Source of the DNA: Alphaproteobacteria bacterium
GTDB lineage: Bacteria > Pseudomonadota > Alphaproteobacteria > UBA828
DNA: 64,000 nt
Assembly: GCA_965221125.1 (NCBI GenBank)
Contig: CBDCRW010000005.1
Location: forward strand, 672,001 to 736,000
Direction of reading: 5' to 3'
Shown here: piece by piece, positions 1 through 64,000 of the stretch
Layout of the letters: the number at the start of each line of letters is the position of its first letter
Position numbering within the stretch: position 1 is the stretch's first letter
Notes under the pieces: generated by a model
Told to the model about the DNA's origin: nothing
What the model saw: only the letters and a program-made list of their open reading frames with translations
The model's database searches: none
Translations under genes and position numbers: made by a program

Positions 1-22
1 CTTCCAGCGCTCGCAGCGGCTG

Positions 23-961
23 ATGCAGGATGCGCTGGAGGCGGCATTGCCGCCGAAGTTGCGGGCGCTAAACCCCTCCCAGGACCAACAAGCGATTCCA
101 GCGTTGGCGAAGGACCGCCGCTCTACGGCGCGAATCCGCGCCCTGCTGCCGACCATGGAGACGACTCACGAAGTCATCTTGGGAGACGCCAGAGATGTGC
201 GGTTGCCTCCATCGTCGGTGCATTTGGTCGTTACCTCGCCGCCGTACTGGACCCTGAAGGAGTATCCCGAGACGGCGGGGCAACTCGGGCGGATCACGGA
301 ATATGAGGCATTCCTGACCAGCTTGCGGGCGGTGTGGGAAGGCTGTTATGACGCCTTGGCCCCCGGCGGACGGCTGGTCTGCGTTGTCGGCGATGTCTGT
401 CTATCCCGGCGCGCGAATGGCGGCCGTCACACCGTCATCCCGCTCCACGCCTCCATCCAGACACAGTGCTGCGAGATCGGGTTCGACAACCTTGCTCCGA
501 TCATCTGGCACAAGATCGCCAACATGAAGACGGAAGCGCGGGGAAGCGGCTCCTACCTCGGCAAGCCGTTCGAGCCGAACGGCGTCATCAAGAACGATAT
601 CGAGTTCATCCTCATGCTCCGCAAGCCGGGCGGCTACCGTAGCCCGAGCGAGGCGGCACGCCTTCTAAGCGTAATCTCCGCCGAAGAGCACGATCTCTGG
701 TTCCGTCAGATATGGGACGATCTCAGCGGAACTTCGACGCGCGACCACCCGGCGCCCTTCCCGGCAGAGCTCGCTGAACGGCTGATCCGCATGTTCAGCT
801 TCGTCGGCGATACGGTGTTCGACCCCTTCACGGGGACTGCCACCACCCAAGTCGCAGCGCGTCAACTCGGGCGGAATAGCATCGGTGTCGAGATCGAGCC
901 GGTCTATCATGCAATGGCCGAAGCGCGGCTGACCGATGATCTCGCTGCAAGACGCGGTTGA
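23..961 (+). CDS. Site-specific DNA methyltransferase, beta class (N4-C/N6-A)
   Basis: Motif IV VTSPPY is N-terminal and HPAPFP plus motif I DPFTGTATT are C-terminal, which is beta-class order. The frame is open to the window edge, so the true start may be upstream. Confidence 0.92.
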   Translation: MQDALEAALPPKLRALNPSQDQQAIPALAKDRRSTARIRALLPTMETTHEVILGDARDVRLPPSSVHLVVTSPPYWTLKEYPETAGQLGRITEYEAFLTSLRAVWEGCYDALAPGGRLVCVVGDVCLSRRANGGRHTVIPLHASIQTQCCEIGFDNLAPIIWHKIANMKTEARGSGSYLGKPFEPNGVIKNDIEFILMLRKPGGYRSPSEAARLLSVISAEEHDLWFRQIWDDLSGTSTRDHPAPFPAELAERLIRMFSFVGDTVFDPFTGTATTQVAARQLGRNSIGVEIEPVYHAMAEARLTDDLAARRG

Positions 962-1547
962 CACCCTCTACCGAGTCGTCGTGGTCGACAAGAAGCCGAC
1001 TTCAAATGCGCGACTGGCGACACTGGCAGACATGTGTCTCCAGCAGCTCGCCGCGCGTGGGCTTGCGGACGGAACCACAGAAGCGTTGGTGCCTGGAATT
1101 GGGCGGACGAAGAAGTGGGACGTGGCATGGCCGAGTGACGGCAAGGTGCGGCTTGGCATCAGCCTCAAATCGCTGCTCAAGAACGTCGGCGGCTCTGTGC
1201 CTAACCGGGCCGACGATCTGATGGGGGAAGTAGCGAACGTCCAGCTTTCATCGCCGGAGATCGTCACCGGCTATGTCATGCTCTTCGACGTTGGGCAGAA
1301 CGGAGGCGGAGTGCAGAAGAGCGGCGAGCGGTGGGTTGACACCTTCCGCTCCTATGTCGAACAGCTTTCCGGGCGGGCAGCGCCAGCGTGGGCGGCTGGA
1401 ATGGTCGAGGCCGCAGCCATCGTTGAAATCGACTTTTCCGAGGGGCCCCGCATCGTAGCGGAACCTGACATGTCGGCCTTCTTCGATCGACTCGCCCACT
1501 GTGTGCGAGAGCGAAACCCAGGGACCATCGCAGGGGACACGCCATGA
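936..1547 (+). CDS. Type II restriction endonuclease, XhoI/PaeR7I-like PD-(D/E)XK
   Basis: Overlaps the MTase 3' end. TKKWDV...GISLKS...NRADDLMGE...GYVMLFD resembles the XhoI/PaeR7I family pattern. Confidence 0.7.
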   Translation: MISLQDAVDTLYRVVVVDKKPTSNARLATLADMCLQQLAARGLADGTTEALVPGIGRTKKWDVAWPSDGKVRLGISLKSLLKNVGGSVPNRADDLMGEVANVQLSSPEIVTGYVMLFDVGQNGGGVQKSGERWVDTFRSYVEQLSGRAAPAWAAGMVEAAAIVEIDFSEGPRIVAEPDMSAFFDRLAHCVRERNPGTIAGDTP

Positions 1548-1720
1548 CGGCAGAGAAGCGCAGGACAGAGCCTGAAATTCTGAATCCCCGCTACGCCGGG
1601 GCGACGCCTGAGCAGGTGGGCCGAGCGTTCTTGCGGCACGAGCCGGCGGCCGATGGCGGGGAGGCTAACAGCAATCCGGGCGTCGCTGCTGACGAACCGG
1701 AAGTTCGGTCAGATATATAG
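1544..1720 (+). CDS. Small hypothetical protein (58 aa, MTAEKRRTEPEILNPRYAGATPEQVGRAFLR...)
   Basis: ATGA overlap with the REase stop. Below the ORF-track cutoff and translated by hand. Confidence 0.45.
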   Translation: MTAEKRRTEPEILNPRYAGATPEQVGRAFLRHEPAADGGEANSNPGVAADEPEVRSDI

Positions 1721-1740
1721 CCCCCTTTGGCTGAGCTGAG

Positions 1741-2658
1741 ATGGCCGCCGCGCTACCCGCCAACGACGACCTCATACGCCGCCTGGTGCCGCGTCTGCCG
1801 GCGGGCGTGTGGTCGCTCTCGGGCTTCAGCGTCGTCTGGTTCGGCGGCATCGTCATCCCGCTGCTCGCGATCATCCTGGTCTCGTTCTTCCAGGGCCGCG
1901 GCATCAGGATCAACATCGACCCGACGTTCCTGCAGTACGAGCGCTTCTTCTCCTACGGCGGCGCCGATCTTCTCTCACGCTCGGTGCGCATCGCGGCGAC
2001 AATCACCGTCATCGAGCTGCTGATCGCGTTCCCCTTCGCGCTCTGGCTCGCGAAGGGCTGCAAGAACAACACGGTGCGCCTGCTCACCTTCACGGCGCTC
2101 ACCGTGCCCTTCTTCCTCAGCCCGGCGGCCCGCGTCATCGTCTGGCGCTCGGTCTTCGGCATCAACGGCGTGGTCAATCAGGCGCTGCTCGGCATCGGCG
2201 TGGTGGACGAGCCCGTGACCTGGCTGATCTTCTCCGAATTCGCCGTGCACTTCGGCTTTCTCGGGTTCTTCTTCCCCACCATGGTGTGGCCGATCTTTCT
2301 CTCCATCAGCCTGATCGATAACGATTTTCTCGAAGCCAGCAACGACCTCGGCGCGCATCGCTTCAGGACGCTCGTGCACATCATCTTCCCGCTCGCGCTG
2401 CCGGGCGTGGTCGCGGGCTTCGTCTTCACCTTCATCCCCATGCTGGGCGACACGGTGGTGGCGCAGCACATGGGCGGCAACAACGTGCTGATGCTGAGCG
2501 CCCAGGTGCAGAGCCTGATCGGAGTCTCGAATTTCCTCGTCGCCGCCGCCCTTGCCGCGGTCGTGCTCGCCATCATGCTGGCCTTCCAGGTCGTGCTCTG
2601 GGCCGCGCTCCGGCCCGTGGGCGGCCTCAACGAAGTCTTCGCGAACCTCCGCCGATGA
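1741..2658 (+). CDS. ABC transporter permease, PotB-like (polyamine/amine family)
   Basis: Multiple TM segments and the EAA loop LEASNDLGA. Confidence 0.9.
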   Translation: MAAALPANDDLIRRLVPRLPAGVWSLSGFSVVWFGGIVIPLLAIILVSFFQGRGIRINIDPTFLQYERFFSYGGADLLSRSVRIAATITVIELLIAFPFALWLAKGCKNNTVRLLTFTALTVPFFLSPAARVIVWRSVFGINGVVNQALLGIGVVDEPVTWLIFSEFAVHFGFLGFFFPTMVWPIFLSISLIDNDFLEASNDLGAHRFRTLVHIIFPLALPGVVAGFVFTFIPMLGDTVVAQHMGGNNVLMLSAQVQSLIGVSNFLVAAALAAVVLAIMLAFQVVLWAALRPVGGLNEVFANLRR

Positions 2659-3551
2659 CGATGACCGCGCCCACCGAGACCATCACCTACGCGCGCGTGC
2701 GCCCGCCCTTCTGGCGCCGCGTCGCCGACGGGCTGCCGAACGGCACCGGCCTCTTCTTCGGCTACGGCGTGCTGTTCATCCTGTACCTCCCCATCGTCTG
2801 GCTGATGATCCTCTCGATCAGCGGCGAGCCGCTCACCGGCATTCCGGGCGACTGGACGCTGACCTGGTACGAGGACGTGATCTACGCCGACATCGCCCAG
2901 CGCGACGGCGAGGCCTACGGCAGCAACTTCCGCGTGGGCGATCCGCTGCTGCTCTCGATCATGCTGGCCTTCGTCACCTCCGCCGCGTGCGTGATCGGCG
3001 CGCTCATCGTGGGCCCGGTGCTGCCCCGGGTGAAGCGGCGCGGACCGCTGCTCATCGGCTTCCTCATGCCGCTGATGGTGCCGGGCATCGTGGCCGGCGT
3101 CGGGCTCTTCATGTGGTATCGCCTCGTGATCCACGTGAAGATGGGGGTCTGGTCGCTGGCGGTGGCCCATTTCGTCTGGGCCTTCCCCTTCGCCCTGCTG
3201 GCGATGCTGGTGGTCGCATCGCGCTTCGACACGCGGCTGATGGAGGCGGCGGAGGATCTGGGCGCCAGCCGCTGGCAGCGCTTCTGGCAGATCGAGGTGC
3301 CGATCCTGAAGCCCGGCATCTTCGCCGCGGGCTTCTTCGGCTTCCTGCTGTCGTTCAACGAGCTGCCCTTCAGCATCTTCATGCGCGCAGGACAGGACAC
3401 ACTGCCGCTCTATCTGTGGATACAATCGGGCGCGCACAACACGACCGTGCCCTTGATCTATGCGATGAGTACGCTGGTGACGATCGTGAGCATCGGGCTG
3501 ACCTTCCTCGCGATCAAGCTTGCCTTCGGAGGAGGCCGAGATGGCAAATAG
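2655..3551 (+). CDS. ABC transporter permease, PotC-like
   Basis: EAA loop MEAAEDLGA, FLLSFNE, TLPL; ATGA overlap with the previous gene. Confidence 0.9.
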   Translation: MTMTAPTETITYARVRPPFWRRVADGLPNGTGLFFGYGVLFILYLPIVWLMILSISGEPLTGIPGDWTLTWYEDVIYADIAQRDGEAYGSNFRVGDPLLLSIMLAFVTSAACVIGALIVGPVLPRVKRRGPLLIGFLMPLMVPGIVAGVGLFMWYRLVIHVKMGVWSLAVAHFVWAFPFALLAMLVVASRFDTRLMEAAEDLGASRWQRFWQIEVPILKPGIFAAGFFGFLLSFNELPFSIFMRAGQDTLPLYLWIQSGAHNTTVPLIYAMSTLVTIVSIGLTFLAIKLAFGGGRDGK

Positions 3552-4704
3552 TGAAGTCGCAGCGCCGCGCGCTGCCGCCGCCGCAGGCGATCACATCCTG
3601 CAGGTCGAGCACGCCACCCACCGCTTCGGCGAGGTGGTGGCGCTCGACGACGTGTCGATCACGGCACGGCGGGGCGAGTTCCTGACCCTGCTGGGCGAGA
3701 GCGGCTCGGGCAAGACGACGCTGCTCAGGATCGTCGCCGGGCTGGAGCGCCCGACCCGGATCGCGCGCATCGCCATCGACGGCGAGGACGTCTCGGCCAT
3801 TCCCGCGTCCAGGCGCAACTGCACCACGGTGTTCCAGCACTACGCGCTCTTCCCCCACATGTCGGTCGGCCAGAACGTCGAGTACGGGCTCCGCGTGCGC
3901 GGCATCGACAAGGACCAGCGTCGCAAGCGGGCGGAGGACGCGCTCGCCCTGGTGCGCCTCCTCGACAAGTACGGCCGCCGCGTCCATCAGCTCTCGGGCG
4001 GCGAGCGTCAGCGGGTGGCGCTGGCCCGCGCGCTGGTGACCGAGCCCGCGATCCTGCTCCTCGACGAGCCGCTCGGCGCGCTCGACGAGAAGCTCCGCGT
4101 CGACATGCAGGTGGAGCTGCTCGATCTGCACGAGAAGCTCGGCCTCACCTTCATCTACGTCACGCACAGCCAGGAAGAGGCGCTCACCATGAGCGACCGC
4201 ATCATCCTCATGCGGCGCGGGCGCATCGTGCAGGAGGGGCCGCCGACCGACCTGTTCGACCGGCCGGCGACCCGCTTCGTCGCGGACTTCATGGGGGTCG
4301 AGAACCTGCTCGAAGGGACCATCGAGAGCGTGCAGAACGGCACGGCCAGCGTGCGCATCGGCAGCCACGTGATCAACGGCGCCTGGAGCGGCGCCGGCCC
4401 GGCGGAGAAGGGTGCTGCCGCCTGCGTCGCGGTGCGGGCGGAGCGGATCAGGCTCGCGCCGCACGGCGCAGCCATCGACGAGCCCGGCGTCAACACCCTG
4501 CCGTGCACCAGCGGGGCCACGATCTACAAGGGCAAGTACCTCGACCAGACGCTTGATACCGAGATCGGCCCGGTCAAGGCGCGGATCTGGGACCGCGGCG
4601 TCGATGTCGCCGATCTGGAGGCTCTCTGGTGGCGGGAGTCCGAGTGCGCCATCACCTCGGCCGAGAACGGTGCGGGCGCGGGCGCCGAGGCCGAAGGAGA
4701 CTGA
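3541..4704 (+). CDS. ABC transporter ATP-binding protein, PotA-like
   Basis: Walker A GESGSGKT, LSGGERQRVALARAL, LLLDEPLGALD, YVTHSQEEA. ATG at 3541 follows GGAGG. Confidence 0.93.
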   Translation: MANSEVAAPRAAAAAGDHILQVEHATHRFGEVVALDDVSITARRGEFLTLLGESGSGKTTLLRIVAGLERPTRIARIAIDGEDVSAIPASRRNCTTVFQHYALFPHMSVGQNVEYGLRVRGIDKDQRRKRAEDALALVRLLDKYGRRVHQLSGGERQRVALARALVTEPAILLLDEPLGALDEKLRVDMQVELLDLHEKLGLTFIYVTHSQEEALTMSDRIILMRRGRIVQEGPPTDLFDRPATRFVADFMGVENLLEGTIESVQNGTASVRIGSHVINGAWSGAGPAEKGAAACVAVRAERIRLAPHGAAIDEPGVNTLPCTSGATIYKGKYLDQTLDTEIGPVKARIWDRGVDVADLEALWWRESECAITSAENGAGAGAEAEGD

Positions 4705-4860
4705 TTGCCCGTCTGATCAGGCCTGGAGCGCGTCCGTCAACGCCGGACGCGCGATAGGCCGCGACAGCGGCCCGCCGCGAATGCGGCGCGCCCGCATCGT
4801 GCGCTCTGCGCGTCCCGCGCGACGGCGCCGGCTGAAAGCCGGCTGCCGTGAGCGACAGAT

Positions 4861-4899
4861 GCTTAGAGCGTTTTCGTTTTGCACGAAAACGCTCTAAGC
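4861..4899. repeat. Perfect palindrome (17-bp arms) of the TAGAGC...GCTCTA type; likely bidirectional terminator or REP-like element
   Basis: GCTTAGAGCGTTTTCGT-tttgc-ACGAAAACGCTCTAAGC lies between convergent genes and contains the Rid gene stop codon. Confidence 0.8.
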
Positions 4900-5277
4900 G
4901 GCGGCCAGCGCCTCGATCTCGATCAGCCAGCGCGCGTCGGCGAGGCCGGCGACGATGAGCAGCGTCGAGGCCGCCTGGTGGCCGGCCAGGTGGCGGTCCC
5001 TGATCTCGCGGTAGGCGCCGAGGTGGGCGCGGTCCACCAGCAGCGCGCGCACGATCACCAGGTTCTCCATGGTCATGCCGGCGGCGGCGAGCAGGGCGCG
5101 GATGTTGCGCCAGACCTGGTCGCTCTGCGCCTCGAAGCCGTCCGCCAGCGTGCCGTCCGGCGCGGCGCCCACCTGGCCCGAGATGTGGAGCCAGCGCTTG
5201 TCCGGCCCCACCTCCGCCGCCTGGCTGTAGAACGACGCGGGCGAGACGACGGTGTCCGGATTGTGCAGCGTGATCAT
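4894..5277 (-). CDS. RidA/YjgF/UK114 family protein
   Basis: YSQA, ISGQVG, ASTLLIVAGLA...IEIEA. Lacks the catalytic Arg of true RidA. Confidence 0.88.
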   Translation of the reverse strand: MITLHNPDTVVSPASFYSQAAEVGPDKRWLHISGQVGAAPDGTLADGFEAQSDQVWRNIRALLAAAGMTMENLVIVRALLVDRAHLGAYREIRDRHLAGHQAASTLLIVAGLADARWLIEIEALAAA

Positions 5278-5467
5278 CGGTTACTCCCTGGCAGGCGCCA
5301 CAGCGGCGCGGCCCGTCATAGTGCCACGGAGGACAAGATTCGGAGAAGGAGCGGGAGATTCGATGCAGGGCGAGCGGCGCCGGACATTCGCGGTTCACTG
5401 ATCCTCCGTCTCCCGCTATCGTCCTGTCCGACGATGCGTCGTCCGCAAGGTCTACCGGATGGACGAA

Positions 5468-5734
5468 ATGGACATCACGGCATCCGATATCGAGGCCGCG
5501 CTGAAGCGCGAACTGAGGAACCCTCCGACCCCGGTCAGCTGGTGGGAGGTGGAAACCGGGGTCGACTGGGCGGACGACCCCGCAGTGTGGGTGTGGGTCT
5601 ATCTCACGGAAGAGGAGGTGGACTTCGAAACCCGAGACCTGCTGCGGAATACAGTGCGCGATCTGGTCCGCCGCGAGACCGAATCCTCGATGTTGGTCTA
5701 TGTTCGCTTCCGAGGGGCTTCGGAGGCCGCCTGA
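5468..5734 (+). CDS. Small acidic protein, probable antitoxin partner of the downstream HEPN protein
   Basis: About 88 aa (GVDWADDPAVWVWVYL...VYVRFR), ending 5 nt before the HEPN-like gene. An alternative start is at 5459. Confidence 0.55.
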   Translation: MDITASDIEAALKRELRNPPTPVSWWEVETGVDWADDPAVWVWVYLTEEEVDFETRDLLRNTVRDLVRRETESSMLVYVRFRGASEAA

Positions 5735-5739
5735 GTGTC

Positions 5740-6249
5740 GTGAGCCTGCATGTTGACCTGTTGCGGCAAGCCCGACAGCTTGCCGTCAAGGAGCCGCGGC
5801 GGCCCCTGCAGGCGAGCCTGCGCCGGGCAGTCTCGGCGTCGTACTACGCCCTCTTTCATCTGTTGGTCGATGAAGCGACGAAGCGCATGCTTCGTGGTCG
5901 CGACAGAGCCGCTCTCCGCCAGTGCCTGGCACGAGCGTTCGGTCACGCCGCAATGAAACAGGTCGCCCAGCAGTTTTCTGACAGCAAAGTTTCAACGAAG
6001 CTCTCTCCCGGGTTGGGCGGCCAACCCGTGCAACCCGAACTCGTTCGGGTTGCCAGCGCATTCGTCGAACTTCAGGGGGCCCGCCACGAAGCGGATTACG
6101 ACACGGCCCGTCGTTTCACCCGTCGTGAAGTTCTCGATTTCGTGGAGCGGGCGGAGCAGGCGTTTGCCGACTGGCACGGCGTCCGCGGGAGCATTCAGGC
6201 AGATACCTTCCTGACCGGGCTTCTCGCATTCGGAAACATGCGCAGTTGA
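5740..6249 (+). CDS. HEPN-domain protein (UPF0332-like), putative toxin
   Basis: LRRAVSASYYALFH and LQGARHEADYD motifs. GTG start at 5740 inside ORF 4879..6249. Confidence 0.72.
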   Translation: MSLHVDLLRQARQLAVKEPRRPLQASLRRAVSASYYALFHLLVDEATKRMLRGRDRAALRQCLARAFGHAAMKQVAQQFSDSKVSTKLSPGLGGQPVQPELVRVASAFVELQGARHEADYDTARRFTRREVLDFVERAEQAFADWHGVRGSIQADTFLTGLLAFGNMRS

Positions 6250-6426
6250 CAGTCAGGGGGATACTTGCGTTTCGGGAGTTTCGACAGACTTTGCCGAGGG
6301 GTCTGGGCGAGATTGGGGATCGGCAGTGCGTAGAAGCGCGACGCACTAATGCGATACGTCAGCATAACTTATAAGCGCCATAAGTGGATACTCTTGGACG
6401 CTATATGGCCATATCGAATAGGTTAT

Positions 6427-7879
6427 GGTTGTGTCCCCAGACGTGGTGTAGGAGCTCCCGCTACCCCCGGTAGCTGTGGGTAACCGGCTTGGCGCCGCGA
6501 CCGCCCTCGAGTCTGGTGGCGCCAAGCCGGTTATCCACAGCGGGGTGGCCATCGCGGTTCCGGTTTAGGGTTTGGGTGAATCCGAATCGACCCGAGCCTA
6601 AGGAGAACCACGATGACCGATGACAAGCTTACCCTGCGGACGCTGTTGGAGAAGAGCTCTGACGCCGATCTGCTGCGTGAGATGATCGCCTTCTCTGCGC
6701 AGCGCCTTATGGAGCTGGAAGTCGAGGGCCTGACCGGCGCCGAGCATGGCGCGCGGACGCCGGAGCGGATCAACCAGCGCAACGGCTACCGCGATCGGCC
6801 TTGGGAGACCCGGGCCGGCACGGTCGACCTGAAGATTCCGAAGCTCAGGAAGGGGAGCTACTTCCCCGGCTTCCTGGAGCCCCGACGGACGGCGGAGAAG
6901 GCGCTCACGGCGGTGATCCAGGAGGCCTACATCCAGGGGGTATCGACCCGCTCGGTCGACGAACTGGTTCAGGCCATGGGCATGAGCGGGATATCGAAGA
7001 GCCAGGTCTCGCGCCTTTGCGGGGAGATAGACGACAAGATCCGCAGCTTCCTCGACCGCCCGCTCGAAGGCGACTGGCCCTATCTCTGGCTGGATGCGAC
7101 TTACGTGAAGGTGCGCGAGGCCGGGCGCATCGTCCCGGTCGCGGTCACCGTGGCCGTCGCGGTCAACGACCAGGGCCGGCGCGAGATCCTCGGCATGGCG
7201 ATCGGCGCCTCCGAGGCCGAGACCTTCTGGACCGAGTTCCTGCGCTCGCTGACCAGGCGCGGCCTGCGCGGCGTGCAGCTGGTGATCTCCGACGACCACA
7301 AGGGCCTGAAGGCCGCCACCACCCGGATCCTCGGCGCCACCTGGCAGAGATGCCGCGTCCACTTCATGCGCAACCTGCTGGCCCATGCCGGCAAGCAGGG
7401 CCGGCGCGTCGTCTCCGCCTTCGTCGCCACCGCCTTCGCCCAGGACGATGCCGAGGCCGCTGCCGCCCAGTGGCGCCTGATCGCCGACCAGCTCAGGCCC
7501 AAGGCCTCCAAGCTGGCGGCCCTCATGGACGAGGCCCAGCACGACGTCCTCGCCTACATGAGCTTCCCCAAGGAGCACCGGGTCAAGCTTCACTCGACCA
7601 ACCCGCTCGAACGCGTCAACGGCGAGATCAAGCGACGCACCAACGTCGTCGGCATCTTCCCCAACGAGGACGCCATCACCCGCCTCGTCGGCGCCGTGCT
7701 GCTCGAGCAGAACGACGAATGGACCGTCGGAAGGAGGTACATGACGCTGGAATCGATCGCTCCCCTGAGCGACAATCCCACGATCAAGCTGTCCGCTGTG
7801 GCAGCCTGAATAACCCGGCCCTACCCGCCGGATGCCGCGTAAAGCGCGACGCTCTTACACCACTCCTCGGGACACGATC
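6427..7879 (+). mobile_element. Complete IS256-family insertion sequence with 8-bp target duplication TAGGTTAT
   Basis: Left IR GGTTGTGTCCCCAGACGTGGTGTAG; right IR (rc) GATCGTGTCCCGAGGAGTGGTGTAA. TAGGTTAT at 6419-6426 and 7880-7887. Confidence 0.93.
6613..7809 (+). CDS. IS256-family (Mutator-type) DDE transposase
   Basis: [56 protein letters not shown]; RBS AGGAG. Confidence 0.96.
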
Positions 7880-8115
7880 TAGGTTATGTCCTGTCGGGAT
7901 TCGTGCCGGCCGGTCGGTGCCGCAGGCCTGCCGAACATGGAGTGACGGGCATGAAGAATTCGCGGTGTGTGGGCGTGCGAACGGGCGGGGACTCGCTTCG
8001 CCACAGGGCCAATTTTGACGCCGGCCGGCGGGCCCGCGACGGTGTCTGCAGAGCCTTGCGGGCATCCCGCGGAACGGGATCGGCCCCAGGTTCCGCCTGA
8101 CGGAATCCGACATCG

Positions 8116-9276
8116 ATGACTTCGGAACCGAGCATGCCGGCGGGCTCTTCGATGCCGCCCGTTTTCGTCACGGGTTCGGCCGGGCATGTCGGTGCCAACC
8201 TCGTGCGCCGGCTGCTCGACGAGGGCGTGCGGGTCCGGGTGTTGTTGAGACACGAGGACAACAACGAGGGCCTGGACGGTCTCGAGGTCGAACGCGTGTT
8301 CGGCGACATTCGGAATTTTGACGACACCAGGCGAGCGCTCGCGGGCTGTCAGGGTGTCTATCACTGCGCGGCCATGATCTCGACCATCGAAGGCAACCGC
8401 GCCCATCGCCGCGACATGTTCGAGTGCAACGTTCTCGGCACCCGCAACGTGCTGCGGGCGGCGCAGGAGGCGGAGGCCGGCCGGGTGGTCGTTACCGGCT
8501 CGTTCAGCGCGGTGGGATACGACCTGGACGATCCCTCCGCTCCCAGCGACGAGACGATGCCGTTCTACCCCATGGAGCGCACGATGCCCTACGAGCGCAG
8601 CAAGTCGCTCGTCGAGCAGGAGTGCTGGCGCGCGGCGGCAACGGGACAGGACGTGGTGGTCGCGACCTGCTGCGCGGTGGTCGGCGGCGCCGATTTCCTC
8701 CCCTCGCGCCTGGGGCGAACGCTCTGCGACTACACGAACGGCAAGCTCCGCGCCTATATCGATGGCGGTTTCGAGTTCGTCGCGGCCCGCGACATCGTCG
8801 AGGGGCACGTGTTGTGCATGCGCCACGGTCGCTCGGGCGAAAAGTACATCTTCAGCACCGAGTACAAGACCATTTCCGATATCCTGGATCTCTACGAGGA
8901 GGTCTCGGGCGTCCCGCGGCCGCGCCGGCGATTTCCGACCCGCCTCATGCTCGTCTTTGCCGAGATCGCGAGCTTCTATCTCAGCCGCTTTCACCCGGAC
9001 TTCCCCCAGCGCTTCACTCCCGGCGCCATACGCCTGTTGCGAAAGTGCCGCCACGCCGACGTCTCCAAGGCGAAACGGGAGCTCGGCTATCGGCCGACCG
9101 GCCTCCGCGCCGCGGTTCAGGAGGCCTACGCGTTTCACTACGGCCGCAACGCGATCGCGAACCCGCAGGCGAAGCGCCCGCGCGAGGACACCGCGAATCA
9201 CCGCGTCGCGCGAGAAGAGGACGATCCCGTGCCGGAGCGAGGCATGCGGACGATGGCGGGCGGGGGCGCGCCATGA
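8116..9276 (+). CDS. NAD(P)-dependent epimerase/3-beta-HSD-type SDR; SdmB-like sterol C-4 decarboxylase/reductase
   Basis: VTGSAGHVG Rossmann motif and catalytic YERSK. Coupled by ATGA to a Rieske oxygenase in a sterol cluster. Confidence 0.78.
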   Translation: MTSEPSMPAGSSMPPVFVTGSAGHVGANLVRRLLDEGVRVRVLLRHEDNNEGLDGLEVERVFGDIRNFDDTRRALAGCQGVYHCAAMISTIEGNRAHRRDMFECNVLGTRNVLRAAQEAEAGRVVVTGSFSAVGYDLDDPSAPSDETMPFYPMERTMPYERSKSLVEQECWRAAATGQDVVVATCCAVVGGADFLPSRLGRTLCDYTNGKLRAYIDGGFEFVAARDIVEGHVLCMRHGRSGEKYIFSTEYKTISDILDLYEEVSGVPRPRRRFPTRLMLVFAEIASFYLSRFHPDFPQRFTPGAIRLLRKCRHADVSKAKRELGYRPTGLRAAVQEAYAFHYGRNAIANPQAKRPREDTANHRVAREEDDPVPERGMRTMAGGGAP

Positions 9277-10370
9277 GGGCGGCGCCCGACGCGCCGCCCG
9301 GCTTCGAGGATGCCGGCAACCTGCGCCAGCAGGCCCGCGCCGCGGGCATGGACCCGAATTACTGGTATCCGGTCGAGGAAGTGAGGCGGATCAAGCCGGA
9401 GACGGTGATCGAGGTCGTCTTCTGGAAGCGTTCCATCGCGCTCTTCCGGGGAAAGGACGGCAATTTCCAGGCGGTCGAGGACCGCTGCGCGCATCGCCAG
9501 CTCAAGCTCTCCATCGGCGACGTGCAGGGTTGCCGGCTCGTCTGCGCCTACCATGGCTGGGAGTACGGCGGCGACGGCCGCCCCGCCGGGGTGCCCTACG
9601 ACGACCAGGGGCGGAGCTTCCCCAACCTTGCGCTCAGGACCTACCCGGTGAAGGTCCGCTACGGCCTGGTCTGGCTCTTCCCGGGAGATCCGGAGCAGGC
9701 GGAGGTGCGCCGGATCCCCGACATTCCCGAGCTCGAGGGACCCGGCCGCTGGGCCTGCGTGCCGCTCTGCTTCACCTGGTCGGCCCACCACTCGATGGTG
9801 ATCGACAATGTGAGCGACTTCACCCACGCCCATCTGCACCGCCGCTACCGGCCCTTCGACGGCGCCACGCTCACCCGCTGCGAGACCGTCGGCGACGACG
9901 TGCACCTCGCCTACGACACGAGCGTCGGGCGCGGGCGCATCTCCGGACTCTTCGTCGATCACGACCGGATCGACACCAATTGCATGGAGCTTTGCTACGA
10001 GTACCCCTACCAGTGGTCGAACACCGATGACGCGATCAAGCACTGGCTCTTCGTGCTGCCGGTCGACGAGCGCACGACCCGCGTGTTCTTCCTGTTCTAC
10101 TTCAAGTCGCTGAAGATTCCCCTGCTGCCGCTGCGCATTCCCCGCCCCGCCATGAACGCGGTCTTGAGGATCTCCAACCGCCTGCTCATCGCCCCTCTGC
10201 TCTCCCAGGACCAGTTCGCGCTGGAGGCGGAGCAGCAGGGATACGAGGAGCACTGGGACGCCCGCCCCGTCGAGTTCAACCCGGTGGTCAGGGCCTTTCA
10301 GAAGGTGACCGTGCGCAAGTGGCGGGAGCATCTCGCGCGCGAAGCGGAGAACGGCGATGCCGCCGCCTGA
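9273..10370 (+). CDS. Rieske non-heme iron oxygenase; SdmA-like sterol C-4 methyl oxidase
   Basis: Rieske motif CAH...CAYHGW and mononuclear Fe site DNVSDFTHAHLH. Real start is the ATG at 9273, inside ORF 8424..10370. Confidence 0.8.
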   Translation: MRAAPDAPPGFEDAGNLRQQARAAGMDPNYWYPVEEVRRIKPETVIEVVFWKRSIALFRGKDGNFQAVEDRCAHRQLKLSIGDVQGCRLVCAYHGWEYGGDGRPAGVPYDDQGRSFPNLALRTYPVKVRYGLVWLFPGDPEQAEVRRIPDIPELEGPGRWACVPLCFTWSAHHSMVIDNVSDFTHAHLHRRYRPFDGATLTRCETVGDDVHLAYDTSVGRGRISGLFVDHDRIDTNCMELCYEYPYQWSNTDDAIKHWLFVLPVDERTTRVFFLFYFKSLKIPLLPLRIPRPAMNAVLRISNRLLIAPLLSQDQFALEAEQQGYEEHWDARPVEFNPVVRAFQKVTVRKWREHLAREAENGDAAA

Positions 10371-11457
10371 AGCGCTCGACCTCTCGTCGGCGCTCTCCTG
10401 CGGGACCCTGCTCGAGGCGGCGGCGATGGTGCTGGGGTTCATCGCCCTCCTCTTCGTGATGTCGCTGGTCCTGCCGGGTCGTCGCGTCACGGGCCCCGAT
10501 GCCGACGGAAACGAGCGCGTCTACAAGCTCAACGGCCTCTCCCTCTATCTGATCGTCATGATTGCGGCGTGTGGCGCGCAGGCCTCCGGCATTCTCTCCC
10601 TTTCGGTGCTGCATACCCACATTCTCGCCCTCTTCGTCGTGGCGAACGGATTCGCGTTCGCGCTCTCCGGCTGGCTCTACCTGCGCGGCGTGCGAAAGCC
10701 TCATGCATCGCCCCGGTCCTGGCGGGACTTCTTCTACGGCGTGGACGCCGCTCCGGCCTGGTTGGGGCTGGATCTGAAGCTCTTCAGCTATTGCCCCTCG
10801 CTCATCGGCCTCGCCCTCTTCAACGCATCGTTTGCCGCCGTGCAGTACGAGACCTACGGCGAGCTGACCCTGGGGATGATGCTCTACCAAGTCTTCACCT
10901 TCCTCTACGTGCTCAACTACTTCCAGTTCGAGCAGGGGATGATCCACACCTGGGACATCCTTCGCGAGCGCTTCGGGTGGATGCTGGTCTGGGGCGACTA
11001 CGTGCTGGTGCCCTTCTTCTACTGTCTCCCCGGCTGGTGGCTGGTTCACGCACCGGAGCCGCTGTCTCCGGCCGCCGCCGGCGGGATCGTCGTGCTCTTC
11101 GTTTTCGGCTTCTGGCTCTTTCGCGGGTCGAACCAGCAAAAGCACCGCTTCAAGCGCAATCCCGACGCCAGGATCTGGGGCAAGCCGGCCCGGACCCTGG
11201 ACGGGCGCCTGCTGGTCTCCGGATTCTGGGGCATCGGACGGCATCTCAACTATACCGGCGAGATCTGCGTCTATTTCTCGTTCGCCCTCACCACCGGGTT
11301 TAGCTCCTGGGCTCCCTTCCTGTTGCCGGTATGGCTGGCGGGCCTGCTGTGGCACCGCTCGGGACGCGACGAGCGCCGCTGCCGCGCCAAGTACGGCGCG
11401 CTGTGGGAGCGCTATACCCAGCGGGCGCGCTTCGCGATGCTGCCGTTCATCCATTGA
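10357..11457 (+). CDS. ERG4/ERG24-family sterol reductase (probably Delta14-reductase)
   Basis: Polytopic membrane protein with DILRERFGWMLVWGD, NQQKHRFK, LLVSGFWGIGRHLNYTGE and RDERRCRAKYGALWERY signatures. Confidence 0.9.
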   Translation: MPPPEALDLSSALSCGTLLEAAAMVLGFIALLFVMSLVLPGRRVTGPDADGNERVYKLNGLSLYLIVMIAACGAQASGILSLSVLHTHILALFVVANGFAFALSGWLYLRGVRKPHASPRSWRDFFYGVDAAPAWLGLDLKLFSYCPSLIGLALFNASFAAVQYETYGELTLGMMLYQVFTFLYVLNYFQFEQGMIHTWDILRERFGWMLVWGDYVLVPFFYCLPGWWLVHAPEPLSPAAAGGIVVLFVFGFWLFRGSNQQKHRFKRNPDARIWGKPARTLDGRLLVSGFWGIGRHLNYTGEICVYFSFALTTGFSSWAPFLLPVWLAGLLWHRSGRDERRCRAKYGALWERYTQRARFAMLPFIH

Positions 11458-11465
11458 GGCCGGCG

Positions 11466-12875
11466 ATGGCAAACCGAATTCACAGTCTGGATGCGCCGCG
11501 CTCGGCTCGGTTCCGGCCGCGCTCGGAGAACGCCGCTCCCATGCTCGCGGGCGGGTGGCCGTTGCTCGGCCATCTGCCGGAATTCCAGAGGGATCCGGTC
11601 GCCATGTTGAGCCGCGGCTGGCGCGAGCATGGCGCGCTCTTCCGCTTCCGGCTCGGGACCCGCGCTTTCGTTCTCTTCGCCGGGCCCGAAGCCCACGACT
11701 TCTATTTCAGGGCACCCGAGGAACAGCTGAACGCCAAGGCCGTCTACCGCTTCACCGTGCCCATCTTCGGACGCGGCGTGGCCTACGACACCTCCCCGGA
11801 GATCATGTCGGAGCAGCTGGGCTTTCTCTTTCCGGCGCTCCGCGAGGCGGCCATGCGCAGGTTCGCCCTCGTCATGTTCGACGAGGCGCGGCAGTTCGCC
11901 GACTCCCTGGGCAAGGAAGGGGAAATCGATCTGCCGCAGGCGATGAACGAGCTCACGGTCAAGATCGCCGGCCGCTGCCTGATCGGACAGGAAGTCCGCG
12001 ATCGGGTGGACGCCGGCTTTGCCGAGATCTACCGCGACCTGCAGAAGGGCATTAACACCCTGGGATTTTTCCTCCCTAGGCTTCCCGTCGCAGCGCATCG
12101 AAAGCGCGACAAGGCCCGGCGACGGGTGGCGGAGCTCTTCGGCGGGATCATGGCCGCGCGCCGGGATGCCGGGGCCAGCCCCGACGACTTCATGCAGACG
12201 CTCATGAACGCCCGCTACAAGAGCGGCCGCGCCCTCAGCGACGACGAGATCACGGGGATCCTGCTGACGGTGCTCTTCGCAGGCCAGCACACCAGCGCGG
12301 TGCTCGCGACCTGGATCGGCCTGGAGCTGCTCAGGGCGCCGGCGTACCTGGCACGGGCGAGAGACGAGGTGCGGGAGGTTTACCGCGAAGCAGGGTCCGT
12401 GAGCATCGACAGCCTCCAGCGCCAGCCGGCCCTGGAGAACGCCGTCCGCGAATGCGAGCGGCTGCACCCGCCGCTGATATTGCTGATCCGGAAGGTGCTC
12501 GAGCCCCTGCGCTACGGAGACCGCGTCGTGCCCGCCGGCACCATGGCGATGGTGTCGCCGGCGGTCTCTCACCGCCTGCCCCACATCTTCGAGGACCCGG
12601 AGCGCTTCTTTCCCGACCGCTTCGCCGCTCCGGCGTGCGAGGACAAGCAGCACCACTACGCCCTGATCGGCTTCGGCGGCGGCAAGCACGCGTGCATGGG
12701 CAAGAACTTCGCGTACATGCAGCTCAAGGCGATCTGGACCGTTCTGCTCGATCGCTTCGATTTCTCTCTCAGCGGCGCGTTTCCCCGTCCGAACTACGGC
12801 AGCTGGGTGACCGGGCCTGAGAGACCGTGCCGCGTCCGCTACCGTCGCCGCGCGCAGCCGAGCGCATTCTCATGA
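11466..12875 (+). CDS. cyp51: Cytochrome P450 CYP51, sterol 14-alpha-demethylase
   Basis: CYP51-type B'/BC loop YRFTVPIFGRGVAYD, I-helix LFAGQHTS, ExxR ECERLHPP, heme motif FGGGKHACMG. Start at 11466 or 11541. Confidence 0.92.
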   Translation: MANRIHSLDAPRSARFRPRSENAAPMLAGGWPLLGHLPEFQRDPVAMLSRGWREHGALFRFRLGTRAFVLFAGPEAHDFYFRAPEEQLNAKAVYRFTVPIFGRGVAYDTSPEIMSEQLGFLFPALREAAMRRFALVMFDEARQFADSLGKEGEIDLPQAMNELTVKIAGRCLIGQEVRDRVDAGFAEIYRDLQKGINTLGFFLPRLPVAAHRKRDKARRRVAELFGGIMAARRDAGASPDDFMQTLMNARYKSGRALSDDEITGILLTVLFAGQHTSAVLATWIGLELLRAPAYLARARDEVREVYREAGSVSIDSLQRQPALENAVRECERLHPPLILLIRKVLEPLRYGDRVVPAGTMAMVSPAVSHRLPHIFEDPERFFPDRFAAPACEDKQHHYALIGFGGGKHACMGKNFAYMQLKAIWTVLLDRFDFSLSGAFPRPNYGSWVTGPERPCRVRYRRRAQPSAFS

Positions 12876-15800
12876 GCGCCGCCGCGTCGCGGCGTTACGA
12901 CGTGGCCATCGTCGGCGCGGGGCCGGTGGGGAGCCTGTGCGCGCTCGCTCACGCGCGGAAGGGCGCCCGGGTGGCCCTGCTGGAAGCGAATCCCAGGGCG
13001 TCCGAGCGCCTGGCGGGCGAATGGCTGCATCCGCCCGGCGTCCAGATACTGCGGCACTTCGGGATCGGGCCGGACACCCTGCCCCGCAGCACCGCGGGCA
13101 GGGGCTTCGTCGTGTTTCCCGATGACGGCTCGAAGCCGATCGTGCTTCCCTACATGAACGGCTCGCGGGGTCTGGCCTGCGACCATGCGGTGCTCGTCTC
13201 GAAGCTGCGGGACGCCATCGGGAACGAGCCGGACGTGGATTTCTTCGCCCCCGCGCGGGTCGGTGAAGTCGAAGACGGCCGGCTGGCCTTCACCAGCAAC
13301 GGCACGGTTCACACCGTCCGCGCCGCACGGATTATCGGCGCCGACGGCCGGGCCTCGATCGTGCGCCAGTCGCTCGGCCTGTCGACGGACCCGATGCTCT
13401 GCTCGCGCATGCTGGGGGTCACGGTGAGCGGTGTGAGCCTGCCCTTCGAAGGTCATGGGCATGTGCTGCTCGGCGGCCCAGGGCCGATACTCGCCTACGG
13501 CGTGGCAAACGATTGCGTCCGGATCATCGCCGATGTCCCGCTGGACCGCTGGTCACGCCAGGACCGGGTCGGCTTCCTGACGGAATCCTATGCCGCCCTG
13601 CTGCCGGAGACTCTCAGGCCGGCGTTCGTCGAGGCGCTGCGAGCGGGGCAATTCGACGTTGCAGCCAATCAGCTGCGGCCGCGCGTCACTTACGGCACCC
13701 CGCTTCGCGTGTTGATCGGCGACGCGGCCGGGCACTACCACCCCATGACGGCGGTCGGCATGACCCTCGGATTCGGCGATGCGCTCGCCCTCGCCGAGGG
13801 CGGGAGCTTTCGCGACTTCGCCGCCAGGCGCTTCCGGGCGACCCATGTGCCGGAGTTGCTCGCCATGGGGCTCTACGAGGTCTTCGCCGATCGTCGGGCC
13901 GAGGCGGTGGCGATGAAACACGCGGTCTACCGGGGGCTGCGAACGAGCTCCGATTACCGGGAGCGGACCTCGCGGATACTTGCCTGCGAAGATCGATCCG
14001 CGCTCGGGATGGGTCTCGCGTTTTTCGGAACGGCAATCCGGGCGGCGGCCGTGGAGATTCCGCTCTCCCTCCGCCAGTTCGCTCCGCGCCGGGGTCTGAG
14101 GATCTTCGGTGCGCTCGTCGTTCGTCTCTGGTGGCTCCTGCGTTGGGGTCTGCAGCTGCGCCGGTCAAGACGCCGGGGCGGGCGGAACGACGAGCGGGCC
14201 CTGGACAGCCTGGCCCGAGCACTCCTGCACTCCATGCCGTCGGGGCTCGACGCGGCCGGATCCGGCCGGCCGAAGGACTCCGAGGCGCCCGATGCCGGTC
14301 CGGCACTGGCGAGCGCGACGGCGCAGCTCCTCAGCCTCCAGGGCGAGGACGGCGGCTGGGAAGGCGAGATGGTCTGGTGCCCCATGCTCACCGCGCAATA
14401 CGTGCTGCTGCACCACATCATCGGCCGGCCGCTCGAGCCCGGCCGGCGCCGGCGCGTGCTGCGCTCCTTCGAACGGACCCGTCTCGAAGCAGGCTCCTGG
14501 GGCCTGCACGAGCACGCGTCGCCCCACCTCTTCGTCACCGCCATGGTCTACGTCGCGGCGAGGCTGCTCGGGGTCGAGCGTGACGATCCCCTTGTCGAGC
14601 CGGCCCGGCGCTTCATACAGGCCGAGGGGATCGTGGCCATTCCGAGCTGGGGAAAGTTCTGGCTGGCGCTGCTCAACCTCTACGACTGGCGCGGGGTCAA
14701 CGCCGTCCTGCCGGAGCTGTGGAGCCTGCCGCGGCGCATACCCTTGCATCCCTCCAACTGGTACTGCCACACGCGGCTCATCTACATGGCGATGGCGGCG
14801 GTTTACGCGCACCGCTTCCAGGCACCCGTCACGCCCCTGATCGCCGCGCTGCGGGAGGAGCTGTTCCCGCAAGGATTTGCGGAGGTAGATTTCTCCGCCG
14901 CCCGCAGTTGCCTGCGGGAGGCCGACCTCTACGCGCGGCCGAGCGTGTGGCTCAAGGCTGGATACAGGATTGCGCGCGTGTTCGATCGGCTCCACGGCAA
15001 GCGCCTGCGTGCCCGATGCACGGAGGCGATCGTCCGGCAGATCAGATGGGAGCTGCAGACCACCAGCCATACGAGCATCTCTCCGGTGAGCGGCCTTCTC
15101 AACATGCTTGCCCTGTGGCTGCGCGATCCGGACGACGCCGATCTGCACCAGGCGCTCGCGAAGCTGGACGGCTGGTTCTGGGAGGACGAGGAAGAGGGTG
15201 CGCGCGTCGTCGGCGCGAGAAGCGCCTCGTGGGACAGCGGCTTCGCGTTGCAGGCGCTGGCGGCGGCGCCCGCGTTCGACGGGGTAGAGGACGCGCTGCA
15301 GCGCGGCGCCGACTTCCTGCTCAGGCAACAGATTGCCGCCAGCTTCGACGGGTTTCGCGAGGCCTATCGAACCGACCCCAGGGGCGGCTGGTGCTTTGCC
15401 GGGGGATGGCATGGCTGGCCGGTGAGCGACTGCACTGCGGAGGCGGTGCTCGGACTTCACGCTGCCGGTCGCGGCGCTCTGCACGCGAGCGCGTTGCGCG
15501 ATGCGGTCGGGTTCATGCTGCGCTGCCAGAACCGCGATGGCGGATTCGGCAGCTACGAGGCGCGACGCGCGGCTTTCGGTCTGGAGTGGATGAATCCGGC
15601 CGAGATGTTCGGCGATTCGATGACCGAGCAATCCTATGTCGAGTGCACCGTGTCCTGCCTCGCGGCGCTCGCCGCCTGCAGGGAGGACGTTCCGCAAATC
15701 GTGGATGGAGCCGTGACGGGCGCGATCGCCCGGGCCGATGCCTGGCTTCGCCGAACCCAGGCAAGCGACGGGTCGTGGCGCGGCGTGTGGGGGGTTCAGT

Positions 15801-16282
15801 TCATTTACGGAACCCTCTTCGGAATCAGGGGTCTTCTGTCGGCCGGAGCCGGCCCCGACGATCCGGCGCTTCGCTCGGCCTGCCGCTGGCTGCTGGAGCG
15901 CCAGCGGGAAGACGGCGGATGGGGCGAGCACCACAGCGGCTGCCTGACCGGCCGATACGTGCCGCACGAGGAAAGCCAGGTCGTCCAGACCGCGTGGGCC
16001 TTGATCGCACTCCTCGAGGCGAACGAATCGAACTGGACTGCGATTTCGCGGGGCGCCCGCTTCCTGCTCGACGCGCAGGACGCCGACGGGACGTGGCCCA
16101 GGCAGGACATGGCTGGCGTGTTCTTCCGAACGGCGCTCCTGGATTACGTGCTGTACCGACGGTATTTCCCGCTGCACGCGCTCGCTCTCTACGAGCGCCG
16201 CCGCCGCGAGCGGCTGGGTCTCGCCGCCGCCCCGCGCGCCGCCGACGCGCCTGCGGCTCCGTCCGAGGCGGCTGCGGCCTGA
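12872..16282 (+). CDS. Squalene epoxidase - 2,3-oxidosqualene cyclase fusion protein (1136 aa)
   Basis: N-terminal FAD monooxygenase with GAGPVG, RLAGEWLHPPG, IGADG, LIGDAAGHYHPMTAVGMT. C-terminal cyclase with GWPVSDCTAE (15428-15442), several QW repeats (QGEDGGW, QNRDGGF, QASDGSW, QREDGGW, QDADGTW) and WYCHTR. No stop between the domains. Confidence 0.92.
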   Translation: MSAAASRRYDVAIVGAGPVGSLCALAHARKGARVALLEANPRASERLAGEWLHPPGVQILRHFGIGPDTLPRSTAGRGFVVFPDDGSKPIVLPYMNGSRGLACDHAVLVSKLRDAIGNEPDVDFFAPARVGEVEDGRLAFTSNGTVHTVRAARIIGADGRASIVRQSLGLSTDPMLCSRMLGVTVSGVSLPFEGHGHVLLGGPGPILAYGVANDCVRIIADVPLDRWSRQDRVGFLTESYAALLPETLRPAFVEALRAGQFDVAANQLRPRVTYGTPLRVLIGDAAGHYHPMTAVGMTLGFGDALALAEGGSFRDFAARRFRATHVPELLAMGLYEVFADRRAEAVAMKHAVYRGLRTSSDYRERTSRILACEDRSALGMGLAFFGTAIRAAAVEIPLSLRQFAPRRGLRIFGALVVRLWWLLRWGLQLRRSRRRGGRNDERALDSLARALLHSMPSGLDAAGSGRPKDSEAPDAGPALASATAQLLSLQGEDGGWEGEMVWCPMLTAQYVLLHHIIGRPLEPGRRRRVLRSFERTRLEAGSWGLHEHASPHLFVTAMVYVAARLLGVERDDPLVEPARRFIQAEGIVAIPSWGKFWLALLNLYDWRGVNAVLPELWSLPRRIPLHPSNWYCHTRLIYMAMAAVYAHRFQAPVTPLIAALREELFPQGFAEVDFSAARSCLREADLYARPSVWLKAGYRIARVFDRLHGKRLRARCTEAIVRQIRWELQTTSHTSISPVSGLLNMLALWLRDPDDADLHQALAKLDGWFWEDEEEGARVVGARSASWDSGFALQALAAAPAFDGVEDALQRGADFLLRQQIAASFDGFREAYRTDPRGGWCFAGGWHGWPVSDCTAEAVLGLHAAGRGALHASALRDAVGFMLRCQNRDGGFGSYEARRAAFGLEWMNPAEMFGDSMTEQSYVECTVSCLAALAACREDVPQIVDGAVTGAIARADAWLRRTQASDGSWRGVWGVQFIYGTLFGIRGLLSAGAGPDDPALRSACRWLLERQREDGGWGEHHSGCLTGRYVPHEESQVVQTAWALIALLEANESNWTAISRGARFLLDAQDADGTWPRQDMAGVFFRTALLDYVLYRRYFPLHALALYERRRRERLGLAAAPRAADAPAAPSEAAAA

Positions 16283-16348
16283 TTCCCGGTCCCGAGCGTC
16301 GGCGTTCCCGCAGAGGCGCGCGCGGCCGACAGATAACGCCCGCTTCGA

Positions 16349-17380
16349 TCAGTCGTGCGGGGGGCCGGGCTTGCGGGCCAGGAAAAAGAACATCGGCGTG
16401 AAGACGCCGGACCTGCCGCCGTCCACCAGCGCGTCCGCCGCCGCGTTCAGGAGCGTGCTGACCGCGCGGGAGCCCTCGGGAAAGAGCCGAAGCCGTTCGC
16501 CCACCCGCAAGGTCAGGTTGGTCAGCGCGCGGCCGACGGGCGTGCGCGGAAGACTCGAAAGACTGAGGTCACGACCCTGCAAGGCACGATACCAGGGCAT
16601 CTCCGGGTCCGCTTCGGGCGCGCGGTCGCGCGCGTCCAGGAGCTCGAATCCCGCCGTCCGCAACGCGGCGGAAACCTGCGACGTGGAAGCGATGTCCGGC
16701 AGCGCATCGCCGACCATGATGTCGTTCCTGATTCGCCGATGCTCCGCGTTGGCTGAATCGAATTTCTCGGTGAGGCACCAGTCGTAGCCCGCGAAGCAGG
16801 CTCCGGGACGAAGCACACGCAGGATCTCCCGGAACGCCGCTGTCTTGTCGGGCGCGTGGGGCATGGACTCGATCGCAATGGCAGCATCGTAGCGGTCGTC
16901 TTCCTCGGGAATCTGCATGTAGTCGCCGTGAATGAAGCGGCATAACGACCGGACATCCCGGGTGTGAAGTTTGGCGCGCTCGATCTGGTAGGCGTTGTTG
17001 TTGATTCCGACAAAGCTGGCCCCGGAATGGCGGGCCAGATTGCCCGTCGGCCCGCCGACACCGCAGCCGACATCGAGCACGTGCATACCCGGCTTCAGGG
17101 ACAGCCTTTCGGCCAGAAAATGCTGGTGCCGGAGCAGCGACGCCTTGAAGCTCTCGCCCCGCCTTCGGGGAGCGAAGTGAAAGGACTGGCCCCAACCGAA
17201 CTCATAGAAATCGGTCACCAGATCGTAGTAGCGATTCACGAACGAGCGATAATGCTCCTTCCTGCGCTCCAGGCCGGCATCGTAGATTTCGGTGTATCCG
17301 TCGACCGTGGACCTTACTTCGTCCGGGGCGAGATTCGCGAGGGTGCGCGCTTTCGATCGTGCGCCGGAGGTGCGATTCAT
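16349..17380 (-). CDS. smt: SAM-dependent sterol C-24 methyltransferase (ERG6/SMT family)
   Basis: Region I YYDLVTDFYEFGWGQSFHFAPR, SAM motif LDVGCGVGGP, IESMPHAP, RVLRPG..F..YDW, C-terminal GVFTPMFFFLARKP. Confidence 0.93.
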   Translation of the reverse strand: MNRTSGARSKARTLANLAPDEVRSTVDGYTEIYDAGLERRKEHYRSFVNRYYDLVTDFYEFGWGQSFHFAPRRRGESFKASLLRHQHFLAERLSLKPGMHVLDVGCGVGGPTGNLARHSGASFVGINNNAYQIERAKLHTRDVRSLCRFIHGDYMQIPEEDDRYDAAIAIESMPHAPDKTAAFREILRVLRPGACFAGYDWCLTEKFDSANAEHRRIRNDIMVGDALPDIASTSQVSAALRTAGFELLDARDRAPEADPEMPWYRALQGRDLSLSSLPRTPVGRALTNLTLRVGERLRLFPEGSRAVSTLLNAAADALVDGGRSGVFTPMFFFLARKPGPPHD

Positions 17381-17545
17381 CCGTGCATCTTGCCAGAGCC
17401 GCACGTCGTCCCCAAGACCGGCGTGTTGCGGGTTCCAGCGCTTCGCTTCATGTCACCGATACGGACCGCGTCCGGGGTGCCGCCCTCTCCGCGGGGTACA
17501 ATGCGGCAAGCCTCAGCACCGGCGTATCCGAGAGGAGCGAATCGC

Positions 17546-18280
17546 ATGATCGAAAGGCAAGCGGACCGAGGCCCATGCGAATCCGGCACTCACCGGACCT
17601 GGCTGGCAATCCCGCCGGTGGTGTTCGCCGGGTCGATCATCGCGATTCTGACAGCGGCCGGCATCGGTGCGCGCTACGGCGTTCGTGGCGATTTCGACGT
17701 CATTCATGCACTCCTGATGCTCTTCTTTTCGATCAACCTGTTGATATGCCACTGGGAGGTGTGCCTCTTCTTCAGGCGGGATTATGTCGAGAAGCGTGCC
17801 GAATACTGGCGTGAGCGCCGAGACGAAACAGGCCGGACATCGGCCGTCGAATTCCTCACCGGAAGGGTTCCGTTGACGCGAATATTGTCGTCGACGGTAT
17901 GGGCCGACGTCTGGGCTACCTATTCCCAGTTCGACGGTTCCTACGCCGACCGGCGCACGTACGGCTACAACGTGGATATCGCCAACGGCTTCGTAACGCC
18001 GGTGCCGACGCTGATCCTCTTCGCCGCCTTCACCGTCGATTTCCTGCCCGCCCTCGTCGCCGGCATCGTCGGGGCGATGCTGTTCTGGCAGCTGACCTAC
18101 GCGACCTCGGTCTATTGGGTCAGCTTTTTCGTGGCCAAGCGGCAAAGACGCATCGGCCGCAAGGATATGTACATCTACATCTGGGGACTGAATTGCCCGT
18201 GGGTGCTGTTCGCCCTGCTGGGCCTCTACGTCTCCATTCGCCTGATTCTTGACGGCAACTACAGCGTTCTCGGCCATTGA
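17546..18280 (+). CDS. EBP/EXPERA-like membrane protein, candidate sterol Delta8-Delta7 isomerase
   Basis: About 5 TM segments. VWATYSQFDGSY resembles EBP LWKEYAKGDSRY and YIWGLNCPWVLF resembles FVFMNALWLVLP. RBS GAGGAG; divergent from smt. Confidence 0.6.
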   Translation: MIERQADRGPCESGTHRTWLAIPPVVFAGSIIAILTAAGIGARYGVRGDFDVIHALLMLFFSINLLICHWEVCLFFRRDYVEKRAEYWRERRDETGRTSAVEFLTGRVPLTRILSSTVWADVWATYSQFDGSYADRRTYGYNVDIANGFVTPVPTLILFAAFTVDFLPALVAGIVGAMLFWQLTYATSVYWVSFFVAKRQRRIGRKDMYIYIWGLNCPWVLFALLGLYVSIRLILDGNYSVLGH

Positions 18281-18430
18281 TCGCGGCTTCCCCCGGAACA
18301 ACGCCGATCGAGGGTAATCCTTCGGTCATAGAGTGATGGCATGTTGGGCGTTGACATCAACGACCGCGCCTGGAGACGCGCTCGGTAGGAATTGCTGGTA
18401 ACGAATTTCGCCATGCGCTAGCGTGAGTGC

Positions 18431-20716
18431 ATGGCGATTCGCGACGCGTCTGCCGCGGCACACCTCTCGCTGGTCGAGGGGTCTGACGGTCCATGGTCTT
18501 TTCCTCCTGATAATCCGTCCTCCGAAGAGCCGGACTGGCGATCCCTGTCCGAGCGGGCGCACGCCCGTGCGGAGAGCGAGGGGGCGCGGGCAGACGCGGC
18601 TGAAGCGCGCATCCAGGAACTGCTCGGCGATATCCGTCGGCTCCGCGCTTCTTTGCGCAAAACGGGAGCAGCCGGAAGTACGGGGGAGCCGCTGCCGAGG
18701 GGTGCCCGTGGAGCGCACAAAGCGCCGCGAAGATTGCGACGGAACGACACCATCGGCTCGCTGCATGTGGAGAACGCCGAACTGCGCGAGGAGGCCACAA
18801 CGCTGCGCAAGGCGGCGGGTGCGGCACAGACGTCGCTCTCCAGGAAAGACGCCCGGCTGCTCAAGGCCCGGGAACGTTCGCAGGCCCAAAGGAGCACGAT
18901 CGAGGAGCTGCGCCGGCAGGTCCGTTCCCTGGAAAGGCAGGTCGCCCGGCAGAGCCGCGACCTGGAGGAGGCGGAAAGCCGCAGGCAGACTATCCGTGAT
19001 CTCTCCCGCGAGAACGCGGAACTCCGTGGAGCACTCAGGGATTGGCGCGACCAGGAGGCCACCATCGAATGGTTCGACGGCCGCGTCAGCGAGCTGGAAT
19101 GTGCCCTGGACGAGGCCGCAGACGAGAGGCGGTGGATGGAGGCCGATCTTGCCGATCGCCCTCTGTTGCCCGTGGCCTTCGAACGACTGCGCACCCAGGA
19201 GAAGACGATCCAATCGCTCACCGAGAAGATCCAGTCCCTCTCCGAGAAAAACGAGCGGTTGCGGGCCCGGATCACGGACCTGGAGGCGACGGTTGCCAGG
19301 CACCGTGCGAGCAGGGCCGTGCTGTCCAAGGCACTGTTCGGCAGCAAGAGCGAGCAGCAGGAGAAGCCCAGCACGGGGCGCAAGCGCGGCCAGCAGCGCG
19401 GCGCTCCCGGCCACGGCCGTACCCCGCGGCCCGGGCTCGAGGAGCGCACCGACAAGCGCAACCCGCCCAAGGACGCGCGCGCGTGCTCCTGTTGCGGCAA
19501 GCCCTATGTCGCCAACGGCGAGCACGTCTCGACCATCATCGAGATCGAGGTCAAGGCCCACAAACGCAGGATCGTCCGCCCCCGCTGGCGCCGGGGTTGC
19601 GACTGCCCGTCCTCGCCCCTGGAAGTGACGGCGCCCCCGCCGCTGCGCCTGTTCCCCAGGACACCCTACGGAACCAGCGTGTGGGCGAGCTTCCTCTACG
19701 AGCGCTACGCCTCTCTGCGGCCCCTCAGCCAGGTCTCCGCGTGGCTGTCCGGCCTCGGTCTGCCGATCGCTGCCGGCACCCTCGCCGGCAGCGTGGAGCG
19801 CTTCATTCCTGTGTTCGAGCCCGTGGCGGACGCGATCCTCGCGCACCAGAACCAACAGGCGGTCCGTCACGGCGACGAGACCGGCTGGCGTATCCAGTCG
19901 CTGCGCGAGATCGGCCGCTCCAACCGCGCGTGGCTGTGGAACTCGGTCAGCGAGGATGCGGTCTACTTCCACTGCGACCCCTCGCGCTCGGCCGAGGCCG
20001 CGAAGACGTTGTTCGGCGATACCGCCGTCGTCGTGTTCGTGGTCTGCGACCGCCTCTCCAGCTACAAGAAGATGGCGCGCGACCTCGACGGCAAGGTGAT
20101 CCTCTGCTTCTGCTGGGTCCATCAACGGCGGGACTTCATCCAATGCGCGGCCAGCCACAATCGGCTGACGGACTGGTGCCAGAGTTGGATCGAGCGCATC
20201 GCCTCGATCTACAGCCTGAACAAGGCGCGGCTGCGGCATTACGACCCCGCTCTGGAGCGCCAGACGCCACAGTTCGACGCCGCACAGAGAGAGTTGGAGA
20301 AGGCCGTCGACAAGCTGTTCGCGGACGCAAAAGCGGAACTGGCCGGCCTGCCGGCCGGCTCGCGCGAGGCCAAGCCGCTGCGCTCGCTGCTCAACCACCG
20401 CGAGGGGTTGTGCGTCTTCGTCGACAACCCGCAGGTGCCCATGGACAATAACGCTGCCGAGCGGGCGTTCAGGAAAGCGGTCATAGGACGACGCCTCAGC
20501 TTCGGATCCGACAGCGAGGACGGCGCGAAGTTCACGGCAATCATGTACTCCGTCGTCGGCACCCTCGCCATGAACGGCATCGATGTCCGGCGCTGGCTGG
20601 AGGCATGGCTGAAGACCTGCGCGAAGAATGGCGGCAAACCGCCGGACGACTTGTCGCCCTGGCTGCCGTGGTCGATGAGCGAGAAGCGAAGGCGCAAGTT
20701 CACGGCGCCGGGATGA
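18431..20716 (+). CDS. IS66-family TnpC-like transposase with long N-terminal coiled coil
   Basis: ALFGSKSEQ, GAPGHGR, CSCCG zinc finger, HGDETGW, VCDRLSSY, CWVHQRRDF, DNNAAERAFR. Confidence 0.9.
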   Translation: MAIRDASAAAHLSLVEGSDGPWSFPPDNPSSEEPDWRSLSERAHARAESEGARADAAEARIQELLGDIRRLRASLRKTGAAGSTGEPLPRGARGAHKAPRRLRRNDTIGSLHVENAELREEATTLRKAAGAAQTSLSRKDARLLKARERSQAQRSTIEELRRQVRSLERQVARQSRDLEEAESRRQTIRDLSRENAELRGALRDWRDQEATIEWFDGRVSELECALDEAADERRWMEADLADRPLLPVAFERLRTQEKTIQSLTEKIQSLSEKNERLRARITDLEATVARHRASRAVLSKALFGSKSEQQEKPSTGRKRGQQRGAPGHGRTPRPGLEERTDKRNPPKDARACSCCGKPYVANGEHVSTIIEIEVKAHKRRIVRPRWRRGCDCPSSPLEVTAPPPLRLFPRTPYGTSVWASFLYERYASLRPLSQVSAWLSGLGLPIAAGTLAGSVERFIPVFEPVADAILAHQNQQAVRHGDETGWRIQSLREIGRSNRAWLWNSVSEDAVYFHCDPSRSAEAAKTLFGDTAVVVFVVCDRLSSYKKMARDLDGKVILCFCWVHQRRDFIQCAASHNRLTDWCQSWIERIASIYSLNKARLRHYDPALERQTPQFDAAQRELEKAVDKLFADAKAELAGLPAGSREAKPLRSLLNHREGLCVFVDNPQVPMDNNAAERAFRKAVIGRRLSFGSDSEDGAKFTAIMYSVVGTLAMNGIDVRRWLEAWLKTCAKNGGKPPDDLSPWLPWSMSEKRRRKFTAPG

Positions 20717-21594
20717 CCGGCGCCATCGAGTGCCGCTACTACGGGCGCGACTTCACTTCGGAAGAGATGGCGCTGCTGCGCGCGCTCATCGCCGCCGACC
20801 CGCCCCTCAACCGCCATGCCCTGTCCAAGGAGTTCTGCCGGCGCATCGGCTGGGTCAAGCCTGACGGCGGGCTCAAGGACATGATGGCCAGGGTCACCAT
20901 GCTGGCCATGCACAAGGACGGTCTGATCACCCTGCCGCCGCCGAGATGGAAACCGGGTCCGCCAAAGCCCATCGTCTTCGGGCCTGACACCGAGCCGCCG
21001 CTCTTCCCCGCCCCCACTACCCTCGATGACGTTCGCCCGCTCGAGATGCGCACCGTCGTGCGCAACACCCGGGAGGGCAAGCTCTGGAACGAGTTCGTCG
21101 CCCGCTACCACTACCTCGGCTTCAAGACCCTGGTCGGTGCCCAGATGCGCTACGCCGTCCACGGCCGCGACGGCTGGCCGCTCGCCATGCTCGGCTTCTC
21201 CACCGCCGCCTGGAAGCTCGCGCCGCGCGACAGCTTCATCGGGTGGACGCCCGAGAAGCGCGAGAAAAACCTGCCGCTGGTGGTCGACAACCCGCGTTTC
21301 CTCATCCTGCCCTGGATCAAGATCCCAAACCTCGGCTCGCACATCCTCGCCATCGTCCGCCGCCGCCTGCCCGAGGATTGGATCGAGCGCTACAACACCA
21401 CGCCCGTGCTCGTCGAGACCTTCGTCCAGAGGCCGCCCTACACCGGCGCCGTCTACAGGGCCTCGGGATGGATCCATGTCGGAACCACACAGGGGCGCGG
21501 CCGCTATGACAGATACTCCCAAAGGGCCCTGCCGCAGAAAGACATCTGGCTCCGGCCCCTCCGAAAAGACTGGAAACGAGCACTCAACCGATGA
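20713..21594 (+). CDS. DUF4338 (DruA-like) domain protein
   Basis: LWNEFVARYHYLG, GAQMRY, RDSFIGW, NPRFLILPW, LVETFV, YTGAVYRASGW...TQGRGR. ATGA overlap with the transposase stop. Confidence 0.8.
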   Translation: MTGAIECRYYGRDFTSEEMALLRALIAADPPLNRHALSKEFCRRIGWVKPDGGLKDMMARVTMLAMHKDGLITLPPPRWKPGPPKPIVFGPDTEPPLFPAPTTLDDVRPLEMRTVVRNTREGKLWNEFVARYHYLGFKTLVGAQMRYAVHGRDGWPLAMLGFSTAAWKLAPRDSFIGWTPEKREKNLPLVVDNPRFLILPWIKIPNLGSHILAIVRRRLPEDWIERYNTTPVLVETFVQRPPYTGAVYRASGWIHVGTTQGRGRYDRYSQRALPQKDIWLRPLRKDWKRALNR

Positions 21595-21808
21595 CATCTC
21601 GGTCCTCATCACGCACCATCACCCGGTGACCGAAGGGATTCGATCGAGGCGACCGGCCTCGTCATGCCTTCAGCTCGTTCAGCCGCTCGAACGGCCATGG
21701 CGCAAGCCCTGACCTTGGCGAGAAATGCGGTCTAACACCCTGTATTACAATCCTTATTCAGGAGGACCCTGCAACGCTGTGCCACAGTCCGATCGCTTGT
21801 GGTCACGG

Positions 21809-23011
21809 TTAACTGCTGCCCACCATGGCGATCGCGTAGATTTCGTGCAGGTAGCCTTCGAGGTAGAGGCCGGTGCAGCCGATCGGCGTCCAGGCGGGGC
21901 CGCGGCCGGGCCGGAACAGCTCCTGGCCCACGCCCATCACGGTCTCCCAGGCTCGCGGGTCCTTGTGGAAGGAGACGATCTCGACGATGTCGTCGAGGCT
22001 AGCGCCGTGCTTTTCCAGCACGCCCCGGATCTGGCTGAAGCAGTAGTGCGCCTGGGAGGCGACGTCGCCGCGCGCGATGATGTTCTGCTGCCCGTCCGAA
22101 GCGACCTGGCCGGAGATGCCGATGAGCCGCCCGCTCTGCTTGCGGCTTGCGCCGGAGATGCGCTGGTCGTGCCAGTGGATGCTCGGCAGGTTGTGCGCGA
22201 CGCGGGGGCCGGCGCTGAAGTCCGCGATGGCGCGGTAGCAGCCGACCTGGCCCATGCGGTGGAGGCCGGTCATGCCGATCGCGGTGTACGACGTGGCCTC
22301 GCCGATGGGGAGCCCTTCGACCGTCTCGTTGCACCAGGTATCGACCGCGGCGTCCATCCCGCGGGCGTCGTGATTGAAGCAGATCATGTCGACGATGTCG
22401 TCGAGCGAGCCGCCCGCCGCCCGCATCACGTCCTTGAGCCGGTCGTAGCAGAAGCGCGCCTGCGCCATGTGGTCGGCGGGCGCGACCACCGAGCCTCCGT
22501 CGTCAGCGGCGACGATGCCGCTGGTGAAGAGGTAGTCGCCCTTGCGGCAGGCGGCCGAGACCGGCAGCCCCTCCATCCAGCCGAAGCCGGCGGGCGTCAC
22601 CCCCTGTTTCTCGCCGGCGCCCGCGTGGGCGACCACGCGGACCACGACCTCGAGGCCCGGATCGTGGCCGCCCACCATGCCGAGCGCGGTCCAGGCCGGA
22701 TAGGGCGCGGAGAACGCCTCGCGCCCGGCGGCGAAGGCGGCATCCATGGTGCGGGGGTCCTTGTGGAAGGTCATCACGTCGAGCACGTCGTCCATGCCCG
22801 CACCCGCCGCCTCCAGCACGCTGCGCACGCGGGCGAAGGCGTTCCGCGCCTGCGCCGCCGCATCGCCCGCGTCGATCACCCGGCCGTCGTCGGAGACGCT
22901 CGCCTGGCCTGAGAGGAACACGAGATCGCCCGCCCTGACCGCCGCCGAGGCCGGGCGGCCGCTCATCCAGGCTTCGCTCGCGGGCGTGAGGTGAGTGCGA
23001 TCGTCGGCCAT
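21809..23011 (-). CDS. Protein of three tandem Rid (YjgF/UK114) domains
   Basis: Three repeats of SG(Q/I)...QA...F/Y...L...G..(M/L)DD(V/I), with PAWT/TSYT/PAWT motifs. ATG at 23011 follows GGAGGA. Confidence 0.85.
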   Translation of the reverse strand: MADDRTHLTPASEAWMSGRPASAAVRAGDLVFLSGQASVSDDGRVIDAGDAAAQARNAFARVRSVLEAAGAGMDDVLDVMTFHKDPRTMDAAFAAGREAFSAPYPAWTALGMVGGHDPGLEVVVRVVAHAGAGEKQGVTPAGFGWMEGLPVSAACRKGDYLFTSGIVAADDGGSVVAPADHMAQARFCYDRLKDVMRAAGGSLDDIVDMICFNHDARGMDAAVDTWCNETVEGLPIGEATSYTAIGMTGLHRMGQVGCYRAIADFSAGPRVAHNLPSIHWHDQRISGASRKQSGRLIGISGQVASDGQQNIIARGDVASQAHYCFSQIRGVLEKHGASLDDIVEIVSFHKDPRAWETVMGVGQELFRPGRGPAWTPIGCTGLYLEGYLHEIYAIAMVGSS

Positions 23012-23033
23012 CCTTGGGTCCTCCTCTGGGCGG

Positions 23034-24755
23034 CTACGGGCGCCGGACCACCGGCAGGTCGATGAACGACGGGCGGGCGCCGTCGTGGAACACGGTCTGA
23101 TGCGCGGGCTCAAGGTCGAAGGCGTGCTCGCTGCCGATCGGCCCGCCGGTATTCGGGTTGCGGTCGAAGGCCGGGAAGTTGCTGCTCGAGACCTCGACCC
23201 GGACGCGGTGGCCCGCGCGGAAGAGGTGGCAGATCACGCCCACGTCGATGTCGAATTCGTAGACCCGGTGGGGCTCCAGCGGCACCTCGGCCTCGCGGCT
23301 CTCGCGGAAGCGGCCGCGGATCACGCCCTCGAACAGGTTGATCGCGCGCCCGTCCGGCTCCACGTCGCAGAGCTTCACCGTGAAGTCGGTGTCGGCGGCG
23401 CTGGTCGCCGCATTCAGCCGCGCCTTGACGAAGCCCGCGGCGAAACAGGGCGCCTCCAGCGGCGCGGACGTGTAGACCAGCACGTCGTTCCGGTACTCCA
23501 CCGGCCGCTGGTCCATCGGCCCCATGGGCGCCACCTGCGGCAGGCAGCAGGAGTGGCCGCCCAGGCTCGGCACGGGATCGAAGGGGTTGTAGATGAAGAA
23601 ATCCGGCGGCTCGTCGCCGGGAGCCTCGCGGTCGAGGGCGCCGTCCCCGCTCAGCGAGTTCGCGCGGCCGCCGCTATGGAGATACCAGCGCTCGGAGCCC
23701 GCGCCGGCGAGAGGCCACGCGTCGGCATCGTGCCAGCGGTTCTCGCCGGTGACGAAGACGCGCACCGGCGGGAGCGCGTCCAGCGCGGTCCGGTCGTCCT
23801 TCAGCCAGGCATCGAACCAGGCGCGCTCGTAGACGCTGACGGCGTTCTTCGCCTCGTCGCCGAAATCGATGGCGCCCACCTGCTGCGTCCACGGAATGTG
23901 ATACCAGGGGCCGACCAACAGCCGGTGCTCGGCCTGGCCGGCAGCGCTCAGCGTCTCGTAGGCCGCGATGGTCTGGGGGATGAAGCTGTCGTACCAGCCG
24001 CTCACGTGGAAGCAGGGCACGTCGATCTGCCCTAGCCGGGGCGCGATCTCCCATTCCTCCCAATAGGCGCCCTGGGCCGGGTGGTCCACGTAGTCCTTGA
24101 GGAAGGGGAGCAGGTCCGGCGTCTCGAGGAAGGGGATATCCCGGAGCGAGAGCGCCGCCGGCCACTTGCCGCAGGCCGCCTGCGCCGCGCCGATGGCGCC
24201 GAGGACCTCCCTGTCGCCCCGCCGCTTCGCCGCGTCGCCCGCGAGAATGAGCGCCCAGTCCATCACCGCCGCGAGCCCGAAGGTGCCCCCCACGTGGCTG
24301 AAGCCCTCGTACATGCCGCCCGGATAGAAGCCGGGCACGGCGGCAGCGAGGTGCGGGGGCTTGAGCGCGGCGGCGAGCAGCTGGTTCACGCCGGGGATGG
24401 AGAAGCCGAAACTGCCCACCCGGCCGTTGCACCAGGGCTGGGTCGCGCACCACTCGATGGTGTCGTAGCCGTCCTCGGCATCGAGGCGAAGGGGGTAGAA
24501 TTCGCCCTCGGAAGCGAAGCGGCCGCGCGTGTCCTCGATCACCACGGCGTAGCCGTGGCGCGCATAGACCGCCGGGTGGTCGTAGACGTAGGTCTGCGCC
24601 ACGCGCTTGTCGTAGGGCTGGCGCTGCACCAGGGCGGGGACGGGGCCGCCCGAGGCCGGCCGGTAGACGTCGCAGGCGAGGTGCACGCCGTCCCGCATCC
24701 TCACCATGACGTCGGTCTCGACCACGATGCCGGCAGCGTCGCGCGCGTCCGTCAT
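23034..24755 (-). CDS. CocE/NonD-family serine hydrolase
   Basis: MRDGVHLACDVYRP, DTRGRFASEG, DGYDTIEW..QPWCNGRVG, nucleophile GFSIPG, GWYD, GPWYH, C-terminal SSSNFPAFDRNPNTG. Confidence 0.9.
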   Translation of the reverse strand: MTDARDAAGIVVETDVMVRMRDGVHLACDVYRPASGGPVPALVQRQPYDKRVAQTYVYDHPAVYARHGYAVVIEDTRGRFASEGEFYPLRLDAEDGYDTIEWCATQPWCNGRVGSFGFSIPGVNQLLAAALKPPHLAAAVPGFYPGGMYEGFSHVGGTFGLAAVMDWALILAGDAAKRRGDREVLGAIGAAQAACGKWPAALSLRDIPFLETPDLLPFLKDYVDHPAQGAYWEEWEIAPRLGQIDVPCFHVSGWYDSFIPQTIAAYETLSAAGQAEHRLLVGPWYHIPWTQQVGAIDFGDEAKNAVSVYERAWFDAWLKDDRTALDALPPVRVFVTGENRWHDADAWPLAGAGSERWYLHSGGRANSLSGDGALDREAPGDEPPDFFIYNPFDPVPSLGGHSCCLPQVAPMGPMDQRPVEYRNDVLVYTSAPLEAPCFAAGFVKARLNAATSAADTDFTVKLCDVEPDGRAINLFEGVIRGRFRESREAEVPLEPHRVYEFDIDVGVICHLFRAGHRVRVEVSSSNFPAFDRNPNTGGPIGSEHAFDLEPAHQTVFHDGARPSFIDLPVVRRP

Positions 24756-24894
24756 GTTCGCCCCTCCCCGGTCGGTGCCGGAGCCTAGCCCGGTCGAAGT
24801 GGGGCGGCAATTGACTCGTCCCGGCTGCGGGCGGCACACTCCGAAGATGAGGATCAACCGCTGTCGGAACACAGCGAACAAGGGAGGGAGACAG

Positions 24895-26034
24895 GTGAGG
24901 ATCAGGGCAACCAAGGGCCTCGTCCGCTGGGCGATGGCCGCCGGCGTGGCGGTAGCGCTCGCCGCCGGCGTGACGGCTGAGAAGGCCGAGGCAAAAACCG
25001 AGGACGGCAAGTTCCTCGTCTATTACAGCATGAGCTATGTCGGCAACGCCTGGCAGACGGAAGCGAGAAACACCGTCATCGCCATGGCCAAGGCGCCGCA
25101 GTATCGCGACCGCGTCGAGCTCAGGGTTCAGGCTTCGGGCCCCGACGCGCAGAAGCAGATCCAGCAGATGAACGCGATGATCGCGGCCGGCGCGGATGCC
25201 ATCGTGGCCTTCCCGATCTCGCCGACGGCGCTCAACAAGGTCATCAGGAACGCGTGCAAGAGGGGCGTGGTCGTGGCCGTGATCAACGGCGTGACCGAGC
25301 CCTGTGCCTATGTTGTGAAGATCGACGGCGTCGCACTCGGCGACTACCGCACCCAGTACGTGATCGACCAGATGGGCGGCAAGGGCAACATCGTCGCGAT
25401 CACCGGCGTGCCCGGCGTCTCCTACGGCGAGGACCACCACAAGGGCTTCAAGCAGGCCGTGGCCCGGCACCCCGAGGTCAACGTGCTGGCCGAGCTGGTT
25501 GGCATGTGGAGCCACTCCGAGGCCCGCCTCAAGATGCGCGAGCTGCTCGCCACCCACAGCTGGGCGGACATCGACGGCATCGTGGCGCAGACCGGCTGCT
25601 ACACGGTCTCGCAGATGCAGGTGGAGGACGGCTGGTGGCCGGACAACCCGATCATCCCGTGCGCGGGCGAGTCGGCCAACGGCAACCGGCTGCAGATGCT
25701 GCCTGTCGATTCCGGGATCGAGGGCGCGCTCGGCAAGAAGGGCCAGTCCATCGGCTCCGGCCTCTGGGCCGTCTCCTACACCTTCAAGACGGCGATGGAG
25801 GTTCTCGACGGCAACGAGGACGTGCCACACCTCAGGTGGTACACCGGCGTCGAGGTCACGCAGGACAACGTGAAGCTCTGCGAGAACGGCACGGCGGAGG
25901 AGTTCGCCGCGGGCTGCAACACCATCAAGCCCGGCATCGTGCCGCCCGACTATGCCATCGACTTCTGGTCGCCCCAGGTGCCGGAGCTCGGCTTCCGCGC
26001 GGCCACCGAAGGGAAGCTGGACGACGAGTCCTGA
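24895..26034 (+). CDS. Sugar-type (RbsB-like) ABC substrate-binding protein
   Basis: Signal peptide, SYVGNAWQ, QIQQMNAMIAAGADAI, GKGNIVAITGVPG. GTG start follows GGAGGGAG. Confidence 0.85.
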   Translation: MRIRATKGLVRWAMAAGVAVALAAGVTAEKAEAKTEDGKFLVYYSMSYVGNAWQTEARNTVIAMAKAPQYRDRVELRVQASGPDAQKQIQQMNAMIAAGADAIVAFPISPTALNKVIRNACKRGVVVAVINGVTEPCAYVVKIDGVALGDYRTQYVIDQMGGKGNIVAITGVPGVSYGEDHHKGFKQAVARHPEVNVLAELVGMWSHSEARLKMRELLATHSWADIDGIVAQTGCYTVSQMQVEDGWWPDNPIIPCAGESANGNRLQMLPVDSGIEGALGKKGQSIGSGLWAVSYTFKTAMEVLDGNEDVPHLRWYTGVEVTQDNVKLCENGTAEEFAAGCNTIKPGIVPPDYAIDFWSPQVPELGFRAATEGKLDDES

Positions 26035-26135
26035 GGGATCGGCGGCTCGTCCGCCATGATCCCTGACGACCGTAGCGCCGGGGCCGGCCGCGTACTTGGC
26101 ACGGCCCCGGCGCGCTTTCCTCCGCGCGGGCACGC

Positions 26136-27680
26136 ATGAACGATGCGGCGCCCGCCATTGAGGTCGAGGGCCTCTCCAAGCGGTTCGACGCGACTGTCGC
26201 CCTCGACGACGTAACGTTTTCCATCCCCCAGGGCGAAATCCGCGCGCTGATCGGCGAGAACGGCGCCGGCAAGTCCACCCTCGTCAAGATCCTGGCGGGG
26301 CTGGTCCGCGAGGACACCGGCTCCATCCGCGTGTTCGGCGAGGACGCGAGCATCGGGCGGCCCGCCCGCGCCCACAGGTTCGGCATTCAGACCGCGTTTC
26401 AGGAAATGACCCTGATCGACGATCTGACCGTCACCCAGAACATGCTGCTGCCCTACGAGCCGCTGGTGGCGGGGCAGATCGACCGGCGCGGGAGCAAGCG
26501 CGCCGTGGTGCAGCACTTCGCCCGGCTCGGGCTCGAGGACGTGGACCCCAACGCGATGGTGAGCGACCTCGCGCTGTCGACCCGCCAGAAGATCGAGATC
26601 GCCAAGGCGGTCGCACGCGAGCCCCGGGTGCTGCTGCTGGACGAGCCCACCTCGACGCTCTCGGCCTCCGACGTCGACTGGCTCGGCGACCTCATCGAGA
26701 GCCTCAACGTGGACGGCGTGACCATCGTCTTCATCTCGCATCGCATGGCGGAGGTGCGCCGCTTCTGCCAGAGCCTCACCGTGCTGCGCAACGGCCGGCA
26801 CGTGGGCTCCTACGGGATCGACGAGGTGACTGACGACGAGGTGGTGAGCCTCGTCATCGGCCGCTCCCTCGGCGCGATCTATCCCGAGCGCGAGAACTAC
26901 CGCCAGGCCGACGCGGCGACGCCGGCCTTCGCGGGCGAAGGGCTCACCATCGGGGGCACGCTGGACGATCTCTCGTTCCAGCTCTGGCCCGGCGAGGTGC
27001 TCGGCATCGGCGCGCTCCAGGGCATGGGCCAGCGCGAGCTGTTCGAGGCGCTCTTCGGCGAGCGCGGCGTGGACAGCGGCACCATCGCGCTCGGCGGCAA
27101 GCCGCTCACGCTCGCCTCGCCGGCGGACGCGGTGCGCGCCGGCATCAGCATGGTGCCGGAGGACCGCAAGACCGAGGCGCTGTTCCTCAGGCTCACCGGG
27201 GGCGCCAACGCCTCGATCCCGATCATCGACCGCTTCGCGTCGGCCGGCTGGATCGACCGCAAGGCCGAGGCCGCCGCCGTGGACGAGGTGCTGAACGACC
27301 TGCAGGTGCACCCCCGCGCGCTCTACAAGACCGCGTCGTCGTTCTCCGGCGGCAACCAGCAGAAGATCGCCATCGCCAAGTGGCTGCTGGCGCGGAGCCA
27401 GGTGCTGCTCACGTTCGATCCGACGCGGGGCGTGGACATCGGCACCAAGCACGAGATCTACGTGCTGATCCGCGCGCTCGCCAGGGCCGGCGTCGCAATC
27501 CTCTACTACACGACCGAGATTCCGGAACTGGTGAACATCTGCGACCGGGTGCTGGTCATGTATCGCGGCCGCGCCGTGAAGGAACTGATCGGCGACGAGA
27601 TCACCGAGCAGGCGATCATGGGCTACGCGCTCGGCGCCGAGCGGCCGGCCGACGCGGCGCAGCCGGGAGCGGCCCCGTGA
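26136..27680 (+). CDS. Sugar ABC transporter ATP-binding protein (RbsA-like, two NBDs)
   Basis: GENGAGKST, LLDEPTS, VPEDRK, FSGGNQQK, DPTRGVDIG. Confidence 0.93.
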   Translation: MNDAAPAIEVEGLSKRFDATVALDDVTFSIPQGEIRALIGENGAGKSTLVKILAGLVREDTGSIRVFGEDASIGRPARAHRFGIQTAFQEMTLIDDLTVTQNMLLPYEPLVAGQIDRRGSKRAVVQHFARLGLEDVDPNAMVSDLALSTRQKIEIAKAVAREPRVLLLDEPTSTLSASDVDWLGDLIESLNVDGVTIVFISHRMAEVRRFCQSLTVLRNGRHVGSYGIDEVTDDEVVSLVIGRSLGAIYPERENYRQADAATPAFAGEGLTIGGTLDDLSFQLWPGEVLGIGALQGMGQRELFEALFGERGVDSGTIALGGKPLTLASPADAVRAGISMVPEDRKTEALFLRLTGGANASIPIIDRFASAGWIDRKAEAAAVDEVLNDLQVHPRALYKTASSFSGGNQQKIAIAKWLLARSQVLLTFDPTRGVDIGTKHEIYVLIRALARAGVAILYYTTEIPELVNICDRVLVMYRGRAVKELIGDEITEQAIMGYALGAERPADAAQPGAAP

Positions 27681-29755
27681 GCGATATCCCGGCCACGCGC
27701 CTGCCGCGGCTCTCCTGGCAGCAGGGGCTTGCGCGGAACCGGCGGCTCCTGGTCGCGGTCACGGCCTTCATCGGCATCTTCGCCTGCCTCGACGTGATCT
27801 CGCCCGGCCCGATCAGCTATTTCGAGATCAACTTCCTCTCGTCCAACACCGGGCCGCTGGCCTTCGCCGCCATGGGCCAGACGGTGGTGTTCCTGATCGG
27901 CGGGTTCGATCTCTCCTGCGGCGCGGTGCTCTCACTGGTCAACGTGATCATGGCGCTGCACACCACCGATTCCCTGTGGAGCCAGGTGCTGATGTGCTTC
28001 GCGGGCCTCGGCATCGGGGCTGCCGTCGGCGCCGTCAACGGCTTCTTCATCGCCTACATGCGGCTGCAGCCGGTGGTGGTCACGCTGGCGGTGATGTTCA
28101 TCATCCTGGGGCTAAACCTGCTGCTGATGCCGGACCCGGGCGGCTACATCCCCTACGGCCTCTCGATGGTCTTCACCGGCGACCTGATCCCCGACGGCTT
28201 CCCTGCAGCGCTCCTCGTCATCCTGCTGGCGCTAGGGCTGTGGGCGCTCATCAAGCGCTCGCGCTTCGGCACCGCGCTCTACGCCGTCGGCAGCAACGAG
28301 GACGCCGCCTTCGCCAACGGCATCTCGGTCGCGCGGACCAAGTTCTTCGGCTACACGCTGGCCGGCACCTTCTACGGCGCGGGCGGGGTCTTCCTCAGCG
28401 CGCAGACCAGCTCCGGCGATCCGCTGGTGGGCAGCGGCATGCTGCTCCTCATCTTCGCCGCGACCATCCTGGGCGGGACGCGAATCGGCGGCGGCGAGGG
28501 CGGCTGCCTCGGCACCGTGTTCGCGGCGTTCACGCTGATGCTGATCTCGAACGTGCTGATCGTGCTCAACTGGTCGCCCAACGTCATGCCGATCACGGAA
28601 GCCGTAATCCTGCTGCTGGCGGTGATCGGCGCCTCCATCGGCCGCGACACGTCCTTGGCCGAGTACTGGCGGGTGACCGGCCTCAAGATATCGGGGCTCC
28701 GGCACCGGAGCCTCCCCTCCTTCCACGGCAGCGCGCGGGCCAACGCGGGCAAGCTCGCCACGAGCTGGACCCCGCGGCCGAGCGACGAGCTGAAGGGGCC
28801 GCAGCTCTGGCAATGGACGACGAAGAACTGGGACGTGCTCCGCCTGATGGTGCCGGCGTGGACACTGCTGGTCGTGGTCTACATCCTCGTGGTCGCGGTG
28901 ATCGGCGGCGAGAGCGTGAGCGTCCACTACCTCAACTCGCTGCTGACGCTGGCGCTCTTCCTCGCCGTGCTCGGTCTCGGCCAGGGCGCGGTGGTGCTCA
29001 CCGGCGGGCTCGACCTCTCGGTGCCGCACACATTAGCCTTCACCGGCGTGGTGCTGGCGGCCGTCTGCAACGGGATGGACGCGCCGGCCTACTGGGCGGT
29101 GCCGATGGTGCTGGCGATCGGCATCGGCGTCGGCCTCTTCAACGGCATCGGCGTGGTGCTCTTCGGCATGCCGGCGATCGTCGTCACGCTCGCCACCAAC
29201 GGCATCATGCAGGGCGCGGGGCTCCTCTTTACCGGCGGCATTCCCACCGGGCGCTCGCCGCCGGCGCTGGTGTGGTTCTTCACCGAGCGGCTGGCCGGGC
29301 TCGCGCCCGCCGCCTGGTTCCTCCTCGCCTTCGCCGGCGTCGCCTACGTCGTGCTGCACCGCACCACCTTCGGCCGGCGCGTCTTCGCGGTCGGCAACAG
29401 CGCGCGGGTGGCGCGGCTCTCGGGCGTGCGCGTCGACTGGACGACGCTCGGCGTCTACGTGCTGAGCGGCTTCTGCTCGGCGCTGGCCGGCGTGCTGATG
29501 ACCGGCTTCTCCACCGTCTCCTTCCTCAACATGGGCCAGCGCTTCCTGCTGCCGGCGATCGCCGTCGTGCTGGTGGGCGGCACGCTCGCCATCGGCGGGC
29601 GCGGGCACTATCTCGGCATATTCGGCGGCGCGCTGCTGCTGACGGCGGTGGGCACGCTGGTCTCGGGCTCGGAGCTTCACTTCGCCTGGCGCGACATCAT
29701 CTTCGGCATCGTTGTCCTCGGCGCCGTCCTGACGCTCCGCGAACGTGCGAGTTGA
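27677..29755 (+). CDS. ABC permease with two fused RbsC-type domains
   Basis: Two copies of GG(F/L)DLS...(V/I)VTLA...FG...(Y/F)AVG.(N/S)...GG; 692 aa; GTGA overlap with the ATPase. Confidence 0.87.
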   Translation: MSDIPATRLPRLSWQQGLARNRRLLVAVTAFIGIFACLDVISPGPISYFEINFLSSNTGPLAFAAMGQTVVFLIGGFDLSCGAVLSLVNVIMALHTTDSLWSQVLMCFAGLGIGAAVGAVNGFFIAYMRLQPVVVTLAVMFIILGLNLLLMPDPGGYIPYGLSMVFTGDLIPDGFPAALLVILLALGLWALIKRSRFGTALYAVGSNEDAAFANGISVARTKFFGYTLAGTFYGAGGVFLSAQTSSGDPLVGSGMLLLIFAATILGGTRIGGGEGGCLGTVFAAFTLMLISNVLIVLNWSPNVMPITEAVILLLAVIGASIGRDTSLAEYWRVTGLKISGLRHRSLPSFHGSARANAGKLATSWTPRPSDELKGPQLWQWTTKNWDVLRLMVPAWTLLVVVYILVVAVIGGESVSVHYLNSLLTLALFLAVLGLGQGAVVLTGGLDLSVPHTLAFTGVVLAAVCNGMDAPAYWAVPMVLAIGIGVGLFNGIGVVLFGMPAIVVTLATNGIMQGAGLLFTGGIPTGRSPPALVWFFTERLAGLAPAAWFLLAFAGVAYVVLHRTTFGRRVFAVGNSARVARLSGVRVDWTTLGVYVLSGFCSALAGVLMTGFSTVSFLNMGQRFLLPAIAVVLVGGTLAIGGRGHYLGIFGGALLLTAVGTLVSGSELHFAWRDIIFGIVVLGAVLTLRERAS

Positions 29756-29867
29756 CCGGGTAGACCGTGCCCGGCTTGCGGCGCCTGGGGCGCGCGGGTA
29801 GCCTCTCGCCCGCACGCGCGAGCGGGCTGACGCTCCGCGCTGCACAGTGATCGTAAGCCCGGTGCCC

Positions 29868-31229
29868 ATGCAGAAACTCCTGATCGCGAACCGGGGCGAG
29901 ATAGCCTGCCGGATCATGCGGAGCGCGCGCTCGCTCGGTATCGCGACGGTCGCGGTCTATTCCGAGGCCGACGCCGACGCCCGTCACGTGGCCCAGGCCG
30001 ACGAGGCGCTCCCCATCGGGCCGGCGGCCGCGAAGGAGAGCTACCTGGTCGCCGACAAGATCATCGCGGCGGCGCGCGAGAGCGGCGCCGATGCGATCCA
30101 TCCGGGCTACGGCTTCCTCGCCGAGAACCCCTCTTTCGCGCAGGCGGTGGAGGACGCGGGCCTCGTCTGGGTCGGACCGACGGCGGAGAGCATCGCCGCC
30201 ATGGGCGACAAGGAGCGCGCGCGGACCATCGCGCGGGACGCGGGCCTTCCCGTCGTCCCCGGCAGCGCGCGGCTCACGGCGGACGATCTCTCCGGACTCG
30301 ACGAGATGGCGCAGGCGGTGGGCTTCCCCCTGCTGGTGAAGGCGTCCGCCGGCGGCGGCGGCATCGGCATGCGGCAGGTGGACGACCCGGCCAAGCTAGC
30401 CGACGTGGTCGGCGCGACCCAGACCATGGCCGAGCGCGCGTTCGGCGACGGCACGGTCTACCTGGAGAAGCTGGTGCTCCAGCCGCGCCACGTGGAGATC
30501 CAGGTCTTCGGGCACGGCGACGGGCGCGGCTTCCACCTCATGGAGCGCGAGTGCTCGGTGCAGCGGCGCTTCCAGAAGATCGTCGAGGAGGTGCCGTCCC
30601 CGGCAGTGGACCCGGCGCTGCGCGCGCGCATGACCGATGCCGCGCTCGCCCTGGTGGAGCGGGAGCGCTACCGCGGCGCCGGCACGGTCGAGTTCATCCT
30701 GGCGCCGGACGGCGCGTTCTACTTCCTGGAGATGAACACGCGCATCCAGGTCGAGCACCCGGCGACGGAGATGATCACCGGCCTCGACCTGGTGGGCCTG
30801 CAGCTCCGCCTCGCGCGGGGCGAGGACCTGTCGGCACTCGCCGCGCCGGCAGACGGGCCCGACGGCCACGCCATCGAGTGCCGCATCTATGCCGAGAACC
30901 CGGACAGGAATTTCCTGCCCTCGCCCGGCCTGCTGGAGCGCTTCGCGCCGCCGCCGGAGGGAGAGGGCATCCGGCTGGATACCGGCGTGGCCGAGGGCGA
31001 CCGCATCACGCCCTACTACGACCCCATGATCGCCAAGCTCGTGGCCCACGGCGGCGACCGCGCTGCCGCCATCGACAAGATGCTGACGGCCCTCGGCGAA
31101 TTCCGTATAGAGGGGATCGTCACCAACATCGACTTCCTGCGCCGGGTTGTCGACCACGACGCCTTCCGCGCCGGCCGCACGCACACCGGCTTCGTGGACG
31201 AGCATCGGTCGGACCTGATGGCCGCCTGA
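29868..31229 (+). CDS. Biotin carboxylase (ATP-grasp) subunit
   Basis: KLLIANRGEIA, HPGYGFLAEN, GGGGIGM, ERECSVQRRFQK, EMNTRIQVEH, YYDPMIAK. No biotinyl domain. Confidence 0.93.
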   Translation: MQKLLIANRGEIACRIMRSARSLGIATVAVYSEADADARHVAQADEALPIGPAAAKESYLVADKIIAAARESGADAIHPGYGFLAENPSFAQAVEDAGLVWVGPTAESIAAMGDKERARTIARDAGLPVVPGSARLTADDLSGLDEMAQAVGFPLLVKASAGGGGIGMRQVDDPAKLADVVGATQTMAERAFGDGTVYLEKLVLQPRHVEIQVFGHGDGRGFHLMERECSVQRRFQKIVEEVPSPAVDPALRARMTDAALALVERERYRGAGTVEFILAPDGAFYFLEMNTRIQVEHPATEMITGLDLVGLQLRLARGEDLSALAAPADGPDGHAIECRIYAENPDRNFLPSPGLLERFAPPPEGEGIRLDTGVAEGDRITPYYDPMIAKLVAHGGDRAAAIDKMLTALGEFRIEGIVTNIDFLRRVVDHDAFRAGRTHTGFVDEHRSDLMAA

Positions 31230-31253
31230 ACGCCGGCTCGAGAAAGCAGCGCC

Positions 31254-32123
31254 ATGATCTACGAAGAAGCCAAATTCCTGCCGGGCGGCGACCGCTACGT
31301 GCTGATCGAGTTCGGCAACGAGATGAACCTCGAGCTGAACTTCATCGCGCAGGGGCTGGCGGCGCGCATCGTCGCCGACAAGACCAAGGGCATCGTCGAG
31401 ACCGCGCCCTGCTTCGCCTCGATGCTGGTCCACTACGAGCCGCGCGATATCTCCTACGACGACGTGGTGAAGGAGCTGAAGGCGCTGATCGCGAGCCTCG
31501 GCTCCACCGACGACATCGAGCTCGACAGCCGGCTCTTCCTGTTCGAGACCATGTATCTCGACCCCTGGACGAAGGAGTGCATCGACGACTACAGCGAGAA
31601 GATCACGCCCAAGGAGTACGACCCGGACCTGGTGGCGCGGCTCAACGGCCTCGCCGACCGCGACCAGCTCGTCCGCGTCCATTCAAGCTCGGAGTACTGG
31701 GTCGCCTCCCTCGGCTTCTGGCCGGGCCTGCCATTCCTCCAGCCGCTCGACCCGCGGGCGATGATCACGGTGCCCAAGTACAATCCGCCCCGCACATGGA
31801 CGCCGCAGGGGACGGTCGGCATGGGGGGGTCCGCGAGCGCGATCTACCCGGTCAACACGCCGGGCGGCTATCAGCTCCTCGGCCGCACGCCGGTGCCGAT
31901 CTGGGACACCGAGAAGCGCTTCGACGTCTTCGGCGGGGACATCGTGCTCTTCCAGCCCGGCGACCGGATCAAGTTCGTGCCCGTGACCCAGGAGGGCTAC
32001 GAGCAGGCGGAAGCGCGGATCGAGGACGGCACCTACCTCTACAACGTCGTCGAGTATCAGCGCTTCTCGGTGCACAACTACAAGCTCTGGATCGACAAGC
32101 TGGACCAGAGCCAGCGCTTCTGA
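31254..32123 (+). CDS. KipI/PxpB (allophanate hydrolase subunit 1 / urea-carboxylase CT) family protein
   Basis: GDRYVLIEFG, LGFWPGLPFL, PKYNPPRTWTPQGTVGMGG, IYPVNTPGGYQLLGRT, PGDRIKF. Confidence 0.85.
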   Translation: MIYEEAKFLPGGDRYVLIEFGNEMNLELNFIAQGLAARIVADKTKGIVETAPCFASMLVHYEPRDISYDDVVKELKALIASLGSTDDIELDSRLFLFETMYLDPWTKECIDDYSEKITPKEYDPDLVARLNGLADRDQLVRVHSSSEYWVASLGFWPGLPFLQPLDPRAMITVPKYNPPRTWTPQGTVGMGGSASAIYPVNTPGGYQLLGRTPVPIWDTEKRFDVFGGDIVLFQPGDRIKFVPVTQEGYEQAEARIEDGTYLYNVVEYQRFSVHNYKLWIDKLDQSQRF

Positions 32124-32145
32124 TCGACCCTGCGGACGACGCGGC

Positions 32146-33063
32146 TTACGGCCCGAGGCTCGCCTTCGGCCCCCGGCCGCCGCCGTGGACCGCCTCCCGG
32201 CGCGCGATGTAGAGCCCGCTCGCCACGATGATGGCCGCGCCCAGCCAGGTCCACAGGTCGACGACCTCGCCGAACCAGAGGAAGCCGACCACCGCCGCGC
32301 CGAGCAGCTGGCCGTAGTCGAACGGGCCCACCACCGAGGCGCGGCCGTACTCGTAGGCCTTGATGACGCAGTAGTGGCCGAAGCCGCCGAACACGCCGAG
32401 GCCGATGAAGGCGCCCCAGTGGGCAAGGCTTGCGGGCCACGTCCAGAAGAAGGGGCCTGCGATCGTGGTTGCCACCAGGGCGACGACGATCGTGTAGATC
32501 GCGGTCGTGCGGTAGTCGTCGTGGGCCGCGAGCTGGCGGGTCTGAATCTGGAAGAGCGCGTAAGCGGCGGCGGCGCCCAGCACCAGCAGGAACGACCAGT
32601 GGATGATCTCGCCGCCGGGGCGAAAGATCACGGCCGCGCCGGCGAAGCCCACCGCGACGGCGGCCCAGCGGCGGGGGCCCACGCGCTCCCCCAGCATCGG
32701 CACCGAGAGCGCCACCACCATCAGCGGCGCCGTGAAGAAGGCCATCGTGATCGCCGTGAGCGGCACGTGAGAGAGGGCGATGATGTAGAGCACCAGGGCC
32801 ACGAGCTGCAGCGCCGAGCGCACGAGCTGCAGGGCAGGCCGGTTGCTGCGCAAGAGACGGATGCCGCCATAGGGCAGGAACAGCGCGAGCATCCACGCCA
32901 TGTGGACGACGGAGCGCATCCACATGATCTGCACGATCGAATAGTCGTTCGTGAGCAGATACTTGACCAGCGCGTTGAGCAGCGGAAAGACGACCACCGC
33001 AGTGAGGCACATGAAGACGATGCCTCGGATCGAATCGTCGAGGCGCGCGGGCCGGGCGGTCAT
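32146..33063 (-). CDS. DMT/EamA-family transporter
   Basis: About 10 TM segments, LGERVGPRRW..V.VGF.G, PFDY.QL. Confidence 0.88.
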   Translation of the reverse strand: MTARPARLDDSIRGIVFMCLTAVVVFPLLNALVKYLLTNDYSIVQIMWMRSVVHMAWMLALFLPYGGIRLLRSNRPALQLVRSALQLVALVLYIIALSHVPLTAITMAFFTAPLMVVALSVPMLGERVGPRRWAAVAVGFAGAAVIFRPGGEIIHWSFLLVLGAAAAYALFQIQTRQLAAHDDYRTTAIYTIVVALVATTIAGPFFWTWPASLAHWGAFIGLGVFGGFGHYCVIKAYEYGRASVVGPFDYGQLLGAAVVGFLWFGEVVDLWTWLGAAIIVASGLYIARREAVHGGGRGPKASLGP

Positions 33064-33116
33064 CAGCTCGTTCTATGGGATCGTTCATGACCGTGCCAGA
33101 GCAGGCGCCGGCCGAC

Positions 33117-34010
33117 TCAGGCCGCCGTTCGCCTCAGGCGCGCTTCCCGGTGGGCGATGTAGAGGCCGCTCGCGATGATCACGGCGGCGCCCACCCAGGT
33201 CCAGGTGTCGGGGATCTCGCCGAAGAGCAGAAAGCCGAAGAGGCTCGCGCCCACGAGCTGGCTGTAGTCGAAGGGGCCGACCAGCGAGGCTTCGGCGTAC
33301 TGATAGGCCTTGATGATGAAGTAGTGGGCGAGCCCGCCGACGATGCCGAGCGATATGAACAGCAGCCAGTCCGCCGTGCTGCGCGGCGTCTCCCAGAAGA
33401 ACGGCACCGCGACCGTGGCCACGATGAAGGCGGCGAGGATGGTGTAGACCGCCGTCGTGCGCGGGTCGTCGTAGCCCGCGAGCTTGCGCGTCTGGATCTG
33501 ATAGATGGCGTAGAAGAACGCGCCGCCGAGGACGAGCAGCGCGCCCCAGTGCACCACGTCGGCGCCGGGGCGGAGCACGATGAGCACGCCCGCGAAGCCG
33601 ACGAAGACCGCCGCCCAGCGGCGCGGCCCCACCCGCTCGCCGAGGAAGGGCACCGATAGCGCCACCAGCATCAGCGGGCCGGTGAAGAGCACCATGGTGA
33701 CGGTGGTGATCGGCGTCCAGAAGAGCGCGACCCAGATCAGCGTGAAGGTGACGAGCTGGGTGAGCGAGCGGATCGACTGCAGCCACGGGCGCCGGCTCGC
33801 GAAGAGCCTCGGTCCCATCGCCGGCATGAAGAGCGCCACCATCAAGCCCAGGTGCACGACGCAGCGGAACCAAATGATCTGCGCCATGTGGTAGTCGGCG
33901 ATGAGCAGCTTCACGAGGGCGTTGAGCCCCGGCAGCCCGAAGCCCGCGGCCACGCACATGTAGAGCACGCCCACCAGCGGCGCGGCGGACTGGGATCGCG
34001 GGGAAACCAT
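33117..34010 (-). CDS. DMT/EamA-family transporter (paralog of its neighbour)
   Basis: Same motifs (LGERVGPRRWAAV, GPFDYSQL); tandem paralogs. Confidence 0.88.
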   Translation of the reverse strand: MVSPRSQSAAPLVGVLYMCVAAGFGLPGLNALVKLLIADYHMAQIIWFRCVVHLGLMVALFMPAMGPRLFASRRPWLQSIRSLTQLVTFTLIWVALFWTPITTVTMVLFTGPLMLVALSVPFLGERVGPRRWAAVFVGFAGVLIVLRPGADVVHWGALLVLGGAFFYAIYQIQTRKLAGYDDPRTTAVYTILAAFIVATVAVPFFWETPRSTADWLLFISLGIVGGLAHYFIIKAYQYAEASLVGPFDYSQLVGASLFGFLLFGEIPDTWTWVGAAVIIASGLYIAHREARLRRTAA

Positions 34011-34060
34011 GCGGCACTTGTAGGCGCCCCGGCATGGGAAGGCCATGCCGGGAGAAGTGG

Positions 34061-35683
34061 TTAGGTGTTGGCAGGCGCCTCGGCCTGGAGCGGCGGCTTG
34101 CCGAGGATCATGTCGGCCGCCTTCTCCGCGATCATGATGGTGGGCGCCGCGGTGTTGCTGCTGGTGATCAGCGGCATGACGGAGGCGTCGACGACCCTCA
34201 AACCCTCAGCCCCGCGCAGCCGCAGCTGCTCGTCCACCACGGCGCTCTCGTCCCGGCCCATGCGGCAGGTGCCGACAGGATGCCAGACGGTGGTGAGGTT
34301 GGCCCTGATCCAGGCGTCGATCTCGTCGTCGCTTTGCGCGTCCTCGCCGGGCGCGATCTCGTGGCCGCGGTAGGGGTCGAACGGCGCCTGGGCCATGATC
34401 CGCCGCGCGAAGCGGACCGCGTCTCGCATCACCCGCCGGTCGGTCTCGGCGCTGAGCGTGTTGGCGTGGATCGCCGGCGGCAGGCTCGCGTCCGCCGCGG
34501 TGACGCGGATCTCGCCCCGGCTCTCGGGCCGGAGCTGATAGCAGTGGGTGAGGAAGCCGTGCCGCCCCTGCTTTTTGCGGGTCACGTCCAGGGTGAGGCC
34601 GGGGATGAAGGTGACCTGCAGATCGGGCGCGTCCAGCCCCTCGCGGCTCCGCGCGAAGCCGCCGGCCTCCAGCGCGATCGAGGTGCCGGGGCCGGTGCCG
34701 AAGAGGTAGGCGCCCAGGCAGGCGAGCGCCGCGCGGTCCGGCCTGAGCAGGCCGTAGAGCGCGACCGGCTGCGTACACGCGTTCTGTACGTAGACGCCAG
34801 CGTGGTCCTGCAGGTTGCGGCCCACGTCCGGGCTTTCCAGAACCACGTCGATGCCGAGGGAGTTCAAATGCTCCGGCGCGCCGATGCCCGAGAGCTGCAG
34901 CACCTGGGGCGAGTTGATCGTGCCGGCCGAGAGGATCACTTCGCGCCGCGCGCGGATCTCGTGCCGCCGCCCGCCCCGGCGGTAGGCGACGCCGACGCAG
35001 CGCCGGCCCTCGAACAGCAGCCGCTCCACGTGGGCCCGCAGCACCACGCGCAGGTTCGGCCGCTCGCGCACCGGCAGGATGAAGGCATGGCCCGTGTTCA
35101 CCCGCCGCCCCTTATCGACGCAAAAGTCCTGCCGGCCGACGCCTTCCTGCACCGCGCCGTTGAAATCGTCGTTGCGCGGCAGGCCCATCGCCGCGCAGGC
35201 CTCGAGGAAGACGCCGTAGAGCGGGTTCTTCGACTGGGCGCGGTTGACGCGGAGCGGGCCGTCGGTGCCGTGATAGGCGTCGCGGCGCGAGCCGTGGCCC
35301 TCCGCCCGCTTGAAGTAGGGCAGCACGCTCTCGTAATCCCAGCCGTCGAGGCCGAGCTGGCGCCAGCCGTCGTAGTCCCGGCGGTTGCCGCGCATGTACA
35401 TCATGCCGTTGATCGCGGACGTGCCGCCCAGCACCTTGCCGCGCGGCCAGGGGATGCGGCGCCCGTCGAGATGGGGTTCGGGCTCGGTCTCGTAGCTCCA
35501 GTTGATCGAGCGCATGAAGTAGACGAGCCCCGCCATCAGCGGGATGTGGATGAAGGGATGGCGCGCCTCGCCGCCGGCCTCCAGCAGCGCGACGCTGGCC
35601 TCAGGCTCGGCCGAGAGCCGGTTGGCCAGCACGCAGCCGGCGGTGCCGCCGCCGATCACGACGAAATCATGCTCGTCCGCCAT
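34061..35683 (-). CDS. GMC oxidoreductase (choline dehydrogenase-like)
   Basis: GGGTAG, PRGKVLGGTSAINGM, VGRNLQDH, WHPVGTCRMG, LRVVDASVMP, SNTAAP. Confidence 0.92.
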   Translation of the reverse strand: MADEHDFVVIGGGTAGCVLANRLSAEPEASVALLEAGGEARHPFIHIPLMAGLVYFMRSINWSYETEPEPHLDGRRIPWPRGKVLGGTSAINGMMYMRGNRRDYDGWRQLGLDGWDYESVLPYFKRAEGHGSRRDAYHGTDGPLRVNRAQSKNPLYGVFLEACAAMGLPRNDDFNGAVQEGVGRQDFCVDKGRRVNTGHAFILPVRERPNLRVVLRAHVERLLFEGRRCVGVAYRRGGRRHEIRARREVILSAGTINSPQVLQLSGIGAPEHLNSLGIDVVLESPDVGRNLQDHAGVYVQNACTQPVALYGLLRPDRAALACLGAYLFGTGPGTSIALEAGGFARSREGLDAPDLQVTFIPGLTLDVTRKKQGRHGFLTHCYQLRPESRGEIRVTAADASLPPAIHANTLSAETDRRVMRDAVRFARRIMAQAPFDPYRGHEIAPGEDAQSDDEIDAWIRANLTTVWHPVGTCRMGRDESAVVDEQLRLRGAEGLRVVDASVMPLITSSNTAAPTIMIAEKAADMILGKPPLQAEAPANT

Positions 35684-35753
35684 GCTCCCCCCTGCATCGT
35701 GGCGGAGTGTGTCTTAGACTGCGCCGCCCGCAACCGCCAGCACGGATCCCGCC

Positions 35754-37709
35754 ATGGCCCTCGACACCCTGTTCAGCCCCATCACGGTGGGCGGCCGCGA
35801 ACTGCGCAACCGCATCGTTCACGCCGCGACCGTCACCGGGCTCGGCCGGGACCGCGCCGTGACCGACCGCCTCATCGCCTACCACGCGGCGCGGGCGCGC
35901 GGCGGCACCGCGATGATCGTGACCGAGCTGATGAACGTCCATCCGACCAGCACCGGCGCGCCGATCCTGGTGAGCATCCACGACGAGGCCAATCTGGGTG
36001 GGCTCGCGCGCTGGGCCGAGGCGGTCGAGCGCCACGGCTGCCGGCTGGTGGGCCAGCTCGGCCATATCGGCCGCCAGCAGCTCTGGGGCCTCGATTCCGT
36101 GCCGCGCAGCGCGTCCTCGCAGCCGGAGGCGCTCTACTGGAACTCGGCCCGCCCGCTCGCCGAGGACGAGATCGCGGGCGTCGTCGCGGGCTATGCGGAG
36201 AGCGCGGAGCGGCTGAAGCGCGCGGGCTTCAGCGGGGTCGAGCTGCACGGGGCGCACGGCTACCTGATCGCGCAGTTCCTCTCGCCCGCCTGCAACGACC
36301 GGACGGACGGCTACGGCGGCAGCTTGGAGGGCCGCACCCGCTTCATGCGGGAAGCGATGGCGGCGGTCCGCGCAGCCTGCGGCGAGGACTTCATCGTCGG
36401 CATCAAGCTGCCGGCCGACGAGCGCGTGCCGGGCGGCATCGACCCGGACGAGGCCGAGCGCATCGCCCACGCGGCGGCGGCCGAAGGCGTGCTCGACTAC
36501 CTCTCCTTCAGCCAGGGCGCGTTCGGGCCCGCCTTCGACACCCACTTGCCGGACATGCACTACCCGCCCCGGCCCTTTCTGCCGCTCCACGCGCGGCTCC
36601 GCGCAGCCGCCGGCGGGCTCCCGGTGATCGGCCTTGGCCGGATCGAATCGGCGGAAGCGGCGGAGGCGGCGCTGGCCGAGGGCGCCTGCGACATGGTGGG
36701 CGTCAGCCGCCTGCTGATCTCGGACGCCGACTGGCCGCGCAAGACGCAGGCCGGCCGCGCCGGCGACGTCCGCGCCTGCACCTTCTGCAACTATTGCTGG
36801 GGCGAGATTCATGCAGGAAAACCCATCCGCTGCTTCCAGAACCCCGTGCTGGGCAGCGCCGACGAGTCCGGCTGGCGGCCGCCGCCGGCCGATGCGCGGA
36901 AACGCGTGGCCGTGGTGGGCGCCGGGCTCGCAGGGCTGGAGGCCGCGTGGATCGCGGCGGCGCGGGGCCACGCGGTCACCGTCTTCTCGGCCAGCGCCGA
37001 GGCCGGCGGCGCAGCGCGCCTCGAAGCCAGCCTGCCGGGCCGGGCCGACGTGGCGAAGACCGCCGCGTTCCAGTTGAGAAAGGCAGCGGAGGCCGGCGCC
37101 GCGTTCCGCTGGGGCGAGACCGCCACGGCGGCGGCCGTGATGGCCTGCGAGCCGGACGCGGTGATCCTCGCCACCGGCTCCCGCATGCGCCGGCCGCCGG
37201 CGCTGGCGGAGAGCGCCGAGGCCGTCGACTTGCGCAGCGCCGTCGCGGCTCTGGTCGAGAGCGATGCCCCGCCGTCGCCTGGCACGGCCGTGCTGCTCGA
37301 CATGGATCAGACGCCCGCCGTTTACGGCGCGGTGGAGCTGCTGGCGGAGCGCTTCGCCCGCGTCGTGCTGCTGACGCCTGCGCCGGAGAACGCCCGCTTC
37401 GTCAACCTGATGTCGCGCATGGGCGTGGAGCGCAGGCTGGCACTCCTCGGCATCGACGTGCGCCGGCTTACGGAGCCGGTGGCACGCGCAGGCGAGCGCG
37501 TCACCTGCCGCCACGTCATCACCGGCGCCGAGACGACGATCGAGGACGTTGCGCTGCTGACTTACGCCACGCCACGGGCTGCGCGGGACGACCTGGCTGA
37601 CGATCTCGCGGAGGCCGGGGTTCCGGTCACGCTGATCGGTGATTGCCTGCTGCCCCGCGACGCCGCCTCCGCCATCCACGACGGCCACCGCGCCGCGCTG
37701 GCGCTATAA
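35754..37709 (+). CDS. NADH:flavin oxidoreductase (OYE domain + Fe-S + FAD domain; DCR/TMADH-like)
   Basis: ELHGAHGYLIAQFLSP..N.RTDGYGGS, CTFCNYC...C cluster, VVGAGLAGLEAA, IGDC. Confidence 0.9.
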   Translation: MALDTLFSPITVGGRELRNRIVHAATVTGLGRDRAVTDRLIAYHAARARGGTAMIVTELMNVHPTSTGAPILVSIHDEANLGGLARWAEAVERHGCRLVGQLGHIGRQQLWGLDSVPRSASSQPEALYWNSARPLAEDEIAGVVAGYAESAERLKRAGFSGVELHGAHGYLIAQFLSPACNDRTDGYGGSLEGRTRFMREAMAAVRAACGEDFIVGIKLPADERVPGGIDPDEAERIAHAAAAEGVLDYLSFSQGAFGPAFDTHLPDMHYPPRPFLPLHARLRAAAGGLPVIGLGRIESAEAAEAALAEGACDMVGVSRLLISDADWPRKTQAGRAGDVRACTFCNYCWGEIHAGKPIRCFQNPVLGSADESGWRPPPADARKRVAVVGAGLAGLEAAWIAAARGHAVTVFSASAEAGGAARLEASLPGRADVAKTAAFQLRKAAEAGAAFRWGETATAAAVMACEPDAVILATGSRMRRPPALAESAEAVDLRSAVAALVESDAPPSPGTAVLLDMDQTPAVYGAVELLAERFARVVLLTPAPENARFVNLMSRMGVERRLALLGIDVRRLTEPVARAGERVTCRHVITGAETTIEDVALLTYATPRAARDDLADDLAEAGVPVTLIGDCLLPRDAASAIHDGHRAALAL

Positions 37710-37731
37710 GGTGGAGTGTGGAGAAACGCTT

Positions 37732-38376
37732 TCAGGAGATGTCTTCGAAGGTGAATGTAAACCCGTAACGCTTGAGCGCGACCATGGGTATCATGCGAGC
37801 AGCGTAAAGTGTTTTTTCCGTAAAGTCGCGAGCGATCAGCAATCCGCGGATATTTCCCGTTTCCTCTTCTTGCAGTGCGCCCATGTAGGCCGCCAGTTGG
37901 CTGACAGCCCTATCATTTGCCGTACCAGCCTTCAGTTCGATTACCCACCATGCGTCATTGGAATCGCGGGCAAGAATGTCTATCCGTCCAGTCGCGACCG
38001 ATCGCTCTGAACCGTTGTCTGCAATCCTCAGGCCCGGTGCAAGCTGACCCAAGTTATCGCGGAGCGAGCGCTGCAGGTCGGCTTCAAGTGAAAATCCATC
38101 TGTCTCCGGGGCGGTGTCCTCATTGAGTTCACCGCTTATCTCCTCATAATCGCCATTCTCGCGAAGGAATTCTCGATAGCGGTTCACGGCTGAGCGATGC
38201 CAACTCTTGAGACCGTCAGGCAGTGATCGGTCGGCATCGTGGGCAAGGTAGTCATCAAGATCCTCGCCGATCGCTCGTTCCGCAGTGCGTGCGTCTGACA
38301 GTTGGGTTGAGGCAGTACTCTTGTTTGGATAACGACTATACAAGTAGTTCCTAAAAGCTTGCTCCTGCACTGTCAT
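37732..38376 (-). CDS. Endonuclease NucS-like (DUF91) PD-(D/E)XK domain protein
   Basis: LEADLQ..L..NL..L.PGL, GRIDILARD, VIELKAG, AVSQLAAYM; RBS AGGAGG; visibly more A/T-rich than its neighbours. Confidence 0.78.
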   Translation of the reverse strand: MTVQEQAFRNYLYSRYPNKSTASTQLSDARTAERAIGEDLDDYLAHDADRSLPDGLKSWHRSAVNRYREFLRENGDYEEISGELNEDTAPETDGFSLEADLQRSLRDNLGQLAPGLRIADNGSERSVATGRIDILARDSNDAWWVIELKAGTANDRAVSQLAAYMGALQEEETGNIRGLLIARDFTEKTLYAARMIPMVALKRYGFTFTFEDIS

Positions 38377-38487
38377 AACCTCCTTGAGGCGGCAAACAAC
38401 GAGCACTCCGCGTATACCTGCAAATGCGAGCTTCGGGAAGAGTAGCGAGACTGTAACGAGCCGGCAGAGGAGCGAGTGTGACTGGTC

Positions 38488-39240
38488 CTAATCCGGAATC
38501 GCGTCCGCGCCGGGCAGGAGGGCGGCGAACTCGCGCTCGGCCGCCTTGGGGTCGCTCCGCATCAGCGCCTCGGTCTGGATCGAGTGATCGCCGATGCAAA
38601 CATCCTCCACACCCTGTTCCAGCGCCTCGCAGATGCCGTCCGCGACCGCCTCGGGTCGCTGCTTCTCGCCGTCGAAGCCCGCGAGCATCGGGGTGTCGGT
38701 CGAGCTCGGGAAGACGGCGAGCACGTGGGTGCCCTGGGCGGCAAGCTCGGCCCGCATGCACTGGGTCGCGGACCAGACGGCGGCCTTGCTCGCGGAGTAG
38801 GAGCCGCAGAAGGGCGCGCTCACCCGCGCCACCTCGGAGAGCACGTTGGCCATCGCGCCGCCGCCGTTCCGCGCCAGCACCGGGGCGAAGGCGCGGGCCA
38901 CGTGCAGGTAGCCCCAGTAGTTGATCTCGAACACGGTGCGCGCGGTGGAAAGCGTGGGCGCGCTCATCACGCCCTCCCAGGCGACGATGGCGGCGTTGTT
39001 GACCACCAGCGTGACGCCCGCGCATTGCTCCGCGGCGCGCTGGACCGCCGCCTCGTCGGTCACGTCGAGGGCAAGCGGTTCTGCGCCCGCGCCCTTCGGA
39101 AACGCAGCCTTCGCGAGCGGGCCGGCCAGGTCCGCCGCGTGGATGCGGCGCGCCCCGCGCCGTGCCAGCGCTGCCACCAGGCAGGCGCCGATGCCGCCGG
39201 CAGCGCCGGTGACGAAAGCCTCGCATCCATCGATACGCAT
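38488..39240 (-). CDS. Short-chain dehydrogenase/reductase
   Basis: VTGAAGGIG, VNNAA, YSASKAA. Confidence 0.9.
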   Translation of the reverse strand: MRIDGCEAFVTGAAGGIGACLVAALARRGARRIHAADLAGPLAKAAFPKGAGAEPLALDVTDEAAVQRAAEQCAGVTLVVNNAAIVAWEGVMSAPTLSTARTVFEINYWGYLHVARAFAPVLARNGGGAMANVLSEVARVSAPFCGSYSASKAAVWSATQCMRAELAAQGTHVLAVFPSSTDTPMLAGFDGEKQRPEAVADGICEALEQGVEDVCIGDHSIQTEALMRSDPKAAEREFAALLPGADAIPD

Positions 39241-39244
39241 GGGC

Positions 39245-40057
39245 TCAGTCGCTCTTGGAGGGGTCGCGGACATCGCTCTTCACCGTGGTGAGTTCCGTGT
39301 AGCTGAAGATGAGGCCGGCGGCGTCGAAGCCGCCGTCGACGTTGACGACGCTGCCGGTGAGATACGCCGCCTCGTCGCTGCTGAGAAAGAGCGCCGTGCC
39401 GGCGATGTCGCGGGCGTGGCCGAAGCGCTCCAGCGGGATGCGCTCGAGGTAGCGGCGCTCCTGGTCAGGCCCCATGCTGGTGATGCCGGTATCGATGGGG
39501 CCGGGCGCGATGGCGTTGACGGCGATGCCGCGCGGGCCGAGCTCCACCGCCATGATGCGCGTCATCTGGTGGATGCCCGCCTTGGTGACACCGTAGGCGG
39601 TCCGCCCGTAGCTGCCGCGCTGGCCCGAGATCGAGCCGATGTTGACGATCCGCCCGCCGCCGTTCGCCGCCATGATCCGCGCCGCCCCCTGCGCGCAGAG
39701 GAAGGCGCTGGTGAGGTTGTTGCGGAGCACGCGCTCCCAGTCCTCGAAGGAAAGCTCGAGGAAAGCGCCGTGATGGGCGATGCCGGCGTTGTTGATGAGG
39801 ATGTCGAGGCGCCCGCCGAAGCACTCTTCCGCGTGCTCGAACAGGTGCCCCGCGCCTTCGGGCAGGCCGAGGTCGGCGGTACACGGCGTCGCCTGTCCGC
39901 CGGTTGCACCGATCTCGTCCGCCGCATCGCGCGCCCGCTCGCCGTCGATATCGGCGAGCAGCACGTGCGCGCCCTCGGCGGCGAAACGGCGGCCGATCTC
40001 GCGGCCGATGCCCCGCCCGCCGCCGGTGACGATGGCGGCCTTGCCCTCCAGCTTCAT
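39245..40057 (-). CDS. Short-chain dehydrogenase/reductase (FabG-like)
   Basis: TGGGRGIG, INNAGI, YGVTKAG, VNAIAPG, VDGG. Confidence 0.92.
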   Translation of the reverse strand: MKLEGKAAIVTGGGRGIGREIGRRFAAEGAHVLLADIDGERARDAADEIGATGGQATPCTADLGLPEGAGHLFEHAEECFGGRLDILINNAGIAHHGAFLELSFEDWERVLRNNLTSAFLCAQGAARIMAANGGGRIVNIGSISGQRGSYGRTAYGVTKAGIHQMTRIMAVELGPRGIAVNAIAPGPIDTGITSMGPDQERRYLERIPLERFGHARDIAGTALFLSSDEAAYLTGSVVNVDGGFDAAGLIFSYTELTTVKSDVRDPSKSD

Positions 40058-40176
40058 CGCGTCCGATCCGTCCCGTTCACGGCCCGGCGTATCGGCTGGC
40101 GGGGCGCGGAGTCAACCCTCGCAGGCCCCAGGCCGCCGGGCTATCCTGCGCCGGCCATGATGGCGGGTACGGATAC

Positions 40177-40947
40177 ATGAGGCTCGAGGGCAAGACGGCC
40201 ATCGTCACGGGCGCAGGCTCCGGCATCGGCCGCGCCACGGCGCTACGCTTCGCCAGGGAAGGCGCGGCGGTGGCCTGCGCCGGGCTCAGCGCCGACGACA
40301 ACGTCGCCACCGTGCGCGCCATCGAGGCCGCGGGCGGCAGCGCCGTCGCCATCGAGGCGGACGTCATGCGGGACGACGACGTGGCGGGGATGGTCGGCGC
40401 CGCCATCGAGGCGCTCGGCCACGTCGATATCCTGGTCAACAACGCCGGCCAGGCGGTGATCGGAGCCGTCGAAGAGGTCGAGCGGGCGGACTGGGACCGC
40501 CAGATGGACGTCAACGTCACCAGCATCTACCGCGGCGCCAAGGCGGTGTGGGGCCACATGCGCGAGCGCGGCGGCGGCGCGATCCTGAACACCGCGTCGG
40601 TCGCCGGCCTCATCGGCACGCCGGGGCAGGTGGCCTACGCCACCTCCAAGGGCGCGGTGGTGATGCTGACGAAGTGCCTCGCTTTGGACGGCGCCAGGGA
40701 CCGGATCCGGGTCAACTGCGTCTGCCCCGGCTGGGTGCAGACGCCGATGGTCGACTATCACCTCTCCCAGCTCGACGATCCGCAAGCGTTCAAGGAGCGG
40801 CTGGCGCGCCTGCATCCGCTCGGCGTGGGCGATCCCGCCGATATCGCCGGGGGCTTCGTCTACCTCGCCTCGGACGAGGCGCGCTGGGTCACCGGCATCG
40901 CGCTCACCATCGACGGCGGCGTGAGCTGCGGGCTCGTGCCCGAGTGA
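40177..40947 (+). CDS. Short-chain dehydrogenase/reductase
   Basis: [31 protein letters not shown]. Confidence 0.92.
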
Positions 40948-40984
40948 CGGCCGGCGGCACGTCCAGCCACCGACGGAGGCAGGG

Positions 40985-42712
40985 ATGACGGAGAAGCCCG
41001 CCGGGCTCCGGCGCAAGCTCACGGACTACGGCGACCCCGGCTTCTCGCTCTTCCTGCGCAAGGCCTTCGCCAAGTCGATGGGCTACACCGAGGCGGAGCT
41101 CGACCGCCCGGTGATCGGCATCGCGAACGTGACGAGCGGCCTCGTGAGCTGCCACGGCACGGTGCCGGCCCTGATCGACGCCGCGGAGCGCGGGGTGACG
41201 GCCGCCGGCGGACTGCCGCTGACCTTCCCCACGATCTCGCTCGGCGAGCCCTTCATGCACCCGACGACCATGCTCTTCCGCAACCTGATGGCGATGGACA
41301 CGGAGGAGATGATCCGCGCCCATCCGCTGGATGCGGTGGTGCTGATCGGCGGCTGCGACAAGACCGTGCCGGCCCAGCTCATGGCGGCGGCGAGCGCGGG
41401 CGTGCCCGCGATCCAGCTGGTCACCGGGCCGATGCTGACGGGGAGCCACAGGGGCGAGCGGCTGGGCGCCTGCACCGACTGCCGCCGCTACTGGGGGGCG
41501 CACCGGGGCGGCCGGGTCGACGAGGACGAGATCGCCGAAGTCGGCGGCCGGCTCATGCCTTCCGCCGGCACCTGCATGGTGATGGGGACGGCCAGCACCA
41601 TGGCGTGCGCGGCCGAAGCGCTCGGCATGATGCTGCCGGGGAGCGCCGCGATCCCCGCCGTGCTCGCCGACCGCCAGCGGGTCGCGCGGGAAAGCGGGGC
41701 GCGGGCCGTGGCGATGGCCGCCGAGGGGCTCACGCCGGCGCGAATCCTCACGCCAGCCGCGTTCACCAACGCGCTCCGGGTGCTGCTCGCGGTCGGCGGC
41801 TCGACCAACGCGGTGATCCACCTCGCCGCCGTCGCCGGGCGCTGCGGCTTCGACCTCGACCTCGACCGGCTCGACCGGCTCAGCCGCGAGACTGCGGTGC
41901 TGGTCGACCTCAAGCCCTCCGGCCAGCACTACATGGAGGATCTGAACAAGGCCGGCGGGCTGATGCCGGTGCTGCGGGCGCTCGCCGATCAGCTCGATCT
42001 CGATTGTCTCACCGTGACCGGGCGGACGCTGGGCGAGGAAATCGCCATTGCGCCCGCGCCCTGGCCGCAGGACGTGGTGCGGGAGCCGGGCGATCCCATC
42101 TACCCCGAGGGCGGCATCGCGGTGCTGCGCGGCAACCTCGCGCCGGACGGCGCCATCATCAAGCAGTCGGCGGCGACGCCTGCGCTCTGCCGGCACGCCG
42201 GGCGCGCGGTGGTCTTCGAGTCCGTCGCCGACCTCACGGCGCGGATCGACGATCCCGCTCTGGACGTGACGCCCGACGACGTGCTGGTGCTGCGCAACGC
42301 GGGCCCCAAGGGCGCGCCGGGGATGCCGGAGGCCGGCTACATTCCGATCCCCCGCAAGCTCGCGACGGCGGGCGTGACCGACATGGTGCGGCTCTCGGAT
42401 GCGCGGATGAGCGGGACGGCCTTCGGCACCATCGTCCTCCACGCGGCGCCTGAAGCCGCCATCGGCGGGCCGCTCGCGCTGGTGGAGAACGGCGATCGGA
42501 TCGCGCTGGACGTGGAGGCGCGCACGCTCACGCTGGACGTGCCGCAGGCTGCGCTCGATGCGCGGCGCGCCGCGTGGCGGCCTCCGCCGCCGCCGGCCGG
42601 CGCCGAGCGCGGCTATCTCGCGCTCCACCTCGCCCACGTGGAACAGGCGGACCGCGGCTGCGATCTGGACATCCTCTCCGCCCCGCGCTCGGGAATTTCG
42701 GTGCCGGTCTGA
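40985..42712 (+). CDS. IlvD/Edd-family dehydratase (likely sugar-acid type)
   Basis: GGCDKTVPA, GTCMVMGTASTM, GGSTNAVIHL, GPKGAPGMPE, SDARMSGT. Confidence 0.92.
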   Translation: MTEKPAGLRRKLTDYGDPGFSLFLRKAFAKSMGYTEAELDRPVIGIANVTSGLVSCHGTVPALIDAAERGVTAAGGLPLTFPTISLGEPFMHPTTMLFRNLMAMDTEEMIRAHPLDAVVLIGGCDKTVPAQLMAAASAGVPAIQLVTGPMLTGSHRGERLGACTDCRRYWGAHRGGRVDEDEIAEVGGRLMPSAGTCMVMGTASTMACAAEALGMMLPGSAAIPAVLADRQRVARESGARAVAMAAEGLTPARILTPAAFTNALRVLLAVGGSTNAVIHLAAVAGRCGFDLDLDRLDRLSRETAVLVDLKPSGQHYMEDLNKAGGLMPVLRALADQLDLDCLTVTGRTLGEEIAIAPAPWPQDVVREPGDPIYPEGGIAVLRGNLAPDGAIIKQSAATPALCRHAGRAVVFESVADLTARIDDPALDVTPDDVLVLRNAGPKGAPGMPEAGYIPIPRKLATAGVTDMVRLSDARMSGTAFGTIVLHAAPEAAIGGPLALVENGDRIALDVEARTLTLDVPQAALDARRAAWRPPPPPAGAERGYLALHLAHVEQADRGCDLDILSAPRSGISVPV

Positions 42713-43350
42713 GGCTGGACCGTTTCCGTCCTGCGCGGAAACGCTCTGAGCATTTCTCGCTCACGGCCTGTCGCGCGCTTTTGATTCCGCGCGCCCGTGG
42801 GCGCGACCGTGCATGTCGGAGGCGCTCCAACCCCGCACCATGGTGCTTTCTCCGCCCGGACATTCGCTACACCGGGTCTGGCCAGCGGAGTGTGCTATAA
42901 TATTGCGTTATATCAGTAGGTTGAAGAACTCCCCCGACGGGCGCTGTCGCATTGGCCCAAATCCCAGGTACCGCATAGGCGCAATCAGGAATCGCATTCC
43001 TGCGTGCACGATTCACCAACTCAGCAGGATTCCTGCTACGATATTTCCGATTATCGAAATCTCACTCTGCCCCGACACAGCCCGCGTGACTGTCCGAGAG
43101 ACCGTGCCGATCCGGACAACCACGGGTGGCGAACGGCCGCGAAGCGCAGAGATCCTTCATTTCAGACGCCAAGCTCAGCCGCGGGCCGCTCGGCTCCACG
43201 GCCTCTTGGAACGGGTTACCCTCTTCGCATGACTGTGCGCCAGGCGTTCGAATCCCGCCAACGGCGCCTCGTGCTCCTGCCGCTGGTTGGGGTCCCTGCG
43301 GACCGAGCGCACGCGTGCCTCCCGACGGCATTTCTCCTTCGCCCATCGCT

Positions 43351-45828
43351 TCAGAACCGCATGTTGAGGGTGACGAAGAAGGTCCGTCCCCAGCCTGCTG
43401 CGGTGGGTCCGTCGGTCGCGGAGGGGTTCGCGGTGTTGGTGGAGAGCTTCGCGTCGGTGACGTTGTACACACCCGCGGTCACCCGCGTGCTTTCGAGCCC
43501 CAGCGGCGCTCTCCAATCGAGCGTCAGGTCGTGGCCGATCCAGGACTTGAACCGTCCATCGCCCTGCCGGTTCTCGATCTCGTCGCGGTAGTTGACGGCC
43601 CAGAAGGCGGTAAGGTCGCCGCGCCCGGCCGAGGTCACGATGCGCACGGCGTTGCGCGGGAGCGGGTACGGCTGCTCGTCGCCTGCGATGCGCTCCTCGC
43701 TGCTGGCCACGTAGCGCCAGAATCCGCGCAATGCGACGAAGCCCCAGCCGGTCTCCGCGCGGGCCCCGAACCGGGTGTTGAGCCCCGAGATATCGATCTC
43801 GACGATGTTCGCGAAGCTGTCGTGGATGGTGATGTCTCCGGCCGCGCGCTCGATACAGCCGGCGCCGCCGCCCGGCGGGCACTCGGGATGGTTCAGCATC
43901 GCCCAGTCGGCGTCGTGCTGTCCCGGCAGATCAGAGGTCGTGAGCGAGTACCAGTCGGCGACGAGGTAGAACGGCCCGCTGCGGGCCTCGGCGCCGAGGG
44001 AGCGCCTCTGCGAGCGCGACGGGTCGAGCTCGGGGTTGCCGCTCGTGCGGCGCTCCACCTGCCGGTAATTCGACGTGTCGCATGTGCGCGGCGGCGGCCC
44101 GCTCTCGGGGACGCAACGGACATAGGGGTAGTCCTGCGCCGCTGTGCTGTGCAGGTGGTGCATCGAGGGCGCCTCGTCGCCCGCGCTCCACGAGCCGCGC
44201 AGCGCCACGATGTCGCTCGGGCGCCACTCGGCCCCGAGGCGCCAAGCGCGCAGACCGCCGACGTCGTCGTACTCGTCGGCCCGTGCCGCCGCTCTCACGT
44301 CCACGCTGTCGCCGATGGGCAGGGACAGCTCGGAAAATACACCCGCCTCAATGCGCTCGCCGGCGTAGCTGGTGCCGCCCGATCCGAGCACCCCGCTCAC
44401 GTCGCGGGTCCCGCCGTCGCGCGCCCGGAACGAGAGCTGCCGGTGGGCCTCCACGTCGGCGAGTTCGACCCCCGCGGTCCATGCCGAGGCACGCCCGCCG
44501 ATGCCCGGACCCGCCCCCTCGAGCGCGAGACGCGCGCCCTGGTACCTCCCGCCGAAGTCTTCTTCCTCGTGCAGGCTGCTCCTCTCAATCGCTCTCAGGT
44601 GGTCCGGTTCCACCGACAACGGATTGGTCAGGTCGTACCTTCCGGCCTCGATCTCCTGCCTGATGATCTCGGCGTCCACGAAGGTATCGCCTCTCAACGA
44701 GCCGTCGCGGTTCCAGGCGCTGATCTCGGCGTCGTAGCCCAGGCCGTCAGCGAGACGGCCCTCAATGCTTGCCGAGACATCGTACTCTTCGATGCTCGTC
44801 CTCCAGTCACGGTTTCCATGGCCGATGAAGCGGTGCCCAACCGAGAAGACGTCCTCTCCCGTCGCCTCGAACGCCGGGTCGGCCTCGCGCGCCGACGCGT
44901 TGATATCGTCGAGCAGGCTCTCGCTCGGGGTGACGGAGAAAACATCGATCGACGGTGCGTAGCGGAACGCCCAGCGTTCTTGCGTGACGTTTGCGTCCAC
45001 GTGGAGCTCGGCGCTCTCCCCAAGCGGGTGGTCGAGGTTCAGGATGGTATTCTCCTGGCCGTAGCTCCCCCTGTCCCACCAGAAGTCGCCGTAGGCGAAC
45101 CCGCAGCCCTTGTCGCCGGAGTCGATCCCCGGCGGGTTGCTGAGCGGGCCGGTGTAGCCGTGCGCCGGGTCGCACGCACCGAGCGGCACGGATCTCAGCT
45201 CGCCCGTGCTCGTGTCGAAGACGTAGACGGTGTTGCCGCCGACGCTCACGTTCCTCGCCTCGGCGAAGCTCCCGCCTTCCTCCCACTCGGAGCGGCTGTG
45301 CTCGCGTGTGTGGCCGGCGATCTCCTCGCGGTCAAGAACGTCGACGCCGAGGGCCATGTAACCGCCGGCGCCGATTTCGCCGCCCCACACGACGCTTCCC
45401 TGGCGCGCATCGCCGCCGTCGCGGCTCGGCAACCGAGCTACGGTGCGCACGTCGAAGCCGTCCAGGTCCTTCCTCAGCACGAGGTTGAACGCGCCACGCA
45501 CCGCGGCGTGGCCGCCGATCGTCCCCAGGCTCTCGCCTCTCAGCACCTCGATGCGCTCGACCGCCGAAAGCGGGAGGGAGTCCAGATCGTGCGCGGTCGT
45601 TGCGTAGGGTCGCCCGTTCACCATGACGAGCAGGTTGCGCCCTCCGGTGAAGAAGTAGCGGATGATGCCCGTGTCGAGCATCTCGCCGAACGTCTGGGCG
45701 CCGGAGCGCTCGATGAAGCTGCGGTCGTATTCGGCGACGATCTGCGGGCCCGGCGCCAGCGCGCCGGCACGGACTTCACCGGCCGCGAGAATGGCAGCCA
45801 CGGCGAGCGCTGCGAGGACTATTCTCAT
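43351..45828 (-). CDS. TonB-dependent outer-membrane receptor
   Basis: Signal peptide, plug motif LVMVNGR...DLDSLPLSAVERIEVLR, GNPELDP, GVYNVTD, C-terminal GRTFFVTLNMRF. Confidence 0.88.
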   Translation of the reverse strand: MRIVLAALAVAAILAAGEVRAGALAPGPQIVAEYDRSFIERSGAQTFGEMLDTGIIRYFFTGGRNLLVMVNGRPYATTAHDLDSLPLSAVERIEVLRGESLGTIGGHAAVRGAFNLVLRKDLDGFDVRTVARLPSRDGGDARQGSVVWGGEIGAGGYMALGVDVLDREEIAGHTREHSRSEWEEGGSFAEARNVSVGGNTVYVFDTSTGELRSVPLGACDPAHGYTGPLSNPPGIDSGDKGCGFAYGDFWWDRGSYGQENTILNLDHPLGESAELHVDANVTQERWAFRYAPSIDVFSVTPSESLLDDINASAREADPAFEATGEDVFSVGHRFIGHGNRDWRTSIEEYDVSASIEGRLADGLGYDAEISAWNRDGSLRGDTFVDAEIIRQEIEAGRYDLTNPLSVEPDHLRAIERSSLHEEEDFGGRYQGARLALEGAGPGIGGRASAWTAGVELADVEAHRQLSFRARDGGTRDVSGVLGSGGTSYAGERIEAGVFSELSLPIGDSVDVRAAARADEYDDVGGLRAWRLGAEWRPSDIVALRGSWSAGDEAPSMHHLHSTAAQDYPYVRCVPESGPPPRTCDTSNYRQVERRTSGNPELDPSRSQRRSLGAEARSGPFYLVADWYSLTTSDLPGQHDADWAMLNHPECPPGGGAGCIERAAGDITIHDSFANIVEIDISGLNTRFGARAETGWGFVALRGFWRYVASSEERIAGDEQPYPLPRNAVRIVTSAGRGDLTAFWAVNYRDEIENRQGDGRFKSWIGHDLTLDWRAPLGLESTRVTAGVYNVTDAKLSTNTANPSATDGPTAAGWGRTFFVTLNMRF

Positions 45829-46434
45829 CGTAGGATCACCCATTCGCTAGTGGATGCAGGCATTCTCCTCCGCGCCGGTCGCACGTCGGCGCGGAGCGTG
45901 CGGAGCCAAGTTTACTCGACCGGCACGGGCGACGCTTTCCTCGCATTTGCCGCAGGCGCAATTTGGACGCACGGTGACGTTGACCAGAAGCTGCGCCGGG
46001 ACGATGTGCAGCCGCGCGGCGCGGCGCTCGGCGATTCTCGTCATCTCACGGCACCCGGTCCTTCCAAGGCCCGCATCGTCGATTTGCCGGGTGACGCCGA
46101 GGCTTGGCGGACCCGCAGGGTGCCGACGGACAAAGCCGAACAGGTATCAAGTGAACCGCACCGTCGATTGTCGCTCATGCGGTCACCCGGTCCGGCACGC
46201 TCCCTCCGGCAAGGACGCGGCGACCCGAGACATGACCACTTCCGCTCCCCGCAAGGCCACCGCACTCAAGGAAGCGATGACCAAGATGCCGTAATGGGGC
46301 TCGGCGCCAATCGGCACCATCGGAGCCTGTCCCGATGACGACGAATCGGGTGTCGTTGCCCTTGCACGCTCAGCGTGCTCACGGGGTCTTGCCGGAAGGC
46401 GCGCCCCAATCCTTCGAGAGGAAAGGGCAACGAC

Positions 46435-47499
46435 ATGGCTGTCTATATCGGGCTGGATGTATCGCTGGCAAGCACGACAATCTGCGTGATCGGCGACAAG
46501 GGCAAGATCGTGACCGAGGCTCAGGTCGCCAGCACGCCTGACGCGTTGGTTGCGACAATTCGTGATGGGCAAGCGTGGAGGCACAGCAGACGCGTTGGTT
46601 CGCCGTGATCGTGTCTTGAGGCCGGTCCCCTGTCCCACTGGTTGCACAAGGGGCTGACCGACGCCGGCTTCGAGGCCGTCCTTATGGAGACCCGGCGGGT
46701 GAAGGCAGCGCTGAAGGCGATGCCGATCAAGACGGATCGCCGGGATGCCGAGGGCATCGCACGGCTTCTGCAGATGGGCTGGTTCAGGCCGGTGCACTGC
46801 AAGTCGGTATCGTCGCAGGAGATGCGCGCACTGCTGAACTCGCGCAGGTCCGTGAAGGACGCGCTCACCGATATGGAACTCTCGCTGCGCGGCGTGTTGC
46901 GCAACTTTTGCCTGAAGCTGGGCCAGGTCTCGAAGGGCCGCTGGGAGGCCCGCGTCCGGGAGTTGATCGCAGGCAACGCGATGCTGGAGGCCGCCGCCGA
47001 ACCGATCCTGCGCGCGCGGGTGGCTCTGCGCCGCGAGCTGGCCGGCCTGGAGAAGCTGGTCCGCGATCTGGCCAGGGAGGATCCGGTATGCCGGCTGCTG
47101 ATGACCATGCCCGGCGTAGGCGCGGTCGTGGCCCTGACCTTCAAATCGGCGATTGACGATCCCGGGCGGTTCCGGAGATCGAAGGATGTCGGCCCCTGGG
47201 TGGGACTGACGCCGGGCCGGGACCAATCCGGCGAGCGAGATATTGTCGGCGGCATCACGAAGTGCGGCGACGCAGGTCTGCGTACCGCGCTCTATCAGGC
47301 CGCCACGGTGATGCTGAACCGCACCGCCGGGCCGAACTGGCTGAAGGCCTGGGCGCTTCGTCTGGCGAAGCTCCGTGGCAAGAAGCGTGCGACCGTCGCC
47401 CTGGCCCGGCGCATCGGCGTGGTACTTCACCGGATGTGGCGGGACGGCACCGAGTTCCGCTTCACGCGCGAGGAGGCGATGGCGCTCCAGACGGCATAG
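46435..47499 (+). pseudogene. IS110-family recombinase/transposase interrupted by an in-frame TGA (46606-46608)
   Basis: MAVYIGLDVS...RVG[SP*SC]LEAGPLSHWL...KTDRRDAEG...GLTPGRDQSGE...ALARR. ORFs 46375..46608 and 46642..47499 are in the same frame. Confidence 0.88.
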
Positions 47500-47914
47500 G
47501 CGCGGCTGCATCCCACCGGCAATCGGAAGCGAGAGGAGGAAAGAGCCGCGCCTGAAGGTGGCGATCCACCGGTGTCCCCTCGCCGGGACGCGGTTCCCGT
47601 TGATGCACGCGCTGCGTCTTGTCGGCCGAACCGTTTCATCGCGTTCGAGCACGCGACCAAGATCGGCACTCGGGAATCGTTTGGACCAGGCATGACGTTG
47701 GCAGCCGCTGCGCTGACCACGGACGGAAGCGAGAGCCTGGCGACGGACACATCCGGGAATCCCGCTTCCTTCTTTGCCGCGCAGACGAGTCAGTTAGCCG
47801 CTCCCGCCATGGCAATCCGCTATGTTGACCGCGCCTGTGATTCGATTTGCAACAGGCTACGGTGCTTCATGTGCGAGCCACCGTGCCAGGCCGGAAGATC
47901 GTGAAGATCGGTGT

Positions 47915-48229
47915 TTGACATCAACCGCCCCATTACGGAAGACGCAGCTGGTGGCTTCGCTGTCCGAATCGACGGGGCTGCCGAAGAAAGACGTCGCGGC
48001 GGTGTTCGACGAGCTCGGTGTTCTCATCGAGCGCCACATCAAGAAGCGCGCGGTCGGCACCTTTACGCTGCCCGGCCTTCTGAGGATCACCCGCGCGCGC
48101 AAGCCCGCCAGGAAGGCGCGGACGATGATCTCGCCACGGACCGGCGAAGAAATCCAGGTGGCCGCAAAACCGGCGTCCACGGCGGTCAAGCTTCGGCCGC
48201 TGGCGGGCCTCAAGCGGATGGTGGAATAG
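47915..48229 (+). CDS. HU/IHF-family DNA-binding protein
   Basis: KTQLVASLSESTGLPKKDV, FTLPGL, KPARKAR..ISPRTGEEIQVAAKPAS. Start uncertain (TTG). Confidence 0.82.
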   Translation: MTSTAPLRKTQLVASLSESTGLPKKDVAAVFDELGVLIERHIKKRAVGTFTLPGLLRITRARKPARKARTMISPRTGEEIQVAAKPASTAVKLRPLAGLKRMVE

Positions 48230-48316
48230 CTCTCCGCCGCCCGGTCGAAACGGCGCCCGCGTTCCGGCGATACGTCCCGGCATGTGAGACGCATCGGCGC
48301 GCGCCGGAGTTCCGCC

Positions 48317-49159
48317 TCAGATGAGTTCGATATCCCTCGCCTGAAGGCCGCGCGCTCCCTGCTCCACCATCACGCTCACGCGCTGGCCCGCTTCCAGGCC
48401 GCCAAGGCCCGCACGATTGAGCACGATGCCCGGCACGAACACGTCAGGCCCGCCGTCGTCCGGCACCACGAAGCCGTAGCCCTTGGCCGCGTTGTAGAAC
48501 TTGACCAGGCCGGAACGCTCCTCGGCCGGCCCGGCCGGCTGGCCGCGCTCCCACCTTTGCTCGCGCCGGTCCCGGTACGGCTCGTCGCGGCCCGCAGGTT
48601 GGGCCATGGCGGTCGAGGCATCGACGGCGACGATCGACGATACCATCGGACCCCGCTGGCCTTCCGCCACCTCGCAGGTCACGGTCGCGCCCTGCGGGAG
48701 CGTGTCGTATCCGGCGTCCCGGACAGCAGAGGCATGGCAGAACACGTCGGGCGAGCCGTCGTCGGGGACCAGGAACCCGAAGCCTTTCGACGGAACGAAC
48801 CATTTCACGACAGCCTCGACGCGGCGGGACGGAGCCGGACTCCGCTCGCCATGAAGGCGTCCGTAATCGCCGCGCGGCGGCCCGCCGCTCCCCGGTGGGC
48901 TCGTGGTCGCGGTCGACGTATCGACGGCATGGATCTGCCAGACCTGCAGGCCCTGACGGCCCTGCTCGACCTCACAGGTGACGGTCGCGCCCTCGGGAAG
49001 AGTGTCAAAGCCTGCCTGCGACACCGCCGAGATATGGCAGAACACGTCGGCCGAGCCGTCGTCCTGCGTCAGGAAACCGAACCCCTTCACCGGATTGAAC
49101 CACTTCACTGTCGCCACGACCGCGGCGCCGGGCGCCGATCCTGAACCGCCTTCCCGCAT
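48317..49159 (-). CDS. Cold-shock protein with three tandem CSD domains
   Basis: [34 protein letters not shown] and [17 protein letters not shown], separated by G/P/R-rich linkers. Confidence 0.9.
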
Positions 49160-49468
49160 TCCGAACGACCTGCCTTCCGTGAGTTGCCGGGCCGCGCCCG
49201 CCGCCGGGCCGCCATCATAGCCACGGCCGGGACGCGGCGACAGACCGGCGGACGCCTCGTGATCTGCCCCGGCCGTCCCCCGGATCACCAATCGGCGGCG
49301 CCTGCCACCCCTGCACGTCTCCGCCCCGCCGCCTCACCGTCGCCCCTCCGCCGCCACACGCCTGCGCGCCGGCATGAGCGAGAGCTCGGCCGTGACGCGG
49401 GCGGCGGGGGCGGCGCTGTGGAGCGTGTCCTCGCCGTCGGCAACCACCACCGGGGGAGACGGCAGACC

Positions 49469-49792
49469 ATGCAGACCGGCCGGATGTTCCATCGCAACGC
49501 GCGGACGTTCTTGATCCACCTGTTCGGCAGAGGCCTCGACGACGAGCGCTACGTGGTCGAGACCTACCGCTCCCTCCCCAGCGGCGAGATCCGTGCCGTC
49601 GACGCCGGGCAGCCCGAGACGAAGGGCCGGCGCAGGCCGCGCCGGAAGATCGTCTCGCGCAAGGCGGTCCGGGAGATGCGCCCCGAACGCGACGAGATCA
49701 TCATCTGCACGGGGGTCAAGCTGGCCCGCTCCGGGGTCCAAATGTGGGGCTGCGCCGCCTCGGGCCTGAGCACCCTGCGCAACGCGCGCTGA
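49469..49792 (+). CDS. Hypothetical protein (107 aa, basic)
   Basis: ATG follows GGGGAG, GC3-rich codons, and the gene ends 15 nt upstream of the Cys-rich gene. Confidence 0.55.
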   Translation: MQTGRMFHRNARTFLIHLFGRGLDDERYVVETYRSLPSGEIRAVDAGQPETKGRRRPRRKIVSRKAVREMRPERDEIIICTGVKLARSGVQMWGCAASGLSTLRNAR

Positions 49793-49807
49793 CTGGGAAG
49801 CCAAGCC

Positions 49808-50614
49808 ATGCCGCTCAAGGACCCTGCGAAGCAGGCGCGGGATCGTCGCCACCGTCTGCGCCACGCCGATTGCCTCGCCAGTGGCGTATGCACGCGCTGC
49901 GCCAAGCGTCCCCCCGAGCCCGGACTCAAGGTTTGCGGTAGTTGCGCCGAGAAAAGGCGCGCCGCCGACCGCGCCCGTCGTGCCAAAGCCAGGCAGCAGG
50001 GGGTGCCATACGGCGGCCGGGATCCGGAGCAGTGCCGCCGCGCCGACCGCGCCGGCGACAGGCGCCGCCGCCGGGCGCGTCAGGAGGCAGGGCTATGCTC
50101 GTCCTGCGGCCGGCGCCGGCCGGAAGACAACCGCTCCGTGTGCGAGCCATGCCGCGAGGCACGCCGCGCACTCGACCGCCGGCGCTATGCCGCGCGGCGC
50201 GCCACCGGCCGTTGCGTGCGCTGTGCGCAGCCCACGGTCGGCGACCTGTCGCGCTGCGGCCGGTGCCTCGCGCTGGAGAAGGAACGCGTCTGTGCCGAGC
50301 GGGCAAATGCCGCCGGGAAGAGACGCTATGTCGCGAGACGCGCGCGGGGCGCGTGTGTGGATTGTGGAGTCCCCACCGGGGGCACGGCCCGCTGTCCGCG
50401 CTGCGCATATCGTTCCAACTCCCGCGCGCCAGAGCGTCACCTGGTGTCGCTCTGGCCGCCGCAGATCACCGTGGTCGAATTAGAAACAGGCGACGAGCTG
50501 GGCGTCTTCGAGACCGAATCCGAAGCCGCCGCCTGCATCGCCTTCGCCCGCCTGCGTCCCGACCAGGTCGAAGTCCTCTCCAACGTGCCGCTCTTGGCCC
50601 TGTCGCCGTCATGA
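49808..50614 (+). CDS. Arg-rich protein with four CxxC-x(9-11)-CxxC zinc-finger-like repeats
   Basis: CTRC..CGSC, CSSC..CEPC, CVRC..CGRC, CVDC..CPRC, each preceded by RR...G(V/L/R/A)C. Confidence 0.75.
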   Translation: MPLKDPAKQARDRRHRLRHADCLASGVCTRCAKRPPEPGLKVCGSCAEKRRAADRARRAKARQQGVPYGGRDPEQCRRADRAGDRRRRRARQEAGLCSSCGRRRPEDNRSVCEPCREARRALDRRRYAARRATGRCVRCAQPTVGDLSRCGRCLALEKERVCAERANAAGKRRYVARRARGACVDCGVPTGGTARCPRCAYRSNSRAPERHLVSLWPPQITVVELETGDELGVFETESEAAACIAFARLRPDQVEVLSNVPLLALSPS

Positions 50615-50855
50615 GCGCGGACCCGCCGCGGCCGTCCCGAACGTGAGCCCGCTCCCGACATTCGCAATCCCGAATCGGCGCCGCGGCAGTCACCGGCCGT
50701 GCGGTCCGCGAGGCCCTCGTGAACCCGGCGAGCCTCGGAGCAGGCCGCGGCCAGGAGGAGGTGAAGAGCTTTCGAGGAGTGAACTGGAGGTGGATCGAGA
50801 GAGACCGCCCCGTTCGCCAACCATCGTCAGAACTCGCACGTGAAGGAGCACGATC

Positions 50856-51302
50856 ATGAGTTTCGGACTGAACCGCGCAGAAGTCATTGGCCGCCTGGGT
50901 GCGGACGTCACCGTCAACAGCCTCGCCTCCGGCGGGCGCGTCGCCAATATGAGCATTGCGACCGACGAGAGCTACGTCGAGAAGCAGACAGGGAATCGGA
51001 TCGACAAGACCGAGTGGCATCGCGCCGTCACCTTCCAGGACGGGCTGATCGACATGCTGGCGAAGCACGCGAAGAAGGGCCGCTTGGTCTACGTCGCCGG
51101 CAAGATGCAGACCAGGAAGTGGCGCAAGGACGGCGAGGACAGCGACCGGTTCTCGACCGAGATCCTGCTCGTCCCCGGTGGACGCGTGCAATTTTTGGAC
51201 AAGCCTGCCGGCACCAACGGCAACGGCACCGCGCCGGCCAACGGTGACGATGCGCAGGCGGCCGCATCGGCCGACGCCCAGGGCACCGGGATTCCCTTCT
51301 GA
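50856..51302 (+). CDS. ssb: Single-stranded DNA-binding protein (mobile-element type)
   Basis: LNRAEVIGRLGAD, SIATDESY, TEWHR, GKMQTRKW, C-terminal IPF; RBS AAGGAG. Confidence 0.93.
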   Translation: MSFGLNRAEVIGRLGADVTVNSLASGGRVANMSIATDESYVEKQTGNRIDKTEWHRAVTFQDGLIDMLAKHAKKGRLVYVAGKMQTRKWRKDGEDSDRFSTEILLVPGGRVQFLDKPAGTNGNGTAPANGDDAQAAASADAQGTGIPF

Positions 51303-51462
51303 ACGGCCTGTCCTCGCAGCGGGTGCCTCCCGCCCGCTCGCCCCTGGGGCCGTGTTCCGCGTCATCTCCCGCGCGGGGCACGGCCCCTTCCTTCTTCAAC
51401 CATGGCACGCGGCAGGCACCCTCCGGGCGCCGCCGCGCGCCGTTCGTCCAGGAGGTTCTGCC

Positions 51463-51762
51463 ATGTCCGGCTACAGCCTCACCGCCGACGACATCGCCTT
51501 CCGCTCATGCGGCGATGACGAGTGGCTCGTCATCGCGGACGGCGAGACCGTCGGCACCGTCATGAAGCGCCCCGCCTACACCACTCCCGATCGCGGGGTC
51601 TACTACATACACCTCTACGACGACTTCGCAGGACCCGTGCCGGTCGAGGATGCGCGCGCCGTGCGCGCGACAGTGGCCGAGCTGCTGATCACGCGTGATC
51701 TCGCGCCCGCGATGCCGATCGTGCATCCCGCCTGGCTGGTGCAGCAGCACGCGGGCGCCTGA
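51463..51762 (+). CDS. Hypothetical protein (99 aa)
   Basis: ATG follows AGGAGG; sits in the ssb-toprim gene run. Confidence 0.6.
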   Translation: MSGYSLTADDIAFRSCGDDEWLVIADGETVGTVMKRPAYTTPDRGVYYIHLYDDFAGPVPVEDARAVRATVAELLITRDLAPAMPIVHPAWLVQQHAGA

Positions 51763-51975
51763 CAGCACCACCGCCGTCCTCCGGCACCCTGGGGGCCGCG
51801 CCTGCGCCGATGACCGGCGCGTGCGCGTGCCCCCTTCTTCATGCAGCACGACCAGAGCCCCGTCCCGCCGGGCAGCGGCGCGGGTGCGCTGCGCGCCTCC
51901 CCGCCGCCCGCGCGCCGCCGAGAGTCCGAGCCCGGCCGGAACCCGGGCACTCTCTGGACGGAGCGGGGGAGCCCC

Positions 51976-53079
51976 ATGAACGCCACCCGGATCGCCAAGG
52001 CCCTCGGCGAGCGCGCCGAGGAGGTCTGCCGCGCCTATCTGCCCCACGGGCGCAGGCAGGGGAGGTACTGGACCGCCGGCGACATTCGCGGCGCCCGCGG
52101 GCGCTCGCTTTTCGTCCGCCTCGCGCCTCCCGGCATCCCAGGCAAGTGGACCGACTCAGCAGAGGGCACGCATGGCGACCTCCTCGATCTCATCCGCCAC
52201 CGCATGGGGGACGTGCCGCTGCGCGACGCCATGGCTGAGGCCCGCGCCTTCCTCGCCCTGCCGGCTGCGCCGGCATCGGGCTCGGCCGACGCGTACGACC
52301 CCTGCGAGGCGGCACGCCGCCTTTGGCGGCGCTGCCGCGCCATCGACGGCACCCACGCCGAGGCGTACCTCAGGGCCCGCGCCATCCACCGCTGCCGCTT
52401 TCCCGCGCTACGCTTCCATCCCTCTCTCTTCTACCGCGACGGCGGCGGCGTGCACCGCCTGCCGGCATTGGTCGCCGCCGTCACCGCCGACACAGGGGAA
52501 CACCCCGGCCCAGGGGAACACCTTGGTCCGGAGGACCGCTCCGGTCCAGGTGAGTGCCTCGACCCGGGGGAGCAGCGCACGCATGGCGCCATCGTCGGCG
52601 TCCATCGCACGTGGCTCGATCCCCGGCGTCCCGCGAAGGCAGACGTGTCGTTCCCCCGCAAGGCCCTCGGCCGTGTCCATGGCCATGCCGTCCGCTTCGG
52701 CGACCCCAGCACCGGCACGCTGCTGGTGGGGGAGGGCATCGAGACCATGCTCTCCATCGTTACCGCCGTGCCGACCGTCATCGCCGCTGCCGCGCTCTCG
52801 GCCGGTGGCCTCGGCGCCTTCACGCCGCCAACGGGCGTCGCACGTCTCGTCGTGGCCTGCGACAACGACGAGGCGGGAGAGCGTGCCGCGCTTCGACTGC
52901 GCCGGCGATGTTCTGCTCTGCGCATCGAGTGCGCCGTTGTCGTCTCCCAGACCGGCGACTTCAACGAGGACATCGTGACCTTCGGCCCGCACGCCCTGGC
53001 CGCCCGCATCGCGCCCTTGGTCCGCACCGCCGCGGCATTGCCGGCAGGCAGGAAAGAAACAGGAGGCCGTGCGTGTTGA
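51976..53079 (+). CDS. Toprim-domain primase-like protein of ICE/plasmid type
   Basis: CRAYLPHG....YW..GD, GKWTD...HGDLLDLI, AEAYL.AR, GVHRTWL, VGEGIETMLS, VACDND..G, GDFNED. Confidence 0.82.
   Translation: MNATRIAKALGERAEEVCRAYLPHGRRQGRYWTAGDIRGARGRSLFVRLAPPGIPGKWTDSAEGTHGDLLDLIRHRMGDVPLRDAMAEARAFLALPAAPASGSADAYDPCEAARRLWRRCRAIDGTHAEAYLRARAIHRCRFPALRFHPSLFYRDGGGVHRLPALVAAVTADTGEHPGPGEHLGPEDRSGPGECLDPGEQRTHGAIVGVHRTWLDPRRPAKADVSFPRKALGRVHGHAVRFGDPSTGTLLVGEGIETMLSIVTAVPTVIAAAALSAGGLGAFTPPTGVARLVVACDNDEAGERAALRLRRRCSALRIECAVVVSQTGDFNEDIVTFGPHALAARIAPLVRTAAALPAGRKETGGRAC
52495..52584 (+). repeat. Five degenerate 18-nt tandem repeats in frame within the toprim gene
   Basis: Encodes GEHPGP-GEHLGP-EDRSGP-GECLDP-GEQRTH. 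Confidence 0.75.
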
Positions 53080-53581
53080 AATGGAAGCCTCTTCCGTCGT
53101 GTCCTCCAATTCTTCCACGCGTGCTCGCACCAGCAACCCTGCGGGTCCTCCAGTCGCTCCGCTCCTTCCGGCCTGGCCCAAGGAACTGTAAGGGCGGGCC
53201 GTGAAGTTCGGCGACCGTGAAGATGGCTTGCGTGTAATCGCCAACCGCCTCGTCTCGCAGCGCGCCGGCCCCTCTCGCGGGGCCGCCGCGTCACGCTGCA
53301 CCGCCTCAAATCCATTCGCGGAACCATTCATGGCGGCGCCTAGACGCCGGGCAGGCCCAAGCGGGCCTGCCCGGCCCGGCGCCGTAAGGACCACTGGAAT
53401 GGATTTGCTGCGGAGCACCGTTCCCACCGGCACGGCGGCGCCATCTTCCGCACCATCGCCAAACTTCCGCACCACCCCGCCCAACAGTTCCTAAGGCCAG
53501 GTGCTGATCCTGCGCGCGCGTGAAGAAGGAGGACACCACGACGGGGCACAGGGTCCCGGAGGGCGAACAAGGGAGATCGTC

Positions 53582-54496
53582 ATGATCGACACCACAAGCG
53601 CTACCGCTTCTGCAACTGCTACGGTCTGCGAGAGCATGGCCCTCTACGGCACGGCGCCCGAGCGCGGCGAGCTCGACAGCAGGGTCGTCTGGGACGAGGA
53701 CGACGCCACCGATGCGCTGAGCGAGGCCATCCGCGTCATCGTCGTCGGCGTCACCGTCGATGGCACGCAGATGGCCGACGAGCGCGAGCCCCTGATGTGG
53801 GGCTTCGTCAACATGCTGCACTCCCAGGTCGCCAGGCTCGACCGCGCCGTCGACCGCATCACCCCCGAGATGCGCGACCTCGAGAAGGCGCAGGATGGAT
53901 CGGAGGTGAAGGCCTGGGAGTTGCAGACCCTCACGGACCGGGCGCAGAGCCTCGGCGACCGCCGCGACGCCTTCGAGAAGATGCGCGACATCGCAGCCGA
54001 TGCCTACCGCGTCGAGACCGGCGATACATGGCGCCCGAGGCACGGCTCGCACACGAGCCGCACAGGGACGCTGACCTCCGCCGCCATCGATGCCCGCGAC
54101 TTCCGCAGAGCCCGCAAGGACCGCGAGACCCGCGCGCACCTGCCCGAGGGCACCCTGGTCGCGATCACCGGCGGCAAGGCCGTCGCCGATGCCGACGCGG
54201 TCTGGAGCACGCTCGACCGCGCCCGCGAGAAGTACGGCGACATGGTGCTGGTCCACGGCGGCGGCCCCGGCGTCGAGAAGATCGCGGCGAGCTGGGCCGA
54301 GGCCAGAGGCGTCAACCAGGTCGTCTGCCGCCCCGACTGGACCGCCCACGGCAAGGCCGCGCCCTTCCGCCGCAACGACGAGCTGCTCAACCTGCTGCCC
54401 AAGGGCGTCATCGCCTTCCCAGGCTCAGGCATCACGGGCAACCTGGTCGACAAGGCGAAGCGCTTGGGCATTCCCGTGATGGTCGTACCGGCCTGA
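53582..54496 (+). CDS. DUF2493 / SLOG (YspA-like) domain protein
   Basis: QDGSEVK..EL, TGDTWRPRHGS, LTSAAIDARDF, VAITGG, LVHGG.PG.E.IA..WA, AAPFRRND, AFPGSGIT.NL. Confidence 0.82.
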   Translation: MIDTTSATASATATVCESMALYGTAPERGELDSRVVWDEDDATDALSEAIRVIVVGVTVDGTQMADEREPLMWGFVNMLHSQVARLDRAVDRITPEMRDLEKAQDGSEVKAWELQTLTDRAQSLGDRRDAFEKMRDIAADAYRVETGDTWRPRHGSHTSRTGTLTSAAIDARDFRRARKDRETRAHLPEGTLVAITGGKAVADADAVWSTLDRAREKYGDMVLVHGGGPGVEKIAASWAEARGVNQVVCRPDWTAHGKAAPFRRNDELLNLLPKGVIAFPGSGITGNLVDKAKRLGIPVMVVPA

Positions 54497-54517
54497 TCGG
54501 CGCCCGCGACAGACACA

Positions 54518-54545
54518 GCGGTCGGTGCCTCACGGCACCGACCGC
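54518..54545 (+). terminator. GC-rich hairpin, probable intrinsic terminator
   Basis: GCGGTCGGTGCC-tcac-GGCACCGACCGC, 21 nt after the DUF2493 stop and followed by a T-rich tract. Confidence 0.6.
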
Positions 54546-55700
54546 GTTCTGCGTTTTCACGACGGCTGTCAATGCGCGCAGTCCGGTGCACCCGACCGCC
54601 GGTATCCGTATCGGCCACCGGTGTGCGCCCTCGATGGCCGGTGCCGCCGCGCTTCGCGCAGGCGGCGCTCGCGCTCTCTGCGGTCGCTGGCCATCCCACA
54701 TCACTCCGAGCCCCGCGTCCGGCTCGGCGCTACGCGCCATCGCCGGACGCTCGTCTCGCTGCAGAGAGACACACCGCGACTCAGTACGCGAAGTCAGAAC
54801 CGCGGTCGAGCCGCGCGCCGCCATCGCCGGCCTTTGCAGCGGCGCGCGCATGGACTGCGCGCGCTCGCGCTTGTGCCGATGACGATGATCGCGGCGATGA
54901 AGATGGCGATGGTGCGCCGTCGACCGCCGCCGCCGACATCGTGCCGCAAATCACCTTCGACCGATGGACTGCAAGTCCCATGCGCGTGCTCGGCGTCAGC
55001 GCCGTCGCCGAAGACGACGAGCGCCTCCGCGGTTCGACGGACATTGGTGCCGTCGCGCCTGAACGGCCCGACGTCACCACGTCCGACACTCGTGACGATC
55101 ATGGTGATCGGTCCACTGCGCCGACCATGATCGCTTGCCTCATTTCTACCGCATCTCCGAACGCCGCCAAGTCTGCGAGAACATGCGCCTGCACGAGCTC
55201 GGCAGATCGATCCCCGCGTGCATCCCGAGCCGTGCCGAGCGCACCGGAATCGCCACACACGGACAACACAAGTCGCCAATTGTGTTCTACATAACGCGTG
55301 CCATAAGAAATTCCGCGTATGCTCTGCGAAATACGCCCGAATTCCCGGATTCCTGGCCTCACCGTGCCTCCTGCGCCCCCTAAGTGGCTGGGCCTGATAG
55401 CTTTTCTGCGGACCCCTGGACCTGTCTTACGCCTTGAGGCGTTTTTTGCTCTCACACCTGACGCAGCCCGCTGCAGGCCTACGACAACACTACGCTCAGG
55501 CACGCGCAGGATACAGCCTGCTACGATACTTCGTAGAAGAGCGTAGCTCAGAGGGGCCGGAATAACTGCGTCGCATTTTGCGTCGCTCCGAGCTACATAA
55601 GAATTGTTCCGTAAGCGGTATCGATCCCCCATACTTCCAACGAATCTGATTTCGCGGCTGACTCTGGGCCTTGGCAAGGAGCCCTGGAGGAGGCATCGCG

Positions 55701-56345
55701 ATGAAGGATTTGGATTTGCTGCGTGGCCACGAGTTCGGCGGTCACTCGGTCGAGGCACCAGCGCCTGAAGAAGCCGCCCCATCTGCTGCAGCTCCACCTA
55801 CACCATCCACAGCAACTGATCCGGCTCATCACACTCGGCGATCATGGTCTGCCGAGGAGAAGGCGCGGATTGTCGCGGAGAGCGACAGACCGGGGGCCGT
55901 GCAGAAGGAGGTCGCGGCTCGCCACGGCATCACCGGGCAAACTCTTCGTCAGTGGCGCAGTCGGGCGCGCGCTCGTGGTCTCTCCGGCGCGCGCGGGGTG
56001 GCGGCATCCGGGAAGCGGGATGGCCGGCCTTGGCCGGATGATGTGAAGGCGCAGATCGTTGCGGAGAGCGAGCGCCCGGATGCATCGATATCGGCAGTTG
56101 CCCGCCGTCACGGCATCAGCGAGAGGACGCTGCGCACCTGGCGTCGTCAGGCGGCGAGTGGCGCTGGTGGTGATCGGCGGGGAGCCGAGTCTGCGCCTCC
56201 CTATATTCCGGTTGTGGTTGACGGGGCTGCGTCCGAGCAGACGGTCGCGATCGAGGCGCTGGGCGTCGTCGTTCGCCTTCCGGTGGAGAGCGCGGTCGAT
56301 CGGATCGTGGCTGTGGCCTCGGGGCTGGGTCGGGCGTCGTCATGA
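55701..56345 (+). CDS. tnpA: IS66 TnpA with two tandem HTH domains
   Basis: RRSWSAEEKARIVAES...VAARHGI...LRQWR and GRPWPDDVKAQIVAES...VARRHGI...LRTWR. Confidence 0.85.
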   Translation: MKDLDLLRGHEFGGHSVEAPAPEEAAPSAAAPPTPSTATDPAHHTRRSWSAEEKARIVAESDRPGAVQKEVAARHGITGQTLRQWRSRARARGLSGARGVAASGKRDGRPWPDDVKAQIVAESERPDASISAVARRHGISERTLRTWRRQAASGAGGDRRGAESAPPYIPVVVDGAASEQTVAIEALGVVVRLPVESAVDRIVAVASGLGRASS

Positions 56346-56692
56346 TCGCGGGTCCCTCGCTTCGCATCGTGTTGGCGACGCGGCCGGTTGATTTTCGCCG
56401 GGGCCACGACGCTCTTGCGGCGACGGCGGCGGGGGAGCTGGACCTCGATATCTATTCCGGGGTGATCGTGATCTTCCGCTCGCGCCGCGGCGACAGGCTC
56501 AAGCTGCTCACCTGGGACGGCACCGGTCTGGTGATGACCTACAAGCGTCTGGAGCAGGGCCGCTTCGCGTGGCCCGCGATTGAGGACGGTGTGATGCGCC
56601 TTACGAAGGGCCAGTTCGAGGCTCTCTTCGAGGGCCTTGACTGGCGCCGGGTGAAGGCCCGCCCGGTTCGCCGCCCGCTGGCAGCGGAGTGA
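56342..56692 (+). CDS. tnpB: IS66 accessory protein TnpB (Orf2)
   Basis: PVDFRRGHDAL, FRSRRGDRLKLLTWDGTG..M.YKRLE.G.F.WP. Confidence 0.93.
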   Translation: MIAGPSLRIVLATRPVDFRRGHDALAATAAGELDLDIYSGVIVIFRSRRGDRLKLLTWDGTGLVMTYKRLEQGRFAWPAIEDGVMRLTKGQFEALFEGLDWRRVKARPVRRPLAAE

Positions 56693-56785
56693 AGAGACAC
56701 GCAGGCGGGGGCGCAGATTCTGGTCGAGGTCCCGCCTGCGCTTTTCTCTGGTCACGCATTGGCGAATCGGATTAAGGGATCAGTC

Positions 56786-58501
56786 ATGCCGAAGGCCACG
56801 CCCTCACCCCTCAGCAGCGCCGGTTCGCCGTCGCCTGGGGTGGTTTCTGCGGCGCTGGCAGCCTTGCAGGCGGAGCTTGCCGACGAGCGCGCGGCGCGCC
56901 GTGCGACCGAAGCGGCCCTGTGCGAAGCAGAGCAGGCACGCAGCACGGCGGAGGCGGCGAGGCAAACGGCGGAAGCGCGGGCGGCACGGCTGGAGGCCGA
57001 GAACGCGTACAGCGCGGAGCAGATCAGCCGGCTTGAGCATCTCAACAAGGAGCTCAGGAAGGCGCTGTTCGGTCCGCGCTCCGAGAAGCTCAACGAGGAC
57101 GAGCGCCAGCTTACGTTCGAGGAGTTTTGGGCGGCGATCGCCGAAGCAGGCGGCCGACCCGAGGCAGATGACCAGGAGCAGGACGAGGAGGCCGGCAGCA
57201 AGCGTCGGCGGCGCTCTTCCCGGGGATCGCGCAGCGGGGTGCGCTTCGGGCCTCAGGTCGACCGGCGCGAGGAGGTGATCGAGCCGGACACGATCATGTG
57301 CCCGTGTGGCTGCGGCGAGATGACGAAGATCGGCGAAGATCGCAGCGAGCGGCTGGACTATGAGCCGGCGAAGTTCACCGTCATCGAGACCGTGCGTCCT
57401 CGCTACGCTTGCAACAAGTGCAAGGGCGGCGGTGTGGTGCAGTCGCCGGCGCCCGCCGCTCTGGTGGAGGGCGGCCTTCCCACCGAGGCTCTTCTTGCGC
57501 ACGTGCTGATCGCGAAGTACGGCGACCACCTTCCGCTATATCGTCAGTCGCAGATTTACGAGCGCTCGGGGATCGAGATTCACCGCGCGACGCTGGCGAC
57601 GTGGGTGGGGCAGGCAGCGTTTCACCTGCGCCCCGTGGTCGACTGCCTGAAGGATGAGCTGAAGACGTCGAGCCACCTGGGTCTGGACGAGACCACGATC
57701 CGCGTTCTCGACCCGGGCCGGGGCAAGACGAAGACGGGCTACATGTGGACCCTTGTGCGCGACGAGCGTCACTGGAGTGGCGCGGACCCGCCGGGCGTGG
57801 TCTATCGCTATGAGCCCGGTCGCGGCGGCAAGTATGGCGCCAGGCTGTTGAAGGGCTTTTCGGGGACGGTGCAACTCGACGCCTACTCGGGCCACAAGAT
57901 CCTGGCGCGGCCGGATCGACCCGGCGGCCCTGTGACGCGGGCACTGTGTTGGGGGCACGCCAGGCGCAAGCTGAAGGAGGTGTACGACTCGAGCGCCTCG
58001 CCGATCGCGCTGACCGGTCTCATGCAGATCGCCAAGCTCTATGCGATCGAGGAGAAGATCCGGGGCGAGCCGCCGGCGACGCGCCAGGCGATCCGCTGGG
58101 AGGAGTCGGCGCCGGTCGTGAACGCCTTCGGTGTCTGGCTCGACGAGCAGCGCTCGAAGGTCTCACCGCGCTCCCGTCTCGGCGAGAAGCTCGCCTATAT
58201 CGCCAACCAGTGGGACGGGCTGCTGGAGTTCCTGCACGACGGCCGCGTCGAGATCGACTCGAACCTGGTGGAAAACCGAATCCGCCCGCTGAAGCTCACC
58301 GCCAAGAATGCGCTCTTCGCCGGCAACGATGAAGGTGCGCAGGCCTGGGCCCGCATCGCATCGCTGATCGAGACCTGCAAGATGAATGGCGTCGAGCCTT
58401 ACGCCTGGATGCGAAGCACGCTCGAAAAGATCGCCAAGGGTCACCCGCAGTCCAAAATCGAGGAACTGCTGCCGTGGAACTTCGAGCCCGAGACAAATTG
58501 A
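56786..58501 (+). CDS. tnpC: IS66 transposase TnpC
   Basis: LFGPRSEK, CPCGCG, KYGDHLPLYRQ, LDETT, DAYSG, CWGHARRK, IDSNLVENRIRP, LLPWN. Confidence 0.95.
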   Translation: MPKATPSPLSSAGSPSPGVVSAALAALQAELADERAARRATEAALCEAEQARSTAEAARQTAEARAARLEAENAYSAEQISRLEHLNKELRKALFGPRSEKLNEDERQLTFEEFWAAIAEAGGRPEADDQEQDEEAGSKRRRRSSRGSRSGVRFGPQVDRREEVIEPDTIMCPCGCGEMTKIGEDRSERLDYEPAKFTVIETVRPRYACNKCKGGGVVQSPAPAALVEGGLPTEALLAHVLIAKYGDHLPLYRQSQIYERSGIEIHRATLATWVGQAAFHLRPVVDCLKDELKTSSHLGLDETTIRVLDPGRGKTKTGYMWTLVRDERHWSGADPPGVVYRYEPGRGGKYGARLLKGFSGTVQLDAYSGHKILARPDRPGGPVTRALCWGHARRKLKEVYDSSASPIALTGLMQIAKLYAIEEKIRGEPPATRQAIRWEESAPVVNAFGVWLDEQRSKVSPRSRLGEKLAYIANQWDGLLEFLHDGRVEIDSNLVENRIRPLKLTAKNALFAGNDEGAQAWARIASLIETCKMNGVEPYAWMRSTLEKIAKGHPQSKIEELLPWNFEPETN

Positions 58502-58927
58502 CTCGCGCGCTCACGGCGCTCCTCAATAAGTCCCCGTCGTAGTCAACCCAGATTCCAGTATGGGGTCTGCGTAACGCTTACATTGTTCCCAATGAAGCAA
58601 TGACTTGAGCGTCACGTTCGATAGACCTTCGGATATGGCGCTCCGATAGACATGGCCCTGTTCCCACATCCGCATCCCATTCCGCACCCGCATTCGGGGC
58701 AGGGCCAACTGCTGCACATTGCGTTCGGGAGCGCGTAATCGAGTCAAAATCGACGACAATGTTTCTGTCAGAGGCCCTCAAATCGTTCAACCAGCGACCC
58801 CGTTTCGGCTTCAAAGTCCCGCCAAACTCCGTTTCCGGCGCCACGCTGAACACGAATCGCCGTCGCAAGTGCGCGCCGCTTCACGGAAAATGGTGCGCGC
58901 GTCGACTCTACAGAGGGGACAGGAACC

Positions 58928-59278
58928 ATGCCCGGCACGATCAGCAAGCACATCCGCATCGACGAGGAGCTCTGGAAACGCCTCGAAGCGGCCGCCGGGG
59001 AAGAGGACATGACCGCCAACCGCCTCCTCGCCGAGCTCGCGGAGCGGTGGCTGGAGACCAGGGAGTGGCCCCAATCCGAGGTGCAGGTGCGCGTCGCGCG
59101 CGCCTCACTGTTCGCCGCGCAGGCCATTGCGCTCGACATGATCGCCGCAGGCCGCAAGACCGAGGTCGACCAAATCCTCGAGCACGTGGCTACCATCGTT
59201 CCCGACGTGGCTCCCGAACCATTGGCGGAGGAAGAGGCGGTCTCGCAGGAGCATCATCTAAGCCGGCAAGACTCGTGA
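58928..59278 (+). CDS. Small ribbon-helix-helix-like DNA-binding protein
   Basis: N-terminal SKHIRIDEELWKRLEAAA...TANRLLAELAERWL pattern; RBS AGGA. Confidence 0.65.
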   Translation: MPGTISKHIRIDEELWKRLEAAAGEEDMTANRLLAELAERWLETREWPQSEVQVRVARASLFAAQAIALDMIAAGRKTEVDQILEHVATIVPDVAPEPLAEEEAVSQEHHLSRQDS

Positions 59279-59340
59279 ACCTCGCGCGCCGTCAGCCGCC
59301 GACGGCGGGCGCGGTGCTGCCTGGCAAAAAACGAGCCCTG

Positions 59341-59374
59341 CCACTACCAGGTCGTCACCACTACCAGGTCGTCA
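59341..59374. repeat. Perfect 17-bp tandem direct repeat
   Basis: CCACTACCAGGTCGTCA x2. Confidence 0.85.
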
Positions 59375-59624
59375 TTGGGCGCAATGCGGATCATCCTATA
59401 CACTGAATGCAGGGCGGTGCGCTCGCACCGCCCTTACAATGTCTAAGAGTGAGCCGGGCGGGACTTCGGGCCCACAAGGGGGCAGCTCAAGGGTTGCTGT
59501 CCGCAAGACGGGCAGCTGGCAACGATGGGTGAGGAACAAGCTCGGAACAGAACTTTGCCAGCAAGCCCTTCCTGTACCCCCCCCTTGCATTTTAACGCGC
59601 CGGATTTCCGGTAGTGCGTCGTAG

Positions 59625-62600
59625 ATGAGTCTGCGCACTGGCTTCCGAGCAAACGGGCTAGGCGCTGGCCTGAGTATCCTGAGGTGGAGCCGCATTTTGC
59701 GGCTCGCCTGTTTTCTGGGACTGCTGACCGCCTTTATCGCCGCGCTGTGGGCGCTGACCGTTTTGGCGCAGACGCCGCCCCTCAAAGTGACCCTATCCGT
59801 CCCGGCCAACACGCAGCTCACGGAAGGCGGCGGCAATTCCGTTGTGACCGTCACGGCCAGCATCGCGTCGGGGCGCTCGGCTGACCTGATCATTGATCTC
59901 TCCCTCGGAGGCACAGCCAAGTCCAGCGACTACGAAGTCGTGGGTTCTCTTCCGGCCATCACGATCACGGCCGGTCAGACGACGGGTACGGGCGACGTGA
60001 CACTGTCGGCGATGGACGACTCATTCTTCGAGGGGCCGGAAACCCTTCGCGTCGAAGGCACCATCAGGGGGCAACCCCAGGATGAAGTAGCCAGCGTGGA
60101 CATCACCATTGCCGACAACGACAGCGCTCCGCAGTTGAACGTGACCGTCGATCCTCCAAATCGCTTGATCCAGGAGGGGGCGCGGCAGCAGTTCGATATC
60201 GTTGTTAGCCTCATCGGCGGAGGTCGCTTTGAAGAGTCCGAAACGATCACTGTGTCCTTGGCCGACGACAATCAGATTGAACCCCCCGACGAGAGAGACT
60301 TCGCTAAAGACGGACGCTACTTACCAAGCGAACCCCCTTGGAACCTGACGCTTCCGGCAGGCAGCGGTTCCGCCACGATTCGCGTGACGTTCGACTCTCG
60401 CGACGACATGAACGACAGTGAAGGCCGGGAAGAAGCAAGATTGGTTGCCGAGCTTAGTGCAGTGGGAGCGACGCTCAGCAAGCGCTTTCGGTTGTTTACG
60501 CTAACCGACCCGATAAGGTACGCAACCTTTAGCGTCCACTGTGACGAATTACCTGCCTACAGCGGAACGACAGACGCAACATGTCACGCCAGAATAAGTA
60601 ACCCGCAAGCCATTAGAAGCTACGTCGTCACTATGACGGCAGAAAAGCCTCAGCTGGTTGAACCCGATAGCGTCACATTTCCTTCGATTTCGTACCGCGC
60701 CGGCGGAAATCGGTCTGCTGACATGGACGTGGAATTCACGGTGGATGAACGGGCCGCTGGCGAGACGTTGCGCTGGAATCTCTCCGTGACGCCGGACGAC
60801 GGGATCTCCAACGCAGTCCTGAGACCGTTTGCGGTGGCTACTTGGCCCGCTGCCGATTCCGATTTCCAGATTTCGGAATATGACGCTCGCGTGGTCTCCA
60901 CAACAAGCGGCATCGCTACTCGTGGTTTCACTGTGTTTGAGATCGTGTTCTCGACTCCACGCCCGGTCACAATTGTGGGTCCGCCAAGTGTCGAGATCGT
61001 TCTCGACAGCGGGGCCGTGTCAGCGCCTTGCACAGTCCAGGGCGCGAGAATTCGCTGTATATACCGTGTCCAGGAAGGGGACTACGACTTCGATAGGACG
61101 GTCGAACTCCGTACCGGCGCCGTCAAGTTCACCGGCTGGAGGGATCGCCGCGACACGACGGTCAGCGGCGGGGTTGCATCGCCCCTGCCGGCCCAAGGCG
61201 AGAGCTATAGCGGGTTTCCACTCGTCTTCGGAGGCACTCACGCGATCGACATTGGCGTCTCGCCCCAATCCCTGCAGGAAGGTGCTGGCGAACAGCAACT
61301 GACGATCACAGCGCAGGATCTCACAGGGAAGGCTGCGGCCACGGATGTGGTGATACCCCTTTCTATTGCGGACATCACCACGAGTCCAAGCGACTACAGC
61401 GTTACTGGCACCTTGAGCGTCACAATCCCGAAGGGCAGCTCCGAGGGCAGAACGACCGGCGTGTCCATGACGGCGATCGCCGATCCCATCAGGGAGAATC
61501 GCATAGAGAAGCTGCGGATCGAGGGCACCAAGGGCGCGATGATGACGCCCTTTGTTCGTGGCGCCGAACTTTCGATCATCGACAGCGCCAGCATCGCCTT
61601 GTCAGTGTCTCCGGCGGAGGTCGCCGAGAATGGCAGCGCACGAGAGGTGATGGTGACGGCTGAATGGGGTGACCCGGCGGACAGCGTCCTTCCGAGAGAC
61701 ACGGAAGTAACCCTTTCCTGGGGCGGCACGGCCGGTCCCGGCGACTATTCCCGCACGGGCGGCGCCACCGTGACGATTCCCGCGAACGGTCGCTCCGGCA
61801 CAACCAGCGTTACGATCACGCCGACCGACGACAAGCTGCTCGAGGGCAATGAAACCGTCCATATCAGCGGAACCGCGCTGGGGCACTCGGTCTTTCCGGC
61901 TAATTTGACGATCACGGACGACGAGACGGTGCCCGCGGTAACTTTGGCGGTGGATGTCAATTCCCTGTCGGAGGGCGGCCGGGCCGAGATGGTCACGGTG
62001 AGCGCCACGCTCGATGCCGAGGTGGCGATGGCTAACGACGAGACGACTGTGACCCTGGATCTCGCCGGTACAGCCGCGCTGGGGGAGGATTACACCGCGA
62101 GTTGGTCGCCATCGTCGCGGGTGATAACCATTCCCCGGGGAGCGACGGCCGGGTCGAACACCGTCACCCTCACGCTGACGCCCACCGACGATTCCGTAAA
62201 GGAAGACGACGAGACCATCGTCGTGCAGGGCATGGCCACCACGGACATGGCCAACCGCGACCTGGTGGTGAAGGTGGCGACGATTACGCTTCTGGATGAT
62301 GACGCGCTCGGCGTCTTCTTTTCTCCCACTGCCCTGACCGTCGACGAAGGCAGCACGGCCACCTACGAGGTCTGGTTGGGAACACGGCCCAGCGACACCG
62401 TCACGGTATCGCTGTCGAGCACGGACATGTCAGTGGCGACGGTCAATTCGAATTCGCTGACCTTCGGTCCAACGACCTGGAGCACGCGGCAGCCGGTCAC
62501 GGTCAACGGGGTTGATGACGATCTCAGGAATGGGGAGGACGGCAAACGTACCGCCGAGATCCATCACACCGCCGCTGGCGGCGATTACGACGACGCGGAG

Positions 62601-64000
62601 GTGGCCACGCTGCCGGTGACGGTCAGCGACGACGAGGAGCCCGTGCGCTTTACCATCGCCGATGCATCCGCGGATGAAGGGCAGGCCATCACCTTCAACG
62701 TGACCCGTCTGGGTGCGGCGGGCGCCGCAGCCACGGTCGATTGGAGCACCGTCGACGACACGGACGGCAGTTATCCGGCGTCCGCCGGCGACTATACGGC
62801 GCAGACCACGGCGCAGACGCTGAGCTTCGCCGCGGGCGAAACCCGCAAGACAATCACGGTGCAGACGACCCAGGACACGCTCGACGAGGAGGACGAGACC
62901 TTCCTCGTGAAGCTGAGCGCGCCGAGCACGGGAACCTCCATCGGCGACGGAACGGCCACCGGGAAGATCACGGACGACGATGCGACCACGGCGCAAGTGT
63001 CGCTGGCCGCGCCCGCGGCGGTGGCGGAAGGCGCCGCCGGTGCCACGACGAAGATGACGTTCACGGTGGGGCTGTCCGCCGCCAGCGGGCGACAGGTTAA
63101 GGTGGACTACGCGGACGCGGGCAGCGGGACGGCCACGGCGGATGGCGATTATTCGTTGACCGCGGGCACGCTCACCTTTGCTCCGGGCGACACGAGCAAG
63201 ACCATCGACGTGCCGGTGAACGGCGACGACGTGGACGAAATCAGCGAGACGGTCGTTCTGCGTCTGTCGTCGCCGGTCAACGCGTCGTTTGCGGACGGGG
63301 TGGCGATGCTCGACGCCACCGGCACCATAACCGACGACGACCCGACCAAGGTGACGCTTTCCGCTCCCTCCGGCCCCATCGCCGAGAACGGAGGGAGCAA
63401 GATCCTCACCGTCACTCTGGGTCGCGCGCTGACCGGCGACGAGGCGTTTGACGTGCCATTGAAGCTCCGCGGCGTGGCGACCTTGGGCGATGATTACACA
63501 CTCGCCGCACCGACCAACACGCCTACCGGCGTCGCCTACTCGAACCTCGCGAGTGACGACCTCAAGAAGAGTCCGCCGACCGTCAGCTTCAGCGGCGTCG
63601 CCAACGCTGCAAGCAGTGCCACCCTGACGCTGACAGCGATGGCCGACGACATCGATGAGGGTACGTCCGAGCGGGTGACGGTGGCCCTCGGCACCCTTGA
63701 CGCGAACTCTGGCACGAATCTCGACGGCGGCGCGTCCGGCATGGGCACAGTGAAATTCACCATCACCGAAGATGATGGGGTCCCCCCGACGGCGACGCTC
63801 ACCGTGGACGCCGATACCGGCACCAACAACGCGCAGAACTCGCTGGCCGAGGACGGCGGCGCCAAGACGGTGCGGGTGACGGCGACGCTCGACGGCTCGA
63901 CGACCTTTACCGCCGACAAGACGGTGACCGTCGAGGTGGGCGATGCCGGCGACAGCGCCGCCGAGGGCACCGATTACGCGATGGTGGCGACGCAGACGAT
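59625..64000 (+). CDS. Giant secreted/surface protein with Calx-beta/Ig-like repeats (partial, >1450 aa, runs off the window)
   Basis: Signal peptide (...ALWALTVLA|QT) and repeated GTA...DY...T(L/I)T(F/I)..G...T(I/V)T...DD...E..ET units. The frame at the window end matches the frame of the start, and absence from the ORF track fits no stop being reached. Confidence 0.88.
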   Translation, partial: MSLRTGFRANGLGAGLSILRWSRILRLACFLGLLTAFIAALWALTVLAQTPPLKVTLSVPANTQLTEGGGNSVVTVTASIASGRSADLIIDLSLGGTAKSSDYEVVGSLPAITITAGQTTGTGDVTLSAMDDSFFEGPETLRVEGTIRGQPQDEVASVDITIADNDSAPQLNVTVDPPNRLIQEGARQQFDIVVSLIGGGRFEESETITVSLADDNQIEPPDERDFAKDGRYLPSEPPWNLTLPAGSGSATIRVTFDSRDDMNDSEGREEARLVAELSAVGATLSKRFRLFTLTDPIRYATFSVHCDELPAYSGTTDATCHARISNPQAIRSYVVTMTAEKPQLVEPDSVTFPSISYRAGGNRSADMDVEFTVDERAAGETLRWNLSVTPDDGISNAVLRPFAVATWPAADSDFQISEYDARVVSTTSGIATRGFTVFEIVFSTPRPVTIVGPPSVEIVLDSGAVSAPCTVQGARIRCIYRVQEGDYDFDRTVELRTGAVKFTGWRDRRDTTVSGGVASPLPAQGESYSGFPLVFGGTHAIDIGVSPQSLQEGAGEQQLTITAQDLTGKAAATDVVIPLSIADITTSPSDYSVTGTLSVTIPKGSSEGRTTGVSMTAIADPIRENRIEKLRIEGTKGAMMTPFVRGAELSIIDSASIALSVSPAEVAENGSAREVMVTAEWGDPADSVLPRDTEVTLSWGGTAGPGDYSRTGGATVTIPANGRSGTTSVTITPTDDKLLEGNETVHISGTALGHSVFPANLTITDDETVPAVTLAVDVNSLSEGGRAEMVTVSATLDAEVAMANDETTVTLDLAGTAALGEDYTASWSPSSRVITIPRGATAGSNTVTLTLTPTDDSVKEDDETIVVQGMATTDMANRDLVVKVATITLLDDDALGVFFSPTALTVDEGSTATYEVWLGTRPSDTVTVSLSSTDMSVATVNSNSLTFGPTTWSTRQPVTVNGVDDDLRNGEDGKRTAEIHHTAAGGDYDDAEVATLPVTVSDDEEPVRFTIADASADEGQAITFNVTRLGAAGAAATVDWSTVDDTDGSYPASAGDYTAQTTAQTLSFAAGETRKTITVQTTQDTLDEEDETFLVKLSAPSTGTSIGDGTATGKITDDDATTAQVSLAAPAAVAEGAAGATTKMTFTVGLSAASGRQVKVDYADAGSGTATADGDYSLTAGTLTFAPGDTSKTIDVPVNGDDVDEISETVVLRLSSPVNASFADGVAMLDATGTITDDDPTKVTLSAPSGPIAENGGSKILTVTLGRALTGDEAFDVPLKLRGVATLGDDYTLAAPTNTPTGVAYSNLASDDLKKSPPTVSFSGVANAASSATLTLTAMADDIDEGTSERVTVALGTLDANSGTNLDGGASGMGTVKFTITEDDGVPPTATLTVDADTGTNNAQNSLAEDGGAKTVRVTATLDGSTTFTADKTVTVEVGDAGDSAAEGTDYAMVATQT

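Follow-up and report, generated by a model that had tools for sequence, protein, structure and literature searches.

Gene content of the locus

The window, the whole stretch of 64,000 nucleotides that was analysed, carries a cluster of predicted sterol genes that includes a single gene for a squalene epoxidase (SE) and an oxidosqualene cyclase (OSC). The features are given below with their positions in the window; counts of related loci refer to the best 80 of 402 stretches that encode a relative of the SE-OSC protein.

6613..7809, + strand: Mutator-family transposase in the upstream flank (7.3e-122)
8116..9276, + strand: sdmB-like NAD(P)-dependent oxidoreductase (Epimerase/3Beta_HSD) that opens the operon; also upstream in 64 of 80 related loci
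9273..10370, + strand: sdmA-like Rieske oxygenase (C-4 demethylation), its start overlapping the sdmB stop (ATGA); 66 of 80 loci
10357..11457, + strand: ERG4/ERG24-family sterol C-14 reductase (7.5e-69); 66 of 80 loci
11466..12875, + strand: cytochrome P450, CYP51-like by context, with its start at ATG 11466 or TTG 11454; 67 of 80 loci
12872..16282, + strand: fused SE-OSC gene (open reading frame, Pfam and NCBIfam models, human alignments, invariant residues, full-length model, fold matches)
16349..17404, − strand: sterol C-24 methyltransferase (Sterol_MT_C and methyltransferase domain), convergent with the operon; in the flank of 54 of 80 loci
17546..18280, + strand: membrane protein of 244 aa whose predicted fold resembles that of EBP (sterol delta8-delta7 isomerase); conserved in 26 of 80 loci
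18431..20716, + strand: IS66-family transposase in the downstream flank (2.2e-53)

The genes from sdmB to SE-OSC are translationally coupled in the order sdmB-sdmA-erg24-cyp51-SE/OSC, with SE-OSC as the last gene, and this order is kept in 64–67 of the 80 related loci. The CYP51 label of the P450 was assigned by context, following Kelly (2022) and Mohanty (2020). The EBP-like protein has no match in Pfam; a lead from the Atlas pointed to EBP, and its predicted structure (pLDDT 81.7) has human EBP (8w0r_A) as the top match in the PDB, with TM values of 0.61/0.69, whereas all other folds remain below 0.27. Neither transposase has a counterpart in the 80 related loci, so that they do not belong to a shared mobile element. 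Two adjacent SQS_PSY genes are located elsewhere in the same genome. Among the genes of the cluster, none was recognised as a redox partner of the epoxidase, the P450, or the Rieske protein. Only three contigs from RNA libraries, all from the same library, match the SE-OSC gene; their likeness of 90–95 % indicates that they stem from relatives and are no sign of its transcription.

Integrity of the fused reading frame

The SE-OSC gene is a single open frame that begins with GTG at 12827 or ATG at 12872 and extends to the TGA at 16280–16282. The ATG is the likely start, because relatives align from residue 1; it overlaps with the end of the preceding P450 gene in an ATGA and yields a protein of 1136 aa. 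Translation of 12872–16282 encounters no internal stop, as the initial annotation had stated, and all strings quoted there are present in the protein (IFGALVVRLWWLLRWGLQL at residues 411–429, SGLDAAGSGRPKDSEAPD at residues 457–474, and DCTAE at residues 853–857).

With a G+C content of 70 %, the region belongs to those in which long spurious frames are common, which would favour an artefact of assembly or sequencing, i.e., a missed stop or a frameshift at the junction that joins two neighbouring genes. However, a single frame of 1132 aa or more from stop to stop runs through both domains in 79 of the 80 related loci (the best 80 of 402 stretches), which come from independent genomes that include single-contig chromosomes, and each of the 120 listed protein clusters (90 %) is fused. 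Moreover, Logan contigs from three other studies cross the junction without gaps (X6, 13855–14365; X4, 13977–14290; X8, 14039–14290), and no indels are listed for such contigs between positions 13600 and 14500 of the window. This check, which is based on contigs rather than raw reads, also bridges the interval that had been singled out earlier for a hidden stop or frameshift (14100–14340). No other support for an artefact was found; its probability is practically nil, and as far as the contigs show, it is already refuted. One frame, Pfam domains of both enzymes, the frames of the relatives, and the contigs therefore agree with the initial claim of a genuine fusion.

The exception among the 80 loci has one in-frame TAG at codon 650, which lies within the cyclase and away from the junction; it is carried by the closest relative (L001, also G030). 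Parts of the gene are thin in contig depth, which carries no weight because many related copies fragment the contigs of sponge metagenomes.

Epoxidase domain

12872..14206, + strand: squalene epoxidase part, residues 1–445 (Pfam, human SQLE alignment, conservation, model)

The N-terminal half matches the Pfam domains FAD_binding_3 at residues 9–308 (73.8 bits; cut-off 22) and SE (PF08491) at residues 154–393 (5.6e-24; 85.1 bits; cut-off 20.1). It aligns with human SQLE (6C6N; 6.5e-24), and its predicted fold matches that of the human enzyme (6c6r/6c6n) with a TMt of 0.81–0.83. The half contains a GxGxxG motif (G15/G17/G20), which we take to be the dinucleotide-binding motif, and the pairs D158-G159 and G283-D284, presumably the DG and GD motifs of class A flavoprotein monooxygenases. 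Residues G15, G17, G20, F79, G159, and D284 are invariant in a set of 56 sequences that includes six fusions with an overall identity of just 45–52 %. The C-terminal helices of the domain are predicted at residues 377–401, 405–435, and 439–450.

The position of human Y195, a tyrosine to which structural work on human SQLE assigns a role, is occupied by F79, and this phenylalanine is invariant in the family. Since it is found also in 34 of 38 SE-containing representatives that lack a cyclase and in all eight distant fusions, it seems to be the bacterial norm rather than a defect.

Cyclase domain and predicted product

14282..16282, + strand: oxidosqualene cyclase part, about residues 471–1115 (residue alignment to human LSS, invariance)

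The C-terminal half comprises the Pfam domains SQHop_cyclase_N (residues 480–773; 9.6e-53) and SQHop_cyclase_C (residues 784–1108; 5.4e-54). It aligns from end to end with human lanosterol synthase (1W6K; 1.9e-127), and its predicted fold matches that of the human enzyme (1w6j/1w6k) with a TMt of 0.82–0.83. Among the NCBIfam models, the half passes the cut-off of TIGR01787 (squalene/oxidosqualene cyclases; 502.5 bits vs. 322.7); the most specific model, TIGR03463 (osq_cycl), is by far the top-scoring one but remains below its cut-off (752.5 bits vs. 851).

The assignment to OSCs, already made in the initial annotation, is supported by the motif VSDCTAE (residues 851–857), in which D853 and C854, together with C925, map to human D455, C456, and C533. 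We take VxDCTAE to contain the catalytic acid of OSCs (human D455, with C456 and C533 as partners) and DxDD to be the corresponding motif of hopene cyclases. Further equivalents are V851 (human V453), H633 (H232, presumably the deprotonating histidine), and Y895, W787, F842, and W973 (Y503, W387, F444, and W581, presumably aromatic residues of the cavity). The 56 sequences show no variation at H633, A782, W787, H847, V851, D853, C854, C925, and W973, and next to none at Y895 and F842.

At the mapped positions, both halves look catalytically intact. This bears on the possibility that one domain is a relic and the protein is only a cyclase or only an epoxidase, with the other half kept as a scaffold. 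Although a cyclase fragment persists between both domains of a related family of SE-squalene synthase fusions, and the closest relative has the stop within its cyclase, the catalytic and cofactor residues mapped in the two halves do not vary among the 56 sequences, identity in windows of 20 residues reaches 0.92–0.95 at the motifs of both halves, and the genome yielded just one further cyclase match, which is hopene-cyclase-like. A relic domain is therefore highly improbable.

The most likely product of the cyclase is lanosterol, because the equivalent of human V453 is a valine (V851); in all bacteria tested, lanosterol is linked to V453 and cycloartenol to I453 (Wei, Yin & Welander 2016, PMC4919349). 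Of the three classical positions for product specificity, however, two are atypical: A782 (human position 381) and H847 (human position 449) depart from the canonical residues of lanosterol synthases, and by the account of Wei 2016, a histidine at position 449 is of the cycloartenol type. Together with the TIGR03463 score below cut-off, this would fit cycloartenol, parkeol, or another tetracyclic or pentacyclic triterpenol. Such a product is nevertheless improbable in view of the invariance of V851, the same annotation given to the homologous MsbE by Mohanty (2020), and the downstream genes, which fit a lanosterol route.

Distribution and horizontal transfer

The initial annotation implied that the fusion is rare. 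This does not hold: in a scan of species-representative genomes, 402 stretches encode a relative, the listed protein clusters are fused throughout, and the architecture has been published since 2020. The best 80 of the 402 stretches are 64–93 % identical to the SE-OSC protein and carry the labels of at least eight phyla; many of the related records name sponges or sponge-symbiont taxa in their titles. The association with sponges is evident also from the sequencing runs that contain the stretch, of which 9 of 20 are labelled sponge metagenome; one of these (X4) has 92 contigs with a likeness of at least 99 %.

Within its own genus, the full-length gene is present in 8 of 21 genomes, and it is absent from all 28 other genomes in the order. 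A tree of OSC domains groups all 18 fused forms in a single clade; of the 44 unfused representatives, 40 branch elsewhere. Within sponge microbiomes, the cassette has clearly crossed from one phylum to another; signs of transfer are the identities of 64–93 % across at least eight phyla (again among the best 80 of 402), the patchiness in the genus, and the transposases on both sides. Horizontal gene transfer has been inferred also for the steroid gene clusters of sponge symbionts (Kelly 2022, PMC9531527).

Connector and possible channelling

14207..14281, + strand: connector, about residues 446–470 (model, junction profile, family length comparison)

The flexible linker postulated in the initial annotation was retained only in part. 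Residues 459–468 are modelled as disordered and are the only part of the junction with a pLDDT below 50. By contrast, the length of the junction is nearly constant across the 80 relatives (the best 80 of 402 stretches), and residues from about 401 to 445 are the epoxidase's own C-terminal helices. A profile of residues 400–478 weakly matches the C-termini of stand-alone SEs (their positions 401–435), and unfused bacterial OSCs start at about residue 470–480 of the query.

Two other origins or roles of the junction were considered and rejected. Homology to the N-terminal extension of eukaryotic OSCs finds no support in the profile of residues 400–478, which matches the N-termini of OSCs of eukaryotic length with an iE of 5.5 or worse; in phmmer, the alignment with human LSS reached back to residue 424 of the query. 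A transmembrane helix is equally unsupported, because the family-mean Kyte-Doolittle maximum (window of 19 residues) is 1.38 anywhere in the protein and there is therefore no clear membrane-spanning segment.

The full-length model has a pLDDT of 84.4 and a pTM of 0.85, the latter an indirect measure of domain packing. Normalised by query length, the best TM of the fold search is 0.54, and no solved chain that covers both halves was retrieved. Rather than a loose tether, the fusion may be a rigid two-enzyme machine of fixed geometry, in which the C-terminal membrane helices of the SE and the connector of constant length would pack against the cyclase; both substrate entrances would then open onto one membrane patch, and 2,3-oxidosqualene would be handed over without release. 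Such a machine, which is rather unlikely, would be the first natural squalene-to-lanosterol channel and could explain why the fused form, and not separate genes, spread through sponge microbiomes. True channelling of oxidosqualene within the fusion is possible but on balance doubtful.

With a probability not far below even, both halves work with neither a channel nor a defined interface, and the advantage of the fusion is that two steps are co-inherited on one gene during horizontal transfer and expressed at the membrane in an assured ratio of 1:1. This explanation accords with the movement of the cassette between phyla and its patchiness inside one genus, with the disordered loop in the model, and with the four apparently unfused representatives inside the fused clade; other bacteria, moreover, do well with a separate SE and Osc, as described by Wei 2016. 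The nearly constant length of the junction and its conserved motifs across at least eight phyla, as well as the pTM of the whole chain, argue against mere co-inheritance but fall short of proving an interface.

Proposed pathway and significance

The gene at 12872–16282 very probably encodes a fused squalene epoxidase/oxidosqualene cyclase of the MsbE type found in sponge-associated bacteria, which would convert squalene via oxidosqualene most likely to lanosterol. Our literature searches retrieved no biochemical test, expression, or assay of any fused member, so that homology is the basis for the two activities and the product. In the proposed scheme, squalene would be supplied by the products of the two SQS_PSY genes elsewhere in the genome. 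The fusion is encoded by the final cistron of the operon, and its N-terminal flavin monooxygenase would epoxidise squalene to 2,3-oxidosqualene. In the C-terminal class II cyclase, D853 would then protonate this epoxide for cyclisation, with lanosterol as the most likely product. Together with the adjoining genes for the methyltransferase and the EBP-like protein, the operon may lead from squalene to a C-4/C-14-demethylated, C-24-alkylated sterol. We infer that the fusion fixes two monotopic membrane enzymes in a 1:1 arrangement, in which oxidosqualene would pass from one to the other while staying at the membrane surface.

A route from squalene to lanosterol on a single gene would be potentially useful for engineering. 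The cassette is relevant, too, to the debated question of whether the sponge sterols that serve as biomarkers come in part from bacterial symbionts (Brown 2023; Kelly 2022). The connector, the model, the invariant active sites, the patchiness in the genus, and the transposase flanks provide a starting point for structural and biochemical work on channelling.

Comparison with known systems

The closest counterpart is MsbE, encoded by the msb locus of a gammaproteobacterial symbiont of the sponge Melophlus sarasinorum and annotated from sequence only (Mohanty 2020, Mar Drugs 18:124, PMC7074536). As described there, MsbE has the same fused SE/OSC architecture and the same neighbours, namely an oxidoreductase (msbA), a Rieske protein (msbB), a sterol reductase (msbC), and a 14-demethylase (msbD), and the squalene synthase is likewise located elsewhere in the genome. 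The present gene also combines an N-terminal SE and a C-terminal OSC in one polypeptide, lies downstream of the oxidoreductase-Rieske-sterol reductase-P450 series on the same strand, and is carried by sponge-associated bacteria. In this comparison, which is by description, MsbE is gammaproteobacterial, whereas the present gene lies in a genome with closest relatives labelled Alphaproteobacteria; gammaproteobacterial loci with the same gene order are 68–72 % identical to it.

The same architecture is found among the "fused SMO/OSC homologs" from metagenomes and MAGs, located in sterol clusters of sponge symbionts together with sdmA/sdmB and SMTs (Brown, Olagunju, Giner & Welander 2023, Nat Commun 14:1859, PMC10070321); in the accessible text of that study, the fusion comes up solely in the methods, in connection with the trimming of N-termini before an OSC tree was built, and is not itself a subject. 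The steroid clusters (ERG24-CYP51-LSS) in MAGs from Ircinia sponges show the gene order found here, including a flanking "DFR" (sdmB-like) gene and an SMT on the opposite strand (Kelly 2022, Microbiome 10:164, PMC9531527). They are reported from 115 of 537 MAGs in 10 phyla and are under purifying selection, with an omega of 0.17 for "LSS". The "LSS" alignment of 3765 nt has the length of the fused gene, yet the gene is called LSS only, and the terms fused, fusion, epoxidase, monooxygenase, SQLE, and ERG1 are absent from the main text of that paper. Hoshino & Gaucher 2021 mention neither fused forms nor sponges, and neither a preprint on triterpenoid cyclases (PMC12324236) nor a paper on yeast ERG1 (PMC10161426) treats the fusion.

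Cultured sterol-producing bacteria share the two reactions, the catalytic residues, and the rule that V453 goes with lanosterol, but their SE and Osc are two polypeptides, compared with one in the present case (Wei 2016). That the enzymes are separate in eukaryotes and in cultured sterol-producing bacteria, as the initial annotation had pointed out, agrees with this source. Human lanosterol synthase and squalene epoxidase are separate proteins of the ER; each half of the fusion matches the fold of its human counterpart (TMt 0.81–0.83), and D455, C456, C533, H232, Y503, W387, and W581 are conserved, whereas human Y195 is replaced by phenylalanine. In the SE-(cyclase relic)-squalene synthase fusions (about 1080–1200 aa), the N-terminal SE is 41–47 % identical to the present one, but the partner (PF00494) catalyses the step before the SE, whereas the OSC catalyses the step after it, and just a cyclase fragment of about 75–80 residues lies between the domains.

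The fusion and its cluster are thus already known: they were described in 2020 and are abundant in the bacteria of marine sponges. The present analysis adds the short connector of nearly constant length, a confident full-length model, and the patchy occurrence of the gene within its own genus.

Reading frame and gene context

The gene encoding fused squalene epoxidase (SE) and oxidosqualene cyclase (OSC) is a single open frame of 1136 codons (12872–16282, forward strand), as the initial annotation had described it, and the three strings quoted there all occur in the product (residues 411–429, 457–474, and 853–857). It is the last gene of a forward-strand operon that is flanked by further sterol genes and two transposases:

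6613–7809, forward: Mutator-family transposase, upstream flank of the sterol cluster
8116–9276, forward: sdmB-like oxidoreductase, first gene of the operon
9273–10370, forward: sdmA-like Rieske oxygenase (sterol C-4 demethylation), overlapping sdmB by ATGA
10357–11457, forward: ERG24-type reductase
11466–12875, forward: P450
12872–16282, forward: SE-OSC fusion, overlapping the P450 gene by ATGA
16349–17404, reverse: sterol methyltransferase (SMT), convergent
17546–18280, forward: 244-aa multi-pass membrane protein with an EBP-like fold, adjoining the SMT gene
18431–20716, forward: IS66-family transposase, downstream flank of the sterol cluster

The ATG at 12872, which shares its overlap with the TGA of the P450 gene, is the likely start codon, because the alignments of related proteins begin at residue 1; a GTG at 12827 is a second possible start.

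The junction is bridged free of gaps by contigs (not raw reads) of three other studies (X6, 13855–14365; X4, 13977–14290; X8, 14039–14290), and the gene's only listed indels, at 14590 and 14594 in one X8 contig, compensate each other. Among the 80 best related loci, which were taken from species-representative genomes and include several single-contig chromosomes, 79 have both domains in a single stop-to-stop frame that is 1132 aa or longer. The exception is the closest species-level relative (L001, 8001–11351; 93% identity), which has a lone in-frame TAG at codon 650, within the cyclase and off the junction, where the window carries Gln; the same stop is present in genome G030 (contig C71, 36752–40159). 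The L001 gene could be a pseudogene, or the stop could stem from erroneous sequencing, this genome being a short-read MAG. As far as it is testable with contigs and independent genomes, a missed stop or frameshift is excluded. Besides the fusion, only CYP51 and SMT were found at the L001 locus.

The upstream gene order is widely shared among the 80 loci (CYP51 in 67, ERG24 in 66, sdmA in 66, and sdmB in 64), and SMT lies within the flank in 54. In ten loci (L010, L027, L031, L037, L042, L047, L049, L056, L065, and L068), which include all three copies from Acidimicrobiia, the fused gene stands alone, with no other cluster genes in the flanks of about 8 kb. Both transposases look like local insertions rather than parts of a shared element, because no counterpart of either was present at these loci. 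The G+C content falls from 0.68–0.72 in the sterol operon to 0.60–0.63 at 17000–18500, a stretch that contains the EBP-like gene and the spacer ahead of the IS66 element.

The 244-aa membrane protein, which matches no Pfam family, is conserved in 26 of the 80 loci. The only convincing fold match of its model (pLDDT 81.7) is the human sterol delta8-delta7 isomerase EBP (8w0r_A, TM 0.61/0.69; 6oht, 0.50/0.59; all others below 0.27). The protein is a candidate for the isomerase that is missing from the bacterial sterol pathway.

Domains and catalytic residues

The fused protein contains four Pfam domains:

Residues 9–308: FAD_binding_3
Residues 154–393: SE (5.6e-24)
Residues 480–773: SQHop_cyclase_N (9.6e-53)
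Residues 784–1108: SQHop_cyclase_C (5.4e-54)

The top NCBIfam model is that of 2,3-oxidosqualene cyclase (TIGR03463), with 752.5 bits under a strict cut-off of 851; the score for the broader model TIGR01787 exceeds its cut-off (502.5 vs. 322.7), and the hopene-cyclase model yields 273 bits, far below TIGR03463. The N-terminal part, which bears the motifs GxGxxG (G15/G17/G20), DG (158–159), and GD (283–284), can be aligned with human squalene epoxidase (6C6N, 6.5e-24). For the C-terminal part, the alignment with human lanosterol synthase (1W6K, 1.9e-127) extends from end to end.

Residues of the fused protein and their human counterparts in the 1W6K alignment
D853 / C854: D455 / C456
C925: C533
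H633: H232
Y895: Y503
W787: W387
F842: F444
W973: W581
V851: V453
H847: C449
A782: T381

Invariant across an alignment of 56 sequences (49 sponge-type relatives, six fusions with 45–52% overall identity, and the query) are G15, G17, G20, F79, G159, D284, H633, A782, W787, H847, V851, D853, C854, C925, and W973. Only at F79, which occupies the position of Y195, does the protein depart from human squalene epoxidase. Phenylalanine appears to be the bacterial norm at this position, because it is present in 34 of 38 SE-containing representatives without a cyclase domain (the remaining four have gaps or Leu) and in all eight distant fusions. By homology, the function of the SE-OSC protein is well supported.

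The roles of human positions 381, 449, and 453 have been described (Wei 2016, PMC4919349). Since V453 accompanied lanosterol in all bacteria tested in that study, lanosterol is the most likely product of the cyclase; the atypical A782 and H847 leave some doubt about this assignment.

The junction

Residues 370–490 align almost without gaps among the 80 relatives; each 20-residue window has a gap fraction of 0.00 after rounding, with eight insertion columns from a few rows and a one-residue deletion in L073. Conserved junction motifs are LACEDxS, AWRRARD, ALAVRLWWLLRG, LARAFLxSMPS, and SPDAGPAL. A profile of residues 400–478 gave weak matches to the C-termini of stand-alone epoxidases, consistent in position (P0188 at 401–435, iE 0.012; P0222, iE 0.072), and to the corresponding region of distant fusions (P0136, iE 8e-4); the N-terminal extension that eukaryote-length cyclases carry was not matched (iE 5.5 or worse). 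The impression from the alignment with human lanosterol synthase that the cyclase's own N-terminus begins at residue 424 was dropped, because the profile matches epoxidase C-termini instead. Since unfused bacterial cyclases start at about query residue 470–480, the true connector comprises about residues 446–470.

When the full length was modelled with AlphaFold2 from the 56-sequence alignment (mean pLDDT 84.4, pTM 0.85), residues 459–468 were the only ones outside the termini with a pLDDT below 50, and helices were predicted at 377–401, 405–435, and 439–450. Each half fits its solved human counterpart (TMt 0.81–0.83), and a fold search with the full-length model found no solved chain spanning both halves. 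The high pTM of this two-domain chain suggests a defined domain arrangement. The fusion might channel oxidosqualene, as initially proposed. No clear transmembrane segment was predicted (family-mean KD19 maximum 1.38), which would fit two monotopic membrane enzymes.

Origin of the fusion and other fusion families

At 50% clustering, the sponge-type family collapses into one representative (P0012), and other fused SE-cyclase forms share 46–53% (P0122–P0127) or 39% identity (P0135, P0136). A FastTree phylogeny of 62 cyclase domains places the 18 fused forms together in one well-supported clade of 22 rows, whose four apparently unfused representatives could be gene-call fragments. This topology is compatible with a single origin of the fusion.

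P0135 and P0136 (35% identity in the cyclase), which form a pair of unsure placement on long branches, match the Pfam cyclase N-domain only partially, as does P0135 the C-domain; the cyclase fused in these proteins may have another specificity. In a separate family (P0196, P0206, P0215, P0223; 1082–1194 aa), all four scanned members begin with a squalene epoxidase and end with a squalene synthase (PF00494); the middle region between them holds, in P0206 and P0215, a short cyclase-C fragment of about 75–80 residues. Local BLAST suggests about 11 further representatives of this fusion.

The window's own genome (G000) encodes the following genes elsewhere:

Contig C4, 797170–798797: pair of neighboring SQS_PSY genes, arranged in the manner of hpnC/hpnD
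Contig C3, 299308–301170: hopene-cyclase-like gene, distinct from the fusion, with a strong match to SQHop_cyclase_C (440 bits)

Hopene-cyclase-like matches occur in almost every genome of the order, and the organism probably makes hopanoids besides sterols.

Distribution and relation to known sterol clusters

SE and both cyclase domains are present in all 120 listed 90% clusters (996–1181 aa, 69–94% identity), which are the best of 1220 matches among 8000 scored candidates. Relatives are encoded in 402 of 509 candidate stretches from 185,579 species-representative genomes. The best 80 of these (64–93% identity, nearly full query coverage) carry titles from Alpha- and Gammaproteobacteria, Nitrospirota, Binatota, Actinomycetota, Acidobacteriota, Thermodesulfobacteriota, Nitrospinota, and Rhodothermota, and a large share of these titles mention sponges or sponge-symbiont taxa; of the 20 runs that contain the exact window stretch, 9 are labelled "sponge metagenome". 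The initial annotation was right in identifying the protein as an SE-OSC fusion, but the rarity it implied is contradicted by these numbers: the protein is a member of an already published, abundant family.

In the gene tree of the related loci (FastTree, not bootstrapped), the rows group mostly by phylum (eight label changes vs. a minimum of seven), and the branches joining phyla are just 0.01–0.06 substitutions per site long. Within the window's order (49 genomes), the full-length gene occurs in 8 of the 21 members of the window's own genus; none of the 28 others carries it, and these have only a hopene-cyclase-like match of about 30% identity. Taken together, distribution, synteny, tree, and patchiness within the order indicate that the gene passed between phyla a few times, with descent and loss thereafter.

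The literature searched contains no experimental characterization of any family member. Horizontal gene transfer was already inferred by Kelly 2022 (PMC9531527), who found that 115 of 537 Ircinia MAGs, belonging to 10 phyla, contain an ERG24-CYP51-LSS cluster, and who gave an omega of 0.17 for LSS. The words "fused", "fusion", "epoxidase", and "monooxygenase" are absent from the main text of that paper; its LSS alignment, at 3765 nt, has the length of the fused gene.

Follow-up and report, generated by a model that had tools for sequence, protein, structure and literature searches.

A sterol C-24 methyltransferase gene in a transposase-flanked sterol cassette of an alphaproteobacterium-like sponge symbiont, predicted to yield C28 and possibly C29 sterols

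Genes for sterol synthesis in sponge-associated bacteria have been described at the level of whole clusters. Kelly et al. 2022 (Microbiome, PMC9531527) reported 'clusters of steroid genes' (CSGs) in Ircinia symbionts of 10 phyla, with purifying selection and horizontal transfer, and described a layout in which an ERG24-CYP51-LSS core is accompanied upstream, on the same strand, by a 'DFR' gene and a hypothetical protein, and downstream, on the opposite strand, by a sterol C-24 methyltransferase (SMT) gene or FDFT1. Brown et al. 2023 (Nat Commun, PMC10070321) reported that metagenomic symbiont SMTs function in vitro, with C28 products from eight of ten sponge-symbiont enzymes, C29 products also from three and C30 (24-isopropyl) products from two, and that their clusters combine sdmA/B with a single gene matching both ERG1 and ERG7. 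That such clusters exist, cross phyla and encode working SMTs is therefore already known from these two reports (PMC9531527; PMC10070321).

Here we analyze a 64,000-nt stretch of DNA (hereafter the window) whose sterol cassette matches the CSGs described by Kelly et al. 2022 in its ERG24-CYP51-LSS core, its upstream same-strand pair and its opposite-strand SMT, but differs in being bounded by IS256- and IS66-family transposase genes; it also holds an EBP-fold gene and a fusion of squalene epoxidase and oxidosqualene cyclase (SE-OSC), both unnamed in the CSG description of that paper. The partner genes are likewise those described for the assayed symbiont SMTs of Brown et al. 2023, namely sdmA/B, ERG24, ERG11 and a fused ERG1/ERG7, and those enzymes fall in the same orthogroup as the window SMT: the P. 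ficiformis enzyme (LXNJ01014139, our locus L084) is 87% identical to it, the S. foetidus enzyme (LXNI01004480, L087) 79%, and Nitrospira sp. coral reef '1 of 2' (L010) 78%, the last assignment resting partly on gene numbers that put this SMT five genes before the fused cyclase. Supplementary Table 4 of Brown et al. 2023 (PMC10070321) includes all three; the paper describes the clusters of L087 and L010 as holding functional SMTs and reports that the Nitrospira '1 of 2' enzyme converts desmosterol to (epi)codisterol.

A further point of comparison is the propylating SMT of an A. aerophoba symbiont (JGIcombinedJ30088_1000083511, 'Ap_sym_SMT'), which adjoins a fused SE-OSC in a cluster of like kind, as the window SMT does, and has the same numbering offset, so that its G249 (G225) stands where the window SMT has Asp225. 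The two differ in this residue, Gly against Asp, and in copy number: the Ap_sym_SMT cluster carries a second SMT paralogue, whereas the window genome (4.58 Mb, seven contigs) has one SMT. Our metagenome scan, with 45 loci, did not recover the propylating contig, JGIcombinedJ30088_10000835. Eukaryotic ERG6, SMT1 and SMT2 share with the window SMT the Methyltransf and Sterol_MT_C domains, Regions I-IV and 25 conserved residues; identity between yeast ERG6 and cluster SMTs orthologous to the window enzyme is 41-42% (Brown 2023 Supplementary Data 1). The window clade departs from the eukaryotic enzymes in having SMP for ATC in Region III and Ile or Phe rather than Tyr at position 192, and the window SMT in lacking two residues between Regions II and III and in being a bacterial gene in an operon context.

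The SMT gene and its cassette

An initial annotation, made from the letters of the window, had read the minus-strand gene as a bacterial sterol C-24 methyltransferase, and this identity is borne out by its conserved residues (below) and its Pfam domains: a class I methyltransferase domain (Methyltransf_11 PF08241, E 3.1e-18) lies N-terminal to Sterol_MT_C (PF08498, E 4.8e-21, 75 bits against a cut-off of 21.7). Region I (GWGxxFHF) and Region II (DxGxGxxGP) are both present with exact spacing by regular expression, and the motifs quoted in the annotation, YEFGWGQSFHF, IESMPHAP and YDW, all appear in the translation, which holds YEFGWGQSFHF, IAIESMPHAP and GACFAGYDW exactly. On these domain and motif matches, membership in the SMT family lies far past chance level. 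No SMT-specific NCBIfam model matches the protein, and its sequence matches in the Protein Data Bank are distant small-molecule methyltransferases only, headed by MitM (2.6e-21).

When the window is translated, the open frame (16349-17404, minus strand; 351 codons) reaches back to GTG 17404. We rejected this GTG as the start and take ATG 17380 as the better one, because the eight codons between them are broken by stops in homologous loci; most homologues found by protein search are 343 aa long. The gene converges on the SE-OSC fusion, with a gap of 66 nt between the plus-strand end at 16282 and the minus-strand end at 16349. None of its neighbors is adjacent on the minus strand, and the gene upstream of it (17546-18280) lies on the plus strand. 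By geometry, then, the SMT gene is monocistronic, as the annotation had proposed (Table 1).

Table 1. Features of the window discussed in the text, with positions in the window or, where stated, in the 343-aa SMT protein.
Feature	Position	Strand	Remarks
Mutator/IS256-family transposase gene	6613..7809	+	PF00872 E 7e-122; flanks cassette
Sterol cassette, transferable block	7891..18313	.	10.4 kb; limits of nucleotide homology
SdmB-like NAD-dependent epimerase / 3-beta-HSD family protein	8116..9276	+	
SdmA-like Rieske/VanA_C oxygenase (C-4 demethylation)	9273..10370	+	
ERG4/ERG24-family sterol reductase	10357..11457	+	sole one in genome
Cytochrome P450, CYP51-like sterol 14-demethylase	11466..12875	+	PF00067 E 1.8e-58
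Squalene epoxidase - oxidosqualene cyclase (SE-OSC) fusion	12872..16282	+	TIGR03463 osq_cycl 752 bits; Pfam SE plus SQHop_cyclase N and C
Sterol C-24 methyltransferase (SMT) CDS	16349..17380	-	343 aa from ATG 17380; Pfam, motifs, homologue length
SMT Region I	residues 59-69		YEFGWGQSFHF
SMT Region II	residues 103-111		DVGCGVGGP
SMT Region III	residues 168-177		IAIESMPHAP
SMT Region IV	residues 193-201		GACFAGYDW
SMT Asp225	residue 225		ERG6 position 249
Promoter-like element TTGGGG-N17-CAAGAT	17387..17415	-	-10 box ends 6 nt before ATG
244-aa membrane protein, EBP / EXPERA fold	17546..18280	+	divergent from SMT; fold search
IS66-family transposase ORF	18431..20716	+	PF03050 E 2e-53; flanks cassette, other side

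The cassette has sdmB and sdmA upstream of an ERG24-CYP51-OSC core and the SMT gene on the opposite strand at its 3′ end, and related loci are carried by sponge-associated bacteria of many phyla. Stop and start codons overlap at three of the four operon junctions (sdmB-sdmA, sdmA-ERG24 and CYP51-SE/OSC); at the last of these, the SE-OSC start (ATG 12872) and the stop codon of CYP51 overlap, and the longest SE-OSC ORF runs from GTG 12827. Brown 2023 Supplementary Data 1 records SdmA homology for the orthologous clusters. Away from the cassette, the genome encodes two adjacent squalene/phytoene-synthase-family genes and a separate squalene-hopene-type cyclase. The plus-strand operon, sdmB-sdmA-ERG24-CYP51-SE/OSC, would carry squalene to a C-14- and C-4-demethylated delta24 sterol, which the SMT would then methylate at C-24.

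The gene divergent from the SMT gene encodes a protein with no Pfam match at E <= 10 and no sequence match in the PDB, and cassettes of different phyla retain it, column identity averaging 64% over 24 sequences. In structural alignments of its AlphaFold2 model (mean pLDDT 76.9), human EBP scores Z 15.2 (rmsd 3.1 Å over 184 residues) and Z 14.7, the sigma-2 receptor Z 10.2, and the next, unrelated structure Z 6.2. Foldseek assigned a probability of 1.00 to EBP, and 22 of 30 matches of the protein in a protein atlas fall in clusters carrying PF05241. The predicted structure has the multi-helix EBP membrane fold, making the product a candidate delta8-delta7 sterol isomerase that would fill the otherwise missing delta8-delta7 isomerase step. 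A full-text literature search did not find the word 'emopamil' in sponge sterol papers.

Promoter, mobility and relatives of the gene

The SMT gene would be transcribed alone from a conserved promoter, and because of the position of the -10 box relative to the ATG (Table 1), its mRNA is probably leaderless or nearly so. Of 88 orthologous upstream regions, 31 contain the pattern TTGnnn-N16-18-nAnn[AG]T-N4-9-start, where shuffled sequences give 0.61 on average and 5 at most, and the -10 box lies exactly 6 nt from the start codon in 28 of the 31 pattern-positive regions, which come from related loci and are not independent. This conserved pattern fits the SMT as its own transcription unit. In the window itself the hexamers are weak, with three of six matches in each, and a promoter scan of 16100-17700 returned 0 sigma-70-like sites. 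Both terminator-like matches in the same interval fall inside coding sequence and were set aside, and we claim no terminator for the 66-nt convergent gap, because it folds no better than shuffled sequences (z +1.3, +1.8). A known riboswitch was also discarded as an explanation for the conserved upstream element, Rfam giving no match at E <= 1 across 16200-17700.

In blastn comparisons the cassette is 88-89% identical to three loci (L002-L004) along about 10.4 kb, with homology stopping at 7891 and at 18313. Third-position G+C is 0.80-0.86 in the cassette genes, compared with 0.89-0.98 in most genes further out.

Relatives of the SMT are numerous and taxonomically scattered. A protein search listed at least 120 protein clusters 75-93% identical to the SMT among its matches, and a scan of species-representative genomes found 249 SMT relatives, the best 80 of which are 68-93% identical. 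By their record titles, these best 80 of 249 represent at least 10 phylum-level groups and include Alphaproteobacteria, Nitrospirales, Nitrospinaceae, Thermodesulfobacteriota, Binatia and Gammaproteobacteria as well as Gemmatimonadota, Acidobacteriota, Opitutales, Rhodothermales, Dehalococcoidia and sponge-named candidate taxa. Many of the related loci bear isolate names styled like those of the MAGs of Kelly et al. 2022. Within the same best 80, all six partner proteins lie within 10 kb of the SMT at 47 loci, and a cyclase match is absent from the retrieved flanks at 28.

We placed the window SMT in a quick maximum-likelihood tree of 128 rows, which covers bacterial and metagenomic sequences only. 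Phylum labels on this tree are clustered, yet they need 18 changes against a minimum of 9; an SH-aLRT of 96 supports a grouping of the window SMT with the P. ficiformis contig and four rows from Alphaproteobacteria. Parts of the window are present in public runs labelled sponge metagenome, and contigs of one sponge metatranscriptome run align to the cluster, including the SMT, most of them at less than 95% likeness, an alignment that does not by itself amount to transcription.

Sequence motifs and the number of methyl groups added

The initial annotation had taken the Region III and Region IV motifs as signs of altered specificity. We compared 192 distinct orthologues (at least 65% identical to the window SMT, from sponge- and coral-symbiont genomes of many phyla) with 112 SMT-like proteins, each representing a 50% cluster and sharing no more than 62% identity with it. 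Region III does depart from the canonical form: EATCHAP is the commonest variant among the 112 representatives (32/112), and ESMPHAP occurs in none of them. Within the orthologue set, however, ESMPHAP is found in 150 of 192 sequences, and because of this contrast (150/192 against 0/112) it is, on sequence counts, a true hallmark of the symbiont SMT clade. YDW, with Asp at 224, is a common variant, present in 55 of 192 orthologues and 21 of 112 distant representatives, where YEW is the commonest form (59/112). Neither motif is private to the window gene. A special specificity signalled by these motifs is thus not supported for the window SMT, and positions 196-198 and 224, which the annotation had linked to the number of methylations, are not among the positions tied to it in what Brown & Welander 2025 report.

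Phe at 83 is found in 188 of 192 orthologues, and Tyr at 192 in one of 192 against 93 of 112 distant representatives; position 249 is D in 129 orthologues, N in 51, T in 8, S in 2 and G in 2. The combination in the window SMT (I192/D224/D249) recurs in 15 of the 192. All three assayed orthologues have F83 and 25 of 25 conserved residues, and two of the three carry ESMPHAP: L087, with FAIESMPHAP and D249, and L010, with N249.

Positions are given in ERG6 numbering, obtained from anchors quoted in the preprint (84GWGxxFHF91, 125DxGxGxxGP133, E195, G217, G268 and others) and ungapped spacing rather than from an ERG6 alignment; yeast residues are those in the mutation names of Brown & Welander 2025. 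The offset between the window SMT and ERG6 is a constant 24 from G217 to G268, which places Asp225 at 249. By this anchor spacing, the window SMT has every one of the 25 residues that Brown & Welander 2025 list as shared by functional SMTs. It has Asp where propylating SMTs have Gly at 249, and it has the Phe at 81 and/or 83 of propylating SMTs in the form Y81, F83 (YEF). At the positions where yeast ERG6 substitutions Y192F, G218L and T219L each permit a second methylation (Brown & Welander 2025), it has Ile192, A218 and C219.

What the analysis establishes is membership in the family, the conserved residues, the genomic setting and orthology with assayed enzymes; substrate, methylation number and leaderless start are inferred. 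The window SMT is likely an active SAM-dependent sterol C-24 methyltransferase of a cassette-borne symbiont orthogroup that gives C28 and possibly C29 sterols, not 24-isopropyl products: a full set of 25 conserved residues together with Asp249 leads to a prediction of C28 products, with C29 possible and 24-isopropyl unlikely. The C28 sterols we expect are 24-methylene or codisterol-type compounds; C29 may arise by a second methylation; a third, to 24-isopropyl, is not expected because position 249 is Asp rather than Gly.

The annotation had gone further and proposed ethyl or propyl side chains. The propyl part is disfavored by Asp249, Gly249 being reported as necessary for C30 products (Brown & Welander 2025), and F83, Ile192 in place of Tyr and A218/C219 do point to more than one methylation. 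Repeated alkylation to 24-ethyl (C29), perhaps 24-propyl (C30), from one active site nevertheless strikes us as somewhat unlikely. It would fit the Phe at position 83 in Region I, as C30 output rises with Phe at 81 or 83 in the enzymes of Brown & Welander 2025; it would fit Ile192 and Ala-Cys at 218-219, where the yeast substitutions allow a second methylation; and the propylating A. aerophoba enzyme has the same place beside an SE-OSC and, as a G249D mutant, still yields C29, keeping 59-85% of its C29 output (Brown & Welander 2025). Yet Phe at 81 or 83 is reported to be neither necessary nor sufficient, and four tested F83 SMTs made 24-methyl sterols (C28) only (Brown & Welander 2025). With respect to Asp249, the G249D exchange eliminated C30 production in both tested enzymes and, in the Chlamydiae enzyme, C29 production too; in the latter, none of 11 substitutions of G249 yielded C30 (Brown & Welander 2025). 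C29 came from just three of the ten assayed symbiont SMTs, and the window SMT is not one of the two orthologues with Gly249.

Source of the sterol substrate and implications

Use of host-derived sterols, also raised in the annotation, is unneeded in the window genome and gains ground only in the wider family. Because the cassette is complete and squalene-synthase-family genes are present in the genome, substrate could be supplied de novo, and by its gene content the window genome needs no host sterol for its SMT. Among relatives, we searched with one query ten symbiont chromosome records that each have an intact SMT orthologue away from a cassette. Four of the ten have a fused cyclase elsewhere on the chromosome (67-72% identity); in the other six no cyclase orthologue was found, a result of a single-query search that does not prove absence of the gene. 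Two of these six gave only a match of about 30% identity, three gave nothing and one a 46-residue remnant. In the SMTs of these six, 24-25 of the 25 conserved residues are retained. Judged from these gene contents, alkylation of scavenged sterols somewhere in the SMT family is supported.

For the window SMT itself, we consider it improbable that the main substrate is sterol from the sponge host or neighboring cells and not the product of the adjacent operon. The six cyclase-negative chromosomes with intact and well-conserved SMT orthologues would be consistent with such a substrate, as would transcription of the SMT apart from the operon, and a similar idea is discussed for a Chlamydiae SMT (Brown et al. 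2023, PMC10070321); but the window cassette is whole, its genes are translationally coupled, squalene-synthase-family genes are present, and a missing match in a chromosome record is no proof that a gene is absent. We give very little credence to an enzyme that is inactive on sterol C-24 or methylates C-26, C-4 or another triterpenoid, since the favorable points (C-26 methyltransferases not identified so far according to Brown et al. 2023, PMC10070321; no activity of four SMTs with the full residue set on either substrate tried by Brown & Welander 2025; a squalene-hopene cyclase also in the genome) are countered by the 25 of 25 conserved residues, by 78-87% identity to enzymes of clusters said to hold functional SMTs and by the C-24 methylation of the Nitrospira orthologue's product.

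Our favored reading of the window gene is thus a C-24 methyltransferase acting on the delta24 sterol delivered by its own cassette. To the clusters already described, the analysis makes a modest addition: statistics on single residues across the orthogroup, evidence that the cassette is IS-bounded and that a promoter of leaderless type is conserved, and the EBP-fold gene.

Side-chain alkylated steranes of C28-C30 are read as markers of eukaryotes, particularly of sponges, and bacterial SMTs weaken that reading. The window gene is one more intact, context-complete SMT example, from an alphaproteobacterium-like sponge symbiont, for which Asp249 yields a sequence-based prediction of no isopropyl product. 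More speculatively, and in our view doubtfully, the SMT orthogroup may be a horizontally mobile, self-sufficient expression unit, driven by a promoter of its own and giving a leaderless mRNA with no need of a host-specific ribosome-binding site; its active site would be tuned at 192, 196-198, 224 and 249 (D, N, T, S or G), setting the number of carbons added, and it would be retained where no cyclase is found, alkylating sterols of the host or community. If that were true, the IS-bounded cassette of the window would capture the transfer vehicle at one moment, and the C28-C30 sterol pool of sponges would be partly a product of the community.

Cassette boundaries and members

The cassette has lower third-position G+C than most genes farther out in the window (coordinates in the table). 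In the related symbiont locus L001, a homologous cluster ends abruptly within CYP51, and a 173-bp stretch adjoining the break is 88% identical to window 6255-6427. At another such locus, L003, a 786-bp stretch related to the region of the DruA-domain ORF (85% identical) adjoins the cassette.

Features of the sterol cassette and its flanks
Feature	Window position	Strand	Remark
IS256-family transposase gene	6613-7809		one bound of the cassette
Sterol cassette	7891-18313		10.4-kb block
Squalene epoxidase + oxidosqualene cyclase (SE-OSC)	12872-16282	+	one fused protein, 1137-1151 aa
TTGGGG-N17-CAAGAT, promoter-like	17387-17415	-	upstream of SMT
Conserved membrane protein	17546-18280	+	244 aa, cassette member
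IS66-family transposase gene	18431-20716		other bound of the cassette
ORF with DruA (Druantia defence) domain	20605-21594	+	E 1.2e-35; just past the IS66 element

The published clusters, in which a single gene ID matches both ERG1 and ERG7, imply the same SE-OSC fusion. The available published cluster tables do not name the isomerase step, for which the 244-aa membrane protein is a candidate enzyme. A Pfam search returned no match for this protein, but its structural model matched human EBP, the sterol delta8-delta7 isomerase (Z 15.2 and 14.7).

A promoter-like element at the SMT start

The start codon of the sterol C-24 methyltransferase (SMT) gene lies 6 nt past the end of the promoter-like element, a placement that suggests a leaderless mRNA. 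The pattern is fitted by 31 of 88 loci, versus 0.6 expected from shuffling, and the position of the element is kept across phyla.

SMT orthologues and paralogues in related symbionts

Intact SMT orthologues are present on six symbiont chromosomes, G003, G004, G005, G006, G009 and G010 (loci L033, L037, L040, L023, L017 and L005), on which searches with the window cyclase found no oxidosqualene cyclase orthologue; on G010, the cyclase is reduced to a 46-residue remnant adjoining SMT. Seven loci (L007, L010, L031, L057, L079, L082 and L083) carry an additional SMT gene close to the cassette. This second copy is a divergent paralogue (39-44% identical) with MVYGWGESLHF as Region I and GALFWGQEM as Region IV, and it thus deviates from the residues that functional SMTs are reported to conserve. 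Its target may be a different substrate or position.

Two SMT orthologues, P0099 (L082 and L083) and P0059, have Gly at position 249 (ERG6 numbering), which makes them candidates for 24-isopropyl sterol formation under the published Gly249 rule (Brown & Welander 2025). In one of the two, Region I additionally reads FEF, with Phe at both 81 and 83 (F81 and F83).
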